A stretch of 64,000 nt of DNA from Truepera sp. (lineage in GTDB: Bacteria; Deinococcota; Deinococci; Deinococcales; Trueperaceae), in assembly GCA_965218435.1 (NCBI GenBank), contig CBDCKW010000009.1, forward strand, positions 992,001-1,056,000, read 5' to 3'. The notes beneath the pieces were generated by a model. It searched no databases. It was given only the letters and a program-made list of their open reading frames with translations, and was not told the origin of the DNA. Position 1 is the first letter of the stretch; every line of letters begins with the position of its first letter. The position numbers and the translations under genes were made by a program. Below are positions 1 to 64,000 of this stretch, in pieces.

Positions 1-1
1 G

Positions 2-1045
2 AGCATCCCGACCTGCATCATGGTCTTCAAGAAGTGCCGCGAGAACCCCGAGAACATCCTCTTTATCGACGCCAGCGCCCACTTTGAAAAGGCGAGCAAC
101 CAGAACTATCTGCGTGACGCGGACGTGGAGAAGATTGTCAGCACCTACCGGGAGCGCAAAGCAGAGCCCAGGTACAGCCATGTTGCGCCCTTAAGCGAAA
201 TCGAAGAGAACGACTACAACCTGAACATCCCGCGCTATGTGGACACCTTTGAGGCGGAAGAGCCAATAAATTTAGATGATGTAGTTCTTCTTTTAGACGA
301 TTCTCAAGAGGCATTTGAGGAAGCCGATGCAATCATTGCAAGATTTTGCCGCGAGTTAAATCTCCCTGAACCTAAAGGCGTCAATGTGAGCTTGCTAGAG
401 ACCTACAAGCGCGGCGTGATGCAAAAGCTCTTTTCGCAAGAGGTGCGGTTTAAGAGGGAGGACGGCTCGAGCTTTCCTGATTGGGAAGAAACTACTTTGG
501 GCGAAATTGCAAGTGTACATAAAGGTGGTGGTCTAAGTAGAAGTTCGATTGTGGCAGACGGTTTATATTCTTGTATTCTTTACGGCGAGCTTTTCACAGG
601 TTACTCCGAAGTCATTTACGAGGTAGATTCTAAAACCAACGAAGATTTGGGACTACCTAGCAAATCCGGTGATATTCTCATGCCTACCTCTGATGTGACA
701 CCTAATGGCTTGGCAACCGCAAGTGTAATTATGAAAGACGATGTCAGATTAGGCGGGGACATCAACATTATTAGATTACAAGGTAATCAATCCCCAATAT
801 TTATGTCGTACTTGATAAACTCAAAAAAAGCTGAGATCATTCGTTTGGTAACGGGTACGACTATCAAGCACATCTATGCTAAAGACATCAAAAGCTTAAT
901 TTTGAGCATTCCATCATCTACTCTTGAACAACAAAAAATCGCCGCCTTCCTCTCCGCCATCGACACCAAACTAGACGCCGTAAACGCGCAAATTTCACAG
1001 ACGCAGCACTTCAAAAAGGGTTTACTGCAACAAATGTTTGTCTAG
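2..1045 (+). CDS. hsdM: Type I RM methyltransferase HsdM C-terminus fused in frame to a half HsdS (one TRD plus conserved helices); 5'-partial
   Basis: The frame is open from the window edge (SIPTCIMVFKK...ILFIDAS...NDYNLNIPRYVDTFE, typical HsdM C-terminus). It continues without a stop into HsdS motifs: YKRGVMQKLFSQEVRF..FPDWEETTLGEI ... EQQKIAAFLSAID..KKGLLQQMFV. Confidence 0.9.
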   Translation, partial: SIPTCIMVFKKCRENPENILFIDASAHFEKASNQNYLRDADVEKIVSTYRERKAEPRYSHVAPLSEIEENDYNLNIPRYVDTFEAEEPINLDDVVLLLDDSQEAFEEADAIIARFCRELNLPEPKGVNVSLLETYKRGVMQKLFSQEVRFKREDGSSFPDWEETTLGEIASVHKGGGLSRSSIVADGLYSCILYGELFTGYSEVIYEVDSKTNEDLGLPSKSGDILMPTSDVTPNGLATASVIMKDDVRLGGDINIIRLQGNQSPIFMSYLINSKKAEIIRLVTGTTIKHIYAKDIKSLILSIPSSTLEQQKIAAFLSAIDTKLDAVNAQISQTQHFKKGLLQQMFV

Positions 1046-1091
1046 CTTCAAGCCATACCGACCAATATGACCGATATGCTACGATAGGCGT

Positions 1092-1391
1092 ATGATCAAG
1101 ACCGTCCCGGCAGTCAAAGCAAGGCAACAGTTCGGCAGTTTGCTTAACGAGGTAGAGCTTACTGGGGCGAGTATCGTCATTGAGCGCGACGGCAAACCCA
1201 AAGCGGTGATGGTGTCCGTGGCCCGCTTTGAAGCTTGGGAGAAGCGCCGGGAACAGGCGCTAGAGAACCTGAAAATGCAAGCTGAGCGTAATCAGGCGTT
1301 GCTGGGCGGCGAGGGTGTAAGCTTCGATGCGCTCATGGACGAACTGGTCAGCGCCAGCAAAGACGCCCGCAAAGAAACGGTCAAGCCCTAA
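1092..1391 (+). CDS. Phd/YefM family antitoxin
   Basis: N-terminal ARQQFGSLLNEV..GASIVIERDGKPKAVMVS matches the Phd pattern; directly upstream of a PIN gene. Confidence 0.85.
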   Translation: MIKTVPAVKARQQFGSLLNEVELTGASIVIERDGKPKAVMVSVARFEAWEKRREQALENLKMQAERNQALLGGEGVSFDALMDELVSASKDARKETVKP

Positions 1392-1397
1392 ACGTCT

Positions 1398-1817
1398 GTG
1401 CTGGTCGTTTTAGACACGAATATCCTGATCGCCTTTTCTATCACCAATCGTCCCCCTATTACGCACATCAGAGACGCCTGGTTGACGGGCAAGCTGGACA
1501 TCGCCGTGACCGAAACCCTGATAGAGGAATATACGCGGGTCACAGGTTACAAGCACCTTGCCAGATACTTTGAGGGCGCGGAGCGTCAGGAGCGTATAAG
1601 TGAGCTTTACGATTTCGGTGTCCTGATTGAGATTGCCGAGCCGTACCCCGACGCGCCCGACCTGGATGACCGCTACCTCTTTGCGATGCTTGAGCATCCT
1701 CTGGTGGTGGCGCTGGTTACAGGCGATAAGGCGCTCCTTGGGCTCGAGTCTTTTGGGGGCAAGCCCATCCTCGGCCCTGCGGCGTTTGTGCAGCGAGTTC
1801 TGAATGCGCAGGGCTGA
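1398..1817 (+). CDS. PIN-domain (VapC-like) toxin
   Basis: VVLDTNILI, EEY, DLDDRYL and LVTGDKALL acidic PIN motifs. Confidence 0.85.
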   Translation: MLVVLDTNILIAFSITNRPPITHIRDAWLTGKLDIAVTETLIEEYTRVTGYKHLARYFEGAERQERISELYDFGVLIEIAEPYPDAPDLDDRYLFAMLEHPLVVALVTGDKALLGLESFGGKPILGPAAFVQRVLNAQG

Positions 1818-1867
1818 GGTGTCGGGTTTTTCTGCGGGTTCTCTTCGCCGCTCTGATAGCGTTTAGC

Positions 1868-4729
1868 ATGGTTCAGTCCGAGGCGCAACTAGAAGAGAGT
1901 CTTATAAGTCAGCTCACGGGTTTGGGTTACGAACGGGTAGTCGTTCCGGACGCGGCGGCGCTCGAGCAGAACCTCAAGCGGCAGCTAGAGAAGCACAATG
2001 GGCTCACCCTCTCGAACGGCGAGTTTCAAAAGGTCTTGAACCACCTCAATAAGGGCAACGTCTTCGAGCGGGCCAAGACCCTGCGCGACCGGATGCAGCT
2101 CCCCCGCGACGACGGCAGCACCGCCTACCTTCAGTTCTTAGACAGCGAAAACTGGTGTCAGAACCGCTATCAGGTCACGCACCAGGTCAGCGTAGAGGGG
2201 CGGCACAAGAACCGCTATGACGTGACGCTGCTGATCAACGGCCTGCCCCTGGTGCAGATCGAACTCAAGCGGCGCGGCATGGAGCTTAAAGAGGCGTTCA
2301 ACCAGGTGAACCGCTATCACCGCCACTCCTACCGGGCAGGGAGCGGGCTGTTCCAGTACGTGCAGCTCTTTGTCATCTCGAACGGCGTCAACACCAAGTA
2401 CTACGCGAACAACCGCAAGCAGGACTTTAAGCAGACGTTCTTCTGGGCCGACCGGGAAAACCGGCTCATCACCCAGCTCGACAGGTTTGCCGACGCCTTT
2501 CTGGAGAAATGCCACTTGTCTAAGATGATCTGCAAGTACATCGTCTTGCACGAGTCGGACAAGGTGCTGATGGTCTTGCGCCCCTACCAGTACTTCGCGG
2601 CGGAAGCGCTGGTGGACCGGGTAGCGCACACCCGCAAAAACGGTTACATCTGGCATACGACGGGCTCGGGCAAGACCCTGACGAGCTTCAAGGCGGCGCA
2701 GCTCTTGACGGCCATAGATGGCGTTCACAAGGTGGTCTTCGTCGTTGACCGTGCCGATCTGGACTACCAGACGACAAGGGAGTTCAACTACTTCAGCGAG
2801 GGCAGCGTAGACGGCACCACCAACACCCGCGCTTTGGTCAATCAGCTTGCAGGCAAGAACAAGCTTATCGTCACCACCATTCAAAAGCTCAACACCGCCA
2901 TCAAGTCGAGCCGCCATGAACGGGCGATGGAACGGCTGAAAGACAAGCGGGTCGTGTTTATCTTCGATGAGTGTCACCGCTCGCAGTTTGGCGAGACGCA
3001 TAACGCCATCGTCACCTTCTTCGCTGAGGCGCAGATGTTCGGTTTTACCGGCACGCCTATCTTCGCCGACAACGCCATCAAAAAGCGCACCACCAAGAGC
3101 TTATTCGACGAGTGCTTGCACCGCTACGTCATCACTAACGCCATCAAAGACCAGAACGTCCTCAAGTTCTCGGTCGAGTACTGGGGCAAGCTCAAACGCA
3201 AAGACGGCAGCCTGATCGACGAGCAGGTTGAGAGAATCAACACTAGGGAGGTCTTTGAGCATGAAGAGCGCCTCGAGGGGGTGGTGGACTGGATTATTGA
3301 GAACCACGGGCGCAAAACGCACGGCAAGCAGTTCTCGAGCATCTTCTGCGTCTCGAGCGTCGAGATGCTCATCAAGGTCTACGACATCTTTAAGGCGAAA
3401 AAAGACGCGGGAGAGCACGACCTGCGGGTGATCACCATCTTTACCCCTACCGACAACGAACCCGACGACGACGCGAACGGGCTGATCGGCGACCCTGATA
3501 TGGATGTTGATGCGGCGGACGTGAACAGCCACAGCAAAGACAAGCTCGAAAGCTTTATCGGAGACTACAACGCCATGTACAGCACACAGCACTCGGCAAA
3601 GGACTCAACCGCTTTTTATACCTATTACAAAGACATCGCCAAGCGGATGAAAGAGCGCGACCGTGAGGGCTTTTTAGATGCCGACCGCGCCGACATTTTG
3701 CTGGTCGTCAACATGTTTTTAACCGGCTTCGACGCCAAAAAGCTCAACACCCTCTATGTGGATAAGAACCTGCGTTATCACGGGCTGATTCAAGCCTACT
3801 CACGCACCAACCGCACCTTGGGTGAACTGAAAAGCCAGGGCAATATCGTCTCGTTTCGCAACCTCAAAGACAAGACCGATGAAGCCGTCGCACTCTACTC
3901 CGACGAAAACGCCAACGAGAACGTGCTCTTGGAGCCCTATGAGCACTATGTCGAGCGCTTCAACCAAGGTGTCGTCGCTCTAAAAGCCATCAGCGAAACA
4001 CCGGACGCCGTGAACGACCTCGATAGCGAAGACGAACAGCTCGAGTTTGTTCAAGCTTTTAGAGGGCTCATCCGTGAGCTGAACGTGCTCACTTCGTTTA
4101 CTGAATTTGGCTTTCACGACCTCGAGCTACCTGAACAGCAGTTTGAAGACTTCAAGAGCAAGTACCTGGACATTCACGACCGTTTCAAAACCGGGGGCGG
4201 TGGCGAGGGCACAAGCATCATCGACGATGTGGACTTCGAGCTGGAACTCATTCAACGTGATGAGATCAACGTGGCCTATATCCTCAAGCTACTCGCCAAG
4301 CTTAAGGAGACCGAGACTAAAAAGGGTAAGGGCCAAGCCTACGAGAAGCAGAGGAAGCAAGTCCTTGACACTCTTTCGCAAGAGGTGCAGCTCCGCAGCA
4401 AGCGCGAGCTAATCGAACGGTTTATCGACAAGAACATGCCCGCCTTGCAGCCTGAAGACGACGTGACCGAAGCGTTTAGCATGTACTGGTCGGCTGAGAA
4501 AGACGCCTCACTCGACGCGCTGAGTCAGCAAGAGAAGATTGACCGTGCCGCCGTTGAACGCCTCCTCAGTAACTACCAGTTTTCAGGCAAGGAACCGCTG
4601 CGCGAAGAGGTATTTGCGGCGCTCGAGGCCAAGCCGAAACTTGTAGAGCGCAAGACCGTCTTTGAACGTATCGTCGGCAAGCTGATGGAGATTGTGCAGG
4701 TCTTTGAAGACGATATGGGGGCGGTGTAG
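1868..4729 (+). CDS. hsdR: Type I restriction endonuclease subunit R
   Basis: RYDVTLLINGLPLVQIELK nuclease motif; HTTGSGKT Walker A; DECHRSQ; GFTGTP; LTGFDA; QAYSRTNR. Confidence 0.97.
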   Translation: MVQSEAQLEESLISQLTGLGYERVVVPDAAALEQNLKRQLEKHNGLTLSNGEFQKVLNHLNKGNVFERAKTLRDRMQLPRDDGSTAYLQFLDSENWCQNRYQVTHQVSVEGRHKNRYDVTLLINGLPLVQIELKRRGMELKEAFNQVNRYHRHSYRAGSGLFQYVQLFVISNGVNTKYYANNRKQDFKQTFFWADRENRLITQLDRFADAFLEKCHLSKMICKYIVLHESDKVLMVLRPYQYFAAEALVDRVAHTRKNGYIWHTTGSGKTLTSFKAAQLLTAIDGVHKVVFVVDRADLDYQTTREFNYFSEGSVDGTTNTRALVNQLAGKNKLIVTTIQKLNTAIKSSRHERAMERLKDKRVVFIFDECHRSQFGETHNAIVTFFAEAQMFGFTGTPIFADNAIKKRTTKSLFDECLHRYVITNAIKDQNVLKFSVEYWGKLKRKDGSLIDEQVERINTREVFEHEERLEGVVDWIIENHGRKTHGKQFSSIFCVSSVEMLIKVYDIFKAKKDAGEHDLRVITIFTPTDNEPDDDANGLIGDPDMDVDAADVNSHSKDKLESFIGDYNAMYSTQHSAKDSTAFYTYYKDIAKRMKERDREGFLDADRADILLVVNMFLTGFDAKKLNTLYVDKNLRYHGLIQAYSRTNRTLGELKSQGNIVSFRNLKDKTDEAVALYSDENANENVLLEPYEHYVERFNQGVVALKAISETPDAVNDLDSEDEQLEFVQAFRGLIRELNVLTSFTEFGFHDLELPEQQFEDFKSKYLDIHDRFKTGGGGEGTSIIDDVDFELELIQRDEINVAYILKLLAKLKETETKKGKGQAYEKQRKQVLDTLSQEVQLRSKRELIERFIDKNMPALQPEDDVTEAFSMYWSAEKDASLDALSQQEKIDRAAVERLLSNYQFSGKEPLREEVFAALEAKPKLVERKTVFERIVGKLMEIVQVFEDDMGAV

Positions 4730-5163
4730 GGAGTCACAGCTAGCCCTTCGTATGAACTTAGCCAAACGTAGTGTGCTATCTTCTGCACGTCCAACCGATC
4801 AGTGCGCCAGCTTTAACATCACGGCTGGCGCACTTGAAACGGTGATTTAAGCAGCGTTAGGTAAGACCATCGTTTCAAGGGTTCTAAGCTGATATCGGGC
4901 CAAATCCCACTTGAGCCCAGCGAGTTCAAACGCACACGTTCTTATCACGATAAAACAGGCAGAGCTTTCCTAATCGAACCTTTAACTCCATGAAACTTAA
5001 GCAGCCATTAAGCTTCGCCTCTTAGTATGTTCACATCAAAAGCTTAACGAGAGGAAGGGCCGTAAGCGTCCGTCTAACACACCACCGTCGTGCTGTGAGG
5101 TTTGGGGTGAAAAGGGGCTCACAACACCGTTCAGCGTCCGAGGGACGTAAGGAGGGTTCAAAA

Positions 5164-6408
5164 ATGTTTAAACGCGTTTTGCTGGTCGCAGGACTTATGG
5201 CTCTCGCCGCTTGCTCACAAGCTCCCGTCTCGCCGATTGAACACCTTGACCTTTCAGCCCAACGTTTGGGTACGGCTGCCTATGACTCGGTTGCCGACGT
5301 CGCCGTCGATAGGACGCTAGGGGCCGTTTATGCTATCGGCAGCACGACCGGCTCGCTCGACGGGACCAACCGGGGCGGATCCGACGTGTTTCTCAGACGC
5401 TACAACCGGAACGGCACAGTCGTCTGGAAGCGGCAACTCGGCGGTACCCCGCAAGACACCGCCTTCAGCGTCGCGGTCGCCCCGAACAGCTCGGTTTTTG
5501 CTGGCTATACGCAAACAGAGGGTGCCTACTACGTCGGGGACGGCCTACTTCAGAAGTTCTCCGCCAATGGCGCACGCCTGTGGACGCGCAGATTTAGGGT
5601 TGATGACAACCTTACTGAGGTTACGTCCGTCATTGCCGACCCGAGTGGCAATGTCTTTGTCGGCGGAAGTTTGGGTGGAGCCACCGGAGCCTTTGTCAGA
5701 AAATACTCGGGCTCGGGAGCGGTGCTCTGGACTTATGTGTTTTATGGTAACGGTATTGTTCAAGAGGTCGAAGCTCTGACTACCGACGCTGCTGGGAACG
5801 TCTACGCGGGCGGCAACGACTACGACGATTCCTGGTTTACTAACTTCCTTATCAAGCTGAGCCCCGGCGGCGAGCTGCTATTTTCAACGGAACTCAGCGC
5901 CGGAAGGTCCAGCTTGACGAGTATCTGGGACATGCAGGTAGCAGGTAATACTATCTACGTCGCGGGCTCTAAGACCTACAACTATGAAAACCCTGACAGT
6001 GAGGAGAGAGATGCCTTCGTCGGTAAATACACGCTCGGCGGCGTGCCGCAGTGGCAGAAAACGTTCGGTACCCGAAGCAGTGACAGCGCGTTGGGACTCT
6101 CAGCCGACACGAACGGCAGCTTTTACGTCACGGGTTACACCTGCGGCAGTCTCGGCGGCAGCGTTGATCCAGGTGGCTGCGATGTTTTCTTGCGTAAGTA
6201 TAACGGCAGCGGTGCAGCTCTCTGGACTAAACAGATTGGCTCACCGGGCAACGACTATGGTGAAGCGGTAGCGGCCTACAGCAGCAGTGAACTTTACCTG
6301 GGCGGTGAGGTAGGCGGAGCCCTCGCAGACACCACCTACCGTGGCGGTCAGGACGGCTTCTTGCGCCGCACCGATGGCCAGGGCAACCGGCGTTGGACAG
6401 ACCAGTAG
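5164..6408 (+). CDS. SBBP-repeat beta-propeller lipoprotein
   Basis: RBS AAGGAGG before ATG 5164; lipobox LAAC; repeated D..GNVYxxG...D(V/A)FLRKY...G..LW motifs. Confidence 0.85.
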   Translation: MFKRVLLVAGLMALAACSQAPVSPIEHLDLSAQRLGTAAYDSVADVAVDRTLGAVYAIGSTTGSLDGTNRGGSDVFLRRYNRNGTVVWKRQLGGTPQDTAFSVAVAPNSSVFAGYTQTEGAYYVGDGLLQKFSANGARLWTRRFRVDDNLTEVTSVIADPSGNVFVGGSLGGATGAFVRKYSGSGAVLWTYVFYGNGIVQEVEALTTDAAGNVYAGGNDYDDSWFTNFLIKLSPGGELLFSTELSAGRSSLTSIWDMQVAGNTIYVAGSKTYNYENPDSEERDAFVGKYTLGGVPQWQKTFGTRSSDSALGLSADTNGSFYVTGYTCGSLGGSVDPGGCDVFLRKYNGSGAALWTKQIGSPGNDYGEAVAAYSSSELYLGGEVGGALADTTYRGGQDGFLRRTDGQGNRRWTDQ

Positions 6409-6538
6409 TGGGGATATGTTTAATTGATGCGGTGTGTTGAAAGTTTACCCCCAGGAACGCGCTGTCTGTTACAACACCGCCGTAGAGGCATCCGGTCGGT
6501 TTGTGCCCTTTCTTTTAAGTCTCTACATAGAAACCGAA

Positions 6539-6559
6539 AGCCCCCCGATTTGGGGGGCT
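6539..6559. terminator. Hairpin between convergent genes, probably a bidirectional terminator
   Basis: AGCCCCCC-gattt-GGGGGGCT stem-loop. Confidence 0.6.
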
Positions 6560-6565
6560 CTATCG

Positions 6566-6895
6566 TTATGCTGCCTCGCGGTAGGGTTCAAACAGCCGCA
6601 CGCTGTAACATGCCAAATCCCACTCGAGCCGCGCGAGTTCAAAAGCGCAGCGAGCTTCTATCAGCGCGTCCTCAGCTTCAGCGAGCGCCGCATACTCCGA
6701 ACTCAGCTCGAGCCGTAGCTTAGCTGTCCGCTCCCGTTCGTTCTTACCTTCTACGCCTTCACAGAGCTTGTGTGCTTCACTCAGCTCGAGCCCTCGCTTG
6801 GCTTCAGCGTGAGCAGTGACCGCACCGCATAAGGTGATCTGAGTATCCTCTAAGCCGTTCTTAGCTTGGGTGAGTTGGGATAAGAGAGGGGCCAT
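6566..6895 (-). CDS. Hypothetical coiled-coil protein (third gene of the island's leftward operon)
   Basis: 109-aa ORF with a TAATG overlap with the upstream ORF; helical A/E/L-rich; ends in EAA. Confidence 0.7.
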   Translation of the reverse strand: MAPLLSQLTQAKNGLEDTQITLCGAVTAHAEAKRGLELSEAHKLCEGVEGKNERERTAKLRLELSSEYAALAEAEDALIEARCAFELARLEWDLACYSVRLFEPYREAA

Positions 6896-7062
6896 TAGGC
6901 CGCCTCTCCCCAGAAGTCATAGTCAGGTACTTCGTCTTGAATGATGGGGGGCAGTTCATCGTCTGCCCCGTCGTCTTCAGCTGCCAACTCTGCGTAAAGA
7001 GCTTGTAAGTCCTCTTCACGGTCGCTGTACATCTCGATGTCCACGAAAGTAAAGGGGCTCAT
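6895..7062 (-). CDS. Very acidic 55-aa protein, not in the ORF track; DNA-mimic candidate
   Basis: MSPFTFVDIEMYSDREEDLQALYAELAAEDDGADDELPPIIQDEVPDYDFWGEAA; TAATG overlaps at both ends. Confidence 0.75.
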   Translation of the reverse strand: MSPFTFVDIEMYSDREEDLQALYAELAAEDDGADDELPPIIQDEVPDYDFWGEAA

Positions 7063-7268
7063 TAAAGAGCCCTCGCTGCGACACGTACTGCTGCTTTGAT
7101 GGTGGTGTGCTTAGAGACGCAGTTAAAGCCAGCGTCTAAAACCTCCCAGACGGTGCCCCAAGTCTGAAGCGTGCCGACCGTGACGCCGTTACGCTCGAGG
7201 TCATACGCCTTAACGGGGGTGCGGTAGCTTGCGCCGTCTTGCTTGTGAAGGGTGATGGTATTGTTCAT
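7062..7268 (-). CDS. Hypothetical small phage-like protein
   Basis: 68-aa ORF with a GGAG RBS; first gene of a coupled three-gene operon. Confidence 0.7.
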   Translation of the reverse strand: MNNTITLHKQDGASYRTPVKAYDLERNGVTVGTLQTWGTVWEVLDAGFNCVSKHTTIKAAVRVAARAL

Positions 7269-7339
7269 GTGGAACTCCGTTTCTAGTTAGGGGCTGTACT
7301 TTTGCGGGTCTGCCCTTAACTGCCTCTATACTACCATGC

Positions 7340-7385
7340 GTATGCTAGTAATACAAGGGGTGTAGCAGCTTGGGGTATGCTAGTA
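7340..7385. promoter_or_regulatory. Divergent promoter region with an 11-bp direct repeat (putative operator)
   Basis: GTATGCTAGTA at 7340-7350 and 7375-7385; the second copy overlaps the -10 TAGTAT (7381-7386) of the HTH gene. Confidence 0.6.
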
Positions 7386-7392
7386 TAAAGAC

Positions 7393-7761
7393 ATGGTTAC
7401 TTGGAAACTACGCGAATACTTAGATGCTCATAAGGTCAGCGCCTACGCCCTGACAAAAGCAGCTGACCTAGCCCCCAACACCGTCTACGCGCTGGCGCGT
7501 GGCGACCAGGGCCGGGTAGACCTAGTTGTGTTGGATAAGGTCATTACTGGGCTTGAGCAGCTCACCGGGCAGACGGTCACGTTTAACGACCTACTCGAGC
7601 GCGATACCCAAGACGGCGGCGTGGCGGTTGACGATTCAGAATATGAGTTTCCCGACGGCGTACCCGACGATATACGTGAGCGCATAGAACGCTTTGAGCA
7701 GAGTGATAAAAGGGGTAAGCCGCTCCGAGAGATTGCGGCTAAGTACGGTGTGAAGCGTTGA
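7393..7761 (+). CDS. Xre/Cro-C1 HTH regulator with an antitoxin-like C-terminal extension
   Basis: WKLREYLDAHKVSAYALTKAADLAPNTVYALARG..RVDL HTH; acidic then helical C-terminal tail; 4-nt overlap with a RelE-like gene. Confidence 0.8.
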   Translation: MVTWKLREYLDAHKVSAYALTKAADLAPNTVYALARGDQGRVDLVVLDKVITGLEQLTGQTVTFNDLLERDTQDGGVAVDDSEYEFPDGVPDDIRERIERFEQSDKRGKPLREIAAKYGVKR

Positions 7762-8066
7762 CCTATGAGGTTATTGTGTCGCCTCTAGCTGAAGCCGATT
7801 TAGACGCGATTACCGACATGCGAACCCGTAAAGCAGTCATTCGCAAAACTTTTGACCTTAGTACCGAACCCGACAAGCAAGGCAAGGCGCTAGGCAGAGA
7901 CTTAGGCGATTACCGCGTTGTCAGAGCCGCAGGGCAACGTTACCGAGTGGTGTATCAGATAGCGAGTCTCGAGGGTGTGGTGACGGTCGTGGTGGTGGGT
8001 ATCCGCAAGGAAGGCGACAAGAAAGACGTGTACCGAGTAGCTAGCAAACGGTTAGGAAAGGGGTAA
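7758..8066 (+). CDS. RelE/ParE family toxin
   Basis: YEVIVSPLAEADL...GKALGRDLGDYRVVRAAGQRYRVVY..VVTVVVVGIRKE..VY is a RelE pattern. Confidence 0.88.
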   Translation: MTYEVIVSPLAEADLDAITDMRTRKAVIRKTFDLSTEPDKQGKALGRDLGDYRVVRAAGQRYRVVYQIASLEGVVTVVVVGIRKEGDKKDVYRVASKRLGKG

Positions 8067-8068
8067 AG

Positions 8069-9211
8069 ATGGCGCGTAAACGAGCAGACGGTGAGGGCAC
8101 AATTTCTAAACGACCTGACGGCACCTGGGAAGCTAAAATCAGCTTGGGTTACGACGGTGAGGGTAAACGGAAGCGCAAAACCGTTTACGGACGTACCCAG
8201 GGCGAAGTCCGTGAGAAGATCGAGGTACTTAAACAGCAGGTGTCTAGCGGCACTTACACCGACACAAAACTGACGATAGCGGCTTACCTCGAGCGTTGGC
8301 TAGGGGAGAAGAAGCGTACGCTAAAGCCCTCGACGCTCGAGCAGTACGAGAGCTGTATCAACCGCTCGATTGTGCCGATCATCGGGAGTGCCAAGCTCGA
8401 TAAACTTACCCCTTTGCAGGTGCAAAACCTCGTCAACGGGATATACGATGTTTCGGGAGCGGCAAGGGCGGCAAAGTGTCGAACGGTACTTTTCAGCGCC
8501 TATAAACAGGCAATCCGCTGGCAGCTTGTGACTCGTAACCCTGTAGAGGTGACCGAGCCCGTAAAAGAGCCGCACCGAGAAATGACCTTATGGGAGCCGG
8601 AACAGGCGGCACGGTTTCTCGATGTGGCAAGGGGACACCGGCTCTACGCTTTCTTTTATCTAGGCATGGCCACAGGGTTGCGTCGCGGTGAGTTGTTAGG
8701 GCTGCGCTGGATTGATATAGAAGAGAACCTTTTGCACGTCAAGCAAACGCTTGTGAAGGTGGGGAGTCAGCTCATCCTCTCGACGCCGAAAACCCGTAAG
8801 GGATTTCGCACCGTCGCCTTATCGCCGGACGTACTCGAGGTGCTTCTCTTGCACCGTCAGCGCCAGGACGCCGAGCGTGCTCTACTCGGCGATACCTGGA
8901 AACACCCTGAACTGGTTTTTACCTCCGAGGTCGGGACACCCCTGAACCCTGACAACCTCAAGCGAGTACGCGATTACCTCATGGAGAAAGCCGACGTGCC
9001 CCGTGTCCGCTTGCACGATCTGAGACACCTACACGCTTCCCTCGCAATCAAGGGCGGGATGGACGCCAAGGTGCTAGCCGACCGTCTGGGCCATAGCCGC
9101 GCGTCGTTTACGCTAGACCGCTATACGCACCTTTTTGAATCGCAGAGGGCGCAGAGCGCGGTGTCCTTGCTTGATTTCTTACCTAAGAGCGACCCCGACG
9201 TACTAAACTAA
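8069..9211 (+). CDS. Tyrosine site-specific integrase
   Basis: N-terminal arm-binding domain (RADGEGTI); catalytic motifs TGLRRGELLGL, K(TRK), HDLRH and LGH..FTLDRYTH. Confidence 0.96.
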   Translation: MARKRADGEGTISKRPDGTWEAKISLGYDGEGKRKRKTVYGRTQGEVREKIEVLKQQVSSGTYTDTKLTIAAYLERWLGEKKRTLKPSTLEQYESCINRSIVPIIGSAKLDKLTPLQVQNLVNGIYDVSGAARAAKCRTVLFSAYKQAIRWQLVTRNPVEVTEPVKEPHREMTLWEPEQAARFLDVARGHRLYAFFYLGMATGLRRGELLGLRWIDIEENLLHVKQTLVKVGSQLILSTPKTRKGFRTVALSPDVLEVLLLHRQRQDAERALLGDTWKHPELVFTSEVGTPLNPDNLKRVRDYLMEKADVPRVRLHDLRHLHASLAIKGGMDAKVLADRLGHSRASFTLDRYTHLFESQRAQSAVSLLDFLPKSDPDVLN

Positions 9212-9217
9212 ATCTCG

Positions 9218-9239
9218 TGGTCTTAAATTGGTCTTAAAT
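9218..9239 (+). repeat. Tandem 11-bp direct repeat, putative integrase arm-type sites
   Basis: TGGTCTTAAAT x2 between the integrase stop and the tRNA. Confidence 0.6.
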
Positions 9240-9252
9240 GCCATTCAAAGAA

Positions 9253-9277
9253 GAAACCCCGCTTATTGCGGGGTTCT
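9253..9277. terminator. Hairpin terminator between the integrase and tRNA-Val
   Basis: AACCCCGC-ttatt-GCGGGGTT. Confidence 0.65.
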
Positions 9278-9307
9278 CGCTTTTGCTGTCTCTCGCGACT
9301 TTTCTTT

Positions 9308-9382
9308 TGGTAGGCGCGGGCAGGATTGAACTGCCGACCTCTACAGTGTCAATGTAGCGCTCTCCCACTGAGCTACGCGCCT
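9308..9382 (-). tRNA. tRNA-Val(GAC)
   Basis: Reverse complement folds as a cloverleaf: AGGCGCG acceptor, CTACA-TTGACAC-TGTAG anticodon arm, GTTCAATC T-loop, CCA end. Confidence 0.96.
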
Positions 9383-9404
9383 ATGTCCCTTCAAAGCGAG
9401 GTGC

Positions 9405-9478
<74 letters not shown>

Positions 9479-9487
9479 AGGAACTAG

Positions 9488-9517
9488 AGCCTATCACGGG
9501 CGCTAAAAACGTGTCAA
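9488..9517 (-). promoter_or_regulatory. Sigma70-type promoter of the tRNA-Cys/Val operon
   Basis: TTGACA-18 nt-TAGGCT (extended TGn) just upstream of tRNA-Cys. Confidence 0.65.
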
Positions 9518-9694
9518 TGACATTTCAAATCAGGTGGTTCTAAAAAATTGGGTTTTTGGTGAAAAGTCAGCTCGAGCCCAATCTGTCCTTTACCGCTCGA
9601 GCCTTGAGGCGCAGCAAAATACTTCGGGACGCCTCTATAAAAAACCCTCAGCTGCCAAAAGCTGAGGGTTACGAGTCCAAGTTTGGCTACAGCG

Positions 9695-10345
9695 TTACGA
9701 TTTTTTCTCGTCGTCTGAACTGCTTTGGGTTTCGTCCTCCCCAACCGGCTCGCCGGACTCTGCGACCGGTGTTGGTTCTTCTGTTTCGGTAAGCTCGAGC
9801 CCAGCCGGAACAGGTTCACCTGAATCGGCGACGGGTTCACTCGGGGACGAGCTGACTTCGGGGGGTATTCCCAAGGGGCTGACGGGTTCGCCGGAGGCCG
9901 TAACCGGCGGTGTTGTAATCGGGGCCGCCGCCGGTGGTATTCCCGCCGGTTTCCCGCTCGCGGCGTCGGAGTCGGTGTTTGACGACACGATGACGCTGCG
10001 CGAGCTGCCCGTCTGGGCTTGTGTTTGAGAATTTTGGGCCTGGGGACCTGCCGCAGGTGCTCCGCTACTACGTGGACCGCTGACGACCGGCTCACGCGTG
10101 GGCGCTTCGGCGCGTCTTTGGTTTTGGCGTTGCAGCAGCCTGAAGAGCGCGTACACTGCGGCTAAAATCACGACTATCGGAATAATCCAGCGCAAGAGCC
10201 ACCAGAGGATTCCGGCAATCCACATAAAGAGCAGCCCGACCAGGCTGATCAGCCAACCGACGAGCCAGATGACTCCGGTGGCGACTAAAAGGGCGATAAC
10301 GGCAAAAACGACGAGTTCGACAATCTCTTGAATAGAGCGTTTCAT
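9695..10345 (-). CDS. Hypothetical membrane protein with a disordered C-terminal tail
   Basis: Long hydrophobic N-terminus followed by a P/S/E-rich low-complexity tail. Confidence 0.75.
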   Translation of the reverse strand: MKRSIQEIVELVVFAVIALLVATGVIWLVGWLISLVGLLFMWIAGILWWLLRWIIPIVVILAAVYALFRLLQRQNQRRAEAPTREPVVSGPRSSGAPAAGPQAQNSQTQAQTGSSRSVIVSSNTDSDAASGKPAGIPPAAAPITTPPVTASGEPVSPLGIPPEVSSSPSEPVADSGEPVPAGLELTETEEPTPVAESGEPVGEDETQSSSDDEKKS

Positions 10346-10512
10346 ATGCAGGTGAGTATAGCAAGAAGTTCCGCTACCGTTTAGGAATGTGCCCCCAAAT
10401 TGTAAGCTGGCTCAGGTTATAAGGTTTTTTGCATTTTTTCTCACCTTTTCAGTGACCTATCCTCGTCTTTTCGGCTAGGGTTTTAGGAGATCGGCGCGGT
10501 AGACTGGCCTAC

Positions 10513-11796
10513 GTGCTACTTAAGCTGGAAAAAATGGTTCATGGTGGAGCCGCGCTCGCTCGCCTTGCTGACGGGCGAGTTGCGCTTGTTCGGGGCGGCC
10601 TTCCGGGTGAACGGGTCAAGGCCGAGGTCCGGGAGCGTGCCGGGGTGTTGCAGGGTGTCGTAACCGAAGTCGTTGACGCGAGTCCGCACCGCGCTACATC
10701 TGCCGGGAGACTACATCCCGGACTCGATTACAGCCACAGCAGTTACGGCTACCAACTCGAGCTTAAACGCAGCGTTGCTGAAGATGCGCGCTCGAGGGCG
10801 CTTAAACCCAGTGCCCAAGCGTCCGGAGTAGGGCCTGGCGTGCCGGTTTCTCCGGTCATTGCCGCACCTGAACCATGGGGCTACCGCAGCGCGGTACAAC
10901 CTGCAGTCTCTCGCACGGGTTTAGAAGCGGGTACAGCAACCGCTCTCGGCTATAGGCAACCGCAGACGGACACCTTTGTCCCGCTGGGGGGTGACCCGAC
11001 CGCCAACGCGGGCCTTAACCGGGTGTGGATACGCCTGCAGGAAGAAGGCTTACCCAAAGGTGTCCGTGAACTCGCCCTGCGTGGGAACGACGTGGGCGAA
11101 GTGCTCGTCTGCTTGATTGCAAGCGCGTCGGCAAAAAACTATCTGGACGCAGCGCATAGACTTCTGGGTAACGGCATTGTCGGCGTGTCTTACGCGCAGT
11201 ACGACCCGCGTGGGCGATTTCGCGGTGGGTCGGAGCGGCTTGCCGGAGCGCGGAGCATCACGCAGCGTTACGGCGACTTTGACCTGACGGTAAGCGCGAC
11301 GAGCTTCGCGCAACCCAATCCGGCGGCGGCTTCACAGCTCTACAGTGAGCTGACTCGTTGGGCCGGTGCAGGAGCGCACGCCCTCGACCTCTACGCGGGG
11401 AGCGGCATCATCGGGTTGCATCTGGCTAAAGGATTTGGGCAAGTCACGGCGCTAGAGCTCGACCGTAGCAGCGTCATTCGGGGAGCGCACGACGCGACGC
11501 GTCTAGGCGTTGACAATCTGTCGTTTATTCACGCGGACGCCCGCAAGCTCTCGGCCTTGCCGGACGCTGAGCTTATCACCGTAGACCCGCCCAGGGCCGG
11601 ACTCGCTAAGGCGGCGCGGCAGGCCGTCACCGCGTCTAAAGCGGCGCGGCTCATCTACGTCTCGTGTGACGTCGCAACGTGGGCTAGAGACGTCGCTGAA
11701 TTTGTGGCGGCGGGCTGGCGGTTAGGGCGAGCACAACCGTTTGACTTTTACCCACAGACGCACCACATCGAGATGCTGTCACTGCTGACACGCTGA
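10513..11796 (+). CDS. RlmD/TrmA-family RNA (uracil-5)-methyltransferase
   Basis: TRAM-like N-terminus; SFAQPN, LDLYAGSG, VDPPRAGL, YVSCD and DFYPQTHHIE motifs. Confidence 0.9.
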   Translation: MLLKLEKMVHGGAALARLADGRVALVRGGLPGERVKAEVRERAGVLQGVVTEVVDASPHRATSAGRLHPGLDYSHSSYGYQLELKRSVAEDARSRALKPSAQASGVGPGVPVSPVIAAPEPWGYRSAVQPAVSRTGLEAGTATALGYRQPQTDTFVPLGGDPTANAGLNRVWIRLQEEGLPKGVRELALRGNDVGEVLVCLIASASAKNYLDAAHRLLGNGIVGVSYAQYDPRGRFRGGSERLAGARSITQRYGDFDLTVSATSFAQPNPAAASQLYSELTRWAGAGAHALDLYAGSGIIGLHLAKGFGQVTALELDRSSVIRGAHDATRLGVDNLSFIHADARKLSALPDAELITVDPPRAGLAKAARQAVTASKAARLIYVSCDVATWARDVAEFVAAGWRLGRAQPFDFYPQTHHIEMLSLLTR

Positions 11797-11872
11797 GCAA
11801 CCGCTTTGATGAGAAGTTGGTTATACTCACTCCGTGAGCCGCATGTAGATCACGAGTTCTCAGAGGGTGTAA

Positions 11873-12319
11873 ATGCAAAAACGTCTGCTGTGCGTATCTT
11901 TGGTTTTAGGCTTGAGCGTCGTTCAGGCGCAGCAATTTTACTTGGGTGCCGGGGGTGCGCCAACGACGTGGGCCGATGCAGAAACACCTTTTTTGCACCT
12001 TCAGGCGGGCGTTATTCAGGACGGGCTCGAGATGCGTCTCGGATTTACGACCAATCTGGCTTTTGGAGGAGCCTACGCCTCTTACGCCGGAGCCGATTTG
12101 CTCGGCACGTTCCCGCTTTTTGAGGGTGCGGCGCGTGGTTACGCTGGAGGCGGTTTGGGGTTCAGCTCAGCTTTTGCACGTAGCACCTTGGCACTCGAGG
12201 CCGTTCTGGGCGGCGAATACCGTACCGGGCCGGTCGCTTTGTTTGCTGATATAGGCGCACTGGTTTTTCTACCGTTTCCTTTCCCGCAAGCTCGAGCGGG
12301 CGTCAACATCTATTTTTAG
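11873..12319 (+). CDS. Secreted or outer-membrane beta-barrel-like protein
   Basis: Signal peptide (VQA-Q); alternating beta pattern; C-terminal AGVNIYF. Confidence 0.65.
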   Translation: MQKRLLCVSLVLGLSVVQAQQFYLGAGGAPTTWADAETPFLHLQAGVIQDGLEMRLGFTTNLAFGGAYASYAGADLLGTFPLFEGAARGYAGGGLGFSSAFARSTLALEAVLGGEYRTGPVALFADIGALVFLPFPFPQARAGVNIYF

Positions 12320-12357
12320 AACTGCCTATCACCGATTATCTCTGTGTGGAGGAAACT

Positions 12358-12729
12358 ATGGGAAGTACCGTTCGTGCCAATGATACGCTGCAAATTACGG
12401 CGAGTCAGGGTTTTCCCGAAGAGCTTGACATTAAACGTCACCGGAAGTCGCCCCTGAACGCTGCACAGTTTGAGAACCGGACGTTTTCTTTTTGGGGCAA
12501 AGAAGAAATCAGAAACTTTCAGCAGCCGCCCGTAAAAAACTTTTTGGTCGAAAACCGTCAAGGTAAACATATTTACTGGGGTCTTATCACCGTGCTTACC
12601 GTAAAACACGATTACGTGGGCAAGGTAACAGCAGGTCGTTACCAAATCCACACGCTCTACACCTATGAGGAGATGAAACTAGCTGCCCGAATGTCGGGGC
12701 TGGACCCTCAGCTTGACTACTTCTTATGA
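12358..12729 (+). CDS. Hypothetical protein
   Basis: GGAGG RBS before ATG 12358; fills the gap in a co-directional run. Confidence 0.65.
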   Translation: MGSTVRANDTLQITASQGFPEELDIKRHRKSPLNAAQFENRTFSFWGKEEIRNFQQPPVKNFLVENRQGKHIYWGLITVLTVKHDYVGKVTAGRYQIHTLYTYEEMKLAARMSGLDPQLDYFL

Positions 12730-12790
12730 GCTTGTATACAGAAGCCGCTATCAACGTCTACTTTAGCGTTCAGGGCGTAAACTTATAAGC

Positions 12791-13570
12791 GTGTTAGCCA
12801 AACGCATCATCCCCTGCCTCGACGTTCACGACGGCCGCACCACCCGTGGTCAACAGTTTGGCCGCGCCGAAGCGGGCGAACTAAGAGACGTCGGTGACCC
12901 CGTAGCTTTAGCCTTGCAATACGATGAGCAGGGTGCCGACGAACTCGTTTTTTACGATATAACCGCGACCTCTGAGGGCCGCAGCGCGATTTTGGACATC
13001 ATCACCCGCACCGCTGAGATGTGCTTTATGCCGCTGACGGTCGGCGGCGGCGTGAGGACGCTTCGTGATTTTCGTACGCTCTTTTTGGCTGGGGCCGACA
13101 AGGTTTCGATCAATTCGGGCGCGGTGTCCAATCCTGAGGTTGTCCGCGAAGCTGCCGAGCACTACGGCTCACAGGCGGTGGTGTTTTCTATTGACGCTAA
13201 AAAACGCACGGACGGCTCTGGTTGGGACGTGTACGTTGCCGGTGGGCGCAAAAATACGGGGCTAGATGTACTCGAGTGGGCCGTGCGTGGTCAGGAGCTT
13301 GGGGCAGGGGAGATCGTCCTAAACAGTATGGACGCCGACGGGATGAAAACGGGGTATGACTTGGGGGCGACGCGGGCGGTGGCCAGGGCCGTAGACATCC
13401 CGGTCATCGCCTCGGGTGGAGCCGGAAACGCAGCGCATATGCGCGACGTGCTCCGTGACGCTGAAGCGGACGCGGCGCTCGCGGCAGGTATCTTTCACAG
13501 TGGTCAGACGACGGTCGGTGAGGTTAAACAGCTGTTGGCAGACGCAGGCGTTCATGTGAGGCTCGTCTAG
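12791..13570 (+). CDS. hisF: Imidazole glycerol phosphate synthase cyclase subunit
   Basis: [28 protein letters not shown] and [10 protein letters not shown] motifs. Confidence 0.97.
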
Positions 13571-14706
13571 TGGGGGAGAAGAACTGGAAGCTCGAGACCG
13601 TAGCCGTCCACGCAGGCGCAGAGGTAGACCCCACAACCGGGGCCGTCACGCCGCCGATTCACCTGACGACGACCTTTGAACGCAACGCTGACGGGAGCTA
13701 TCCGCACGGGTACATCTACAGCCGCACCGACAACCCGAACCGGCGGGCGTTAGAAGGTGCGCTGGCAGTGCTCGAGGGCGGGGAAGCCGCCGCCTGTTTC
13801 GCCTCAGGTTCGGCGGCAGCGGCAGCTATTTTCCGTACCCTCCGCCCCGGCGACCATGTGTTAGCCCCGGATGACCTCTATCACGGCATTACCAAGCTCT
13901 TAAAACTGGTCTTCGTCCCGTGGGGTCTCGAGGTTGACTTTGTAGACACGTCCGACGTTGACACCGTAAAAAAAGCGTGGCGGGATACCAAGCTGCTCTG
14001 GCTCGAGACCCCCTCCAATCCGCTTCTAAAAATCAGCGATGTCGCAGCCCTGTCCGAGCTGGCCCATAGCCGGGGCGCACTTGTGGCGTGTGACGCCACC
14101 TGGACCCCGCCGACGGTGCAGCGTTCGCTCGACCTGGGTGCAGACTTAGTGCTGCACTCGACGACCAAATATCTGGCCGGTCACTCGGACGTGCTGGGCG
14201 GCGCAGTCATTGCCAAACGTGCTGCGGGCGTCTTTGAGAGGGTTCGGACGGTGCAAAACCTCGAGGGTGCCGTCCCCTCACCCTTCGACTGTTGGCTCGT
14301 CCTCCGAAGTTTACGCACCCTGCCGTACCGGATGCGGGGGCATTCTGAGAATGCCGGGAAGGTCGCCGCGTTTTTAGCCGCGCAGCCCCAGGTCGAACGC
14401 GTGTACTATCCGGGGCACGAGTCGCATCCGAACCATGACGTGGCAGTACGTCAGATGCTTTCGTTTGGAGGGATGCTCTCGTTTGAGGTCGGCGGCGGCG
14501 AAGCGGCGGCGATGCAAGTTGCGGCGAACGTGCAACTTTTTACCCGTGGCACGAGTTTGGGCGGCGTGGAGAGTTTGCTCGAGCACCGCGCCAGCATCGA
14601 AGGACCGGAGAGCCGGACGCCCAAAGGGTTGTTGCGGGTGTCGGTGGGGCTCGAGCATCCTGATGATTTGATTGCAGATTTAGCGCAGGCGTTAGCGCAA
14701 GGATGA
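13570..14706 (+). CDS. Cystathionine gamma-synthase/lyase family PLP enzyme
   Basis: YSRTDNP, ETPSNP, HSTTKYLAGHSD and SLGGVESL motifs. Confidence 0.92.
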   Translation: MGEKNWKLETVAVHAGAEVDPTTGAVTPPIHLTTTFERNADGSYPHGYIYSRTDNPNRRALEGALAVLEGGEAAACFASGSAAAAAIFRTLRPGDHVLAPDDLYHGITKLLKLVFVPWGLEVDFVDTSDVDTVKKAWRDTKLLWLETPSNPLLKISDVAALSELAHSRGALVACDATWTPPTVQRSLDLGADLVLHSTTKYLAGHSDVLGGAVIAKRAAGVFERVRTVQNLEGAVPSPFDCWLVLRSLRTLPYRMRGHSENAGKVAAFLAAQPQVERVYYPGHESHPNHDVAVRQMLSFGGMLSFEVGGGEAAAMQVAANVQLFTRGTSLGGVESLLEHRASIEGPESRTPKGLLRVSVGLEHPDDLIADLAQALAQG

Positions 14707-15443
14707 GGGAGTACGACTTTGCTGCGGATTACGACGCACAGTACAGCGCAGCCTACGACCCTGAGATCCGTACCCTGACCGAGTTGGCGAAGGAGCAGGG
14801 TGGCGGGGTTCTCGACCTCTGCTGCGGCACCGGCATCGTGACGATCCCGCTGGCAGAAACCGGGCTCGAGGTCGTCGGGGTAGATATCTCGGAAGCGATG
14901 TTGGCGCAGGCGCAGGCTAAAGCCAAAGGTCGGCAAAACCTGATGTTCTACCTGCAAGATGCGCTCGAGTTCAGTACCTCACAGCGTTTTGGGCTCACCT
15001 TGATGACCGGGAACGCCTTTCAGTGCTTTCTGACAGACAAAGACCTAATCACGCTTTTTGCCAAGGTTTACGCCCTCCTTAGTCCGGGCGGCATGTTTAT
15101 CTTCGATACACGGTTACCTGAAGGGTATGACCTTACGCTGAATGACTTTGAGCTTTGGAGTGAGTACCATGACGCAGCCGGAAACTCTGTCCGTTGGCTC
15201 GTTAAACAAGCCGCTTACGACGCCGAGCATGGCGTCTTGCGTTATGAGATGAAAGAGGTCTACGACGACGGTACGGAGCGGCCCTCGAGTGAAGCCCTCA
15301 AATTTACGTCACTCGAGGCGCTCCTCATCCTGGCTCAAAACGCGGGCTTTGAGGTCGTCGGGCAGTACGAAAACTGGAACCGGGAGCCACTTGGAGAAAA
15401 CCCGGCGGCAGCGGTGCTCGAGCTAAAAAAGCTAACCCGGTAA
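14703..15443 (+). CDS. Class I SAM-dependent methyltransferase
   Basis: VLDLCCGTG and GVDISEAML motifs. Confidence 0.9.
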   Translation: MREYDFAADYDAQYSAAYDPEIRTLTELAKEQGGGVLDLCCGTGIVTIPLAETGLEVVGVDISEAMLAQAQAKAKGRQNLMFYLQDALEFSTSQRFGLTLMTGNAFQCFLTDKDLITLFAKVYALLSPGGMFIFDTRLPEGYDLTLNDFELWSEYHDAAGNSVRWLVKQAAYDAEHGVLRYEMKEVYDDGTERPSSEALKFTSLEALLILAQNAGFEVVGQYENWNREPLGENPAAAVLELKKLTR

Positions 15444-15451
15444 AAGCTGGA

Positions 15452-16219
15452 CTAATGCGGTTTTAGGGCTCGAGTCACCAGCAAAACGGCTAAATAATCG
15501 TCAACCGGTTTGCCCGGAAAGCGGTCTTCGTAAAAGCCGGTCAGCACAAACCCTGCTGCCAACTGTCCGCCGATGAGGTCATCTAAGGTGTGGCCAAACT
15601 CGAGCGCTTGCCCCTCACTAAAACGCCCTTGCTGCTCGTCCGGGTTTAAGTTCTCCAGGTCAGAATAAGGAATCTTGTGCCGAACGACGAGTCGGTCATC
15701 TTCACTCTCGTCATCGAGCGCGTAGAGCACCGGATTGACCATCCCGGCAAGCAAGAGACCGCCGGGGCGCAAAACCCGGTACGCTTCACGCCACACCGGG
15801 TTCACGTCGGGGACAAAACAGTTTGAAATCGGATGGACGATGGTGTCAAAGCTGGCGTCGGCAAAAGCTGACAGGTCGGTCATGCTGCCCTGAACAGTTT
15901 GGAGCTCGAGCCCGTCTCTCTCAGCGACCAACCGGTCTTGGGCGAGCTGTTCATCGGAGAGGTCAAACACTGTAACGCGTGCGCCTGTGACGGCTAACAA
16001 CGGACCTTGTTGCCCACCGCCGGACGCTAAATAGAGCACGTCACGTTCCGCCACCTCTAACCAAGCATTTGGAACGGGACGCCCCGGTGTCAGGCGTATC
16101 TGCCACTCGCCGCGTTTGGCCGCTGCGACTTGTTCGGAGGTTACAGGCTGCGTGTAGGGACTTGTACCCTCTGTTACGCGCCGATTCCACGCTTGGCGGT
16201 TGATGCCTGATACATTCAT
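15452..16219 (-). CDS. Class I SAM-dependent methyltransferase
   Basis: [16 protein letters not shown] and RVLRPGG motifs. Confidence 0.9.
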
Positions 16220-16322
16220 AACGTTGAGTTTACCGTTTAACGCGTCTCGAGCCGAATTTAATCCAAAAGTGGTTGAACAAACGCGCTTGTCAAGCGCCTC
16301 CTCACCGCTTAAGCTGCGCTTA

Positions 16323-16976
16323 GTGTCACGTCAACAGGTTTTGGAAACGGTCGCTACATATATCTTGAACGTGTCTTCGCCTTTTGTTCTCCGCGTCGCC
16401 ATTGACGGCGTAGACGGTGCGGGAAAAACGTATTTTGCCGATGAGCTGGGGCCACGTTTAGCAAAATCTAGACGAGATGTGATTCGCGCCTCGGTAGACG
16501 GCTTTCATCATCCTAAAGAGATACGTTATCGGCTGGGACGCGGCTCACCCGAAGGCTATTACCACGACGCTTACGATTACAAAACGTTCAAAGAGGTTCT
16601 ACTAAACCCGCTCAGCCCCAGTGGGTCAGGATGCTACCGCACAGCCGTTCACGACGTTGACGCTGAAATGCCTGTTTCGGTGCCTGAACGACGAGCGGAA
16701 CCCGGTGCAATCTTGCTCCTCGACGGAATATTCCTGCACCGCCCGGAGTTGCGCGACTATTGGGACATGTCCGTGTGGCTCGAGGTTCCTTTCAGCGTTT
16801 CCGTCCCACGGATGGCGCAGCGTGACGACAATTCACCTACCCCGGATGCCCCGGAACATCGGCGCTACATCGAGGGTCAAAAGCTCTATCTAGCTGAGAG
16901 TACGCCACAACGTCACGCGACGTTTACCGTTGACAACCGTGACCTACACGCCCCCTTCGTCGTCGGCAAAGATTAG
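16323..16976 (+). CDS. Uridine kinase-like P-loop protein
   Basis: [12 protein letters not shown] and [11 protein letters not shown]; start inferred at GTG 16323, 7 nt after a TAAGCT -10. Confidence 0.8.
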
Positions 16977-16979
16977 AGC

Positions 16980-17894
16980 TTACGCAGTAACCGCGTTTTC
17001 AGTAGGATAATGAACCTCAGTCAGCTTTTCCGATACGCGCCAGAGCCGCTCCGCTAAAGCGCTGTTTTGCGCGTCCGCCGACATCGAGACCTTTTCTGGG
17101 TAGCCGCGCATCTCTTGAAATCCGTCCGGGCCGTAGTAATCATTAGGCTTAATGTCCGGCGCAGTCGCGGCGTAAAGCGTCGGCAGTGCGCCCATCTCGG
17201 GTTTTTGACCGAGCACAGGGTTGAGGAACTTGAACAAGCCGGAGGTTGCCTGCAAGTTGGTGCCGGTATAGCCGGGGTGCGCCGCCGCCGCGAGCGCGTC
17301 TAGCTGCTCACGGGCAAAGTACACATTGAGTTGCCGCATAAAGAGCAAATTGGCGAGTTTACTCTGCCCATACGCGGCCCACGGCTTGTACCCTTTTTCG
17401 GCCTGCAAGTTGCCAAACTCGAGTTTGGCCATCCGGTGCGCCCCACTGCTCACGCTGATGACCCTGGCCTCCAGTGTCGCCCGGATATGTGGTAGCAAAA
17501 GGCCGGTCAGCGCAAAGTGTCCGAGATGATTCGCGCCGAACTGCAACTCAAAGCCGTCTTTGGTTTTGGTAAACGGCGGCACCATCACTCCGGCGTTATT
17601 GATCAGCAGGTTGAGCTTGTCAAACTTACGCCCGAACGCCTCGGCAAAGGCGTGGACTGAGGCGAGGTCGGCGAGGTCTAAGTGCATGATAGTCAGTTGT
17701 GCGCCCGGTAGCTGAGCGCGGATGCGGTCGGCGGCGAAGTCGGCCTTTTGCAGGTTGCGGCACGCCATCACCACCCCGGCACCTTTGGCGGCGAGCGCCT
17801 TGGCGGTCTCAAAACCGATTCCATTGTTCGCCCCCGTCACGACGGCGACGCGGTTCGTTAGTGAAGGCATATTTGCAGCTGTCCAGTGCGGCAT
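16980..17894 (-). CDS. SDR family oxidoreductase
   Basis: TGANNGIG, NNAGVM and YGQSK motifs; AGGAG RBS before ATG 17894. Confidence 0.92.
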   Translation of the reverse strand: MPHWTAANMPSLTNRVAVVTGANNGIGFETAKALAAKGAGVVMACRNLQKADFAADRIRAQLPGAQLTIMHLDLADLASVHAFAEAFGRKFDKLNLLINNAGVMVPPFTKTKDGFELQFGANHLGHFALTGLLLPHIRATLEARVISVSSGAHRMAKLEFGNLQAEKGYKPWAAYGQSKLANLLFMRQLNVYFAREQLDALAAAAHPGYTGTNLQATSGLFKFLNPVLGQKPEMGALPTLYAATAPDIKPNDYYGPDGFQEMRGYPEKVSMSADAQNSALAERLWRVSEKLTEVHYPTENAVTA

Positions 17895-17976
17895 AGTTCT
17901 CCTCGCCTTTCTTTGCACGTGCGGAATATGCGTAAACCCTACCAAAGTCGGAACCGGGCTTTGGTAACTCAAGCGT

Positions 17977-18045
17977 TAGCAATGAGTACCGAGCAATGGA
18001 CAATGAGGTTTTGGGCTTTTACTCATTGCTCGTTACTCATTGCTA
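17977..18045. repeat. 22-bp inverted repeat built from CAATG units
   Basis: TAGCAATGAGTACCGAGCAATG (17977-17998) matches the reverse complement of 18024-18045 at 21/22. Confidence 0.8.
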
Positions 18046-18075
18046 GAATTGCCCTAGAGATTGTGAGGAATTCTA

Positions 18076-19068
18076 ATGTCTACCAACACCAAAGCCCAAA
18101 CCCCTGTGTCCGACTTTATCCGCCACCACTACCGCCACTTCAACGCCGCTGCCCTCGTGGACGCTGCCGACGCCTACACCGCGCACTTGGGAAACGGCGG
18201 TCACATGATGGTCACGCTCGCCGGAGCGATGAGCACCGCCGAACTCGGCTTATCGTTCGCTGAGATGATTCGGCAAGACAAGGTGCAGCTGATCTCTTGT
18301 ACAGGCGCAAACCTCGAGGAAGACATCTTTAACCTCATTGCCCATGACTTTTACGAACGCGTCCCGCATTACCGTGACCTCACCGCGCAAGATGAACAAG
18401 ACCTCTTAGACCGCCACATGAACCGCGTGACCGACACCTGTATCCCCGAAGAAGAGGCGATGCGGAGGCTCGAGGACGCGCTGCTAAATGAGTGGCAACG
18501 CGCCGACGCCGCCGGAGAACGTTACTTTCCGCACGAGTTCTTGTACCGCCTTATTCGCTCGGGGGCGCTCGAGGAGCATTACCAGATTGCCCCTAAAAAC
18601 TCGTGGATGATCGCCGCTGCCGAAAAAAACCTGCCGATTATCGTTCCCGGTTGGGAAGACTCGACTACCGGCAACATATTCGCCGCGCACTGCATCTCCG
18701 GTGATATTAAAAACGTCCACACCGTCAAGACCGGTATCGAATACATGACGTACTTGGCTAAGCTGTATACCCAAACCGCGCCGGAGCACTCCATCGGCTT
18801 TTTTCAAATCGGTGGCGGCATCGCCGGGGATTTCCCCATCTGCGTGGTGCCGATGCTGCATCAGGATTTACGGCGCGAAGGTGTGCCGATGTGGGGCTAT
18901 TTTTGTCAGATCAGCGATTCGACCACGAGTTACGGGTCATATTCGGGGGCGGTGCCGAACGAGAAGATTACCTGGGGCAAGCTCTCGGCAGATACGCCCA
19001 AGTTCATTGTGGAGAGTGACGCGACGATTGTGGCACCTTTGATGTTCGCGCTGATTTTAGAGCAATAG
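18076..19068 (+). CDS. Deoxyhypusine synthase family protein (bacterial polyamine/homospermidine synthesis)
   Basis: AGAMSTAELG, CTGANLEED, GGGIAGDF and YSGAVPNEKITWGK motifs. Confidence 0.92.
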   Translation: MSTNTKAQTPVSDFIRHHYRHFNAAALVDAADAYTAHLGNGGHMMVTLAGAMSTAELGLSFAEMIRQDKVQLISCTGANLEEDIFNLIAHDFYERVPHYRDLTAQDEQDLLDRHMNRVTDTCIPEEEAMRRLEDALLNEWQRADAAGERYFPHEFLYRLIRSGALEEHYQIAPKNSWMIAAAEKNLPIIVPGWEDSTTGNIFAAHCISGDIKNVHTVKTGIEYMTYLAKLYTQTAPEHSIGFFQIGGGIAGDFPICVVPMLHQDLRREGVPMWGYFCQISDSTTSYGSYSGAVPNEKITWGKLSADTPKFIVESDATIVAPLMFALILEQ

Positions 19069-19572
19069 GTGGGCGTTCAAGACCAATACTGGAAAGAGCT
19101 TTATCAACTCAGAGTTCACGTAAACTACTTGGAACTCTACCATCAACGGTCTGAAGGTCAAGACAAAGCTGTAAAAATAATTCTTGCCGTTGCTTCCAGC
19201 TCCAGTATCGCTGGTTGGGCTATATGGCAGAAATATAGTTTTATATGGGCATCAGTTATAGCTCTGTCTCAGGTCATTGCAGCCATAAAAGGTTTTCTGC
19301 CATATGAGACAAGACTGAAGTTGCTTACGGGTTTGTTATCAGAACTCGAGGAGTTACTCAATTTTACAGAAATGAATTGGTACTATGTTTCTAATGGTTC
19401 GCTGACAGAAAGAGAGATTCATGAGTTGCAGTTTGAAATACGGAGAAGGAAGACCAAAGCCGTCCACGAGCATCTAGGTTCTAATTCTTTACCGGAGAAA
19501 CCAAAGTTTCATGAAAAAGCAGTTGAGTCGGCTGACATTTACGTCAACAATTTCTACCCCTCGGAGGTATAA
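19069..19572 (+). CDS. AT-rich two-TM protein, SLATT-like
   Basis: Two adjacent hydrophobic segments followed by a helical C-terminus; composition differs from its neighbours. Confidence 0.65.
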   Translation: MGVQDQYWKELYQLRVHVNYLELYHQRSEGQDKAVKIILAVASSSSIAGWAIWQKYSFIWASVIALSQVIAAIKGFLPYETRLKLLTGLLSELEELLNFTEMNWYYVSNGSLTEREIHELQFEIRRRKTKAVHEHLGSNSLPEKPKFHEKAVESADIYVNNFYPSEV

Positions 19573-19574
19573 GT

Positions 19575-19718
19575 ATGTCTGATAACGACAAAAGGGTCTA
19601 CATTCCGCAAGATGACCGCAGACCGAAACCACTTTCCGAAGATAAGGGATTACTTCCAGTTAAAGTGACGCCACAGACTCCACCCGTACAACCTCCAAAA
19701 CAAGAAAAGAAAGACTAA
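19575..19718 (+). CDS. Small Pro/Lys-rich peptide (47 aa), not in the ORF track
   Basis: GGAGGT RBS inside the end of the upstream gene; MSDNDKRVYIPQDDRRPKPLSEDKGLLPVKVTPQTPPVQPPKQEKKD. Confidence 0.65.
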   Translation: MSDNDKRVYIPQDDRRPKPLSEDKGLLPVKVTPQTPPVQPPKQEKKD

Positions 19719-19761
19719 GTGTTGTCTTGCCGCAATCTTCAGCTAGGCGTACTATCTGGTC

Positions 19762-19968
19762 ATGAGCTATAAAGGCGTCATCACCCTCGAGCCGGGAAAG
19801 CGCAGCGGGAAACCCTGTATCAGAGGGATGCGTATCACGGTTTATGATGTTCTCGAGCTTTTAGCCAGCGGAATGACCCATGAGGAGATACTCGAGGATT
19901 TTCCCTATCTGACAAATGAGGATATCCTAGTCTGTTTCAGCTACGCCGCCGACCGAGAAAAAGCATGA
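19762..19968 (+). CDS. DUF433 antitoxin-like protein (orphan)
   Basis: GKPCIRGMRITVYDVLELLASGMTHEEILEDFPYLT..DI. Confidence 0.9.
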   Translation: MSYKGVITLEPGKRSGKPCIRGMRITVYDVLELLASGMTHEEILEDFPYLTNEDILVCFSYAADREKA

Positions 19969-20146
19969 TAACTGCTTGAGCTGATCTGAAACTTCCATAG
20001 GAAATTAAAAGGTCAAGTGTCGATCTCCAGCCAGGCATGTTGGCACTCTTTTAGAAAACCTCGAGCTACTCGGATACTCCCTAGAACTCATCTCAAAAAT
20101 GGTTCTCAAACTGAGAGCATCTTATCTTACTCGCCTAGCTCGGTTT

Positions 20147-20181
20147 AACCCTTATGGGGCAGAGCCCCATAAGGGTTTTTT
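20147..20181. terminator. Intrinsic terminator
   Basis: AACCCTTATGGGGC-aga-GCCCCATAAGGGTT followed by a T run. Confidence 0.8.
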
Positions 20182-20230
20182 AGATGGCTTTTGCTTCCGT
20201 CTGTCTTGACCTAGAAACCGGAAACGCAGC

Positions 20231-22096
20231 TCAGCGAAACTTTTGCCCGGCTTCAAGGCGGTAGACGCGAACATAATCGAACGACGCGGTGTAGCCTGCA
20301 CCACCAAAGGAAACTAAGCCAATCTTGGCAGCTGAACCGAGTGCGTGTGTCCAGGTACCGCCCCGCACCCACTCACCCCCGGGTACATCGCGTTTGGTGT
20401 AGGCAGTGTAACGCTCTTCGCCTTTGACCTGCTCTTTGGCAATGCGCAGCAGCGTCCACTCAGCCGGTGGTCCGACGACCGTGTTGCCGTACCGCGGGTA
20501 GCCCTCCGGCACCGGTGAAAGTTCTTTGGCAAACTCCGTCTGCCGGGTATTAAAGATCGCTACATCAACCAGCTTGATAAAGTTGTCGTCATCACCGTAA
20601 ATCACTAGGCCCGCTTGGTTGAAGTTGCAGTCGCTACCGCACTTGTCGAGCGGCGCGTCCAGCTTGAGGCGTGTTTCGACGACGTACTCGCGCCGATCAG
20701 CAGGCCGGGTCAGGACGGGCGCGGTATTGCTGTCGACGTAAAGGTCGCCGGGTTGCGTGTTGAACGCCAGTACACCCCCGGTGACGCGGTACTGACTCGA
20801 GTCGGGTTGCCGTACCCAGTTCCAGCGCCGGTCGAGTGTTCTCCCATCGAACTCGTCGCGGTCGATCAGCTTACCGAGCCGGAGGCCGCGGAACGGCTTT
20901 GTCTTGTACTTACTGCGCTCACCGGGTTGAGCCGCAGGCCCGCGCTGGTTGTTGTCCGAAGCCCAATTGCCTCCCCGTACCGTCGGCCAGCCGTCTTGCC
21001 AGTCGAGCGCGTCAAGGAGTAGTGGCCGTTTGGTAAAGCCGACAGCCCCTGCAAAGTAGGGATCATGACGGTCAACCGCGTGATAGAGCGTCCACCACTG
21101 GCCGTCAAAGTCTTTTAAGACGGTGTTGTGACCCGTCCCGACCCAACGGTTGCCGTTCATACTGAGCACCACCGAGCCGCCGACGCGGGGCTCGAGCAGC
21201 GACACCCCTTCACGGTCAACATAAGGGCCGAGTGGGCTGCGCGACCGTCCGGCGAACAGAGAATATCCGGTTAATGGCCCTCGGCAGCAGTCAGTCGCCG
21301 AGACAAATAGATAAAAGTAACCATCCTTTTCAACAACCTCAGAGCCTTCATAACGGTTGTCGATGGTGATACGTGTTTGCCGCGCCTGATCGGTCGCCAG
21401 CCCATCTTCTGAGAGAGGGCGAGCAAAGATGCCCCCATAAAAGCCGCCGAAGTACAGATAACGCTGCGCACCGTCTGTGACAACTTCAGGGTCGATGGCA
21501 CCAAAAAAATTGCACTCGCGTGCGCCAAACGCCCTGCTTGGATTGCCGTTATATTGGGGTTCGACGACCACGGCTCCTGAGTCCGTCCACGGTCCCGCTG
21601 CGCTCGGCGCGGTCGCCACCCCAATCGCTTGGTCACTGTCACAGTTAGGTGCGCCGCTCACCTCGGCGCTGGCGTTCGTCACGATGTAGTAGAGATAGTA
21701 GGTGCCCTTGTGATATTCGATTTCAGGCGCAAATACCGTTGTTCCCGGATCAGCCCAAGTGGGTAGCTCGTCTAGAGCCTCTCCCAGGTAGGTCCAGTCG
21801 GTGAGGTTCGAGGAGCGCAAGATCGGGAGGTTGCGAAAGTTAAACTCACCTTGAGCGTTGCGGTCTTCGTCATTGAGTGGGTCGCGGGTACAGTAGGTGT
21901 ACCAGTAACCATCTTGAGCGTAAAAGGTTGAAGGGTCGGCGCAACTTTCAACGAGACCGTTGCCGATACCTGCTGCGCGAATAGGGACAGGATTCTCGTA
22001 CTTATTGCTTGTTTGCGCGCTCAGTTCAGCTGTTCCCAGCTGTTGACAACCTGCAAGCACCATCACCAAAACTCCAATACTCTGCTGCCATTTCAT
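20231..22096 (-). CDS. GH43 glycoside hydrolase lipoprotein with a C-terminal beta-sandwich
   Basis: Lipobox LAGC; ADPS, FAPE, AIDP, YEG and GTGHN GH43 motifs. Confidence 0.9.
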   Translation of the reverse strand: MKWQQSIGVLVMVLAGCQQLGTAELSAQTSNKYENPVPIRAAGIGNGLVESCADPSTFYAQDGYWYTYCTRDPLNDEDRNAQGEFNFRNLPILRSSNLTDWTYLGEALDELPTWADPGTTVFAPEIEYHKGTYYLYYIVTNASAEVSGAPNCDSDQAIGVATAPSAAGPWTDSGAVVVEPQYNGNPSRAFGARECNFFGAIDPEVVTDGAQRYLYFGGFYGGIFARPLSEDGLATDQARQTRITIDNRYEGSEVVEKDGYFYLFVSATDCCRGPLTGYSLFAGRSRSPLGPYVDREGVSLLEPRVGGSVVLSMNGNRWVGTGHNTVLKDFDGQWWTLYHAVDRHDPYFAGAVGFTKRPLLLDALDWQDGWPTVRGGNWASDNNQRGPAAQPGERSKYKTKPFRGLRLGKLIDRDEFDGRTLDRRWNWVRQPDSSQYRVTGGVLAFNTQPGDLYVDSNTAPVLTRPADRREYVVETRLKLDAPLDKCGSDCNFNQAGLVIYGDDDNFIKLVDVAIFNTRQTEFAKELSPVPEGYPRYGNTVVGPPAEWTLLRIAKEQVKGEERYTAYTKRDVPGGEWVRGGTWTHALGSAAKIGLVSFGGAGYTASFDYVRVYRLEAGQKFR

Positions 22097-22185
22097 CCGT
22101 TCGTTCCTCCCTTAAGATACTTTTGCCTGCCCAGCGCCGACCCCCCAAGCCTCCTACGCACTGCTGCTCTACAAAACATCTACTA

Positions 22186-23014
22186 GAAGCCATCTCAAAA
22201 ACGCCTAAGCAGCAGTTTGATGCAACCAAGCTGAAGGAAGGCCAAGAAGTTTTGCGAGTAGCGTTCGTAGCGGACGACTAAGCGCCGGAAGTTGCCAAGG
22301 TGGGCAAAGAGCCGTTCGATCTTCCAACGCCTTTTATAGCGCCTTAGTTTACGTCCATCTTGAGTCTTCGCTTTCTTGCGGTTTTTCCTATGAGGTGCAA
22401 TCATCTCAACGCCCGCTTCGGCAAGTTCAGCATCTAAAGGGTCACTGTCATACGCCTTGTCACCGATTAACTTCTCGGGCTTACCTCTGACGTGTCGAGA
22501 TGCGAGAGTTTGCTGTACCAGTCTGACTTCATGCGGTGAAGCAGATGTAACGTAGAGGGCGAGACAAGCACCACTAGCATCCGATATTGCCATGACTTTG
22601 CTACCCTTGCCCCGTTTAGTCTTACCAATTGCCGAGCCCCTTTTTTTGCCGCTACGAAGGTGCCGTCTATAAAGCACTCGCTTAAATCAAGCTCACCACG
22701 TTCTTCCAAATCTTGCGCTAAAGTCTCTAAAACACTCTGTAGTACACCGTTTCTCTCCCATTCTTGGAAACGCCGGTGACACGTCTGGTAGGGCGGATAT
22801 CTGCTGGGCAGGTCAGCCCATTGTGCGCCGGTTCTGAGTATCCAGCAGATACCTTCAAGTACCTCTCGTGAAGGGCGTCTAGGCCGACCTTTACCGTCTT
22901 TACGTCGAACCGGCTCGGGAATAAGTGGCCCGAGAATCGTCCACTGTTCATCTGTTAGTTCCATACCACTTTTTAGCAGCTATCCAGCTGACTATTCGTT
23001 TTTGAGATGGCTTC
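22186..23014 (-). mobile_element. IS5 family (IS427-like) element
   Basis: Perfect terminal IR GAAGCCATCTCAAAAACG; TA duplication within a CTAG target. Confidence 0.92.
22195..22964 (-). CDS. IS5 transposase as two ORFs joined by a probable -1 frameshift
   Basis: [38 protein letters not shown]7G slippery run at 22640-22647. Confidence 0.88.
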
Positions 23015-23318
23015 TAGAAATGTACTAGACGCGCTGACATCTCGGTGCCAGAAAGCACCTTTTGCCGAAGCGACGCAAGTTGTAAACTACCTGGTTAATA
23101 TACGGAAGCTTATCAGGCTTGTCAAATGTCCAGACAAACTAAAACCCCAAAACTTTGCGTTTTGTGGCAAAGTCGTGGCCCAAGCTCATGAAATGGTGTC
23201 AGCAGAGGAGAAACGTCAACCAGACGTACGACTCAGCTTGACTACAGAAGCGACGCGTCCCGAAATACTTCAAGCATTTTTGAGTAGATAGACTGCGTTT
23301 GAGCCCGAGCCTTTTAAC

Positions 23319-25883
23319 TTACTTAGCCTCGAGCCAATTCTGCCCCAACCCAACCTCAGCGGTGATCGGTACATCGAGCTCATAAGCCCCTTCCATCGCC
23401 GCTTTGACGGTTTCGGCCACCGCCTCGGCGTCACCTTTAGGCGCTTCGATCACGAGTTCGTCGTGAACTTGTAAGAGGAGTTTGGAGCCTGAAGCGGCGA
23501 GTTTGGGGGCAACTTCTAACATCGCCAGCTTGACAATATCGGCCTGCGTGCCCTGAATCGGCATGTTGTAGGCGGTGCGTTCGGCGTATTCGCGGGCGTT
23601 GCGGTTTTTGCTGCCTATGTCAGGAATCATCCGGCGGCGGCCCAAAAGCGTCTCGACGTAGCCGTTTTGCCGGGCGAACTCGAGCGTCGTCTCGATATAT
23701 TTCTGCACCTTCGGATAGCGCGCGAAGTACGTTTTGATAAAGGTGTCGGCCTCGGCGTAGTCAATACTCAGCTCGCGGGTCAGGCGGTGCGCGGACATGC
23801 CGTAAAGTACGCCGAAGTTGATGATCTTCGCGACGCGGCGCATGTCCGGCGTAATCTTTTCCGGGTCTGCGCCGTAAATTTGCGCGGCGGTGCGGCGGTG
23901 GATGTCTTCGCCTGAACGAAAGGTTTCTAGGAGCGCCGCTTCACCGGTGATGTGCGCCAAAATCCGCAGTTCAATCTGCGAATAATCCGCGACTAAGAGC
24001 GTCATGCCTTCATCCGCGATAAAACCGCGCCGGATTTCACGGCCGATTTCGGTGCGAACCGGGATATTTTGCAGGTTCGGATTCGTGGACGAGAGCCGCC
24101 CAGTCGCGGTAGCCGCTTGATTAAAGGTCGTGTGCAGCCGTCTGGTCTTAGGGTTGACGAGGCGCGGCAGTGGGTCTAAGTAGGTGCTTTTGAGCTTGGC
24201 GAGTTCGCGGTAATCCAAAATCAGCGGGACGACCGGGTGCGCGTCTCTGAGGGGTTCCAAGGCACTCACGGCTGTTGAGCGTTTGCCGGTCGTAGTTTTC
24301 CGGCCTGCTTGGAGCTCGAGCTTTTCAAACAGTAACTCGGCCAATTGGTCACGTGAGTTGAGGTTTAAGGCATTGTTACCAGCGATTTCCCGGACTTGCT
24401 CTTCGAGCCCTACTAGGGTTTCGTTCATCGCTTCGGACTGCGCGGTTAAAAAGGCGGTGTCAATTTTGACGCCGGTGCGCTCCATCTGCGCGAGGACGCC
24501 CGCGAGTGGGCGTTCGATCTGCTCGTAAAGGTCTTTGAGGCGCGGTTCGGCGGCGAGTTTGGGCGGCAAGAGCTTGAAGAGTTCGGCAGTCGTGACCGCC
24601 CGTGACGCCGCTGTGACGCCCCAGTCAGGTGCGCCGTAACGCCGTGCGACAGTCTCCGGGTTGGCGGTGTTGGGGTCCAGGACGTAGGCCATCAACAAAG
24701 GGTCGTCGCCGGGGGAGACCGCTTCACCCCTTTCACCACGCGACGCGTAGACCGCTAGGGCTTTGGCGTCGCACGCGTTAAGCACGCCTTCACTCGCCAA
24801 AATAGTCTGTTGCCATTCGGGTTCGATGGTGGCGACTGTTCCTGCTGAGGCGACAGCTAGCTCGGTCAGCTCGGCGCTCATCGGGGAGACGCTCGAGAGC
24901 ACAAAGCCCAGCGCCCCGCCGAAGAAAATATCTGCTGAAGCGATTTTACGGTAGCCGTCTCTCGCCACTGCTGACGTGCTGCTTGCAGCCTCGTCCACCA
25001 GCCCCAACTCGCGCAGCATCGAGCCAAACTCTAAACCTTCTAAAAACTCAGTGAGCGCCTCACGTTGCAACTCGCGTTTGGCCCACCGTTCGGGGGCGAT
25101 CTCTAAGTCGGCGTCGGTGACAATCCGTGACAGCTGACGCGAGAACTTGACGTTTTCCATGCTGGCTGCGACTTTTTTGGCGGCACTTTCGGGTTTAAGC
25201 GCCTCAACATTGTCTAAAATGGCGTCGAGCGTGCCGTAGTCTTGCAAGAGCTTTGCGGCTGTTTTCGGGCCGATACCCTTTGCGCCGGGGATGTTGTCCG
25301 AGGCGTCACCGGTTAGTGAGCGGTAATCTACCCACTGCGCGACCGTGACGCCGAACTTGTCCAAGACCTCTCGCGGGCCGAAAGAGTCGTTTTTAGAGAG
25401 CCCCCGCACGGTGATGCGGTCACTCACCAGCTGATAGGCGTCGCGGTCGGACGTGACGATTTCGACCTTGTAGCCGAGTTCGGCGCAGCGGGTGGCAATC
25501 GTGCCGATGAGGTCATCGGCCTCGAGCCCCGGTACTTCGGTCTGGTAGAGCCCTAACAGCTCGACCGCTTGTTTAATCTGCCGAATCTGGCGCGGCAAAT
25601 CTTCGGGCGTGTCGCGCCTGCCCGCTTTATAGCCGTCAAACTGCTCGTGCCGAAAGGTCTTGGCGGGCGCGTCAAAGGTCACGATGGTCGCGTCGAACTC
25701 ACCCTCTTCGTTCATGATGCGCAGTAAAGACCGTAAAAAGCCGTAAACCGCGTTCGTCGTTTCACCTTTGGAATTGCTCAGGTCTCGGATGGCGTAGTAC
25801 GAGCGAAAGGCGAGCGCGTGACCGTCGATAATAACGAGTTTGTGACCGTTACGGTCTGCCGGAGCCGGAGGTGTCTCAGCCAT
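23319..25883 (-). CDS. polA: DNA polymerase I
   Basis: 5'-3' exonuclease motifs (IIDGH, EADD, GDASDN) and polymerase motifs (DYSQIELR, INFGVLYG, LQVHDE); start uncertain. Confidence 0.97.
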   Translation of the reverse strand: MAETPPAPADRNGHKLVIIDGHALAFRSYYAIRDLSNSKGETTNAVYGFLRSLLRIMNEEGEFDATIVTFDAPAKTFRHEQFDGYKAGRRDTPEDLPRQIRQIKQAVELLGLYQTEVPGLEADDLIGTIATRCAELGYKVEIVTSDRDAYQLVSDRITVRGLSKNDSFGPREVLDKFGVTVAQWVDYRSLTGDASDNIPGAKGIGPKTAAKLLQDYGTLDAILDNVEALKPESAAKKVAASMENVKFSRQLSRIVTDADLEIAPERWAKRELQREALTEFLEGLEFGSMLRELGLVDEAASSTSAVARDGYRKIASADIFFGGALGFVLSSVSPMSAELTELAVASAGTVATIEPEWQQTILASEGVLNACDAKALAVYASRGERGEAVSPGDDPLLMAYVLDPNTANPETVARRYGAPDWGVTAASRAVTTAELFKLLPPKLAAEPRLKDLYEQIERPLAGVLAQMERTGVKIDTAFLTAQSEAMNETLVGLEEQVREIAGNNALNLNSRDQLAELLFEKLELQAGRKTTTGKRSTAVSALEPLRDAHPVVPLILDYRELAKLKSTYLDPLPRLVNPKTRRLHTTFNQAATATGRLSSTNPNLQNIPVRTEIGREIRRGFIADEGMTLLVADYSQIELRILAHITGEAALLETFRSGEDIHRRTAAQIYGADPEKITPDMRRVAKIINFGVLYGMSAHRLTRELSIDYAEADTFIKTYFARYPKVQKYIETTLEFARQNGYVETLLGRRRMIPDIGSKNRNAREYAERTAYNMPIQGTQADIVKLAMLEVAPKLAASGSKLLLQVHDELVIEAPKGDAEAVAETVKAAMEGAYELDVPITAEVGLGQNWLEAK

Positions 25884-26109
25884 AAACACGTTGTGAGGCG
25901 TCAAGAGAGGGTGTGCAGAGCATCTATTAGAGTGTACAACGCGTCTTTTGCCGGTGAGGTCGGTTGCCTGAGCTGTGCTAGGGGCCTTCGCTGAGAGCTT
26001 CTATCAGGGGCAGTGCACCGGCCTCAGCTGCGCTAAGCTGACCGTGAGACACCAGAAGTGGCGATGAGCCGACCTTTGGCGTCTTAAAAGGTTGTATTGA
26101 CCGGTTCGG

Positions 26110-27318
26110 TCAATACTTAAGGGGTAGGGCCTCGAGCCCCCGTAGTTGCGGGTTGACGCGCCAGGTCAGCGTATCCGGGGCGGCGTTTAGGGAGAGGTCC
26201 GGAAAACGCTCGAGAAGTGCCCCTAACGCCTCTTCTGCCTCCATCCGGGCCAGAGGAGCGCCCAGGCAGTAATGCACCCCTTGACCAAACGCGATGTGCT
26301 TGTTGAGCTTGCGCGCGATATCGAGTTCATCGGGGTCGGTGAACTGCGTTTCGTCGCGGTTGGCCGAAGAAAGAGCGGCCATCACCATCTCGCCCGCCTT
26401 AATCTGCTGACCCCCGAGCGTCAGGTCCTCGAGTGCAAAGCGGGGGGCCGTTAAGGTCACCGGACCCTCGAGCCGTAACAGTTCCTCAACCGCCGACCCC
26501 AGCAGGTCCGGCTGGGCGCGCAGCTTCGCCAGCTCAGCCGGGTGGGTGAAGAGCGCCAACATCCCGTTGCCGAGCAAGTTCACCGTCGTTTCGTGCCCCG
26601 CGAAGATGAGCAGCGCGACCATCGAGATCAGCTCCTGCTCGCTAAGGGTGTCGCCCGCATCTTCGGCGCGTACAAGTGCCGAGACGAGGTCGTCGCCCGG
26701 TTCGCGCCTTTTGAGCTCGAACAGTCCGAGCAGATAGTCGGTAAACGCGGTCATCTCCGCGGTGTTGTCGAGCTGCTCGTCGGCCGTGACGCCAACTGCT
26801 CTAAACATCGAATCCGACCACGCGCGGAACTTTTCCCGGTCCTCCAAGGGCAACCCCAACATCCCCGAGATCACGTTGATAGGGAGGGGGAAGGCAAAGC
26901 TGTCGATCAGGTCGAACTCGCGGCTACCGGACGCTTCGATGGCGTCGATGAGTTCCCGGGCCAGGCCCCGCACCTGGGGTCTCAACCCTTCGACGAACTT
27001 GGGGGTAAAGCCTTTGCTGACCAGGTTGCGCAAGCGGCGGTGGTCAAGCCCGTCGGTACTGAGCAGATGGGGCGTTCCGTCCAGCGGGCCGACGTTGGCG
27101 GCGTTGGCCGTGTCTTCGCTCAGTTTCAGTTGGCGGGTAGGGCCGAGTCCGAAGCGTGCGTCCTTAAGCACAGCGACGACATCTTCAAAGCGGGTGACGA
27201 GCCAAGCGTCGTGCTCATAGACGCTGAACTTGAAAACCGGGGCCTGCTGACGTAGTTGGGCAAAGGCGGCAAAGGAATCGCCAGAAAAACCGGCACCGAA
27301 CGAGGGGGTTGACTGCAT
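26110..27318 (-). CDS. Cytochrome P450
   Basis: AGHETT, EELLR and FGQGVHYCLG heme motifs. Confidence 0.96.
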   Translation of the reverse strand: MQSTPSFGAGFSGDSFAAFAQLRQQAPVFKFSVYEHDAWLVTRFEDVVAVLKDARFGLGPTRQLKLSEDTANAANVGPLDGTPHLLSTDGLDHRRLRNLVSKGFTPKFVEGLRPQVRGLARELIDAIEASGSREFDLIDSFAFPLPINVISGMLGLPLEDREKFRAWSDSMFRAVGVTADEQLDNTAEMTAFTDYLLGLFELKRREPGDDLVSALVRAEDAGDTLSEQELISMVALLIFAGHETTVNLLGNGMLALFTHPAELAKLRAQPDLLGSAVEELLRLEGPVTLTAPRFALEDLTLGGQQIKAGEMVMAALSSANRDETQFTDPDELDIARKLNKHIAFGQGVHYCLGAPLARMEAEEALGALLERFPDLSLNAAPDTLTWRVNPQLRGLEALPLKY

Positions 27319-27364
27319 GGTTGCCTCCAGGCGTAGACGGCAGCTACTACGTCTACCCGGTTAT

Positions 27365-27391
27365 ATTAGCTGCATTTTGCATTAGCTGCAT
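27365..27391. promoter_or_regulatory. Putative MarR operator
   Basis: ATTAGCTGCAT repeated at 27365 and 27381 in the divergent P450/marR intergenic region. Confidence 0.5.
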
Positions 27392-27430
27392 GAAGCAGGT
27401 ATACAAACTTGCTGAGGACACTTCGTTAAG

Positions 27431-27877
27431 ATGGAGAGACCTATGCTTGAAAACGAACCTCAGCGTCTTATGCTTTCCCTCTGGCACCTGCATGAAATTC
27501 TGGTTGCACGCGTTGACAACCGGTTAAAGGAGGAGCAGGGGGCAAGTCTGCGTGAATACCTGCTCCTGACTTTCGTTGAAGGGGGCGTCAACCGAACGGG
27601 TGACATCGCCAGAACCCTCAACCTCCCCGGTTACGCTGCGAGCCGCATGATCGAACCTCTTTGGCGCACGGGTCTGCTCGAGCGTACGGTCGATGTGGCC
27701 GACGCGCGCAGCTTCAACCTGTCGCTGAGTAAAACGGGTGAAGCCCGGTTGCGAGAGGCCGAGCGCGTTGTATTCGGCGAACTCGGTACACTGTTAGAAG
27801 GGTTCGAGCCCGAGCGGCGTCAAGCGTTTCTGACGATGTTAGAGGATTTAACCACCTTAGCTCGGAAGCTCGGTTAA
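27431..27877 (+). CDS. MarR family regulator
   Basis: Winged helix; GLLERTVDVADARS..LSLSKTG. Confidence 0.88.
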   Translation: MERPMLENEPQRLMLSLWHLHEILVARVDNRLKEEQGASLREYLLLTFVEGGVNRTGDIARTLNLPGYAASRMIEPLWRTGLLERTVDVADARSFNLSLSKTGEARLREAERVVFGELGTLLEGFEPERRQAFLTMLEDLTTLARKLG

Positions 27878-28356
27878 GTATAAAAGTGGACCCCTAAAAG
27901 TGGCGATGGGCCGGAGGACGGGGTCAACGCTGCCTTACATCAAAATGTGATGCGACAAGCTCTCTGTGGGAGCAGCTCTATACCTACGCCTACGCTCCGC
28001 TAAGCGAGGCCGACAGCTACCGCCGCACTGCCGACCCGCGCGGCGGCTACTATGTTCGGCTCGTCTATGGTGACGGCGAAGCGGACGCCAAAAAGCGGGT
28101 GTCCCAAATTGCGTAAACATATTCGAGCCGTCAGACAAGTATAGTTTTTTACACCCAGGCGAAGGCTGCTGCGTTTACACTGCCGTTGGCGGTTTCAGCC
28201 TTGGCCGGTTACGCCGCAATATATTTTTATCGCTCTACAGGTGGGGACCTGTAGAGCACCTTTTTGGGACACCAGCCCGCCGCACCTTGCAAAAGGCTAA
28301 CTGTACCGAGATAAAAACAGTTTTTGCTGTACCTGCTGACGCAGTATCAGCCCGTT

Positions 28357-29265
28357 TTAGTCAGAGCGTCTAGGCACTTGGTTAGAGCGGCCGCGAGTGT
28401 CCCATGCGGTGTTTTTAGGCGCTGGTCTGCCGGTCTCAGCGGTAAACGCTTCCTTTACACTGAGCACATGAACACCCGCAAGCCGCGTCATCAAGGTAGC
28501 GTCAAGGGAAGTGTCTCGAGGCACAGTGTCTCGAGTTATAGGCGTGTCAGCCGGAAGCGTGTTGGCGTGCAGCGTCTCTGTCGGCACCCCTAAAACGCTC
28601 ATCGCGCCTTGGTAAAAGTCGTAAACGCTCGTCCGTGCGCCGCTGATGTGAACGGTCCCGGTGGTGCTAGAGAGTGTGAGTTTGGCCACGGCCTCGGCAG
28701 CCAATCCAACTTCCATCGGACTTTTGAACATATCCTGCGCGTAGTAGACATCTTCACCTGCCAGAAGACGTCGCTGCACCTCTGAAAGTCTAGGGTCAAG
28801 CTCGCCAGCTGAGAAGCCGTAGAGGTAGCTCGGTCTGACGATACAAGCGTTTCTGCAGCTGCCCAGAACGAGGGGCTCGAGCACCGCCAAGTTTCGGCCG
28901 TAGAGCGTGGTGGGTGAAGGTAGGTCTGACTCGTTGTAGTTGCCTTTTGCGCCATCAAAAATAGCGTCGCTCGACAAGTACACGACGCGCTGCGCCGCAC
29001 ACGCCTTAAAAAAGTGCGTTGCCCTCTCTTGGAGTTCCAAAGTCGGCGCATCCGGTTCGACATCTGCGGCAAAGATCACCGTGTCGGCTCCGGTCTGTTC
29101 GAGCAGCGGCGTCACGTCATCGTGCCAAAAGTCAAAGGAAAAGTCGGCTACAGCTTGCTGACAGTACGTGCCGTATACGCTTACGTTTTGTTGACGCAGC
29201 TCAGCCGTCACCGCTCGGCCCAAAAATCCACTTGCGCCGACAACTAGAACCGTCCTCTGTGTCAT
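28357..29265 (-). CDS. RmlD-like sugar-nucleotide reductase family protein
   Basis: VVGASGFLG, LSSDAIFDG..YNESDLPSP.TLYG and IVRPS motifs. Confidence 0.82.
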   Translation of the reverse strand: MTQRTVLVVGASGFLGRAVTAELRQQNVSVYGTYCQQAVADFSFDFWHDDVTPLLEQTGADTVIFAADVEPDAPTLELQERATHFFKACAAQRVVYLSSDAIFDGAKGNYNESDLPSPTTLYGRNLAVLEPLVLGSCRNACIVRPSYLYGFSAGELDPRLSEVQRRLLAGEDVYYAQDMFKSPMEVGLAAEAVAKLTLSSTTGTVHISGARTSVYDFYQGAMSVLGVPTETLHANTLPADTPITRDTVPRDTSLDATLMTRLAGVHVLSVKEAFTAETGRPAPKNTAWDTRGRSNQVPRRSD

Positions 29266-29270
29266 ATCGC

Positions 29271-30164
29271 TTATATCGTCCACCAACGCACTTCGTTGTG
29301 CTCGAGTTTTAGCTCTACCCGCCCGGTTTCTCGCAAAAAGCTCAAATACGCACTTACCACACACAAGTTCAGATAGTAACGCGGCAAGTCGTGTATCTCG
29401 AGCCCGAGCGCGTCCGCCGCAGCCTTGAGTACGCCTTCGGTGCTGAGTCCTGTGCAGACCTTTTCAATGGTGTCGGCAGCCCGTGCAAACGCCGCCAGAT
29501 TCGCCTCTACCAACGCCTCAATAGCTTCAGCCGGGTCGCCGTGACCGGGTAAGACGACCCTTGCGCCCAGCTCTGCGACTCGGGCCGCACTCGCCCACTG
29601 TGCGCCGACGTCCTGACCGAACGGCAGCGGGTATTTTTCCAGCACGCTAGCGCCAAAAACCGCGTCGGCTGCGATCAGAACCTCTCCAATTTTGACAGCG
29701 TAGTGCGTGTGTGCGTGCCCGGACGTGTTGATGACGCCCAGCTCGAGCCCCGCCAGCCTCAGCGTTCCCGGTGCTAACAGGCGCGTAACGTGGACGGGTT
29801 TCGCCAGCAACCATTTAGACATGAGTTCGGCGGGCGGTTTGGCTCCGCTAAAAAGGTAGACGGGCTCGAGATACGGGTTTCCGATGATGGCCGCTTCAAA
29901 GGGTGGCGCGTAGACCGGTAAGCCGAAATTTCTGACTAAAAAGTCGTTGCCGCCGTAATGGTCGGCGTGGGCGTGCGTGTTGAGGATGGCGACCGGCGTA
30001 ACCGCGAGAGCCTCACACGCCCTTTTAACCCGTCTGCCCGCATCTTTGTCGCCGCCTGTGTCAATGATGACTGCCTCTTTTTCAGGCCCTACAGCGAGCG
30101 CCATGTTGACGGCTCCCGGCAGATAGTAAACGCCTTCGCCGAGTTCTAAAATATCTTGTGCCAT
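29271..30164 (-). CDS. MBL-fold metallo-hydrolase
   Basis: THAHADHYGG, GH and PGHG motifs. Confidence 0.92.
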   Translation of the reverse strand: MAQDILELGEGVYYLPGAVNMALAVGPEKEAVIIDTGGDKDAGRRVKRACEALAVTPVAILNTHAHADHYGGNDFLVRNFGLPVYAPPFEAAIIGNPYLEPVYLFSGAKPPAELMSKWLLAKPVHVTRLLAPGTLRLAGLELGVINTSGHAHTHYAVKIGEVLIAADAVFGASVLEKYPLPFGQDVGAQWASAARVAELGARVVLPGHGDPAEAIEALVEANLAAFARAADTIEKVCTGLSTEGVLKAAADALGLEIHDLPRYYLNLCVVSAYLSFLRETGRVELKLEHNEVRWWTI

Positions 30165-30204
30165 AAGTATTGAGTGTAACGTCTAGCCTTAGCAAAACCT
30201 CGTG

Positions 30205-31440
30205 TCAGCTCCGGCGAAACCTCACTAAGTAAAAGCCGTCGAGTCCGCCCAGAGGCAAAATGGTTGACCCTTCCGGCCCGTTGTCGGCGGGCAGGTCGAA
30301 CAAAAACGGTTCAGCTTCAAACTCTGGAAATTTGTCCAGAAACCAACGCGTCTGCTCCGGGCCTTCAGCTTCAGTAAGGGCACATACCGCGTAAACCAAG
30401 ACGCCGCCGGGCGCGGTCAGAGCAGCAGCGGTTCTCAGCAACGCGCGTTGTAAGGCGGCGAGTGAAGCCACCTCGTCCGGGGTGACGCGTCCGCGCAGTT
30501 CCGGGTTGCCGCGCAGGGTGCCGGTGCCGCTGCACGGGGCGTCGAGCAAAACTTTGGGGGCAGGCGTCAGCTCAGGGACGGTGCGGAGGTCATGAACCAG
30601 GCCGGTGGCGTGCAGTCCCAAACGGTTGAGGTTGACTTCGGCCCGCTCGAGTTTGCCCGCGTGCAGTTCAACGCTCGTCACGTCCGCGCCAGCCGCGGCA
30701 AGTTGGGCCGCTTTGACGCCGCTGCCGCTCGCTAGGTCGTACACCCTTTCGCCGGGGGTGGGCTCGAGCAACCGCACCGGCAAGGTTGACGCCGGGTTTT
30801 GCGGCTGCACCCAACCGTTTTGATAAGCCTTGAGCTCAGCTAGAGGTTTTCCCAACCGGACCTGGAGCGTGCCGTCTAAGGGGCCGAACTGAACCTCACA
30901 ACCGTCGGCAATCAGCGCGTGCGTCGCCTCCGGGCTGTAAGACGTGAACCAAAGCGGGTCGGAGTCGTTCATCCCGGCGGCGATACTGCTCGCACGTTCC
31001 AGGCCGAACCGCGTCACCCACTCGCCGTAAAGCCATTTGGGAAGTCCGGCGGCGGTCGCAGGGGGAAGCTCGAGACTTTCTACCCGCCGTAAAACCGCGT
31101 TGGTCAGACCGGAGAGTTTCGGATTCTGTTTTTTGACGATCTCGACCCAGGCATTAGCGACGGCGTATCTGGGTGTGTCACGGTACAGGGTTTCAAATGC
31201 GCCGAGCCTGAGCGCGTCCAAAACCTCAGCTGGGAGTTTATCGGGCCGTTTTAAGAAGGGCTTTAATTGGGCGTCAAGTGCTAGCTCGAGCCGCAGCATC
31301 CCGTAGACGAGTGCGGTGACGAACCCTTTATCTTGTTCGGTAAGAGAACTTTTTGAAAGAGCCGCGGCCAAAGACGGCGCAGAAAATGCGCCGCGGTGGA
31401 CGCGGCGCAAGACTTCTAAAGCAGTGACTCGAGCGTTTAT
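30205..31440 (-). CDS. rsmB: RsmB/NOP family RNA m5C methyltransferase with a NusB-like N-terminus; probable ATA start
   Basis: LDAPCSGTG and VYAVC motifs; the N-terminus extends to (M)NARVTALEVL at an ATAA overlap. Confidence 0.85.
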   Translation of the reverse strand: MNARVTALEVLRRVHRGAFSAPSLAAALSKSSLTEQDKGFVTALVYGMLRLELALDAQLKPFLKRPDKLPAEVLDALRLGAFETLYRDTPRYAVANAWVEIVKKQNPKLSGLTNAVLRRVESLELPPATAAGLPKWLYGEWVTRFGLERASSIAAGMNDSDPLWFTSYSPEATHALIADGCEVQFGPLDGTLQVRLGKPLAELKAYQNGWVQPQNPASTLPVRLLEPTPGERVYDLASGSGVKAAQLAAAGADVTSVELHAGKLERAEVNLNRLGLHATGLVHDLRTVPELTPAPKVLLDAPCSGTGTLRGNPELRGRVTPDEVASLAALQRALLRTAAALTAPGGVLVYAVCALTEAEGPEQTRWFLDKFPEFEAEPFLFDLPADNGPEGSTILPLGGLDGFYLVRFRRS

Positions 31441-32126
31441 CTGCGGCTGGCCGAGATGAAGTAGAGCAGGTACGCGATTGAGGTCGCGGCGGCGGCCACG
31501 TAGGTCATCGCGGCGGCGGTCAATACGCTCCTTGCACCGCTGCTGTCACGGCTGGTCACGAGCCCCAACTTGTTGAGCTGAACGAGGGCGCGGCGGCTCG
31601 CGTCGAACTCAACGGGGAGCGTAACGATCTGAAACAAGACGGCGGCAGAGAAGAGGACGATACCGATCTGCAAAAGTCCGCCCGCCTGAATAAACAACCC
31701 GAGCGCGGCCAGCATAATCCCAAACTGCGAGCCGATGCCCGCAACCGGCGCGATCGCACTGCGCCACGCTAACGGCGCGTAAGCTTTGGCGTGCTGAATT
31801 GCGTGCCCGACCTCGTGGGCGGCGACCGCCATGCCCGCGACGCTGGCCTTGTCGTAGATACCTTCAGAGAGCCGTACAACCCGGGTACGAGGGTCGTAGT
31901 GGTCACTTAATTGCCCTTTAACTGCTTCGACTTGGACATTGTTGACGTTGTTTGCACTCAAAATCGCCTCAGCGACTTGCCTGCCGGTAAGCCCTGACGA
32001 GTTCGCGACTTTTGACCAGCGGTTGTACGTTGAGCGGAGCCAGCCACTGACCGCCATCGAAGCGATGAACGCGACGATCCCGATAAGGTAGTAGCCACCG
32101 ATTCCTGAACCTCCACCTATAAACAT
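31437..32126 (-). CDS. Membrane zinc metallopeptidase (YugP-like)
   Basis: LSDHYDP, AAHEVGHAIQH, LPVEFDASRRA and AAAMTYVAA motifs. Confidence 0.93.
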   Translation of the reverse strand: MFIGGGSGIGGYYLIGIVAFIASMAVSGWLRSTYNRWSKVANSSGLTGRQVAEAILSANNVNNVQVEAVKGQLSDHYDPRTRVVRLSEGIYDKASVAGMAVAAHEVGHAIQHAKAYAPLAWRSAIAPVAGIGSQFGIMLAALGLFIQAGGLLQIGIVLFSAAVLFQIVTLPVEFDASRRALVQLNKLGLVTSRDSSGARSVLTAAAMTYVAAAATSIAYLLYFISASRR

Positions 32127-32365
32127 GCCTTTCCTCCTTGAGGCAGCAGCTTCGCAGTGTCTGCCTGATAAGAAGAGTTTACCACGGCAAATCTGAGTGT
32201 GGTGTGCTCAGGTTTATGAATACAGGTTCATGTGTTTTGGGAATGAACAAGCTATAAACAGAGCCCAGTCGAGCAGGTAGGCAAAGCGTGCCTTGTTAAG
32301 CGTCTATCCCTGAGGAAGTTTGAAACAGTGTTGCTTTATAGTACCGGTTTTGCAGCCTCAGGACG

Positions 32366-32644
32366 TCAATCTTGTGTCACGAGCGCGAATGACTGCACGT
32401 AAAAACGTACGGCGGTGCGTTCTTCGTCTTGGAGCTCGAGCTTGACGAAAGATGGTTGGGTGGTCAGGTCGAGGCCGTCGAGTTCGATATAGCTGCGGGC
32501 AATCGCAATCGCTTTAACCGCCTGATTGACGGCTTGGGGTCCTATCGCCTGGACTTCAACCTCCTGCTCTTGGCGCAAAAGTGCGGCGATGGCTCCGGCG
32601 ACGGAGTTGGGCCGGGAATTTCCCGAGACACGTAGCGTTTCGAT
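32366..32644 (-). CDS. spoVS: SpoVS family protein; probable ATC start
   Basis: (M)ETLRVSGNSRPNSVAGAIAALLR..AIGPQAVNQAVKAIAIAR; GAGGGG RBS 6 nt before the ATC. Confidence 0.88.
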   Translation of the reverse strand: METLRVSGNSRPNSVAGAIAALLRQEQEVEVQAIGPQAVNQAVKAIAIARSYIELDGLDLTTQPSFVKLELQDEERTAVRFYVQSFALVTQD

Positions 32645-32900
32645 GGTGTACCCCTCTCTCTCTATCTACGCTGACTTACGCTTCAGCGTCTTTTTCAGCC
32701 GGTGCTGCCGCGTTTACCCCGTATATTTTTGCACCAACCCCAAGCCATCTTTTAGTAATCTTCACGGTCATTCTCACAATCATAGCGGCACCGGACGAAA
32801 AAAGCCAGAGCACCCTTTAGGGTCCTCAACCGCACCGGTTTAGACCTGCACAACTCGTTAGTGGGGCGTAACTACCGGCGAGGCCGCGCTGAAGTTTGGC

Positions 32901-32929
32901 TTGACACTCCCAAACGGCCTCTATATACT
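32901..32929 (+). promoter_or_regulatory. ilv-leu operon promoter
   Basis: TTGACA-17 nt-TATACT. Confidence 0.85.
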
Positions 32930-32937
32930 CGCACTAG

Positions 32938-33054
32938 ATGAAAGGCACGCTTATCAGCACAGGTATTTTTATACCGAACCCGGCGACGCTAAACCTAGCG
33001 GGGCTAGACCTAGGTCTAAACCTAGTTATTGTAGGTCGGCAGGGTGCCTTATAG
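32938..33054 (+). CDS. ilv-leu attenuator leader peptide (38 aa)
   Basis: MKGTLISTGIFIPNPATLNLAGLDLGLNLVIVGRQGAL with six CTA Leu codons followed by GTT ATT GTA. Confidence 0.8.
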   Translation: MKGTLISTGIFIPNPATLNLAGLDLGLNLVIVGRQGAL

Positions 33055-33078
33055 TCGTAACGGACGAAGGAGTAAGTG

Positions 33079-33110
33079 CCCCCGCCAACCACACCGGCGG
33101 GGGTTTTTTT
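33079..33110 (+). terminator. Attenuator terminator
   Basis: CCCCCGCC-loop-GGCGGGGG-T7 immediately upstream of ilvB. Confidence 0.85.
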
Positions 33111-33131
33111 GAGGGGTAGAAAGGACTTGTC

Positions 33132-34990
33132 ATGCAAGAGCAACATGGGCGTGCGGCGCAACCCGCTGTAGTCGCTGAGAGAACGGCTGAGGTAGCTACG
33201 CCCCAGGGGACGCCTGAGAAACCAAGAGTGCATCCAGAGAAGCTCAACGGGGCGGCGGCACTTTTGTACGCGCTCGAGCTTGAGGGCGTCAACCTCGTCT
33301 TTGGACACCCCGGCGGCGCGATCATGCCGACCTATGACGCCCTTTACGATTCCCCTATTAAACATATCTTGGTGCGCCACGAACAAGCAGGGGCGCACGC
33401 TGCCGACGCTTACTACCGCGCGTCGGGTCGGGTCGGGGTCTGTTTTGCGACCTCCGGGCCGGGGGCGACGAACCTCGTCACGGGCCTCGCCACCGCGCAT
33501 ATGGATTCGTCGGCGGTCGTGGCAGTCACGGGTAACGTAGCGTCGAACCTGATTGGTACCGACGCCTTTCAAGAGGCCGATGTGTACGGCATCACCTTAC
33601 CCGTTACGAAGCACAACTACCTCGTTAAACACGTCAACGACATTCCCAAAATCGTCCATGAGGCGTTTCATATCGCCTCGACGGGGCGTCCGGGGCCGGT
33701 GCTAATTGACGTGCCTAAAGATATTCAGCAGGCTGACTTTACTGGGACATTTAAGACTGACCTCGAGTTACCCGGTTATAAGCCCACCGCGGTCGGCCAC
33801 GCCAAACAGATCAAACGCGCGGCGGAGGCGATTCGCGCTGCAAAACGGCCCATCATGATGGTCGGCGGCGGCGGTCAGGCAGCCTCGCCGGAGATCGCTG
33901 CCTTTGCTGAACGTACCGGCATTCCGGTCATCACCACGCTGATGGGCTTAGGGGCGTACCCTGCCGGAGCTGACAATGCCCTCGGGATGCCGGGGATGCA
34001 CGGAACCGTGACGGCCAACCGTGCGATCACGCACTCGGACTTGGTGATTGGTGCGGGACTGCGGTTTGACGACCGCGTCACGGGCAATATCAAACGCTTT
34101 GCGCCGAACGCGACGGTCGTTCATATTGATATTGACCCGGCGGAAATTTCCAAACTCGTCAAGGCGCACGTGCCGGTCGTGGGCGATTTGCGCGACGTGT
34201 TGCCGCGTTTGGGAGAGATGTTAGACAACCTCGCTATTCCTGACTGGTGGGCGCAGCTCTCCGAGTGGAAAGGCATGTACCCCGAGCGAATCAAAAAGGA
34301 CAAACCTCTCGTCTCTCAAGAGGTCATTCAGCTCTTTCAACGTGCGACCGGCGGCGACTGCATTGTTACCACCGAAGTAGGGCAACACCAGATGTTCGCG
34401 GCGCGGCTTTTTGCCACGAACGCGCCGCGCAGCTTTATCACCTCGGGTGGCCTCGGGACGATGGGCTTTGGCCTACCCGCTGCCATCGGCGCAGCGTTCG
34501 CCCGGCCTGACAAACAGATTGTGTGCATCGCCGGAGACGGTTCCGTGCAGATGAACATTCAGGAACTCGCCACCATTTACAAGCATCAGCTGCCGATTGT
34601 GATTGCCATTTGCAACAACGGAATGCTCGGGATGGTGCGGCAGTGGCAGGAGATGTTTCACGCGCAGCGGTACAGCGAGGTGTACTTAGCCGACTCGAAC
34701 CCCGACTTCGCCAAGCTTGCCGAAGCGTATGGACTTGACGGCTATAACGTCTTTGACCGGGACGAAGCGGCGCGGCTGATCCCTGAAGTGCTGGCCAAAG
34801 GTAAGCCTGCGGTGATGAACTTCGTCGTCTACGAAGCTGAAAAGGTCTTTCCGATGGTCCCTTCGGGGGCAGGGGTTGACGAGATGCTGATCGGTGACCA
34901 GGAACCCGAAGAGGTTACGGCGCAAGAGGCCCTTAAAACAGAGGAGCAAGCTGACGAGACTGACAGCGTGCAAAAGGTTGCGGGCGACTG

Positions 34991-34991
<1 letters not shown>
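33132..34991 (+). CDS. ilvB: Acetolactate synthase large subunit
   Basis: VRHEQ, TSGPGATN, RFDDRVTG and GDGS..MNIQEL motifs. Confidence 0.97.
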
Positions 34992-36543
<1,552 letters not shown>

Positions 36544-36648
36544 TCCGGTGAGGGTTGAGGGCACATTTTTAATCGGTAATAACCTGCGACTACCGTAGTT
36601 TGTCATCTGCCCTTGTGCCCTCAACCTCTACTAGAAAGGACGAACTCT

Positions 36649-38229
36649 ATGGCTTACGTTAAAATTTTTGACACGACCCTCCGAGACGGCGAACAGTCGC
36701 CCGGTGTGGCGCTTAACACCGGGCAAAAGCTCGAGCTTGCGCACGCCTTAGCGCGCCTCGGCGTAGACATCATCGAAGCAGGCTTTCCGATTGCCAGCGA
36801 CGGCGATTTCGACTGCGTGTATCAGATTGCTAAAGAGGTGAGAGGCCCGGTGATTTGCGGTCTGGCCCGGACGCATAAAGGTGACATCGAGCGGGCGGCG
36901 CAGGCCATCGAACCGGCTGAGCGGGGCCGGATTCACACCTTCACGAGCGCGTCGAAAGTGCACCTCGAGTACATCCTCAAGAAAACTGAAGACGAGGTTT
37001 TGGAGCTGTCCGACGAGATGGTGCGGTACGCAAAACGGTTTACCGATGATGTCGAGTTTTCCGCGCAGGACTGTATGCGGGCGAGCCCTGAATTCGTCTA
37101 CAAACTCGTTCGCACGGCAATCGCAGCGGGCGCGACAACCGTCAATATCCCCGATACGACGGGTTACGGCACGCCTGAAGAATACGGTGCACTGATTAAG
37201 AGCATCTTCAGCCATGTTCCTGAAGCGCATAACGTTGCAATCTCAACGCACTGCCATGATGATCTGGGGATGGCGGTCGCAAACTCTCTGGCAGCAGTTG
37301 AAAACGGCGCGACGCAGATCGAATGCACGGTCAACGGCATCGGCGAAAGGGCAGGGAACACTTCGTTAGAAGAATGCGTCATGGCGCTCTATACCCGCAA
37401 AGACCACTACGGCGCAGACATCGGGATTAAAACGCAGGAGCTTTACAACGTCTCGAGGCTCGTGCAGCGGCATACCGGGATGATGGTGCCGCCGAACAAG
37501 GCTATCGTCGGTGACAACGCGTTTGCCCACGAGTCGGGGATTCATCAGGACGGCGTGTTAAAGCACAAGCAAACGTATGAGATTATGAACGCCGAACTCG
37601 TCGGGCGTGAGGCGGGCGTCTTGGTGATGGGCAAACACTCGGGTCGTCACGCGTTCAAAAAGGCGCTTACCGATATGGGTTACGACCTCGAGAATGAGGT
37701 TCCCGATTATGGCATCAGCGCCGATTCGGTTGACGTATTGTTCAAACGCTTTAAGGATTTGGCCGACCGTAAAGGGGCTGTGAATACCGACGACATTCGG
37801 GCGCTCGTCGAAAACGAAGTGATGAAGGTGGCCGAGACGTATAAGCTCGAGCACGTTCAGTTTCAGTCCGGCACCGGTGAGATGACTCCTTCGGCGTTGG
37901 TACGCATCAGCACGCCCGAAGGTACGCTGGCAGAAACCGCTTTGGGTGACGGCCCGGTAGACGCTGCGTTTAAGGCGCTCGGGAAGCTGACGCCAGTGCC
38001 GTTTGTTTTAGAGTCTTACGACCTCAAGGCTATCGGCAAAGGGACTGACGCGCTCGGTGAGGTCTCGATCCGGGTAAACAGCGAGGGGCAAATTGTCCAC
38101 GGACGGGCTATTTCGACCGATGTCGTTCATGCGTCGGTGTTGGCATATGTAGACGTTTTGAACAAGCTGGCGGCGGGGGTTGGGCGTAACAAAGCGGCGG
38201 CGAATCAGATTACGATGACAACGCCGTAA
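36649..38229 (+). CDS. leuA: 2-isopropylmalate synthase
   Basis: DTTLRDGEQSPG, HCHDDLG, GERAGN and HESGIHQDG motifs; AAGGA RBS. Confidence 0.96.
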   Translation: MAYVKIFDTTLRDGEQSPGVALNTGQKLELAHALARLGVDIIEAGFPIASDGDFDCVYQIAKEVRGPVICGLARTHKGDIERAAQAIEPAERGRIHTFTSASKVHLEYILKKTEDEVLELSDEMVRYAKRFTDDVEFSAQDCMRASPEFVYKLVRTAIAAGATTVNIPDTTGYGTPEEYGALIKSIFSHVPEAHNVAISTHCHDDLGMAVANSLAAVENGATQIECTVNGIGERAGNTSLEECVMALYTRKDHYGADIGIKTQELYNVSRLVQRHTGMMVPPNKAIVGDNAFAHESGIHQDGVLKHKQTYEIMNAELVGREAGVLVMGKHSGRHAFKKALTDMGYDLENEVPDYGISADSVDVLFKRFKDLADRKGAVNTDDIRALVENEVMKVAETYKLEHVQFQSGTGEMTPSALVRISTPEGTLAETALGDGPVDAAFKALGKLTPVPFVLESYDLKAIGKGTDALGEVSIRVNSEGQIVHGRAISTDVVHASVLAYVDVLNKLAAGVGRNKAAANQITMTTP

Positions 38230-38232
38230 GCT

Positions 38233-38421
38233 GTGGATAAGCTTCTGGAAGATACGTCATTTGCAGCAGTGTCTGGCGTGTCTGAAGTTGGCACACTTGG
38301 GGCTATGGGTAATTTTTGGGACGAGTATGACTTTACAGAATTCGGTACGGGTGTACCCGATTTTATTTTCGACGTAAGCCCAAATCTCCTTATGATGAGC
38401 GGGAAGCGAGGTAAAAAATGA
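38233..38421 (+). pseudogene. Possible decayed antitoxin remnant
   Basis: GNFWDEYDFTEF resembles the EFWD.HD.TDF N-terminal motif of CopG/BrnA-type antitoxins; no C-terminal RHH. Confidence 0.4.
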
Positions 38422-38627
38422 ACAGCTACACAGCGATTGTCAAAAAGAGCGGAGCGTGGTGGGTCGGTTGGATTGAAGAGGTTCCGGGAGTCAACGCACA
38501 GGAGCGGACAAGAGAAAAGCTTCTGGGGAGCCTTAAAGAGGTACTTGGAGAGGCGCTCGAGTTCAACCGTGAGGATGCTCGCTCAGCTGCTGAAAGAGAC
38601 TACACCGAAGAACTCGTTCAGGTGTGA
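38418..38627 (+). CDS. hicB: HicB family antitoxin (short form, no DNA-binding domain)
   Basis: YTAIVKKSGAWWVGWIEEVPGVNAQERT. Confidence 0.85.
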   Translation: MNSYTAIVKKSGAWWVGWIEEVPGVNAQERTREKLLGSLKEVLGEALEFNREDARSAAERDYTEELVQV

Positions 38628-38812
38628 AACGCCGAAAGCTCATCAAGCATCTTAGTGAGAACGGCTGTGAGCTTATTCGAGAAGGCGCGAACCACTCTTG
38701 GTGGGGAAACAAAACGCAAGCTAAACGAACTGCCGTACCAAGGCATAACGAGATAGATGATCTGCTCGCCCGTAAAATCTGCAACGATCTGGGCATTCCT
38801 AAAGTCAGCTGA
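38624..38812 (+). CDS. hicA: HicA family toxin
   Basis: LIREGANHSWW..TAVPRH.EI..LARKI..LGI. Confidence 0.9.
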   Translation: MKRRKLIKHLSENGCELIREGANHSWWGNKTQAKRTAVPRHNEIDDLLARKICNDLGIPKVS

Positions 38813-38870
38813 GTTTTCGGAGCGAATAATATATCTGCGCGTATGGGCAAAGTGACTTGATGAGGTGAGA

Positions 38871-39332
38871 ATGAGGATTCAACTAGCGCAGGTCAATGTG
38901 GCCAAGATGCTTGCACCCACGGACGACCCCGTAATGGCGGAGTTCATGGAGAATTTGGAACCTATCAACGCACTTGCCGACGCTGCGCCGAGGTTTGTCC
39001 GGCGTTTGCAGACTGAAGACGGCGACGCGACGCGTTTGCAGGTATTTGACGACACGCTCATCATCGTCAACATATCGGTGTGGACTTCAGCCCAGGCACT
39101 TAAAGGTTACGTCTACAAAAGCCGATATGTGGACTTCGTGCGGCGTCGTAAGGCGTGGTTTGAACGGTTTATTGGAATGCACTACGCGCTCTGGTGGGTT
39201 CCTGTGGAGCATATCCCGGACGTTTTAGGGGCGAAGGGGAGGCTCGAGCACCGTGAGCTTTACGGCGACACCGAGCGGGCTTTTTCATTTCAAAATATTT
39301 TTGAGCCTACCGCTATAGCTGAGGGCGTCTAG
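38871..39332 (+). CDS. DUF3291-like protein
   Basis: LAQVNVA..DDPVMAEF..INALADAAP.FV.RL; NISVW; LWWVP. Confidence 0.8.
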   Translation: MRIQLAQVNVAKMLAPTDDPVMAEFMENLEPINALADAAPRFVRRLQTEDGDATRLQVFDDTLIIVNISVWTSAQALKGYVYKSRYVDFVRRRKAWFERFIGMHYALWWVPVEHIPDVLGAKGRLEHRELYGDTERAFSFQNIFEPTAIAEGV

Positions 39333-39336
39333 CGGC

Positions 39337-40038
39337 GTGCGGGTGGTTGGTCTTATCGGCGGGATGAGCTGGGAATCGAGCGCCGAGTACTACCGCATCA
39401 TCAATGAAACCGTTAGAGACCGCCTCGGCCCGCTCTACTCAGCCAAGAGCTTGATGTACACCGTGAACTTTCACGAGATCGAAGCCATGCAGCACGCCGG
39501 GCGTTGGGACGAAGCCGCTAAGGTTTTGGTCGACGCGGCGCGGCGGCTCGAGCGGGGCGGTGCCGACTGCATTGTCATCTGCACCAATACGATGCACAAG
39601 CTCGCCCGTCAGGTTGAAGCGTCGGTAACAATCCCGCTTATCCATATTGCGGACGCCACCGCGCAAAAGATTCGGGCCGCGAAGCTGAAAAAAGTGGGCT
39701 TACTCGGTACGGCGTTTACGATGGAACAGGATTTCTACAAAGAGCGACTTAGAGAATTCGGTTTAGAAGTCGTTGTCCCCGACGCCTCAGATCGTCAGGC
39801 CGTCCACCGCATTATTTATGACGAGCTTTGTCAGGGCAAAGTTTTGTCCACTTCGAAGGCTCACTACGTCAGAATTATGAACGGATTAGTTGAACGCGGA
39901 GCCGAAGGAATGATTTTAGGTTGTACCGAGATCATGCTTCTGGTAAGCCAAGCAGATAGCCCTGTCCCTATTTTTGATACGACGACCTTACACGCGCACG
40001 CAGCGGTAGACTTTGCGCTCGAGAGACCTCATGCCTGA
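39337..40038 (+). CDS. Aspartate/glutamate racemase family protein
   Basis: IGGMSWESS, CTNTMH and LGCTEI motifs. Confidence 0.93.
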   Translation: MRVVGLIGGMSWESSAEYYRIINETVRDRLGPLYSAKSLMYTVNFHEIEAMQHAGRWDEAAKVLVDAARRLERGGADCIVICTNTMHKLARQVEASVTIPLIHIADATAQKIRAAKLKKVGLLGTAFTMEQDFYKERLREFGLEVVVPDASDRQAVHRIIYDELCQGKVLSTSKAHYVRIMNGLVERGAEGMILGCTEIMLLVSQADSPVPIFDTTTLHAHAAVDFALERPHA

Positions 40039-41620
40039 TCAAACGATTGAAATCTACGACACCACCCTCCGCGACGGCACCCAAGGTACCGGCTTCAGCC
40101 TCACCTCAGATGATAAAGTTGCCGTTGCTAAACGCCTCGACGCCTTCGGCGTGGACGTGATTGAAGGGGGTTGGCCGGGATCGAACCCCAAAGACGTCGC
40201 GTTTTTCGAGCGGATGAAGGGCGTTAAGCTGGCGCACGCGCGGTTAGCTGCGTTCGGCTCGACGCGGCGCAAAGGTGTCACGGCCGAGCGCGACGCCAAC
40301 CTGACGGCGCTCCTCTTGGCTGAGACGCCCGTTGTGACGATCTTCGGTAAATCGTGGCCGCTGCACGTTACCGAGGCGCTGGGCGCGACGCTGCCGGAGA
40401 ACCTGGAGATGATCCGCGATTCGGTGGCGTTTCTCAAAAATCAAGGCCGCGAAGTCTTTTACGACGCCGAGCACTTTTTCGATGGCTACCGCGCCGATCC
40501 CGAGTATGCGCTGGCAACTCTGCAGGCCGCGCAGGGTGCGGGTGCAGCACGCCTCATTTTGTGTGATACAAACGGCGGCTCGTTACCAAACTTTATTGCT
40601 GAGGCAACGCAGCTCGTTTGTTCGCGGTTTAGTGTGCCGGTCGGCATTCATACCCACAACGACGCGGAGCTGGCGGTCGCTAACGCGCTAGCGGCGGTGC
40701 AAGTTGGGGCGCGGCAGGTGCAGGGAACAGTGGGCGGGTATGGGGAGCGTTGCGGGAACACCAACCTCGTCAGTGTGATTCCGGCCCTTAAACTCAAGCT
40801 TGGTTTTGAGCAGCCCCAAGACCTGGGTGCGCTGCGCGAACTCGCCCGCTACGTGGACGAAAGGGCGAATTTGCAACCGAACGTACGCGCCCCGTACGTC
40901 GGCGACGCGGCGTTCGCCCATAAGGGCGGCGTTCACGTCTCGGCGGTGGCGAAAAATCCGGAGACGTACGAACACATCCCGCCGGAAACGGTCGGGAACA
41001 GCCGTCAGGTGCTCTTGTCCGACCTCTCGGGCCGCGCCAACGTGCTGGCAAAGTCGGCGGGGGCCGCACCGGGAGAGGTGGCGGCAGTCGTTGAGCGGCT
41101 TAAAGAACTCGAGCACCGTGGTTACGCCTTCGAAGGGGCCGAGGCGAGTTTTCAGCTGATGAGCCAGAAGGTGCGGGGCCACTACCGGCCGTACTTTACG
41201 CTCCACGGTTACAAAGTCTTGATGGACAAACGCGACGGCGACCTTTACCCGTACTCGGAGGCGAGTGTACAGCTCGAGGTCGGCGGCCAGTTAGAGCACA
41301 CCGCCGCGACCGGTGACGGTCCCGTGAACGCGCTCGACCGGGCGCTCGGCAAGGCGCTCGGACGGTTTTACCCGACGCTCCGTGAGCTGAAACTGACCGA
41401 CTATAAAGTGCGGGTGTTGTCGGGCGGGGAGACGGGCACCTCGAGCGTCGTCCGGGTTCAGGTTGAAACTACTGACGGCACCGACACCTGGGGGACCGTT
41501 GGCGCGAGCAGCGATATTATCAATGCGTCATACGCCGCGCTCATCGACGCCATCGAATACAAACTCTATAAAGATAAAGTCGCGCCGCAACAGGCCAAGG
41601 TTGTAAAGGCTGCTGTATAA
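40031..41620 (+). CDS. cimA: Citramalate synthase
   Basis: YDTTLRDGTQ, GGWPGSNPKD, YDAEHFFDG and AHKGGVH motifs. Confidence 0.92.
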   Translation: MPDQTIEIYDTTLRDGTQGTGFSLTSDDKVAVAKRLDAFGVDVIEGGWPGSNPKDVAFFERMKGVKLAHARLAAFGSTRRKGVTAERDANLTALLLAETPVVTIFGKSWPLHVTEALGATLPENLEMIRDSVAFLKNQGREVFYDAEHFFDGYRADPEYALATLQAAQGAGAARLILCDTNGGSLPNFIAEATQLVCSRFSVPVGIHTHNDAELAVANALAAVQVGARQVQGTVGGYGERCGNTNLVSVIPALKLKLGFEQPQDLGALRELARYVDERANLQPNVRAPYVGDAAFAHKGGVHVSAVAKNPETYEHIPPETVGNSRQVLLSDLSGRANVLAKSAGAAPGEVAAVVERLKELEHRGYAFEGAEASFQLMSQKVRGHYRPYFTLHGYKVLMDKRDGDLYPYSEASVQLEVGGQLEHTAATGDGPVNALDRALGKALGRFYPTLRELKLTDYKVRVLSGGETGTSSVVRVQVETTDGTDTWGTVGASSDIINASYAALIDAIEYKLYKDKVAPQQAKVVKAAV

Positions 41621-41737
41621 TTGGGTTTTTATACAAAATGCGCCGCTCATCTCTTCGCAAAGATGCGTCCTGGTTGACGAAGGCAAGTTTAACGTGTGAG
41701 CTTCTTGTCATAATGTTGTGCCGACGTTGCATGAAAA

Positions 41738-41767
41738 TTGACAGTACCGGGGCAGAACCGCTAGACT
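41738..41767 (+). promoter_or_regulatory. Putative gltB promoter
   Basis: TTGACA-18 nt-TAGACT about 190 nt upstream of the gltB start. Confidence 0.6.
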
Positions 41768-41959
41768 TAGGGGCGCTGCTTCGTCAGCTTTTGTAGCGAC
41801 TCGAGCTGTTTTCTCATAGCTTTCACACAGTGTTGCCCTAAGTGTTGCCACACAACATTTTTGTAACACCGCGTTTTTACAACGCCGAACGCTGCCCGGA
41901 TAGGCGGTAGCTAACAGTACGGCCCAGCTGATCCGTCTCTGTCTGAAAGGAGCGCCCCC

Positions 41960-44900
41960 TTGAAGTCCAAATATACGAAGCCTGAATATATAAAATCTGA
42001 CTTTACTACCTTAGCTTGGCCCAATGAACGCGACGCGTGTGGGGTCGGGTTCGTCGCCGATACCCACGGGCGCAGATCGCACAAGGTCTTGCAGCACGCC
42101 CTCACTGCGCTGGGCAACCTCAGCCACCGGGGAGCGGTCAGCGCCGACGGGTTGACCGGCGACGGTGCAGGTGTCCTGACGCAGCTGCCGCACAAGCTTT
42201 TTCGCCGTGAGTTAGCGGCGCAGGGAATTACTTTAGAGTGTGACGGCGACCTCGCCGTCGGCGTCTTTTTTGTCTCGAACGCGTCGCACTTTGAAGCGCT
42301 GTACCGCGTTGCCGCTGAAGAGATCGAAGCGTCCCACCTGACGCTCTTAGGCTGGCGCGAGGTTCCTATAGACGACGCGGCGCTCGGCGACGACGCTTTA
42401 GCACGCCTCCCGGTGATACGGCAGGTGCTGTTGGGCCGCCCCAAAGGTTTAGACGACGACGCGTTTGAACGGCTTTTGTACCTGACCCGCAAACGCCTCG
42501 AGCGCCGCTTGTCCCAAACACAGCTCGGCAATTTTTACATCCCCTCGTTTTCGCACCGGACCATCGCCTACAAAGGGCTGATGGTCGCGCCGCAACTCCC
42601 GAGCTTTTATCATGATTTGGCCGACCCGGATTTTGAAACCTCGGTTGCGGTCTTTCACCAACGTTACAGCACCAATACCATGCCGCGGTGGTCGCTCGCG
42701 CAGCCGTTCCGGTTTCTGGCGCACAACGGTGAGATCAATACGCTCCAAGGCAACGTCAACTTTATGCGGGCGCGTGAAGCGGTGCTAGAGAGCGCCCTGT
42801 GGGGCGACGACATAGGCGAGCTGTTGCCGATTATTGCCCCCGGCGGCAGCGATTCGGCGGCGCTCGACAACGCCTTTGAACTGCTTGTCCTTTCGGGCCG
42901 TGACCCGATGCAGGCGCTGATGATGCTCGTGCCCGAGGCGTATGAAGAGTTAGACAACATGGCCCCCGACGTGCGCGCCTTTTACGAGTACCACGGCACC
43001 CTGATGGAACCGTGGGACGGTCCGGCAGCCTTGGCGCTGACCGATGGCCGCTTCGCCGTGGCTGCGATTGACCGAAACGGCCTCAGACCGCAACGCTACT
43101 GGCTTGCCGAAGACGGCCTTGTCGTGGTGGGTTCCGAAGCCGGGATGGTGCCGCTGGGCGACAGCAACATCGTTGAAAAAGGGAAGCTCGAGCCCGGTTC
43201 GATCTTAGTTGTAGATACGCTGAACGGCGTTCTCTCGCGTAACGATGAGGTCAAAGCCCACGCCGCAGCGCAGTACCCTTACGGTGAGTGGTTGGCAGAC
43301 CGAATGGTCCGTGCCCCGACCTACGGGGAGGCGCAAGCCGAAGCTGACGAAATCAGCACGCGCCCGTGGGACGAAGCGGCCCTGTTACGGACCCAAAAGC
43401 TGTTCGGTTACAGCACCGAAGATTACGACCGCATCCTCGCGCCGATGGCGGTGTCCGGGGACATTCCGGTCGGTTCGATGGGCGACGACACGCCGCTCGC
43501 GGTGCTCTCAGAGCAGCCGCAGAGCCTGTACCGCTACTTTAAGCAGCGGTTTGCGCAGGTGACCAACCCGCCGATTGACCCGCTGCGCGAACGTCTGGTG
43601 ATGTCGTTAGAGACCATCTTGGGGCCGCGCGGCAAACTGCTCGAGGAAGACCCCGGTTCGGCGCAGGTGGTCACGTTTACCTCGCCGGTCGTTGATGAGG
43701 CGCAGTTTCGCTGGTTAAAAGCACAGGACTGGCTTAACCCACATGTGCTTCAGGCACGGTTTGCCGTAAAGTCGGGACCTGAAGGTCTGGAAACGGCGCT
43801 CGCTGCGCTCTGTGACGAGGCGGTTCGGGCAGTTGAAGCAGGCTCCGGGCTTATCATCTTGTCCGACCGCGAAGCTGGGCCGGAGTGGGCTCCGGTGCCG
43901 AGTTTATTGGCGACAGCGGCGGTCCATCACCGCTTGATCGAAACGGGGCTGCGGACGCTCGCGGCGATTGCCGTAGAGTCAGGCGACGCCCGTGAAGACC
44001 ACCACCTCGCGTGTCTGGTCGGTTACGGCGCGGCGGTCGTGCATCCGTATCTGGCGCTGGCCTCAGCTAGGGACGCAGCGGCCAAGGCCAAAGAACCTGT
44101 TGACGGGGCTACGGCGACAGAAAATTATCTGAAGGCGCTCGAGAAGGGCCTCCTCAAAATCATGTCGAAAATGGGCATCTCGGCGGTGTCCTCGTACCGA
44201 GCCGCGCAGATTTTTGAAGCGTTGGGCGTCTCGCAAGAGGTGATTGACCGTTACTTTCGGGGCACGCCGAGCCGAATCGGTGGAGCGGGGCTCGAGGCGT
44301 TCGCCACCGACACCCTTCACTTTCACGCTGAAGCGTTCGGCGAAGACCCCAAACTCAAAGACCGCGGGTTGTACCGTTTCCGCAAAGCGGGCGAGTACCA
44401 CGCGCTCAACCCACTCGTCTTTAAGGCGCTGCACAAGGCGGTCCGCACGGCCTCATTTGAAGCTTACGGCGAGTACGCGAAGCTGGTAGACGAGCGCCCC
44501 GCGTGCAACCTGCGCGACCTGCTGCAGTACAAAAAAGCCGACACGCCGCTCCCCTTGGATGACGTTGAGCCGGTAGACAGTATCGTCACGCGCTTTACTA
44601 CACAGGCGATGAGCCACGGCTCGGTCTCGCGCGAAACGCATGAAACGCTCGCCATTGCCATGAACCGCCTGCACGCCAAAAGCAACTCGGGCGAGGGCGG
44701 CGAAGACGCCGGACGGTTCAAACCCTACACACGTGACATGCCCGAGCTGTCGCACGCGCCCTGGCACCCCAAAGAAGGCGACTGGGGCAACAGCGCCATT
44801 AAACAGATCGCCTCAGGGCGGTTTGGGGTAACGCCGGAGTATCTGGTGTCGGCACGTGAGCTCGAGATCAAGATGGCGCAGGGTTCCAAACCGGGCGAAG

Positions 44901-46549
44901 GTGGCCAGATTCCCGGCCACAAGGTTAATGAGGAGATCGCGGCCATTCGCCGTTCGGTTCCAGGTGTAACCCTTATTTCACCGCCGCCCCACCACGACAT
45001 CTACTCGATTGAGGACTTGGCGCAGCTCATCTACGACCTCAAACGGGTCAACAAAGAGGCTAGAGTTGGCGTTAAGCTCGTCGCGTCGGCAGGCGTCGGG
45101 ACGATTGCGGCAGGTGTCGCCAAAGGCTACGCCGACAACATCCAGATTTCGGGGTTCGACGGGGGGACGGGTGCGTCGCCCTTATCGTCGGTCAAGCACT
45201 CGGGCGTGCCGTGGGAGTTGGGCCTCGCTGAGACGCAGCAGGTCTTGTTAGAAAACAACCTCCGGGGCCGCGTCTCTTTGCGGGTAGACGGCGGCATGAA
45301 AACGGGCCGCGACGTGATCGTTGGGGCGCTTTTAGGCGCGGAAGAGTACGGCTTCGGCACCTCGGCACTGGTGGCTGCGGGTTGTACGATGCAGCGTGCG
45401 TGCCACCTCAACACCTGTTCGGTCGGGATCGCGACGCAGCGCGAAGACCTGCGGGCCAAGTTTCCGGGTCAACCCGAACATGTGGTCAACTTTCTCGTCT
45501 ACGTCGCGCAGCAGGTGCGGATGATCCTGGCTGAACTCGGCTTTCACAGTCTCGACGAGGTGATCGGCCGCGTTGACCTGCTCAGCGCCAAAACGCCGTC
45601 CCACGCCAAAGCTGCGCTCGACCTGAGCGCGGTCTTACGCGACGCCGACCCAGGCGGCAGCAAGCCGCGCCGGTCGCAGGGGCGGCACAACGACCGCCCT
45701 GAACCCACGCTCCCGCTTGACGAGACGATCTACCAAGATGCGAAGGCAACGATCTCGTCGGGGGAGCCGCTGGCTAACCACTACACGATTACCAACCGTG
45801 AACGCTCGGTCGGGGCGCGGCTCGCTGGTGAGATTGCCCGCGTTCACGGCGACGCCGGACTACCTTATGGGACGGTTCAGTACAGCTTTACCGGCGTCGC
45901 CGGGCAGAGCTTTGGGGTTTTTAACATCAGGGGAGTGCAGCTGATCCTAGAAGGTGAAGCGCAAGATTACGTCGGTAAGGGGATGGCCGGCGGCGAGATC
46001 GTCGTCAAACCGCCGCCTGACGCGCATTTTGTCGCCGCGGACAACACCATCATCGGGAATACGGTGCTCTACGGCGCGACGGGCGGCAGCTTATTTGCTG
46101 CGGGGCGTGCGGGTGAGCGGTTGGCGGTCCGCAATTCGGGCTCGAGCGTCGTGGTCGAAGGCTGCGGGGATCACGGCTGTGAATACATGACCGGCGGCGT
46201 TGCGGTCGTCCTCGGGAGTACGGGCCGCAATTTCGGTGCAGGGATGTCGGGCGGCGTTGCCTATGTGCTTGACGAAGACGTAAGCTTTGAGGAGCGCCTG
46301 AACGGAGAGATGGTTTCGCTGGCGCGGCTTTCAGCGCAAGTTGACCGCGACCTGCTTAAGGCCCTCGTCGGACGGCACGCGGCGCTGACCGGGAGTGCTC
46401 ACGCCACCGACCTTTTAGGCCGCTGGGACACGGTGTTGGGCTCATTTTGGAAAGTTGCGCCTAAAACGGACGCGCCGGAGTTGGGGACGGGGCGGCTCGA
46501 ATCTCTTTTACAGGCGGCGCAGCAACCCGCCGCCCTCGGCACCGACTAA
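41960..46549 (+). CDS. gltB: Glutamate synthase large subunit
   Basis: ERDACGVGF, HQRYSTNT, AHNGEINT, IKMAQGSKPGEGG and CEYMTGG motifs. Confidence 0.98.
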   Translation: MKSKYTKPEYIKSDFTTLAWPNERDACGVGFVADTHGRRSHKVLQHALTALGNLSHRGAVSADGLTGDGAGVLTQLPHKLFRRELAAQGITLECDGDLAVGVFFVSNASHFEALYRVAAEEIEASHLTLLGWREVPIDDAALGDDALARLPVIRQVLLGRPKGLDDDAFERLLYLTRKRLERRLSQTQLGNFYIPSFSHRTIAYKGLMVAPQLPSFYHDLADPDFETSVAVFHQRYSTNTMPRWSLAQPFRFLAHNGEINTLQGNVNFMRAREAVLESALWGDDIGELLPIIAPGGSDSAALDNAFELLVLSGRDPMQALMMLVPEAYEELDNMAPDVRAFYEYHGTLMEPWDGPAALALTDGRFAVAAIDRNGLRPQRYWLAEDGLVVVGSEAGMVPLGDSNIVEKGKLEPGSILVVDTLNGVLSRNDEVKAHAAAQYPYGEWLADRMVRAPTYGEAQAEADEISTRPWDEAALLRTQKLFGYSTEDYDRILAPMAVSGDIPVGSMGDDTPLAVLSEQPQSLYRYFKQRFAQVTNPPIDPLRERLVMSLETILGPRGKLLEEDPGSAQVVTFTSPVVDEAQFRWLKAQDWLNPHVLQARFAVKSGPEGLETALAALCDEAVRAVEAGSGLIILSDREAGPEWAPVPSLLATAAVHHRLIETGLRTLAAIAVESGDAREDHHLACLVGYGAAVVHPYLALASARDAAAKAKEPVDGATATENYLKALEKGLLKIMSKMGISAVSSYRAAQIFEALGVSQEVIDRYFRGTPSRIGGAGLEAFATDTLHFHAEAFGEDPKLKDRGLYRFRKAGEYHALNPLVFKALHKAVRTASFEAYGEYAKLVDERPACNLRDLLQYKKADTPLPLDDVEPVDSIVTRFTTQAMSHGSVSRETHETLAIAMNRLHAKSNSGEGGEDAGRFKPYTRDMPELSHAPWHPKEGDWGNSAIKQIASGRFGVTPEYLVSARELEIKMAQGSKPGEGGQIPGHKVNEEIAAIRRSVPGVTLISPPPHHDIYSIEDLAQLIYDLKRVNKEARVGVKLVASAGVGTIAAGVAKGYADNIQISGFDGGTGASPLSSVKHSGVPWELGLAETQQVLLENNLRGRVSLRVDGGMKTGRDVIVGALLGAEEYGFGTSALVAAGCTMQRACHLNTCSVGIATQREDLRAKFPGQPEHVVNFLVYVAQQVRMILAELGFHSLDEVIGRVDLLSAKTPSHAKAALDLSAVLRDADPGGSKPRRSQGRHNDRPEPTLPLDETIYQDAKATISSGEPLANHYTITNRERSVGARLAGEIARVHGDAGLPYGTVQYSFTGVAGQSFGVFNIRGVQLILEGEAQDYVGKGMAGGEIVVKPPPDAHFVAADNTIIGNTVLYGATGGSLFAAGRAGERLAVRNSGSSVVVEGCGDHGCEYMTGGVAVVLGSTGRNFGAGMSGGVAYVLDEDVSFEERLNGEMVSLARLSAQVDRDLLKALVGRHAALTGSAHATDLLGRWDTVLGSFWKVAPKTDAPELGTGRLESLLQAAQQPAALGTD

Positions 46550-46791
46550 ACCTGTAAAGATAACCAAGAAACGTAGCAGCGCCGCTTATCTGATTGAGCG
46601 GCGCTACCGTTTTGGAAAGATATATCGCATCAAAGCGGCAAAACTAAGCCGTACTGACGGTTGTTTTAGGCGTTATGTTCTCAAATGTGCGAGAGATATA
46701 ATCTTTTTTGCCAAATACTAAGCTACTGACTTTTTACTGCTTCTTTTTATCTTACGGTTAAACGCTGCCTGCTCACGCTAAAACCCGGTCC

Positions 46792-47526
46792 TCACGTCAA
46801 CACATCCCTAATCTTACGGACGAGTTCGCGCGGGTTAAACGGTTTTTCGATAAACGCTTGTGCGCCGAGTGCCTGCCCACGCTGAATTTGCTCTTGCTGC
46901 CGCAGCGCCGAAAGGATAAACACCGGAACCGCTGAGTGCTGCCGGATGAGTTCCAAGAGCTCAAAGCCCGTTCCACCCGGTAAGTTCACGTCGAGCAAAA
47001 CGAGGCTCACTTTATTCGCCTGACGTTTGATCAGCGCCTCCGCTTGCGGCACATTTTCGGCGGTTTCAATGCCAAAACCCTGCCGGTGCAAGATGTCGGC
47101 AATAAGTCCGCGCAGCGCGGCGCTGTCTTCGATGACCATCACCGTATGCGCCTTCTCCGGTTGCTTGGGCGCTGAGACACCGAGAAGGCGCTCTACTGCG
47201 CCGGTCAGGGCGGTGCCGGTAAAGGGACGGGCTAAAGTCGCACCGGTGTCAGCTGAGGTGGTTTCGCCGTCGGTTAAGAGTAGCGGAACACCCTGCAGAT
47301 GGGGGACGAGACGGATACGCCGAGAGAGTTCGGCGGCGCTTAAGTCGGGTAGTCGGCCGAGAATAATGAGTGACGGAGTAGTATGCTCGAGCCCCGTCAG
47401 CACCTCCGCGCCGCGCCGCGCACTGACAACGGTGTAGCCTGCGGTAGTGAGTGCCAAATCAATAAGTTTTAAGAGTCGTCCATCGTGCTCGGCGACAAAT
47501 ACACTGCGGGTTCCTAGGCTGTTCAT
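46792..47526 (-). CDS. Tandem receiver-domain protein (pseudo-receiver plus receiver)
   Basis: The second domain has IEDS, LLDVNLP and KPF; the first has AEHD/ILGRLP/RPF and lacks the phosphoacceptor Asp. Confidence 0.85.
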   Translation of the reverse strand: MNSLGTRSVFVAEHDGRLLKLIDLALTTAGYTVVSARRGAEVLTGLEHTTPSLIILGRLPDLSAAELSRRIRLVPHLQGVPLLLTDGETTSADTGATLARPFTGTALTGAVERLLGVSAPKQPEKAHTVMVIEDSAALRGLIADILHRQGFGIETAENVPQAEALIKRQANKVSLVLLDVNLPGGTGFELLELIRQHSAVPVFILSALRQQEQIQRGQALGAQAFIEKPFNPRELVRKIRDVLT

Positions 47527-47643
47527 CAGGCTGCCCCGGCCGGTGTCGTAAGCTGCATAGCTGTATTGTAAGGGCTCGTTTCCGCTGGCAAAGCGCAAGG
47601 CTCACGTACTGCTCACCCTATTTGATAGCCTCGGCTGGCAACG

Positions 47644-48531
47644 CTACTTATCGCTCGAGAGCGCAAAGCCGCGCATAAACTGCTCTTGCAGGAGTCCGAA
47701 GACGATGAGGGGCGGGATAATCGTGAGGAGCGCCGCCGCCATCACCTGGCCCCACTCCACCCGGTCGCCCGAAACGAGTGCGTTCAGACCGATCTGCACC
47801 ACTTGCGTTTCGTTTCGCCGGATGATAATCCGCGGCCACAGGTACTGATCCCAGACATAGACAAACTGAATCACTGCGAGCGCGCCAATCGTATTCCAGC
47901 TCATCGGAATCAGAATGCTCCGTAAAAAACGGACCGGCCCCGCGCCGTCCATCTTGGCCGCGTCAGCTAGGCTGCGCGGAAGCGAGCGGAAATGCTGGTT
48001 AAACAAAAATACGCCGGTTGCCGACGCTAAAAACGGCACGATAATGGCCCAATAGGTGTTCGCCCACCCGAACCCGTATTTGATGGGCTCGAGCACGACC
48101 TGGCTTGGATTGCGAAACCATTCCCAGAACACCGCCCACGACGCCGGGGGTTGTTGCGACACGAGGTCGAACAAGGGTAAGACGAGCACCTCTAAAGGCG
48201 TGAGCAAGGTAAATAAGATCAGTCCGAAGACGAGCCGCCGCAAGGGAAAGTCAAAAAAAACGAGCGCGGTCGCCGCCATCAACGATAAGAGTGTCTTCCC
48301 AAACGTCACAGCGAAAGCGACGATCAGCGAGTTGCGCATATAGACGCCTAAATTGCCTCCCGTCCACGCGGCCCGGACGTTGTCCCAGAGCAGCGTACCG
48401 GGAAGTAAACTCGGTGAAAGAACCTGCGCCCGCGTCTGCGTCGCCTTAACGAGCGCGAACAAGATCGGCGCGGTGACGAGCAAGCACGCCAAAATCAGCA
48501 ATAGGTGAATCCAAAACGTATTACGCTTCAC
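47644..48531 (-). CDS. Carbohydrate ABC permease (UgpE-like)
   Basis: EAA loop LADAAKMDGAG; WDQYLWP. Confidence 0.9.
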   Translation of the reverse strand: MKRNTFWIHLLLILACLLVTAPILFALVKATQTRAQVLSPSLLPGTLLWDNVRAAWTGGNLGVYMRNSLIVAFAVTFGKTLLSLMAATALVFFDFPLRRLVFGLILFTLLTPLEVLVLPLFDLVSQQPPASWAVFWEWFRNPSQVVLEPIKYGFGWANTYWAIIVPFLASATGVFLFNQHFRSLPRSLADAAKMDGAGPVRFLRSILIPMSWNTIGALAVIQFVYVWDQYLWPRIIIRRNETQVVQIGLNALVSGDRVEWGQVMAAALLTIIPPLIVFGLLQEQFMRGFALSSDK

Positions 48532-48555
48532 AGGTTACCTCTCACAGGTTAGTCT

Positions 48556-49482
48556 TCACTGGTCGCCGCCGTAATAGACGCGGCGGCTGCCGAAACGAAA
48601 CTGCAAAAGTGCGATGCCCGCCACGATAAAGAGCAGCACCACACTTTGCGCCGCCGCGACGCCCAAGTTACCGGTGCCGCTAAAGCCGTCTTGAAAAATT
48701 TTGTAGATGAGCGTGGTGGTGACCCCGGTTTGCTCGAGAGGGGGCCGCCCGATGGGGCCGCCGCTCGTCATAATGTCAATTAAGCCGAACGTATCGAAAA
48801 ACGAAAACGTCAGGTTGGTAAAGACCAAAAAAAAGGTCATCGGGCTCAGCAGCGGGAAGGTTATTCGCCAAAACCGCTGCCAGCCGTTGGCCCCGTCGAG
48901 CTGTCCGGCTTCACCGAGTTCACCGGGAACGTTGCGCAGCGCCGCGAGGTAAAAGACGATGTTGTAGCCCAAGTTTTTCCAGATGGCGGCGGCGGTAACG
49001 AGCGAAAAGGTCAACACCGGCGTATCGAGCCAACGCGGGCGGATGCTAAAGACTGCGCCCAAAAAGTCGTTGACGATCCCGATCTGAGGGTTAAAGAGAA
49101 ATAGAAAGATAGTTCCGGCGACCGCTGGGGAGAGGGCGAAGGGCCAGATCAGCAGCAACCGGTACACGCGTGCGCCGCGCACGGGTTGGTTGGCTAAAAC
49201 CGCGATCCCGAGGCTCAGCAAGAGGCCGATAAAGACGACCAGCAGACTAAACACCACGGTTTGAGCAAGTGCTTGAATATAGGCCGGAGCGAGCGGGCCG
49301 GAAAAGAGCGAGCGGAAGTTTTCCAGTCCGGCAAACTGCCACGTCCCCAAAAAAAGGTTGCTGCGGTAGAGGCTCGAGACAAACGATTTCAGCAGCGGAA
49401 AATAGATAAACACCAGCAAAATAGTCAGTGTCGGCAGTAGCAGCAGCCACGCTAACGTGCGGCTCTTAAAAACAGGTTGCAC
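48556..49482 (-). CDS. Carbohydrate ABC permease (UgpA-like)
   Basis: WKNLGYN..YLAAL; EAGQLDGA; ITFPLLSP. Confidence 0.9.
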   Translation of the reverse strand: MQPVFKSRTLAWLLLLPTLTILLVFIYFPLLKSFVSSLYRSNLFLGTWQFAGLENFRSLFSGPLAPAYIQALAQTVVFSLLVVFIGLLLSLGIAVLANQPVRGARVYRLLLIWPFALSPAVAGTIFLFLFNPQIGIVNDFLGAVFSIRPRWLDTPVLTFSLVTAAAIWKNLGYNIVFYLAALRNVPGELGEAGQLDGANGWQRFWRITFPLLSPMTFFLVFTNLTFSFFDTFGLIDIMTSGGPIGRPPLEQTGVTTTLIYKIFQDGFSGTGNLGVAAAQSVVLLFIVAGIALLQFRFGSRRVYYGGDQ

Positions 49483-49568
49483 CTTACCTCCTCACTAAAA
49501 ACGGGTTCTGACTAAACGCGAATCTGAAACGCACGCGCTGAGATGATACCGGCTCATTTATACCAAAA

Positions 49569-49589
49569 GGGCTGCGCACTGCGCAGCCC
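49569..49589 (-). terminator. Hairpin after the substrate-binding protein gene
   Basis: GGGCTGCGC-act-GCGCAGCCC, followed by a T run on the minus strand. Confidence 0.65.
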
Positions 49590-49610
49590 AAAGCTAGGGA
49601 CAGTCCTTCC

Positions 49611-50909
49611 CTAAAAGTTGCTGTTGTATTCCGCTAAGCGGGCGGCCGCTTGTTTAGCAGCGCGCGCAAGCTCGGCGTCAACTGCGCCGCCCTGAAAAAT
49701 ACGCTGCATCGTCTCTTCGGTGATAGTGCGAACCTCTTGCATGTTGCCGCTCAGCGCCCCGGCGGTCGCCTGATTGACCTTGGTGTTTAACAGCTGGTCG
49801 AACGCGACGCTGTAGTTCGGGTCTTCGTCAAACCAGCCCTCTTTTTTAAGTGCCTCGACCGACGAATTGCGTACCGGGTAGTACCCGGTCAGCTTGTGCC
49901 ACGACACCATGTTTTTGGTGTTGGTCATATACAAAACGAAGTCGAGCGCCGCGCTCTGCTCTTCGGCGGGTTTGTCTTTGACCAGCCACAAGCTCGCGCC
50001 GCCGATGACGACGCCGTTACGCTCCGCGTCGTCGGCAATCGGTAAGAGACCGGCCCCGAGTTCAAAGCCGCTCTCTTTGGCGGCGGCAGTGATGTTGCCC
50101 AAATCAGCCGTCGAGGTGATGTGAAAAACAGCTTGCTGATTGGTAAAAATGGCGTCGGAGCCGTCCCAATCCTCGAGCTTGCCGGTATAGGTGTAGTAAC
50201 CGGCGTCGTTCATCTGCTTAAAGAAGTTGGCGATGTTCTTAAAGGCGTCACTCTCATAGTTGACTTCAGTCGCGCGTCCGTCACGGCCGTTACCTTCGTT
50301 AAGTAGGTCGGCCCCTTGCTCGGCCATCCACTGCTCGAAAAACCAACCGTTTAAGCTCACGCCGAAGCATTTGGCCGATACGTCCGACGCCGCAATAGTT
50401 TTGCACGCGTCCATCATCTCACCGTAGGTTTGCGGCGGCTTTTCCGGGTCGAGACCGGCTTGTCGCATCAGCGTTTTGTTGGTGTACAAAATCGGCGACG
50501 ACGAGTTAAAGGGAATAGAATTGACCTGCCCGCCAATCGTGTAGTAGTTCAGCACGGGCTCGATGTAGTCTGAAAAATCAAAATCGCCCTCGACGTCACC
50601 AACTGGGGTAAAGATGTTGGCGTCGAGCGCGAGCTGCGACCCGATCTCGTAAACTTGGACGATATTGGGGGTGTCGCCCTGCCGCGCACCTAAGATGGCC
50701 GCCTGCAGCGTCTCCGGGTACGAGCCTTTCGATTCGACGTTCATGACAAAATCGGGGTTTTGCTGGCTCCACTCAGCGGCGCGGTCGGCAATCCAGTTTG
50801 ACCGTGGTTCGTCGGTGAAGGCGTGCCAGAAGGTGAGCTGGGTCTGAGCCTGAGCCGAGGCCAGACCTGCAGCCAGCGTAAAAGCTAACAAGAGTAACGG
50901 ACGTTTCAT
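49611..50909 (-). CDS. ABC substrate-binding protein (UgpB-like)
   Basis: Signal peptide; FWHA, PFNSSSPILY.N, IGGASLW and WHKLTGYYP motifs. Confidence 0.9.
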   Translation of the reverse strand: MKRPLLLLAFTLAAGLASAQAQTQLTFWHAFTDEPRSNWIADRAAEWSQQNPDFVMNVESKGSYPETLQAAILGARQGDTPNIVQVYEIGSQLALDANIFTPVGDVEGDFDFSDYIEPVLNYYTIGGQVNSIPFNSSSPILYTNKTLMRQAGLDPEKPPQTYGEMMDACKTIAASDVSAKCFGVSLNGWFFEQWMAEQGADLLNEGNGRDGRATEVNYESDAFKNIANFFKQMNDAGYYTYTGKLEDWDGSDAIFTNQQAVFHITSTADLGNITAAAKESGFELGAGLLPIADDAERNGVVIGGASLWLVKDKPAEEQSAALDFVLYMTNTKNMVSWHKLTGYYPVRNSSVEALKKEGWFDEDPNYSVAFDQLLNTKVNQATAGALSGNMQEVRTITEETMQRIFQGGAVDAELARAAKQAAARLAEYNSNF

Positions 50910-51460
50910 AAACTCTCCTTTGGTTAAAACGGCGCTTTGAGCAGTGTACCAGATACGTTATTGACAGATGTATCTACGTTTCTACTCGCAAGGTCAGCTT
51001 GTCAGGTACTTGTCAACGCCCCGTCAGCTCGAGGTTGGTGGACTGTTGGCTGAGGTGACCTGCAAAACCGTGTGCGAAACCGCTCACTATAAGGTTTATC
51101 ACAATTTGCTTAGTACACGGCAAAAAACAGTCTTACGAGTCTGGAACGGGCTATTCAGCCCTCTGAAAAGTAGCGGTCATGTCCCCCGAGACTGCTGTCT
51201 AGGACGATCTTTAAGGCGATCTACCGGGTCATGCTTAGGCAGACAAACATCTTCTTGTCTAGCTTATGCAACAAAGCACGTGTTGGACAAGGTTGCTAAA
51301 AAATTGTCGTGTACTTAGCACAGTTTGTTGACCCTATTGGGGCCACTTGTAGCTGACGATAGCCGCTACTGACAGGGCAAATGCCGAGTGACCTAAGCGC
51401 GGTAAGTGTGTATCCCTACGTCTGTAGCGTATCTATGCGCGGTAGGCGCACACCTTAGTT

Positions 51461-53323
51461 CTATGCGCGGTAGGCACGCACCGTGCCGTCTAGCGCGGCG
51501 ACAAAAAGCGTATCGCCCAAAACCAGCGGGCTTGCCTGAATAGGGTCTTGGCTGACTTGTTCAAGGAACAGTACCGCGCCGCGCCGCGCGTCTAGAACAA
51601 AGAGTTCACCCGTCTCGGTGACGACGTAAAGGATACCCCCGGCGAGGACCGGCGTCGCTGTCACGCGGCCCCCGAGCGGCGTTTCCCAGATGTCGTCGCC
51701 GGTTTGCAGCGACAAACAGCGCATCACCCCGGCCCACGAGACGCTGTAAACATACGGTCCCCAAACCAGCGGCGAAGCCCACAGCGGCCCTTCCATGTCG
51801 TAGCTCCAGAGCACCGTAAAAGTTTCTAAGCTAAACGCGTGCAGGTCGCCGCTACGTTCAGGTAACAAGAGGAGTTGCCCCTTCGCTGCAGGCTGCGCGG
51901 TAACCTCCCCGAACTCGACCTTAAACTGGCTCTGACCGTCCGGCCCGACCCCGTGTAGCCAACCGGAGCGCGTCAGGTAGCACACGGTATTAGACGCGGT
52001 CCCGCAAACTGTCGGCGCAGTCCTGGCAGGCTCGCTGGCGTAGTGCCACAGAGGAGCGTTGTGTAAAGTGCGGCGCTCGAGCCCCCCCTCGGTTGCCACC
52101 AACAAACTCCCGGCATACGGGACAAAGCCGGTTACCCCGGCGTCCGCACTGCGCCAGCGCAGTTCGCCCCCCGGCCAACGGTGGGCGCTCAAGCTCCCCG
52201 AGCGGCTTGTGTAGAGGAGCGTATCGCCGACACTCACCACGGCGCTATTGACCTCATCATCGGTTGCAAACCGAGTTTGCACGCTGCCGTCACTCGGATG
52301 CAGCACCACGACCTCTTCGCTGCGCAAACCCAGCAGCAAAAATCCGGCCGCCGCAGTGAGCGCCCCCGGCCACTGCGGGCCTTCGGTAAGCTTGATGTTC
52401 CAAACCCTGTGAAGCTTACCCGGATTGACCGGCCCACCAGAAAAGACACCGTGCTGCCCCGGACCCCCGAGCCGCTCTGCGCTGCTCTGCTGCACGGTCA
52501 CGGCCCGAATCGTCTTAAGGGCGTCGGCGACCCGTTCACCGGAGGCGGGGCGCTCGAGCGGATTTTTGGCAAGCAAACTGACAATCAAGTCAGACAAGCT
52601 TCGCGGCAACGCCGGGTTGAGGTCAATAGGTGGCGCGAGTGCGCCGTAAACGTGTTGATAAAGCAGCGTAAGGTCGTTTTCCGCCTCGAAGGGTGCGACG
52701 CCGGTCACCGTTTTATAAAGCACGGCTCCGAGCGCGTAGAGGTCGGTGTGCGCGCCCGTCGCGCCGCCCTGCGCCTGCTCCGGGGCCATATATTGCGGCG
52801 TGCCAAGGGTCAGGCCGGTACGGGTCAGCTGACGGCTCGATTCGGCGAGCTGGACCAAGCCGAAGTCCATCACCTTGGGGTGGCCCTCAGGCGTTAAGAG
52901 GATGTTGCGCGGGGTGAGGTCACGGTGAACCATCCCGAGCCGGTGAACATACGCGAGCGCCTCAGCCACTCTAATCGCAGCTTCCAAAAAGTGCAGCAGC
53001 GGTTCCGGGTCGGCCCCCACGGGTCCCAACTCGGTCAGCGGTCCGCCGGAAATCAGCTCCATTGCAAAGTACACGTGCTCACCCCGGCCGAGGTCGTAGA
53101 TACTGACGATGTTCGGATGGCTGAGTTTGGCGAGCGTCATAATTTCGCGGCGAAACCGTTCAGAATCGGCTTCGGTCAGGTGGGGCCGCAACACCTTGAG
53201 GGCGACTTCGCGCTCCAAATGCCGGTCAAATGCCCGGTACACGTGCGCCATGCCGCCCTGTCCCAACGCGCCGACGATTTCATAGCGTTCATCGAGCAGT
53301 TCACCGGTAGGGATACGTGACAC
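51461..53323 (-). CDS. Ser/Thr protein kinase with a C-terminal PQQ-repeat beta-propeller (RqkA-like)
   Basis: LGQGGMA, VALKVL, HRDLTPRN, DFG and GTPQYMAPE motifs; C-terminal ASP/ATP..G.LY..G...W repeats. Confidence 0.92.
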   Translation of the reverse strand: MSRIPTGELLDERYEIVGALGQGGMAHVYRAFDRHLEREVALKVLRPHLTEADSERFRREIMTLAKLSHPNIVSIYDLGRGEHVYFAMELISGGPLTELGPVGADPEPLLHFLEAAIRVAEALAYVHRLGMVHRDLTPRNILLTPEGHPKVMDFGLVQLAESSRQLTRTGLTLGTPQYMAPEQAQGGATGAHTDLYALGAVLYKTVTGVAPFEAENDLTLLYQHVYGALAPPIDLNPALPRSLSDLIVSLLAKNPLERPASGERVADALKTIRAVTVQQSSAERLGGPGQHGVFSGGPVNPGKLHRVWNIKLTEGPQWPGALTAAAGFLLLGLRSEEVVVLHPSDGSVQTRFATDDEVNSAVVSVGDTLLYTSRSGSLSAHRWPGGELRWRSADAGVTGFVPYAGSLLVATEGGLERRTLHNAPLWHYASEPARTAPTVCGTASNTVCYLTRSGWLHGVGPDGQSQFKVEFGEVTAQPAAKGQLLLLPERSGDLHAFSLETFTVLWSYDMEGPLWASPLVWGPYVYSVSWAGVMRCLSLQTGDDIWETPLGGRVTATPVLAGGILYVVTETGELFVLDARRGAVLFLEQVSQDPIQASPLVLGDTLFVAALDGTVRAYRA

Positions 53324-53917
53324 GCGTTTAGGATAACGTGTTTCTCTAGGGTATGGCGTTCCAGTGTTCTAAGGTTTGGTTATAAACGTTTTGTTATAAG
53401 CTAAGGCCGAGCTTGACTTTATACTGCGATACTTTAGAGGGTAATAACATACTTAAAACCCCTATACTCGCCTCGAGTTACCCCAAAGCCGCTGAGGTTT
53501 ACCACGAAGGTTACAGCAGTCAAAGCTACTGAACCGTCCGTGCAACCATTAGGGTGAACGACTGTGTAAAGCGTCCAAAGAATCTTGTAAGGCGCACCTC
53601 GTCTCTATCTTCTTTCGCGCTTGATATAAGCAGAAGCTTTGACGAGGTTAAAACAAATGCACAACCGTTCCTGCCAACAAGCCAGCCATCACAAAGTTAA
53701 AGAGAAGTGAGGCTCTTGGATTGGTCAAAAAGCGTCTAATAACAACTCCAAACATGGCCCAGACTAAGAAGGGGTAGCTATTTGACTAAGCAGGCTATAC
53801 TCAGTCGCATTAGACCAGGTTAAGGTGACAAGGCCACGGCGCGAAAGGACGAGTCAGCACAGTTTGAGAGACACGACGATGATTCTGCTGGCATTTCGCC
53901 GTGGTCTGCCGGCGGTG

Positions 53918-55117
53918 TCAGTTAGGGGTTGGGTTGGCCTGCTGTGAGCGTGCCACGAGCAGAAGATAGCCCGCGAGAGCAAACAGCACGGCTCCCATCC
54001 AGTACGGCGCTCCCGGCATCACACGTTCGTAAACCGCACCAGCCCAGAGTGGGCCAAACACGGTCATGCAGCTTGCCAGCGCAGTATTGACGCCCAGCAG
54101 CGTGCCTTGCTCACGCCGCGCGACGCGAGCCGTCATCAGCACGGCGGTGGTCGGGAACACCAGGCCGCTGGCGCTGCTACGCAGCACGCTGATCGGAACG
54201 ACTAGCCATAGCCCAGGCATGACACACATCGCCAGCGCACCAAGTGCGAGTACGAGCAGGCTGCTCCTAGCGACGCGCTGCTCGCCGAAGCGCGCAACCA
54301 GCGGCCCGACGAGACGCTGCACCAGCACGAGCGTGACTCCGGCGCACGCCAAAAGTGCCCCAAGTTGCCACGGCTGCGCGGCAAAGCACTCGATTAGAAA
54401 CAAGGGTTCGGTACTGCTTATGCCCTGAAACCCGAAGTTGAACAGGCAAATTACCAGCATCAAGCTGCCGAGCCCCGGTCGGCCGAAAAAGTCAAGGATC
54501 GCGCCGAACGGGTTGAAATCACCCAGCTGCAGCCGCCGCGCCTCACGCCGCTCGAGCGGAAGCGACTCGGGTAGCCAGAACAAGCTGAGCAGCAGACTAA
54601 CCAGCGTCAGACCGGCAGCTAGATATGCCGGAGCCTCGATCCGCCATTGCCCGAGCGCCGCTCCAACTGCCGGTCCCACCACCAAGCCGACACCCCACGC
54701 CATACCGACCAGCGTAAAATCCTTGGCGCGTGATTTGTCGGTCGTAACATCGGCAATATAGGCTGTGGCGACCGATTGATTGCCGGCCGTGAGGCCGTCA
54801 ATGAGCCGCGAGAGCAGGACGAGCCACAGCGCCCCGCTGACACCTAGCACCAGGTAACCGATAGCCGAGCCGAGTAGGCTGATGAGCAACACCGGACGCC
54901 GTCCGAAAATATCGCCAAGCCTGCCGAGCACCGGCGCTGCGAAAAACTGCGCGGCCGCATAAATGACCGTCAGCAGCGTTACCATCAGGGCATCGTCGCT
55001 GTAGCGCAGCACGATGAACGGTGCAACTGGATAGAGCATGCTGAGGCCGACCACGTCCAGCAGCAAAATGGCAAAGATCAGCCCCAGTGCCGCTCGCGGC
55101 CGTTTACGAGGCGGCAT
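53918..55117 (-). CDS. TetA-like MFS efflux transporter
   Basis: GRLGDIFGRRPVLL, SRLIDGLTAG..AYIAD and GPAVG motifs; start taken as ATG 55117. Confidence 0.9.
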   Translation of the reverse strand: MPPRKRPRAALGLIFAILLLDVVGLSMLYPVAPFIVLRYSDDALMVTLLTVIYAAAQFFAAPVLGRLGDIFGRRPVLLISLLGSAIGYLVLGVSGALWLVLLSRLIDGLTAGNQSVATAYIADVTTDKSRAKDFTLVGMAWGVGLVVGPAVGAALGQWRIEAPAYLAAGLTLVSLLLSLFWLPESLPLERREARRLQLGDFNPFGAILDFFGRPGLGSLMLVICLFNFGFQGISSTEPLFLIECFAAQPWQLGALLACAGVTLVLVQRLVGPLVARFGEQRVARSSLLVLALGALAMCVMPGLWLVVPISVLRSSASGLVFPTTAVLMTARVARREQGTLLGVNTALASCMTVFGPLWAGAVYERVMPGAPYWMGAVLFALAGYLLLVARSQQANPTPN

Positions 55118-55958
55118 ACGGATGACCTGCCGATGTAGCTGCTGAAGCTGCGCGGCGAATCGGCCACTGCACCTCGGTGCGATACGTCGGTGCCTGGCCG
55201 GACGCAGGGGCGCACAGATACAGCTCGCGCGGCGGGCCGCTACGCTCGTAGCCATGCTCGTCAATCCACTCGAGCACCGCCCAGTAGACCGCCCACAGGT
55301 CAGTGTATGGGCCAACGTGTACCGAATACGCAACGGTACTGCTTTCCAGGACGTGAACAGCGATACGCCCCGATCCAGCGATGGGCTGGGTGAGTGGTAC
55401 CGCAATTTCGCTGTCTACCGTCTCATCGCTCCAGGCATGCGAGATACGCAAGCCGGCAGCGGTTGCGTCATGTGCCCCAAGCCCTGCTGTATAGCGTTCC
55501 AACTCGGCGAGCAGCTCAGGGATGCGCTGCTGCTCGTCTTCGGGCGTCGTGTGGAGGCGAACACCGGCGACAAGGAGCTCGGCCACCGCTTTAACCTGCA
55601 CGCTGAACACCAGATCATCGTCCTGATGATCGATGACCTGCTGCAGCAGCTGTAGGGCCTGCTGGTCTTTTAAGATACGTTCGTTGATACGTTGCTGCTG
55701 CTCGAGCAGCCGTACTTTCATGGCCCCAGGGGTAGGGGCGTGTACCACGGCGTGGACCGAGTCGAGTGACATGTCAACCGAGCGTAGCAGTCGGATACGG
55801 CGCGCCAGCGGAAGTTGGGTGATGCTGTAGTAGCGGTAGCCCGAAGCGGAGTCGATAAACGCTGGCCGTAACAGGTCCATCGACTCGTAAAGATGCAGCG
55901 CCTTGATGCTTAGCTGCGTTATCTGGGCAAAACTGCCGATTGAGATTAGATTGTGCAT
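55104..55958 (-). CDS. MerR/BmrR family regulator with a GyrI-like effector domain
   Basis: SIGSFAQ..SIKALHLY..LLRP..SGYRYY; HVGPY, GPPRELY and TEVQWP motifs; AAGGAG RBS. Confidence 0.9.
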   Translation of the reverse strand: MHNLISIGSFAQITQLSIKALHLYESMDLLRPAFIDSASGYRYYSITQLPLARRIRLLRSVDMSLDSVHAVVHAPTPGAMKVRLLEQQQRINERILKDQQALQLLQQVIDHQDDDLVFSVQVKAVAELLVAGVRLHTTPEDEQQRIPELLAELERYTAGLGAHDATAAGLRISHAWSDETVDSEIAVPLTQPIAGSGRIAVHVLESSTVAYSVHVGPYTDLWAVYWAVLEWIDEHGYERSGPPRELYLCAPASGQAPTYRTEVQWPIRRAASAATSAGHPYAAS

Positions 55959-55978
55959 CCACCGCTCCTTTGAGTGCC

Positions 55979-56009
55979 ACTTTACAGTCGCCCCTAAGGG
56001 ACGAGTCAA
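55979..56009 (-). promoter_or_regulatory. MerR-type promoter with a 19-bp spacer and dyad
   Basis: TTGACT-19 nt-TAAAGT with the dyad TCGtCCC-tta-GGGgCGA. Confidence 0.8.
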
Positions 56010-56235
56010 GGATTGCCGACGAACTCCATCAGGGCTAAATTTAATTACGCCTGTTTGAACTGCTACCTATACCCCGTGGCTGATCGACGACTTTTATCTC
56101 TTGACCTTGTGGCAGCCGTTTCGCAAACGTAGGGTAGGCTGGATTTTGACTGTGTCTCGAGCAGCGGCTCGTGGCATGAAACCTCCGTAACCTCTACACC
56201 CACACTGATCTTCACCCGCTTTTATGGAGTCGTAG

Positions 56236-57116
56236 TTAAGCAGCTTGAGAGAAGTGTACCCGTTCAAAATTGTCAGGAGATAGAAACCCCAGAGAGGAGT
56301 GCCTACGCTTGGCGTTGTAGAAACCCTCTAGGTAGCTGAAGATGCTGGTCTTAGCCTGCTGGCGGGTCTGGTAATTTGCGCCCTCGACCTCTTCGGTTTT
56401 CAGAGTAGCGAAGAACGATTCGACGACGGCGTTGTCATAACAATTCCCTTTGCCCGACATACTTTGTGTGATGCGGTTGGCTGCGAGCTCGGCCCTAAAA
56501 GCACGACTGGCATATTGGCTGCCCCTATCTGAATGATGCGTCAGTGTCGCCGTATCGGGCCGCTGCCGCGTCGCCATCGTCAACGCCGAGAGGGTGAGGT
56601 CATCGGTGAGTCCGTCGGAGAAGGCCCAGCCAATGACTTTGCGGCTGAAGAGGTCGAGCGTCACCGCCAGATACAACCAGCCCTCGGCGGTGGGTAGGTA
56701 GGTGATGTCGCTGGCCCAGAGGGTGTTGGGGGTTGCCACGTCGAAGTTCTGCTCAACGAGATTTGCTGCTTTAGGGCGCGAGTGCTGGGAGGTCGTGGTG
56801 GTCTTGAACTTTCGTTTCGTCTTGCCCCTAATGCCTGCTGAGCGCATCAGACGGGCGACGCGCTTGCGCCCGACCTTGTGTCCGGCAGCCCGTAAGTCCT
56901 TGTGGATGCGCGGCGAGCCGTAGGTGCAACGGCTCCCGCAGTGGAACATCACGATCTTCTCGCTCAACGTTTCGTCCTCCCTGACTCGCTCCTGACTCGC
57001 TGGCTTTTTCCTCGCCGTGACCAGGCGTAGAAGCCGCTGACCGACACGGCCAACACCCCGGCCATCAAGCTGACGGCCCAAAAGTTACGGTGTTCCTTGA
57101 TGAAGGTGTACCTCAC
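56236..57116 (-). pseudogene. IS3 OrfB (DDE transposase) frameshifted by an 11-bp tandem duplication
   Basis: WASDITY, HSDRGSQY and DNAVVESFF motifs; CCTGACTCGCT x2 at 56980-57001 breaks the frame. Confidence 0.85.
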
Positions 57117-57412
57117 CGACTTTCCCCGGCAAAGAACTTGACCGCTTTTTTTAAGATGTCACGCTCCTGTATCACCCGCTCGAGTTCTTTTTTCAAGCGC
57201 ACGTTCTCTTGCTGCTCGGCGGTTAAAGCGACCTTGCCGTTCCCGGGAAAGGCCAGCTCGCCGCCCTCACGCGCCTGTTTCCGCCACTTGTAAAGGCTGT
57301 AGTCGGACACGCCCAGTTCCTGGGCGATCTGAGCCACGCTTACCCCCGCTTGTTCACTCAACCTGACCGCTTCGCGCTTGAATTCCGCCGTGTAGACCCT
57401 ACGTTCTTTCAT
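57113..57412 (-). CDS. IS3 OrfA
   Basis: YTAEFKREAV..IAQELGV..KWRK; ERDILKKA with an A7G slippery site. Confidence 0.9.
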   Translation of the reverse strand: MKERRVYTAEFKREAVRLSEQAGVSVAQIAQELGVSDYSLYKWRKQAREGGELAFPGNGKVALTAEQQENVRLKKELERVIQERDILKKAVKFFAGESR

Positions 57413-57490
57413 ATCGCCTCCATTGTGCATCAGAGGCTTAACTCGGTCTCCGTTTTATCGGGTGAACATCACACGGAAAAGGATGGCTGA

Positions 57491-58360
57491 ATGTCTGACC
57501 TTAACCAGCGAACTATTTTAATTACAGGCGCGACCGATGGCGCGGGCAAACAGACGGCACACGATCTGGCTGAGCGAGGCGCAACCCTGCTACTGCACGG
57601 ACGAGACCGTGCCAAAGGTGAAGCTACACTCGGAGATATACGCCGAGCGACGGGCAACGACCGACTCACGTATTATCTCGCTGATTTTTCCTCGCTTACT
57701 GAGGTGCGGCGGCTGGCTGAGGAGCTGCAGACCGATCACGAGAGCCTGGATGTCCTTATCAACAACGCGGGCATCGGTGGGGGCAAGCAGGGTGAGGCGC
57801 AGCGGGAGGTGAGTAACGACAGCTACGAATTGCGTTTCGCGGTCAACTACCTCGCGCCCTTTTTGCTCACGCGCCTTCTGCTGCCCGTGTTGCGTAAGGG
57901 CGCGTCGCCTCGCATCGTCAACGTATCATCGGTCGGTCAGCGCCCCATTGACTTTGACGACGTGATGCTCGAGCACGCCTACGACGGCATCGACGCCTAT
58001 TGTCAGAGCAAACTTGCCCAGATCATGTTCACATTCGACTTGGCTGAACAGCTCAGGGGCGACGGCGTTACCGTCAACGCCTTACATCCAGCTTCGCTGA
58101 TGAATACCCGCATGGTCAACGAATCGTTTGGACAAGGAAGCGCGACGAGCAGCGTAGCGGAGGGGGCGGAGGCTATTGTCTACGTGGCGACCTCCAGCGA
58201 CCTATCGGGGATCACGGGTCGCTATTTCGATCAGCAGCGGGAAGCTCGAGCTAACGCCCAGGCTTACGATAGTGCGGCCAGAAAGCAGCTTCGAGAGCTT
58301 TCAGAACAGCTTACCGGTCTGTACCCTCAGGGCTACCGCAAAGTCCGAAACGGCTTTTGA
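57491..58360 (+). CDS. SDR family oxidoreductase
   Basis: ITGATDGAG, INNAG and YCQSK motifs. Confidence 0.92.
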   Translation: MSDLNQRTILITGATDGAGKQTAHDLAERGATLLLHGRDRAKGEATLGDIRRATGNDRLTYYLADFSSLTEVRRLAEELQTDHESLDVLINNAGIGGGKQGEAQREVSNDSYELRFAVNYLAPFLLTRLLLPVLRKGASPRIVNVSSVGQRPIDFDDVMLEHAYDGIDAYCQSKLAQIMFTFDLAEQLRGDGVTVNALHPASLMNTRMVNESFGQGSATSSVAEGAEAIVYVATSSDLSGITGRYFDQQREARANAQAYDSAARKQLRELSEQLTGLYPQGYRKVRNGF

Positions 58361-58538
58361 AACGAAAGTTTGACGAAGATAGAGGTTCAGGTTGAAAAGC
58401 AGTTTAACGACGTTTGCCGGCTTTACTCGCGAGGCTGCGCTTTTAGAAAAGCCATTTGTCCCTATGACTTACTGGGATGCCGACTTTGCGGTAGCCCTGA
58501 GCCGTTAGGCTGCGTAGTTACTAAGAACACTGTGTGTG

Positions 58539-59756
58539 CAGGCTTTTATCATCACCCCAAACCGAGCAGCTCGAGGGCCAGACGAGGTTGAGCATGGCAA
58601 CGCCTCGTCTGGCGTAGGACTTGTTTGTGTCCTTTCAGGTGAAAGAGACTGAGTAGCAGGTTACGAAGAGCAGCAAAGGCTTGGGCAGCTTTGCGGACAC
58701 GACAAGCATCTTCTTTCCAGATCGTGTCACGTTTATGATGCGAGCGGTTTTCTATCTGCCAATGGCCTCGCCACCACTTGTAAAGTGTGGCGGCCTCAGC
58801 ATGGGTGCTGGTGAGGGCATATTCGACTTCTTGAAAGCGAAGCTCACCAGTAGCTTTAGCTATTACCGTACGGACGCAGCGAACAAACTGCTGAGCAGCG
58901 GGAAAGTTGTTGGTCAACTCAGGCGGTGCCGGGCGGGTTTCAAGCTCGCGCAGCCACAGTTCGCCGCTACGCACTTCACTTGTTTCAAAGCGACTATCTT
59001 GCTTGCAAGACGGTAAACTGAACGCCCACTCAGCATTAGCTTTGACGTCGGCAAGGTTATCTTTGAGGTCGAGCAGATACGAGCCGCGCTGATCGAGAAT
59101 CGTTTCTACCAAAGGGCGCTCGGCAAAAGCAGCATCACCGGTGAATAGCCAAGGCAGCGTTCCGAGTCCTGGCAGCTGACTGAGCAGCCGTTGTGCCGTT
59201 TTAGCTTCTGTACCTTGAACGGAGGTCTGACCCAGGCTAAGTCCCACATCATGAATAAAGCAGGACAAAAGTTGTCTGGCTTGCTCACCCTGGCGGGGAC
59301 GTTTAGAACCTCTGACTCGTTTACCGTCTATGCCTAGGCATACCAGTTCTCCGGGCGTTCGCACCTCGCTAAGCACTGCAAATGACCAACGCTGCAAGTG
59401 ATGTTCAAGGTCTTCTATACGTTCTTCTAAAGTCCAGAAAAAACGGTATAACGTCGCTTGTGAAGGCAATCGCCGCTGCCCCCGAAGGTCTCTAAAGCCC
59501 AGCGTGAATAAACTCTCCTGTTGATCGTCTAACCACTGGCTAATGGCTAAGATGTTCTCCGACTTGGCACCGACCACCATCAACACCAGCTTAAAGAGCA
59601 TCTCAAAGGAGTACTGACAACGCGCCTTGTCACGCCGGTCTATTACTTTTATGACATACGGCAAGGGGCTTGGTATATTTCCTCGATGCGTGGTCTCCAT
59701 AACTACGCATCATTCCTTTGGCCGCTCCCTTTTACAACCTTGGTGATAAAAGCCTG
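58539..59756 (-). mobile_element. ISAs1 family element
   Basis: IRs CAGGCTTTTATCA; 8-bp TSD TGTGTGTG at 58531-58538 and 59757-59764. Confidence 0.92.
58552..59700 (-). CDS. ISAs1 transposase
   Basis: IDGKRVRGS, TGDAAF, LKDN and RGHWQIEN..H.KRD...ED motifs. Confidence 0.9.
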   Translation of the reverse strand: METTHRGNIPSPLPYVIKVIDRRDKARCQYSFEMLFKLVLMVVGAKSENILAISQWLDDQQESLFTLGFRDLRGQRRLPSQATLYRFFWTLEERIEDLEHHLQRWSFAVLSEVRTPGELVCLGIDGKRVRGSKRPRQGEQARQLLSCFIHDVGLSLGQTSVQGTEAKTAQRLLSQLPGLGTLPWLFTGDAAFAERPLVETILDQRGSYLLDLKDNLADVKANAEWAFSLPSCKQDSRFETSEVRSGELWLRELETRPAPPELTNNFPAAQQFVRCVRTVIAKATGELRFQEVEYALTSTHAEAATLYKWWRGHWQIENRSHHKRDTIWKEDACRVRKAAQAFAALRNLLLSLFHLKGHKQVLRQTRRCHAQPRLALELLGLG

Positions 59757-60421
59757 TGTGTGTGCCGTAATCCTGCGCCCAGTTTACGGATAAACTTAGG
59801 ACTAACTTTTGTTTTGGTACGTGCTACGTTTGCCAGTGTTGAGCAAAAGGAAACAGGTTATTCTCTAAACGCTGAATAAAGTCTCTACCTGCTGCCTGTA
59901 CCCTGGCCTGATGTGCTGCGGAGTCAATCCCTACGGCTAAGCGTTGTGCGAACTCTCCTTCATCTTTACCAGTGCCACTGACCCTGTGCGTCTGCTACGA
60001 CGTCGAGTGCATAATCCCTTGTATCAATCCCGATAGGCGTTCTTGCAAAGGGGGCCTCGAGGTTCCCGTAATACGAGCTGAACGCTCCCTGCTCGTTGTA
60101 GAAAAACCAAACAGAGTAAAAGGTATAGGGCAGATAAAGACGTACTGTGCCTTGCTACCACGCCAAAACTTTGTAAAAACGCTGTGTTGAAGTCGCTGAG
60201 GATTCAACCGCTGCTACGCGTTTGTCCGAAGCTACGGCGTAGTTATCTCTAAACGGAGTGCCTTTGGCGATGTAAACGGCCAGATATTTTTCCGAATCTT
60301 CAAGGCAACGTGCCGGGATAGCCGCCGTAACCGTACCATCTGAACGCGCGATGTTGCGTAAAATTAAGAATATCGCCTTTTAACCAGTCATTCATCGTTT
60401 GCTCGGTCGCTGCTCGAGCAA

Positions 60422-60646
60422 TTACTCGTCCGGCGTTTCGTTTTCTGCTAAGGCGCTCAGCAGTTTAGGGTCGAGTTCACCTTGCTCAACGGCTTTGTTA
60501 AGCATCTCAATCCCTAACCGGACTACTTCGGACTTCGATACCAAACGTTCGGGGTTCGAGAGCTGATAGGCCGTTTTGGTCAGTAGCGAGTCCTGCTTTT
60601 CGGTGATGACCACCTGCAGCCGTTTGCTCTTTTCGCGTTTGGGCAT
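60422..60646 (-). CDS. Small ribbon-helix-helix-like regulator divergent from murA
   Basis: KRLQVVIT beta-strand followed by two helices (SKSEVVRLGI); GGAGG RBS. Confidence 0.75.
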   Translation of the reverse strand: MPKREKSKRLQVVITEKQDSLLTKTAYQLSNPERLVSKSEVVRLGIEMLNKAVEQGELDPKLLSALAENETPDE

Positions 60647-60685
60647 CGTTCCCTCCACGTCAAGTCTAGCATCACCTTACACACC

Positions 60686-60714
60686 TTGACAATGACGGAT
60701 ATACCACTTAAAGT
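60686..60714 (+). promoter_or_regulatory. Putative murA promoter
   Basis: TTGACA-17 nt-TAAAGT. Confidence 0.65.
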
Positions 60715-60814
60715 TTCTGTGTGTAACTTGTGTATATGATGTAGCATCTTCCCGGGTTTGCGTCTCTGTAAGATGCTACCCTGGGGTGCGCCGACGGCGC
60801 TTAGTGAGGAGACG

Positions 60815-62116
60815 ATGGAAACACATCTTGACGCGTTTCATGTAACCGGGGGCCGCCCACTACGCGGTGAGGTCACGGTTCATAGTGCCAAAAACTCTGC
60901 ACTTTACCTGATTTTAGGGGCGCTCTTAACCCGTGAGCCGGTTGTCCTCAAAGAGGTGCCGCGCCTCAGCGACATCTTAGCCATCTGTGAGCTGTTGGAG
61001 CATTTCGGGGCGCACACCACCTGGGTTGGCCGCGACCTTCAGATTGACGCCGCTGAACTCGTCACGACCGACGCACCCTACGCCCTTGTGAGTCAGCTCC
61101 GCGCGAGCTTCGTTGCGATGGGGGCACTTTTGGGGCGATGTGGCGAGGCGCATATCTCGGTGCCGGGGGGCTGCGCCTTTGGGCCGCGCCCGGTTGACCG
61201 CCATATCAAGGCGTTTCGGCAGCTCGGTGTCAACTTCGCCGAGATCAAAGGCGACTTCCACGCGCAAAGGGACGCGCCGCTCTCCGGGCGAGTCGTCTTT
61301 GAGGTGCCGACGGTTGGCGGGACGCAAAACGTGATTTTGGCGTCGGCGCTTGGAAGTGAACGGGTCATTATCGAAAACGCGGCGTTAGAGCCCGAAATCG
61401 CTGACCTCGCCGAGATGCTGAACGGGATGGGGGCACGTATCTCGGGAGCCGGAACGCCGACGATCACCATTGACGGCGTTCCGGCGCTTTCAGGGATCAC
61501 CTATCAGCCGCTACCCGACCGTATCGAGGCTGGGACGCTGCTGCTCGCCGTCGCTGCGACGCGGGGCCAGCTTACCCTCCGGGGCGTCCGGGCTGAGCAC
61601 CTGCGGACGGTGATCGCCAAGTTGGAGGAGAGCGGCGCTACGGTGCTCGAGCTCTCTCCCGACACGCTCTCTCTCGACGCCACCGGCCTACTTTCACCCG
61701 TTGACGTGGTGGCCTCAGAGTATCCCGGACTTCCTACCGATCTGCAAGCGCCTTTCGGCGCGTACCTCGCGACGATTCCCGGCACGAGCGTCGTGACCGA
61801 CCGCGTGTATCCCGACCGCTTTACCCACGTGGGTGAACTGGCCCGGACCGGGGCGCAACTTACGCTCCGTGAACACACCCTTGTCATTCAAGGAGGGGTG
61901 CTGCACGGCGCGGCGATGCACGCCGCCGACATCCGGGCAGGTGGAGCACTCGTCATTGCGGCGCTGACAGCGCGGGGTCACTCGACGATTACCGGCGTGC
62001 AGTACATCCGGCGCGGCTACGAACGTTTGGCGGAACGCTTGAGCACGTTGGGCGCGGACATCCACGTGGGCGCGGCTCCCACGACTGTACTGGGCACAGG
62101 AACGTACGGCGACTGA
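60815..62116 (+). CDS. murA: UDP-N-acetylglucosamine 1-carboxyvinyltransferase
   Basis: AKNS, LRAS, PGGCAFGPRPVD.H, DRIEAGT, PTDLQA and DIRAG motifs. Confidence 0.96.
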   Translation: METHLDAFHVTGGRPLRGEVTVHSAKNSALYLILGALLTREPVVLKEVPRLSDILAICELLEHFGAHTTWVGRDLQIDAAELVTTDAPYALVSQLRASFVAMGALLGRCGEAHISVPGGCAFGPRPVDRHIKAFRQLGVNFAEIKGDFHAQRDAPLSGRVVFEVPTVGGTQNVILASALGSERVIIENAALEPEIADLAEMLNGMGARISGAGTPTITIDGVPALSGITYQPLPDRIEAGTLLLAVAATRGQLTLRGVRAEHLRTVIAKLEESGATVLELSPDTLSLDATGLLSPVDVVASEYPGLPTDLQAPFGAYLATIPGTSVVTDRVYPDRFTHVGELARTGAQLTLREHTLVIQGGVLHGAAMHAADIRAGGALVIAALTARGHSTITGVQYIRRGYERLAERLSTLGADIHVGAAPTTVLGTGTYGD

Positions 62117-62145
62117 GCTTTCGGTTTGACCTGAGTACCTAGCAA

Positions 62146-62175
62146 AGAAGGGCACAGTTTTTCTGTGCCTTTTCT
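62146..62175. terminator. Terminator after murA
   Basis: GGCACAG-ttttt-CTGTGCC followed by a T run. Confidence 0.65.
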
Positions 62176-62336
62176 GCTTCGTCGGTTAGTATGTGGGCAA
62201 TGTTGACGTTTTTTACCGTTACGTTCTGGCTGCGTAAGGGACACTACTTTGTTTTACAAGCCGCCAACTTAACCATGTTTCCCGGCTGCCAACCTTTTTA
62301 GTACGTCGTCAGCTGCTTACAGAAAATACCCAAGAC

Positions 62337-63245
62337 CTAGTTTAGAATGGGCTCAGCGGGCGGCGCGGTTGCCTCGAGCTCAACCGGCTCCTCAGCTAAG
62401 GTGAGCTTGCCCTCAACCCGGCTCAGGTCCCGCAGCACCCGTGTGCGCCTGCGTCTATCCGCCTTCGTAAACGGGGCCAAGTAGCTGGTCGGTGGCGGGT
62501 TGACCCGCAGGTTGGCCCGCCGACCCAACCCCAAACTGACCCCCAAACCGGCCAAGGCGAGTAGCGCACCGGCACCTGCTAAGGCCAACCAGCCGGGTTC
62601 ACTGACCGAGGCGCGGACTTCGGGCAAGACGCCCTGCGCCAGCGCCCTCTCTTGCACCTCCGGCGTATCGGCCAAGACGTCGAGAACCGGTGACGCCGCC
62701 CCGCCTGCAAAGCCCCACGGCGAAGGTTCCGCGCGGAGCGCCCGCCAACCGCTCGAGCTAAAAGGGTCGTACGAACCGGCGATACCGTAGACGCTCAGGG
62801 GCGTCGGAACGGGTAACCGGGTTGTGACCGTCAGGGTTGTGCCCGCTACACTGAGCCGTGCGCCACTCGCCTCGGTGATATCCGCCGCGCCGCCGCCTTG
62901 TCCGCGAAACACTTGAACCTTGTCACCGGCGATACGAAACGCGTAGCGCCATGAGGCCCCGGTCGGCAGTCTCAGCGCCGACCCCGGCAAGAGGGCTGTT
63001 GCCCCGGCAGTTTGGTTTGCTGAGTTGCCGAGATAAAGCTCGAGGATCGCTCCCGGAAACTGCGCCCGACTCTCTAACGCGACGCTAAACGTCAGGGTCG
63101 GCGTGCGGTACACCGTGACGCCCCGAAGGTCAAACGCGCCCGCTTGCCGAAACGCCGCTGCAGTTGGCGGAGTGAGGTTACGCCCGACATCGCCGGGAGG
63201 GTCGGTGACGCTGAGGAGCGCAGCGACGAAAAGCGCCTCAAGCAC
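62337..63245 (-). CDS. Glucodextranase DOMON-like domain membrane protein
   Basis: DPPGD..LTPPT..F..FDL; ELYL; SYDPF..GWR; C-terminal TM segment. Confidence 0.65.
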   Translation of the reverse strand: MLEALFVAALLSVTDPPGDVGRNLTPPTAAAFRQAGAFDLRGVTVYRTPTLTFSVALESRAQFPGAILELYLGNSANQTAGATALLPGSALRLPTGASWRYAFRIAGDKVQVFRGQGGGAADITEASGARLSVAGTTLTVTTRLPVPTPLSVYGIAGSYDPFSSSGWRALRAEPSPWGFAGGAASPVLDVLADTPEVQERALAQGVLPEVRASVSEPGWLALAGAGALLALAGLGVSLGLGRRANLRVNPPPTSYLAPFTKADRRRRTRVLRDLSRVEGKLTLAEEPVELEATAPPAEPILN

Positions 63246-63285
63246 CCTCTACCTCAAACATCTGCTACCCCAAACAGCTATTGCC

Positions 63286-64000
63286 TTAAACATCTGCGCC
63301 CGCCTTCACTTTGCAAAATGCGTAGAGCCAGCGGGCGAGCCGCTGTGAGTCATGCCCCGCTTGGAGGCCGCTACTTAACAGGTTGAGCGTCGCTACCTCG
63401 ATACCGGCCGCCTCAAAGGGTGCCGGGTCATAAGCAACGACCTCTGCGCCCTCGGCGTGATAACGCTCGAGGCGTTCAGCGTTGACCTCACCGGTATTGA
63501 CGACGACCCAATCAGGGTAGCGCCCCAGATGCGCGTAAAGCGCCTCGACGTGTTCCCAGGCGCTCAGGCCGTCGGTTTCTCCCGCTTCGGTCATGACGTT
63601 ACAGATGTAGACCAAAGGTGCGCGCGAAGCGAGAACCGCCGCGCGGCTCTCCGGGACCAGCAGGGGGGGGAGGGTGCTGGTAAATAAGCTGCCCGGACCC
63701 AGCACAATGACGTCGGCGGCGGCGAGCGCCAGTCCGACGTCGGGTACCATTGTCGGGTCGGGGGGCTCGAGCGACACCCTCGCAGCCGCGCCCGGTACGG
63801 CCCGCACCTGACTTTCGCCTACCACCGTTGCGCCGGAACGTTTGAGGACCTTGAGCGTCGTGGGTTGAGTCGTAATCGGGTAGACCGCGCCGCAGATATT
63901 GAGGAGCGAATTCAACACGCGCACGGCGCGTGCAAAGTCTCCCTCGACCTCGGTCAAGGTGGTGATTAAAAGGTTACCGAAGGTGTGGCCTTTAAGCTCG
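63286..64000 (-). CDS. YvcK/GlmR family protein, 5'-partial
   Basis: LKGHTFGNL, GES, VLGPGSLFTS, NVMTEAGETD and HDSQRLA motifs. Confidence 0.92.
   Translation of the reverse strand, partial: ELKGHTFGNLLITTLTEVEGDFARAVRVLNSLLNICGAVYPITTQPTTLKVLKRSGATVVGESQVRAVPGAAARVSLEPPDPTMVPDVGLALAAADVIVLGPGSLFTSTLPPLLVPESRAAVLASRAPLVYICNVMTEAGETDGLSAWEHVEALYAHLGRYPDWVVVNTGEVNAERLERYHAEGAEVVAYDPAPFEAAGIEVATLNLLSSGLQAGHDSQRLARWLYAFCKVKAGADV

Follow-up and report, generated by a model that had tools for sequence, protein, structure and literature searches.

A Conserved Early Operon in Satellite-Like Islands of the Trueperaceae and Its Acidic 55-Residue Peptide, a Candidate Restriction Inhibitor

An island of Truepera sp. 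carries, between its repressor-integrase module and its defence-cargo slot, three small genes that very probably make up a real, conserved and previously undescribed early operon. The middle gene, o55, encodes a strongly acidic peptide. Our preferred reading, to which we give a probability of roughly 0.4, is that o55 is a transient restriction inhibitor made as the element enters a cell. The window analysed is a 64,000-nucleotide stretch of the genome (G000:C9:992001-1056000); plain coordinates below are window positions, and L numbers denote loci.

The Island and Its Relatives

The island is about 25.6 kb long and is bounded by a 48-bp repeat, the 3′ end of tRNA-Val(gac). The attR copy of this core lies at 9305..9352, and the core is repeated at G000:C9:975751-975798. 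The contents are an integrase, an HTH-ParE pair, the operon, type I and type III restriction-modification (R-M) genes, an excisionase-like HTH gene, a CHC2 primase and a DUF3987 helicase. Sequencing depth in the island is about half that of the flank, a comparison of contigs of one sample that does not give a copy number.

Five copies of the cassette, plus a fragment, are found in this genome. The further copies lie in three more tRNA islands, in one of which o55 is frameshifted and o68 is stopped, and on a doubled circular contig. This contig (G000:C8) represents a small plasmid of about 10.4 kb that has the cassette, an HTH-ParE pair and a large Toprim replicase-like gene, and no integrase. 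Distant relatives of o109 and o55 are found on contigs C3 and C5. The sister elements are capsid-less and have primase and helicase genes, and Terminase_6N genes are found in sister islands L001 and L002; no terminase was recognised in the island studied here. Judged from their gene content, the elements appear to be phage-satellite-like elements of the Trueperaceae, comprising tRNA-integrated islands and small plasmids.

The island resembles PICIs and P4-like satellites with defence hotspots, as portrayed in the available part of PMC9122126, in its tRNA attachment site, integrase, divergent regulator, excisionase-like HTH gene, primase and helicase, and in the placement of variable defence cargo by the integrase module. 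It differs in having an unrecognised early operon with a leader hairpin between repressor and cargo, in the occurrence of the same module on integrase-less small plasmids, and in the lack of a recognised terminase.

Is the operon, then, a device for helper-phage interference or hijacking, as in PICIs, with o55 binding a basic phage protein such as a terminase or a transcription or replication factor? The make-up of the sister elements, the location of the operon between regulator and cargo, and the largely viral family of o109 fit this proposal. However, the cassette is not confined to islands, being found on plasmid C8 and in plasmid regions that carry ArdcN/ParB, it is strongly conserved across elements that probably use different helpers, and no relative of o55 or o109 was found in viral contigs. 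We regard the proposal as quite unlikely.

Operon Layout

The three genes are transcribed from the minus strand in the order o68 (7062..7268; 68 residues, basic, pI 9.4), o55 (6895..7062; 55 residues) and o109 (6566..6895; 109 residues, with Ala-Ala at the C-terminus). Two TAATG stop/start overlaps couple o68 to o55 and o55 to o109, as an earlier sequence-only reading of this DNA had described. An intrinsic-terminator-like hairpin (6537..6561, minus strand) closes the operon. On the plus strand are a divergent HTH repressor of the Cro/C1 type (7393..7761; 122 residues), a ParE-family toxin gene (7758..8066) and a tyrosine integrase (8069..9211), the latter two assigned by Pfam. The repressor matches Pfam HTH_26 at 26.6 bits, above the cut-off of 22 and below the curated family description. 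Because the ParE gene adjoins, the C-terminal part of the repressor is probably antitoxin-like.

Pfam, PHROG and PADLOC have no family for o55, o68 or o109, and PDB sequence searches with all three families gave nothing below E 0.01. A kinship of o55 with Ocr, ArdA or anti-CRISPRs, which the sequence-only reading had cited as known small acidic DNA mimics, finds no match in any of the four resources. A survey of the literature, comprising openly readable papers and abstracts, found no description of the operon or of its families.

Promoter, Candidate Operators and Leader Hairpin

The operon promoter (7328..7356, minus strand) consists of a -35 element, TTGTAT (7356-7351), a 17-bp spacer and a TG-extended -10 element, TAGTAT (7333-7328). 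A plain promoter scan alone did not detect it. Across 21 loci, the promoter elements stand 57-73 nt upstream of the first gene, with 17-18 bp between the -35 and the -10; the -35 element is TTGACA in 17 of the 21, and most of the 21 loci show the form TTGACA-17-TAnnnT.

Two copies of an 11-bp direct repeat are candidate operators. Copy 1 (7340..7350) lies within the promoter spacer, and copy 2 (7375..7385) overlaps a -10-like TAGTAT element that stands 6 nt upstream of the start codon of the HTH gene. The repeat is absent elsewhere in the genome. The arrangement seen earlier, i.e., an operon divergent from an HTH repressor across this repeat, is therefore confirmed, with the repeat in the spacer of a repressor-facing promoter. 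The spacer sequences differ among elements, as do the repressors, which is to be expected for putative element-specific operators.

The predicted mRNA begins with a leader hairpin (7286..7320, minus strand) that has a covarying stem, imperfect in this copy. In the alignment of the window copy with 20 related loci, 96.9% of cells are paired and 6 of the 8 pairs show compensatory changes. The covariation score was reached by none of 500 shuffles, and slid controls scored far lower. Rfam has nothing near threshold for the hairpin, which may act as a 5′ stabiliser or as a protein-binding site. A model of the hairpin matches eight places in the host genome, each of them an HTH-divergent promoter; the promoter unit is found in 10 of 128 genomes of the family. 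At L118:8911-14514 (G260:C1), a CRISPR array of 83 repeats, with cas genes alongside, has a weak hairpin match and an HTH-ParE-like pair at one of its ends. This promoter would presumably read antisense, judging by the orientation of the type I-E repeats, and the site is probably an element remnant.

The same promoter-hairpin unit drives other genes in place of the three-gene cassette in related loci: a GemA-like gene in L103, a KilA-N gene in L107, and, in L106 (G322:C807), a GemA-like gene together with a full ArdC (ArdcN plus MPTase). ArdC is reported, in the available part of PMC7213743, to overcome restriction in the recipient.

Protein Ends

Ala-Ala C-termini are found in 105 of 120 close o109 homologues and 107 of 120 o55 homologues, versus 47 of 2,137 long frames. 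For o109, the Ala-Ala codons vary at third positions and no gene lies downstream. For o55, the signal is confounded, as these codons overlap the ribosome-binding site of the next gene. The host tmRNA tag ends in MAA. In E. coli an Ala-Ala end is necessary, and not sufficient, for a ClpXP degron, according to the part of PMC10862746 at hand. Thus a short half-life for o55 and o109, read from their terminal residues, is likely.

The Acidic Peptide o55

The composition first reported for this frame is correct: its 55 residues include 18 D/E, one K/R (an Arg) and seven F/W/Y, for a pI of 4.05. The D/E background in long frames of the host genome is 11%. Among 3,510 ATG-started ORFs of 45-80 residues, o55 and its paralogues rank 7th to 11th for net acidity.

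Homologue searches gave 168 o55 sequences. In the phylum, matches were found in 8 of 363 genomes; six are convincing, all in the element's own family, and two are marginal. Of 31 loci examined, 29 have o55, at full length in 21. From the 21 full-length DNA copies, two of which are identical, pooled pN is 0.148 and pS is 0.506 (dN/dS 0.20), and pN is below pS in 208 of 210 pairs. Indels are multiples of three, and third codon positions are the most variable. The same analysis gives dN/dS values of 0.34 for o68 and 0.17 for o109. By these measures of sequence change, o55 is a real gene, beyond a chance ORF. Acidity is retained in all 120 of the o55 homologues listed (median D/E 32%, minimum 19%), a count that is partly circular given that the homologues were collected by similarity. 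The sequence-only reading had made its proposal depend on conservation of the ORF and of its acidic bias, and both are upheld.

Conservation is patterned, beyond mere composition. Near-invariant positions are D8, E10, D14, R15, E16, L19, L22, F/Y23, L26, the ELPPIIQDE block and W51. A strand-like N-terminal motif, D[VI]E[VM]Y[AS]D, is followed by an amphipathic helix (about residues 14-30), an acidic linker that varies, and the tail ELPPIIQDE..W; the peptide ends in Ala-Ala (WGEAA in the island type). The AlphaFold2 monomer, built from 77 sequences, has a helix at residues 9-30 and a loose tail, at low confidence (pLDDT 68, pTM 0.33). A Foldseek search with this model gave no match, and the Atlas gave no usable match for o55. 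The monomer gives no support to a compact mimic fold: the model is one helix with a disordered tail. Such a model suggests that o55 takes on its fold when it binds a partner or dimerises.

The nearest known protein in size, charge and outline is T7 gp5.9, characterised in the available part of PMC9836394 as a DNA mimic acting on RecBCD and MukBEF, of about 50 residues and pI 4.0, with an N-terminal hydrophobic strand-like stretch and then an acidic helix. o55 shares the size, a pI near 4 and a strand-like stretch before an acidic helix. gp5.9 is a dimer, a parallel coiled coil that a beta-sheet braces. In contrast to gp5.9, o55 has a helix of only about 17-22 residues followed by a conserved proline-rich tail, there is no sequence match, and its host has AddAB.

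Several variant arrangements were seen. Three genomes of other genera have the o55 core as the rear part of a fusion, with an unrelated first gene in front. At L097:14677-14883 and L069:6774-6995, the o55 slot is filled by a small CxxC zinc-finger ORF. This ORF and the fused o55 forms of L015-L017 have an LPASWVLIP flank in common, which suggests cassette shuffling at gene junctions; compared as profiles, o55 and the zinc-finger ORF showed no significant similarity, the match being limited to the flank of the fused form. In L080 the complete cassette lies on a contig of 7.6 kb that bears a cyanobacterial label and may be mis-binned.

The Partner Genes o68 and o109

o68 has 167 homologues and is swapped for other small genes in relatives. 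In the phylum, 68 of 364 genomes have an o109 match. The gene also matches 1,675 clusters at 50% identity and belongs to a large uncharacterised phage/plasmid family that is largely viral.

Could o55 be an antidote or chaperone, within the operon, of the basic o68 or of o109? Translational coupling and the opposite charges of o55 and o68 are in keeping with such a role, as is the presence of o55 in 14 of 15 metagenome loci retrieved by o109. The genes are nonetheless separable. o55 occurs without o68 in L015-L017, L068, L075 and L080, and in L055 the gene that follows it is another one; L069 has o68 and o109 and lacks o55, and o109 is found in far more genomes of the phylum than the eight with o55. 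We hold an antidote or chaperone role to be very doubtful.

The o109 model is a confident helical hairpin (pLDDT 95) with the loop G-x-x-G-K-N-x-x-x-R-x-A. The hairpin is similar in length to T4 UvsY and aligns to it with a Z of 9.0 (rmsd 3.3, 105 residues aligned), at rank 38 and tied with unrelated generic hairpins. Among named Atlas families, too, UvsY comes closest (0.87, 14% of members). Some o109 relatives adjoin annealing proteins, i.e., directly before RecT in L037 and near a Rad52-like gene in L038. Sequence does not bear out the assignment to UvsY: the PF11056/T4 UvsY profile gives a probability of 0.1%, and 0 of 130 family members have a Pfam UvsY match. We treat a UvsY identity as a lead only. 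A Foldseek search of a viral library with o109 returned uncharacterised proteins only, none at E ≤ 0.001, and a distant relative of o109, searched against phage records in GenBank, retrieved one hypothetical protein only.

These observations bear on a further proposal, in which o55 modulates host repair or recombination, either by blocking the end-resection complex AddAB in the manner of gp5.9/Gam or, as a mimic of the SSB tail, by recruiting or sequestering SSB partners, with o109 as a recombination accessory. The main lead is the DDLPF tail of the plasmid-borne o55 homologues in L006 and L059, which resembles the EEDLPF terminus of the host SSB. The host has an AddAB-like pair, and the neighbours and the hairpin of o109 are also suggestive. 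Yet island-type o55, ending in WGEAA, has no free Phe, DDLPF is seen in two examples only, and the likeness to UvsY is generic and without profile support. Further, gp5.9 does not inhibit AddAB, as stated in the available part of PMC9836394. A role in repair or recombination is rather unlikely, though likelier than the other rival roles considered here.

Defence Cargo

The cargo slot is directly behind the operon terminator, and its contents vary among elements. In the window, cargo at 20..4729 (plus strand) comprises the C-terminal part of a fused HsdM-HsdS, a Phd/PIN pair and an EcoR124-type HsdR; a type III R-M pair is located to the left of these genes, beyond the window edge. The fused gene (G000:C9:990799-993045, ending at window position 1045) encodes a 748-residue HsdM with a single HsdS specificity domain, and the Phd/PIN pair precedes HsdR. 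A second o109 3′-end remnant (4874..4936, minus strand), 1.7 kb from intact o109, brackets a beta-propeller lipoprotein gene (window 4874-6566); this looks like a relic of recombination at the end of the operon through which cargo was acquired. A tRNA-Ala island of the same genome, L094 (G000:C9:2143000-2160000), has CD-NTase plus patatin, DarT/macro and an HsdS fragment, and no cassette.

R-M genes are present in 18 of 21 elements with intact o55 versus one of six in which o55 is absent or broken (Fisher p 0.004), counting readable cargo only, with L053, L066, L071, L073 and L076 dropped for their short flanks. The sample is small and non-independent, and two of the six negatives are decayed elements; without those two, p is 0.03. 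The cargo covers types I, II, IIG/MmeI, ISP and III, with some systems partial or IS-broken. The three exceptions among the 21 all belong to this genome and carry CBASS-like, SIR2 and DUF4238 cargo. Of the genome's four intact o55 copies, three lie on elements lacking R-M, and L093 has R-M with o55 missing. R-M is the commonest defence cargo in any case. Because the elements are kin and the o109 tree, mostly unresolved, does not decide independence, the association of o55 with R-M cargo is suggestive only. With cargo of five R-M types, o55 is not tied to the island's own type I enzyme, which the sequence-only reading had named as a possible target. Divergent o55 homologues lie behind ArdcN genes on two plasmid-like contigs; plasmid-type homologues so placed, ending in DDLPF, were noted at L006:5538-5717 and L088:7379-7591.

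The host has two CRISPR arrays and cas genes, and a small, acidic, repressor-controlled protein might be an anti-CRISPR, as had been suggested. Against this, none of the 73 host spacers is self-targeting, the best off-array matches being 19/20 nt, an absence compatible with an Acr; the HTH regulator is divergent in all loci read, unlike a co-transcribed Aca; and there is no family match. We consider an anti-CRISPR role highly unlikely.

A Model for o55

The restriction-inhibitor reading runs as follows. The three genes would be the early operon, expressed on entry or induction, of a phage-satellite-like element. The divergent HTH protein would keep a strong promoter shut. Entry into a repressor-free cell, or induction, would then release a burst of small proteins, which ClpXP-type proteolysis would clear. 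o55, partly disordered, would fold upon binding a DNA-handling protein, its acidic residues standing in for phosphates and its few invariant hydrophobic residues conferring specificity. The purpose would be twofold: resident R-M would be kept off the element while its DNA, still unmethylated, enters or replicates, and a naive host chromosome would be shielded from element-borne R-M until methylation catches up. What is observed, and underlies the model, is the gene order, selection on the coding frames, a promoter consensus, the leader hairpin and the terminator, the Ala-Ala ends, and the location of the genes between the repressor-integrase module and the cargo slot.

In favour of restriction alleviation we count the low dN/dS, the invariant acidic and hydrophobic positions, the gp5.9-like size and pI, the promoter consensus, the Ala-Ala ends, the R-M link, ArdC in L106 and the ArdcN neighbours. 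Counted against it are the lack of a sequence or fold match to any mimic, the low-confidence one-helix model, intact o55 in elements without R-M, and the converse case of L093. Of the anti-defence operon first proposed, the conserved acidic gene and its repressor-facing promoter stand, strengthened by the R-M association and by ArdC under the same promoter in a relative; membership among Ocr, ArdA and Acr proteins, a compact fold, specificity for the island's own type I enzyme and an anti-CRISPR role find no support.

In its proposed action o55 is most like the small inhibitors that mobile elements express early. Ocr and ArdA, which are larger folded dimers, are nearest to o55 in proposed role. 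o55 is likewise small and strongly acidic; in contrast to them, it has no homology, no compact fold in the model, and the company of many R-M types. Both are described in the available part of PMC12707154 as acidic, early-expressed proteins of mobile elements, and Ocr is described there as inactive against type III. DNA mimics are reported to be broad-spectrum (available part of 10.1101/2025.06.06.658234). Given five R-M types in the cargo and the inactivity of Ocr on type III, it is doubtful that a single peptide blocks all of them. We consider unlikely the bolder proposal that o55 is the first known member of a distinct group of DNA mimics, intrinsically disordered and self-destructing, and serves as a satellite timer that would briefly silence several R-M types after entry, its own cargo included, so that arbitrary R-M systems could be swapped and carried, with the promoter-hairpin marking an anti-defence slot.

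Significance

It has long been asked how a mobile element can bring a restriction system into a naive host and not kill that host. The usual answers are regulation within the R-M operon or ClpXP acting on HsdR. If the restriction-inhibitor reading is true, an element-encoded, cargo-independent and short-lived inhibitor would be a different answer. If the timer reading is true, the promoter-hairpin unit could be mined for further inhibitors. Whatever o55 targets, three uncharacterised small-protein families and a new covarying leader RNA are defined, and the conserved early slot, ArdC-bearing in one relative, is a source of anti-defence candidates in the Deinococcota.
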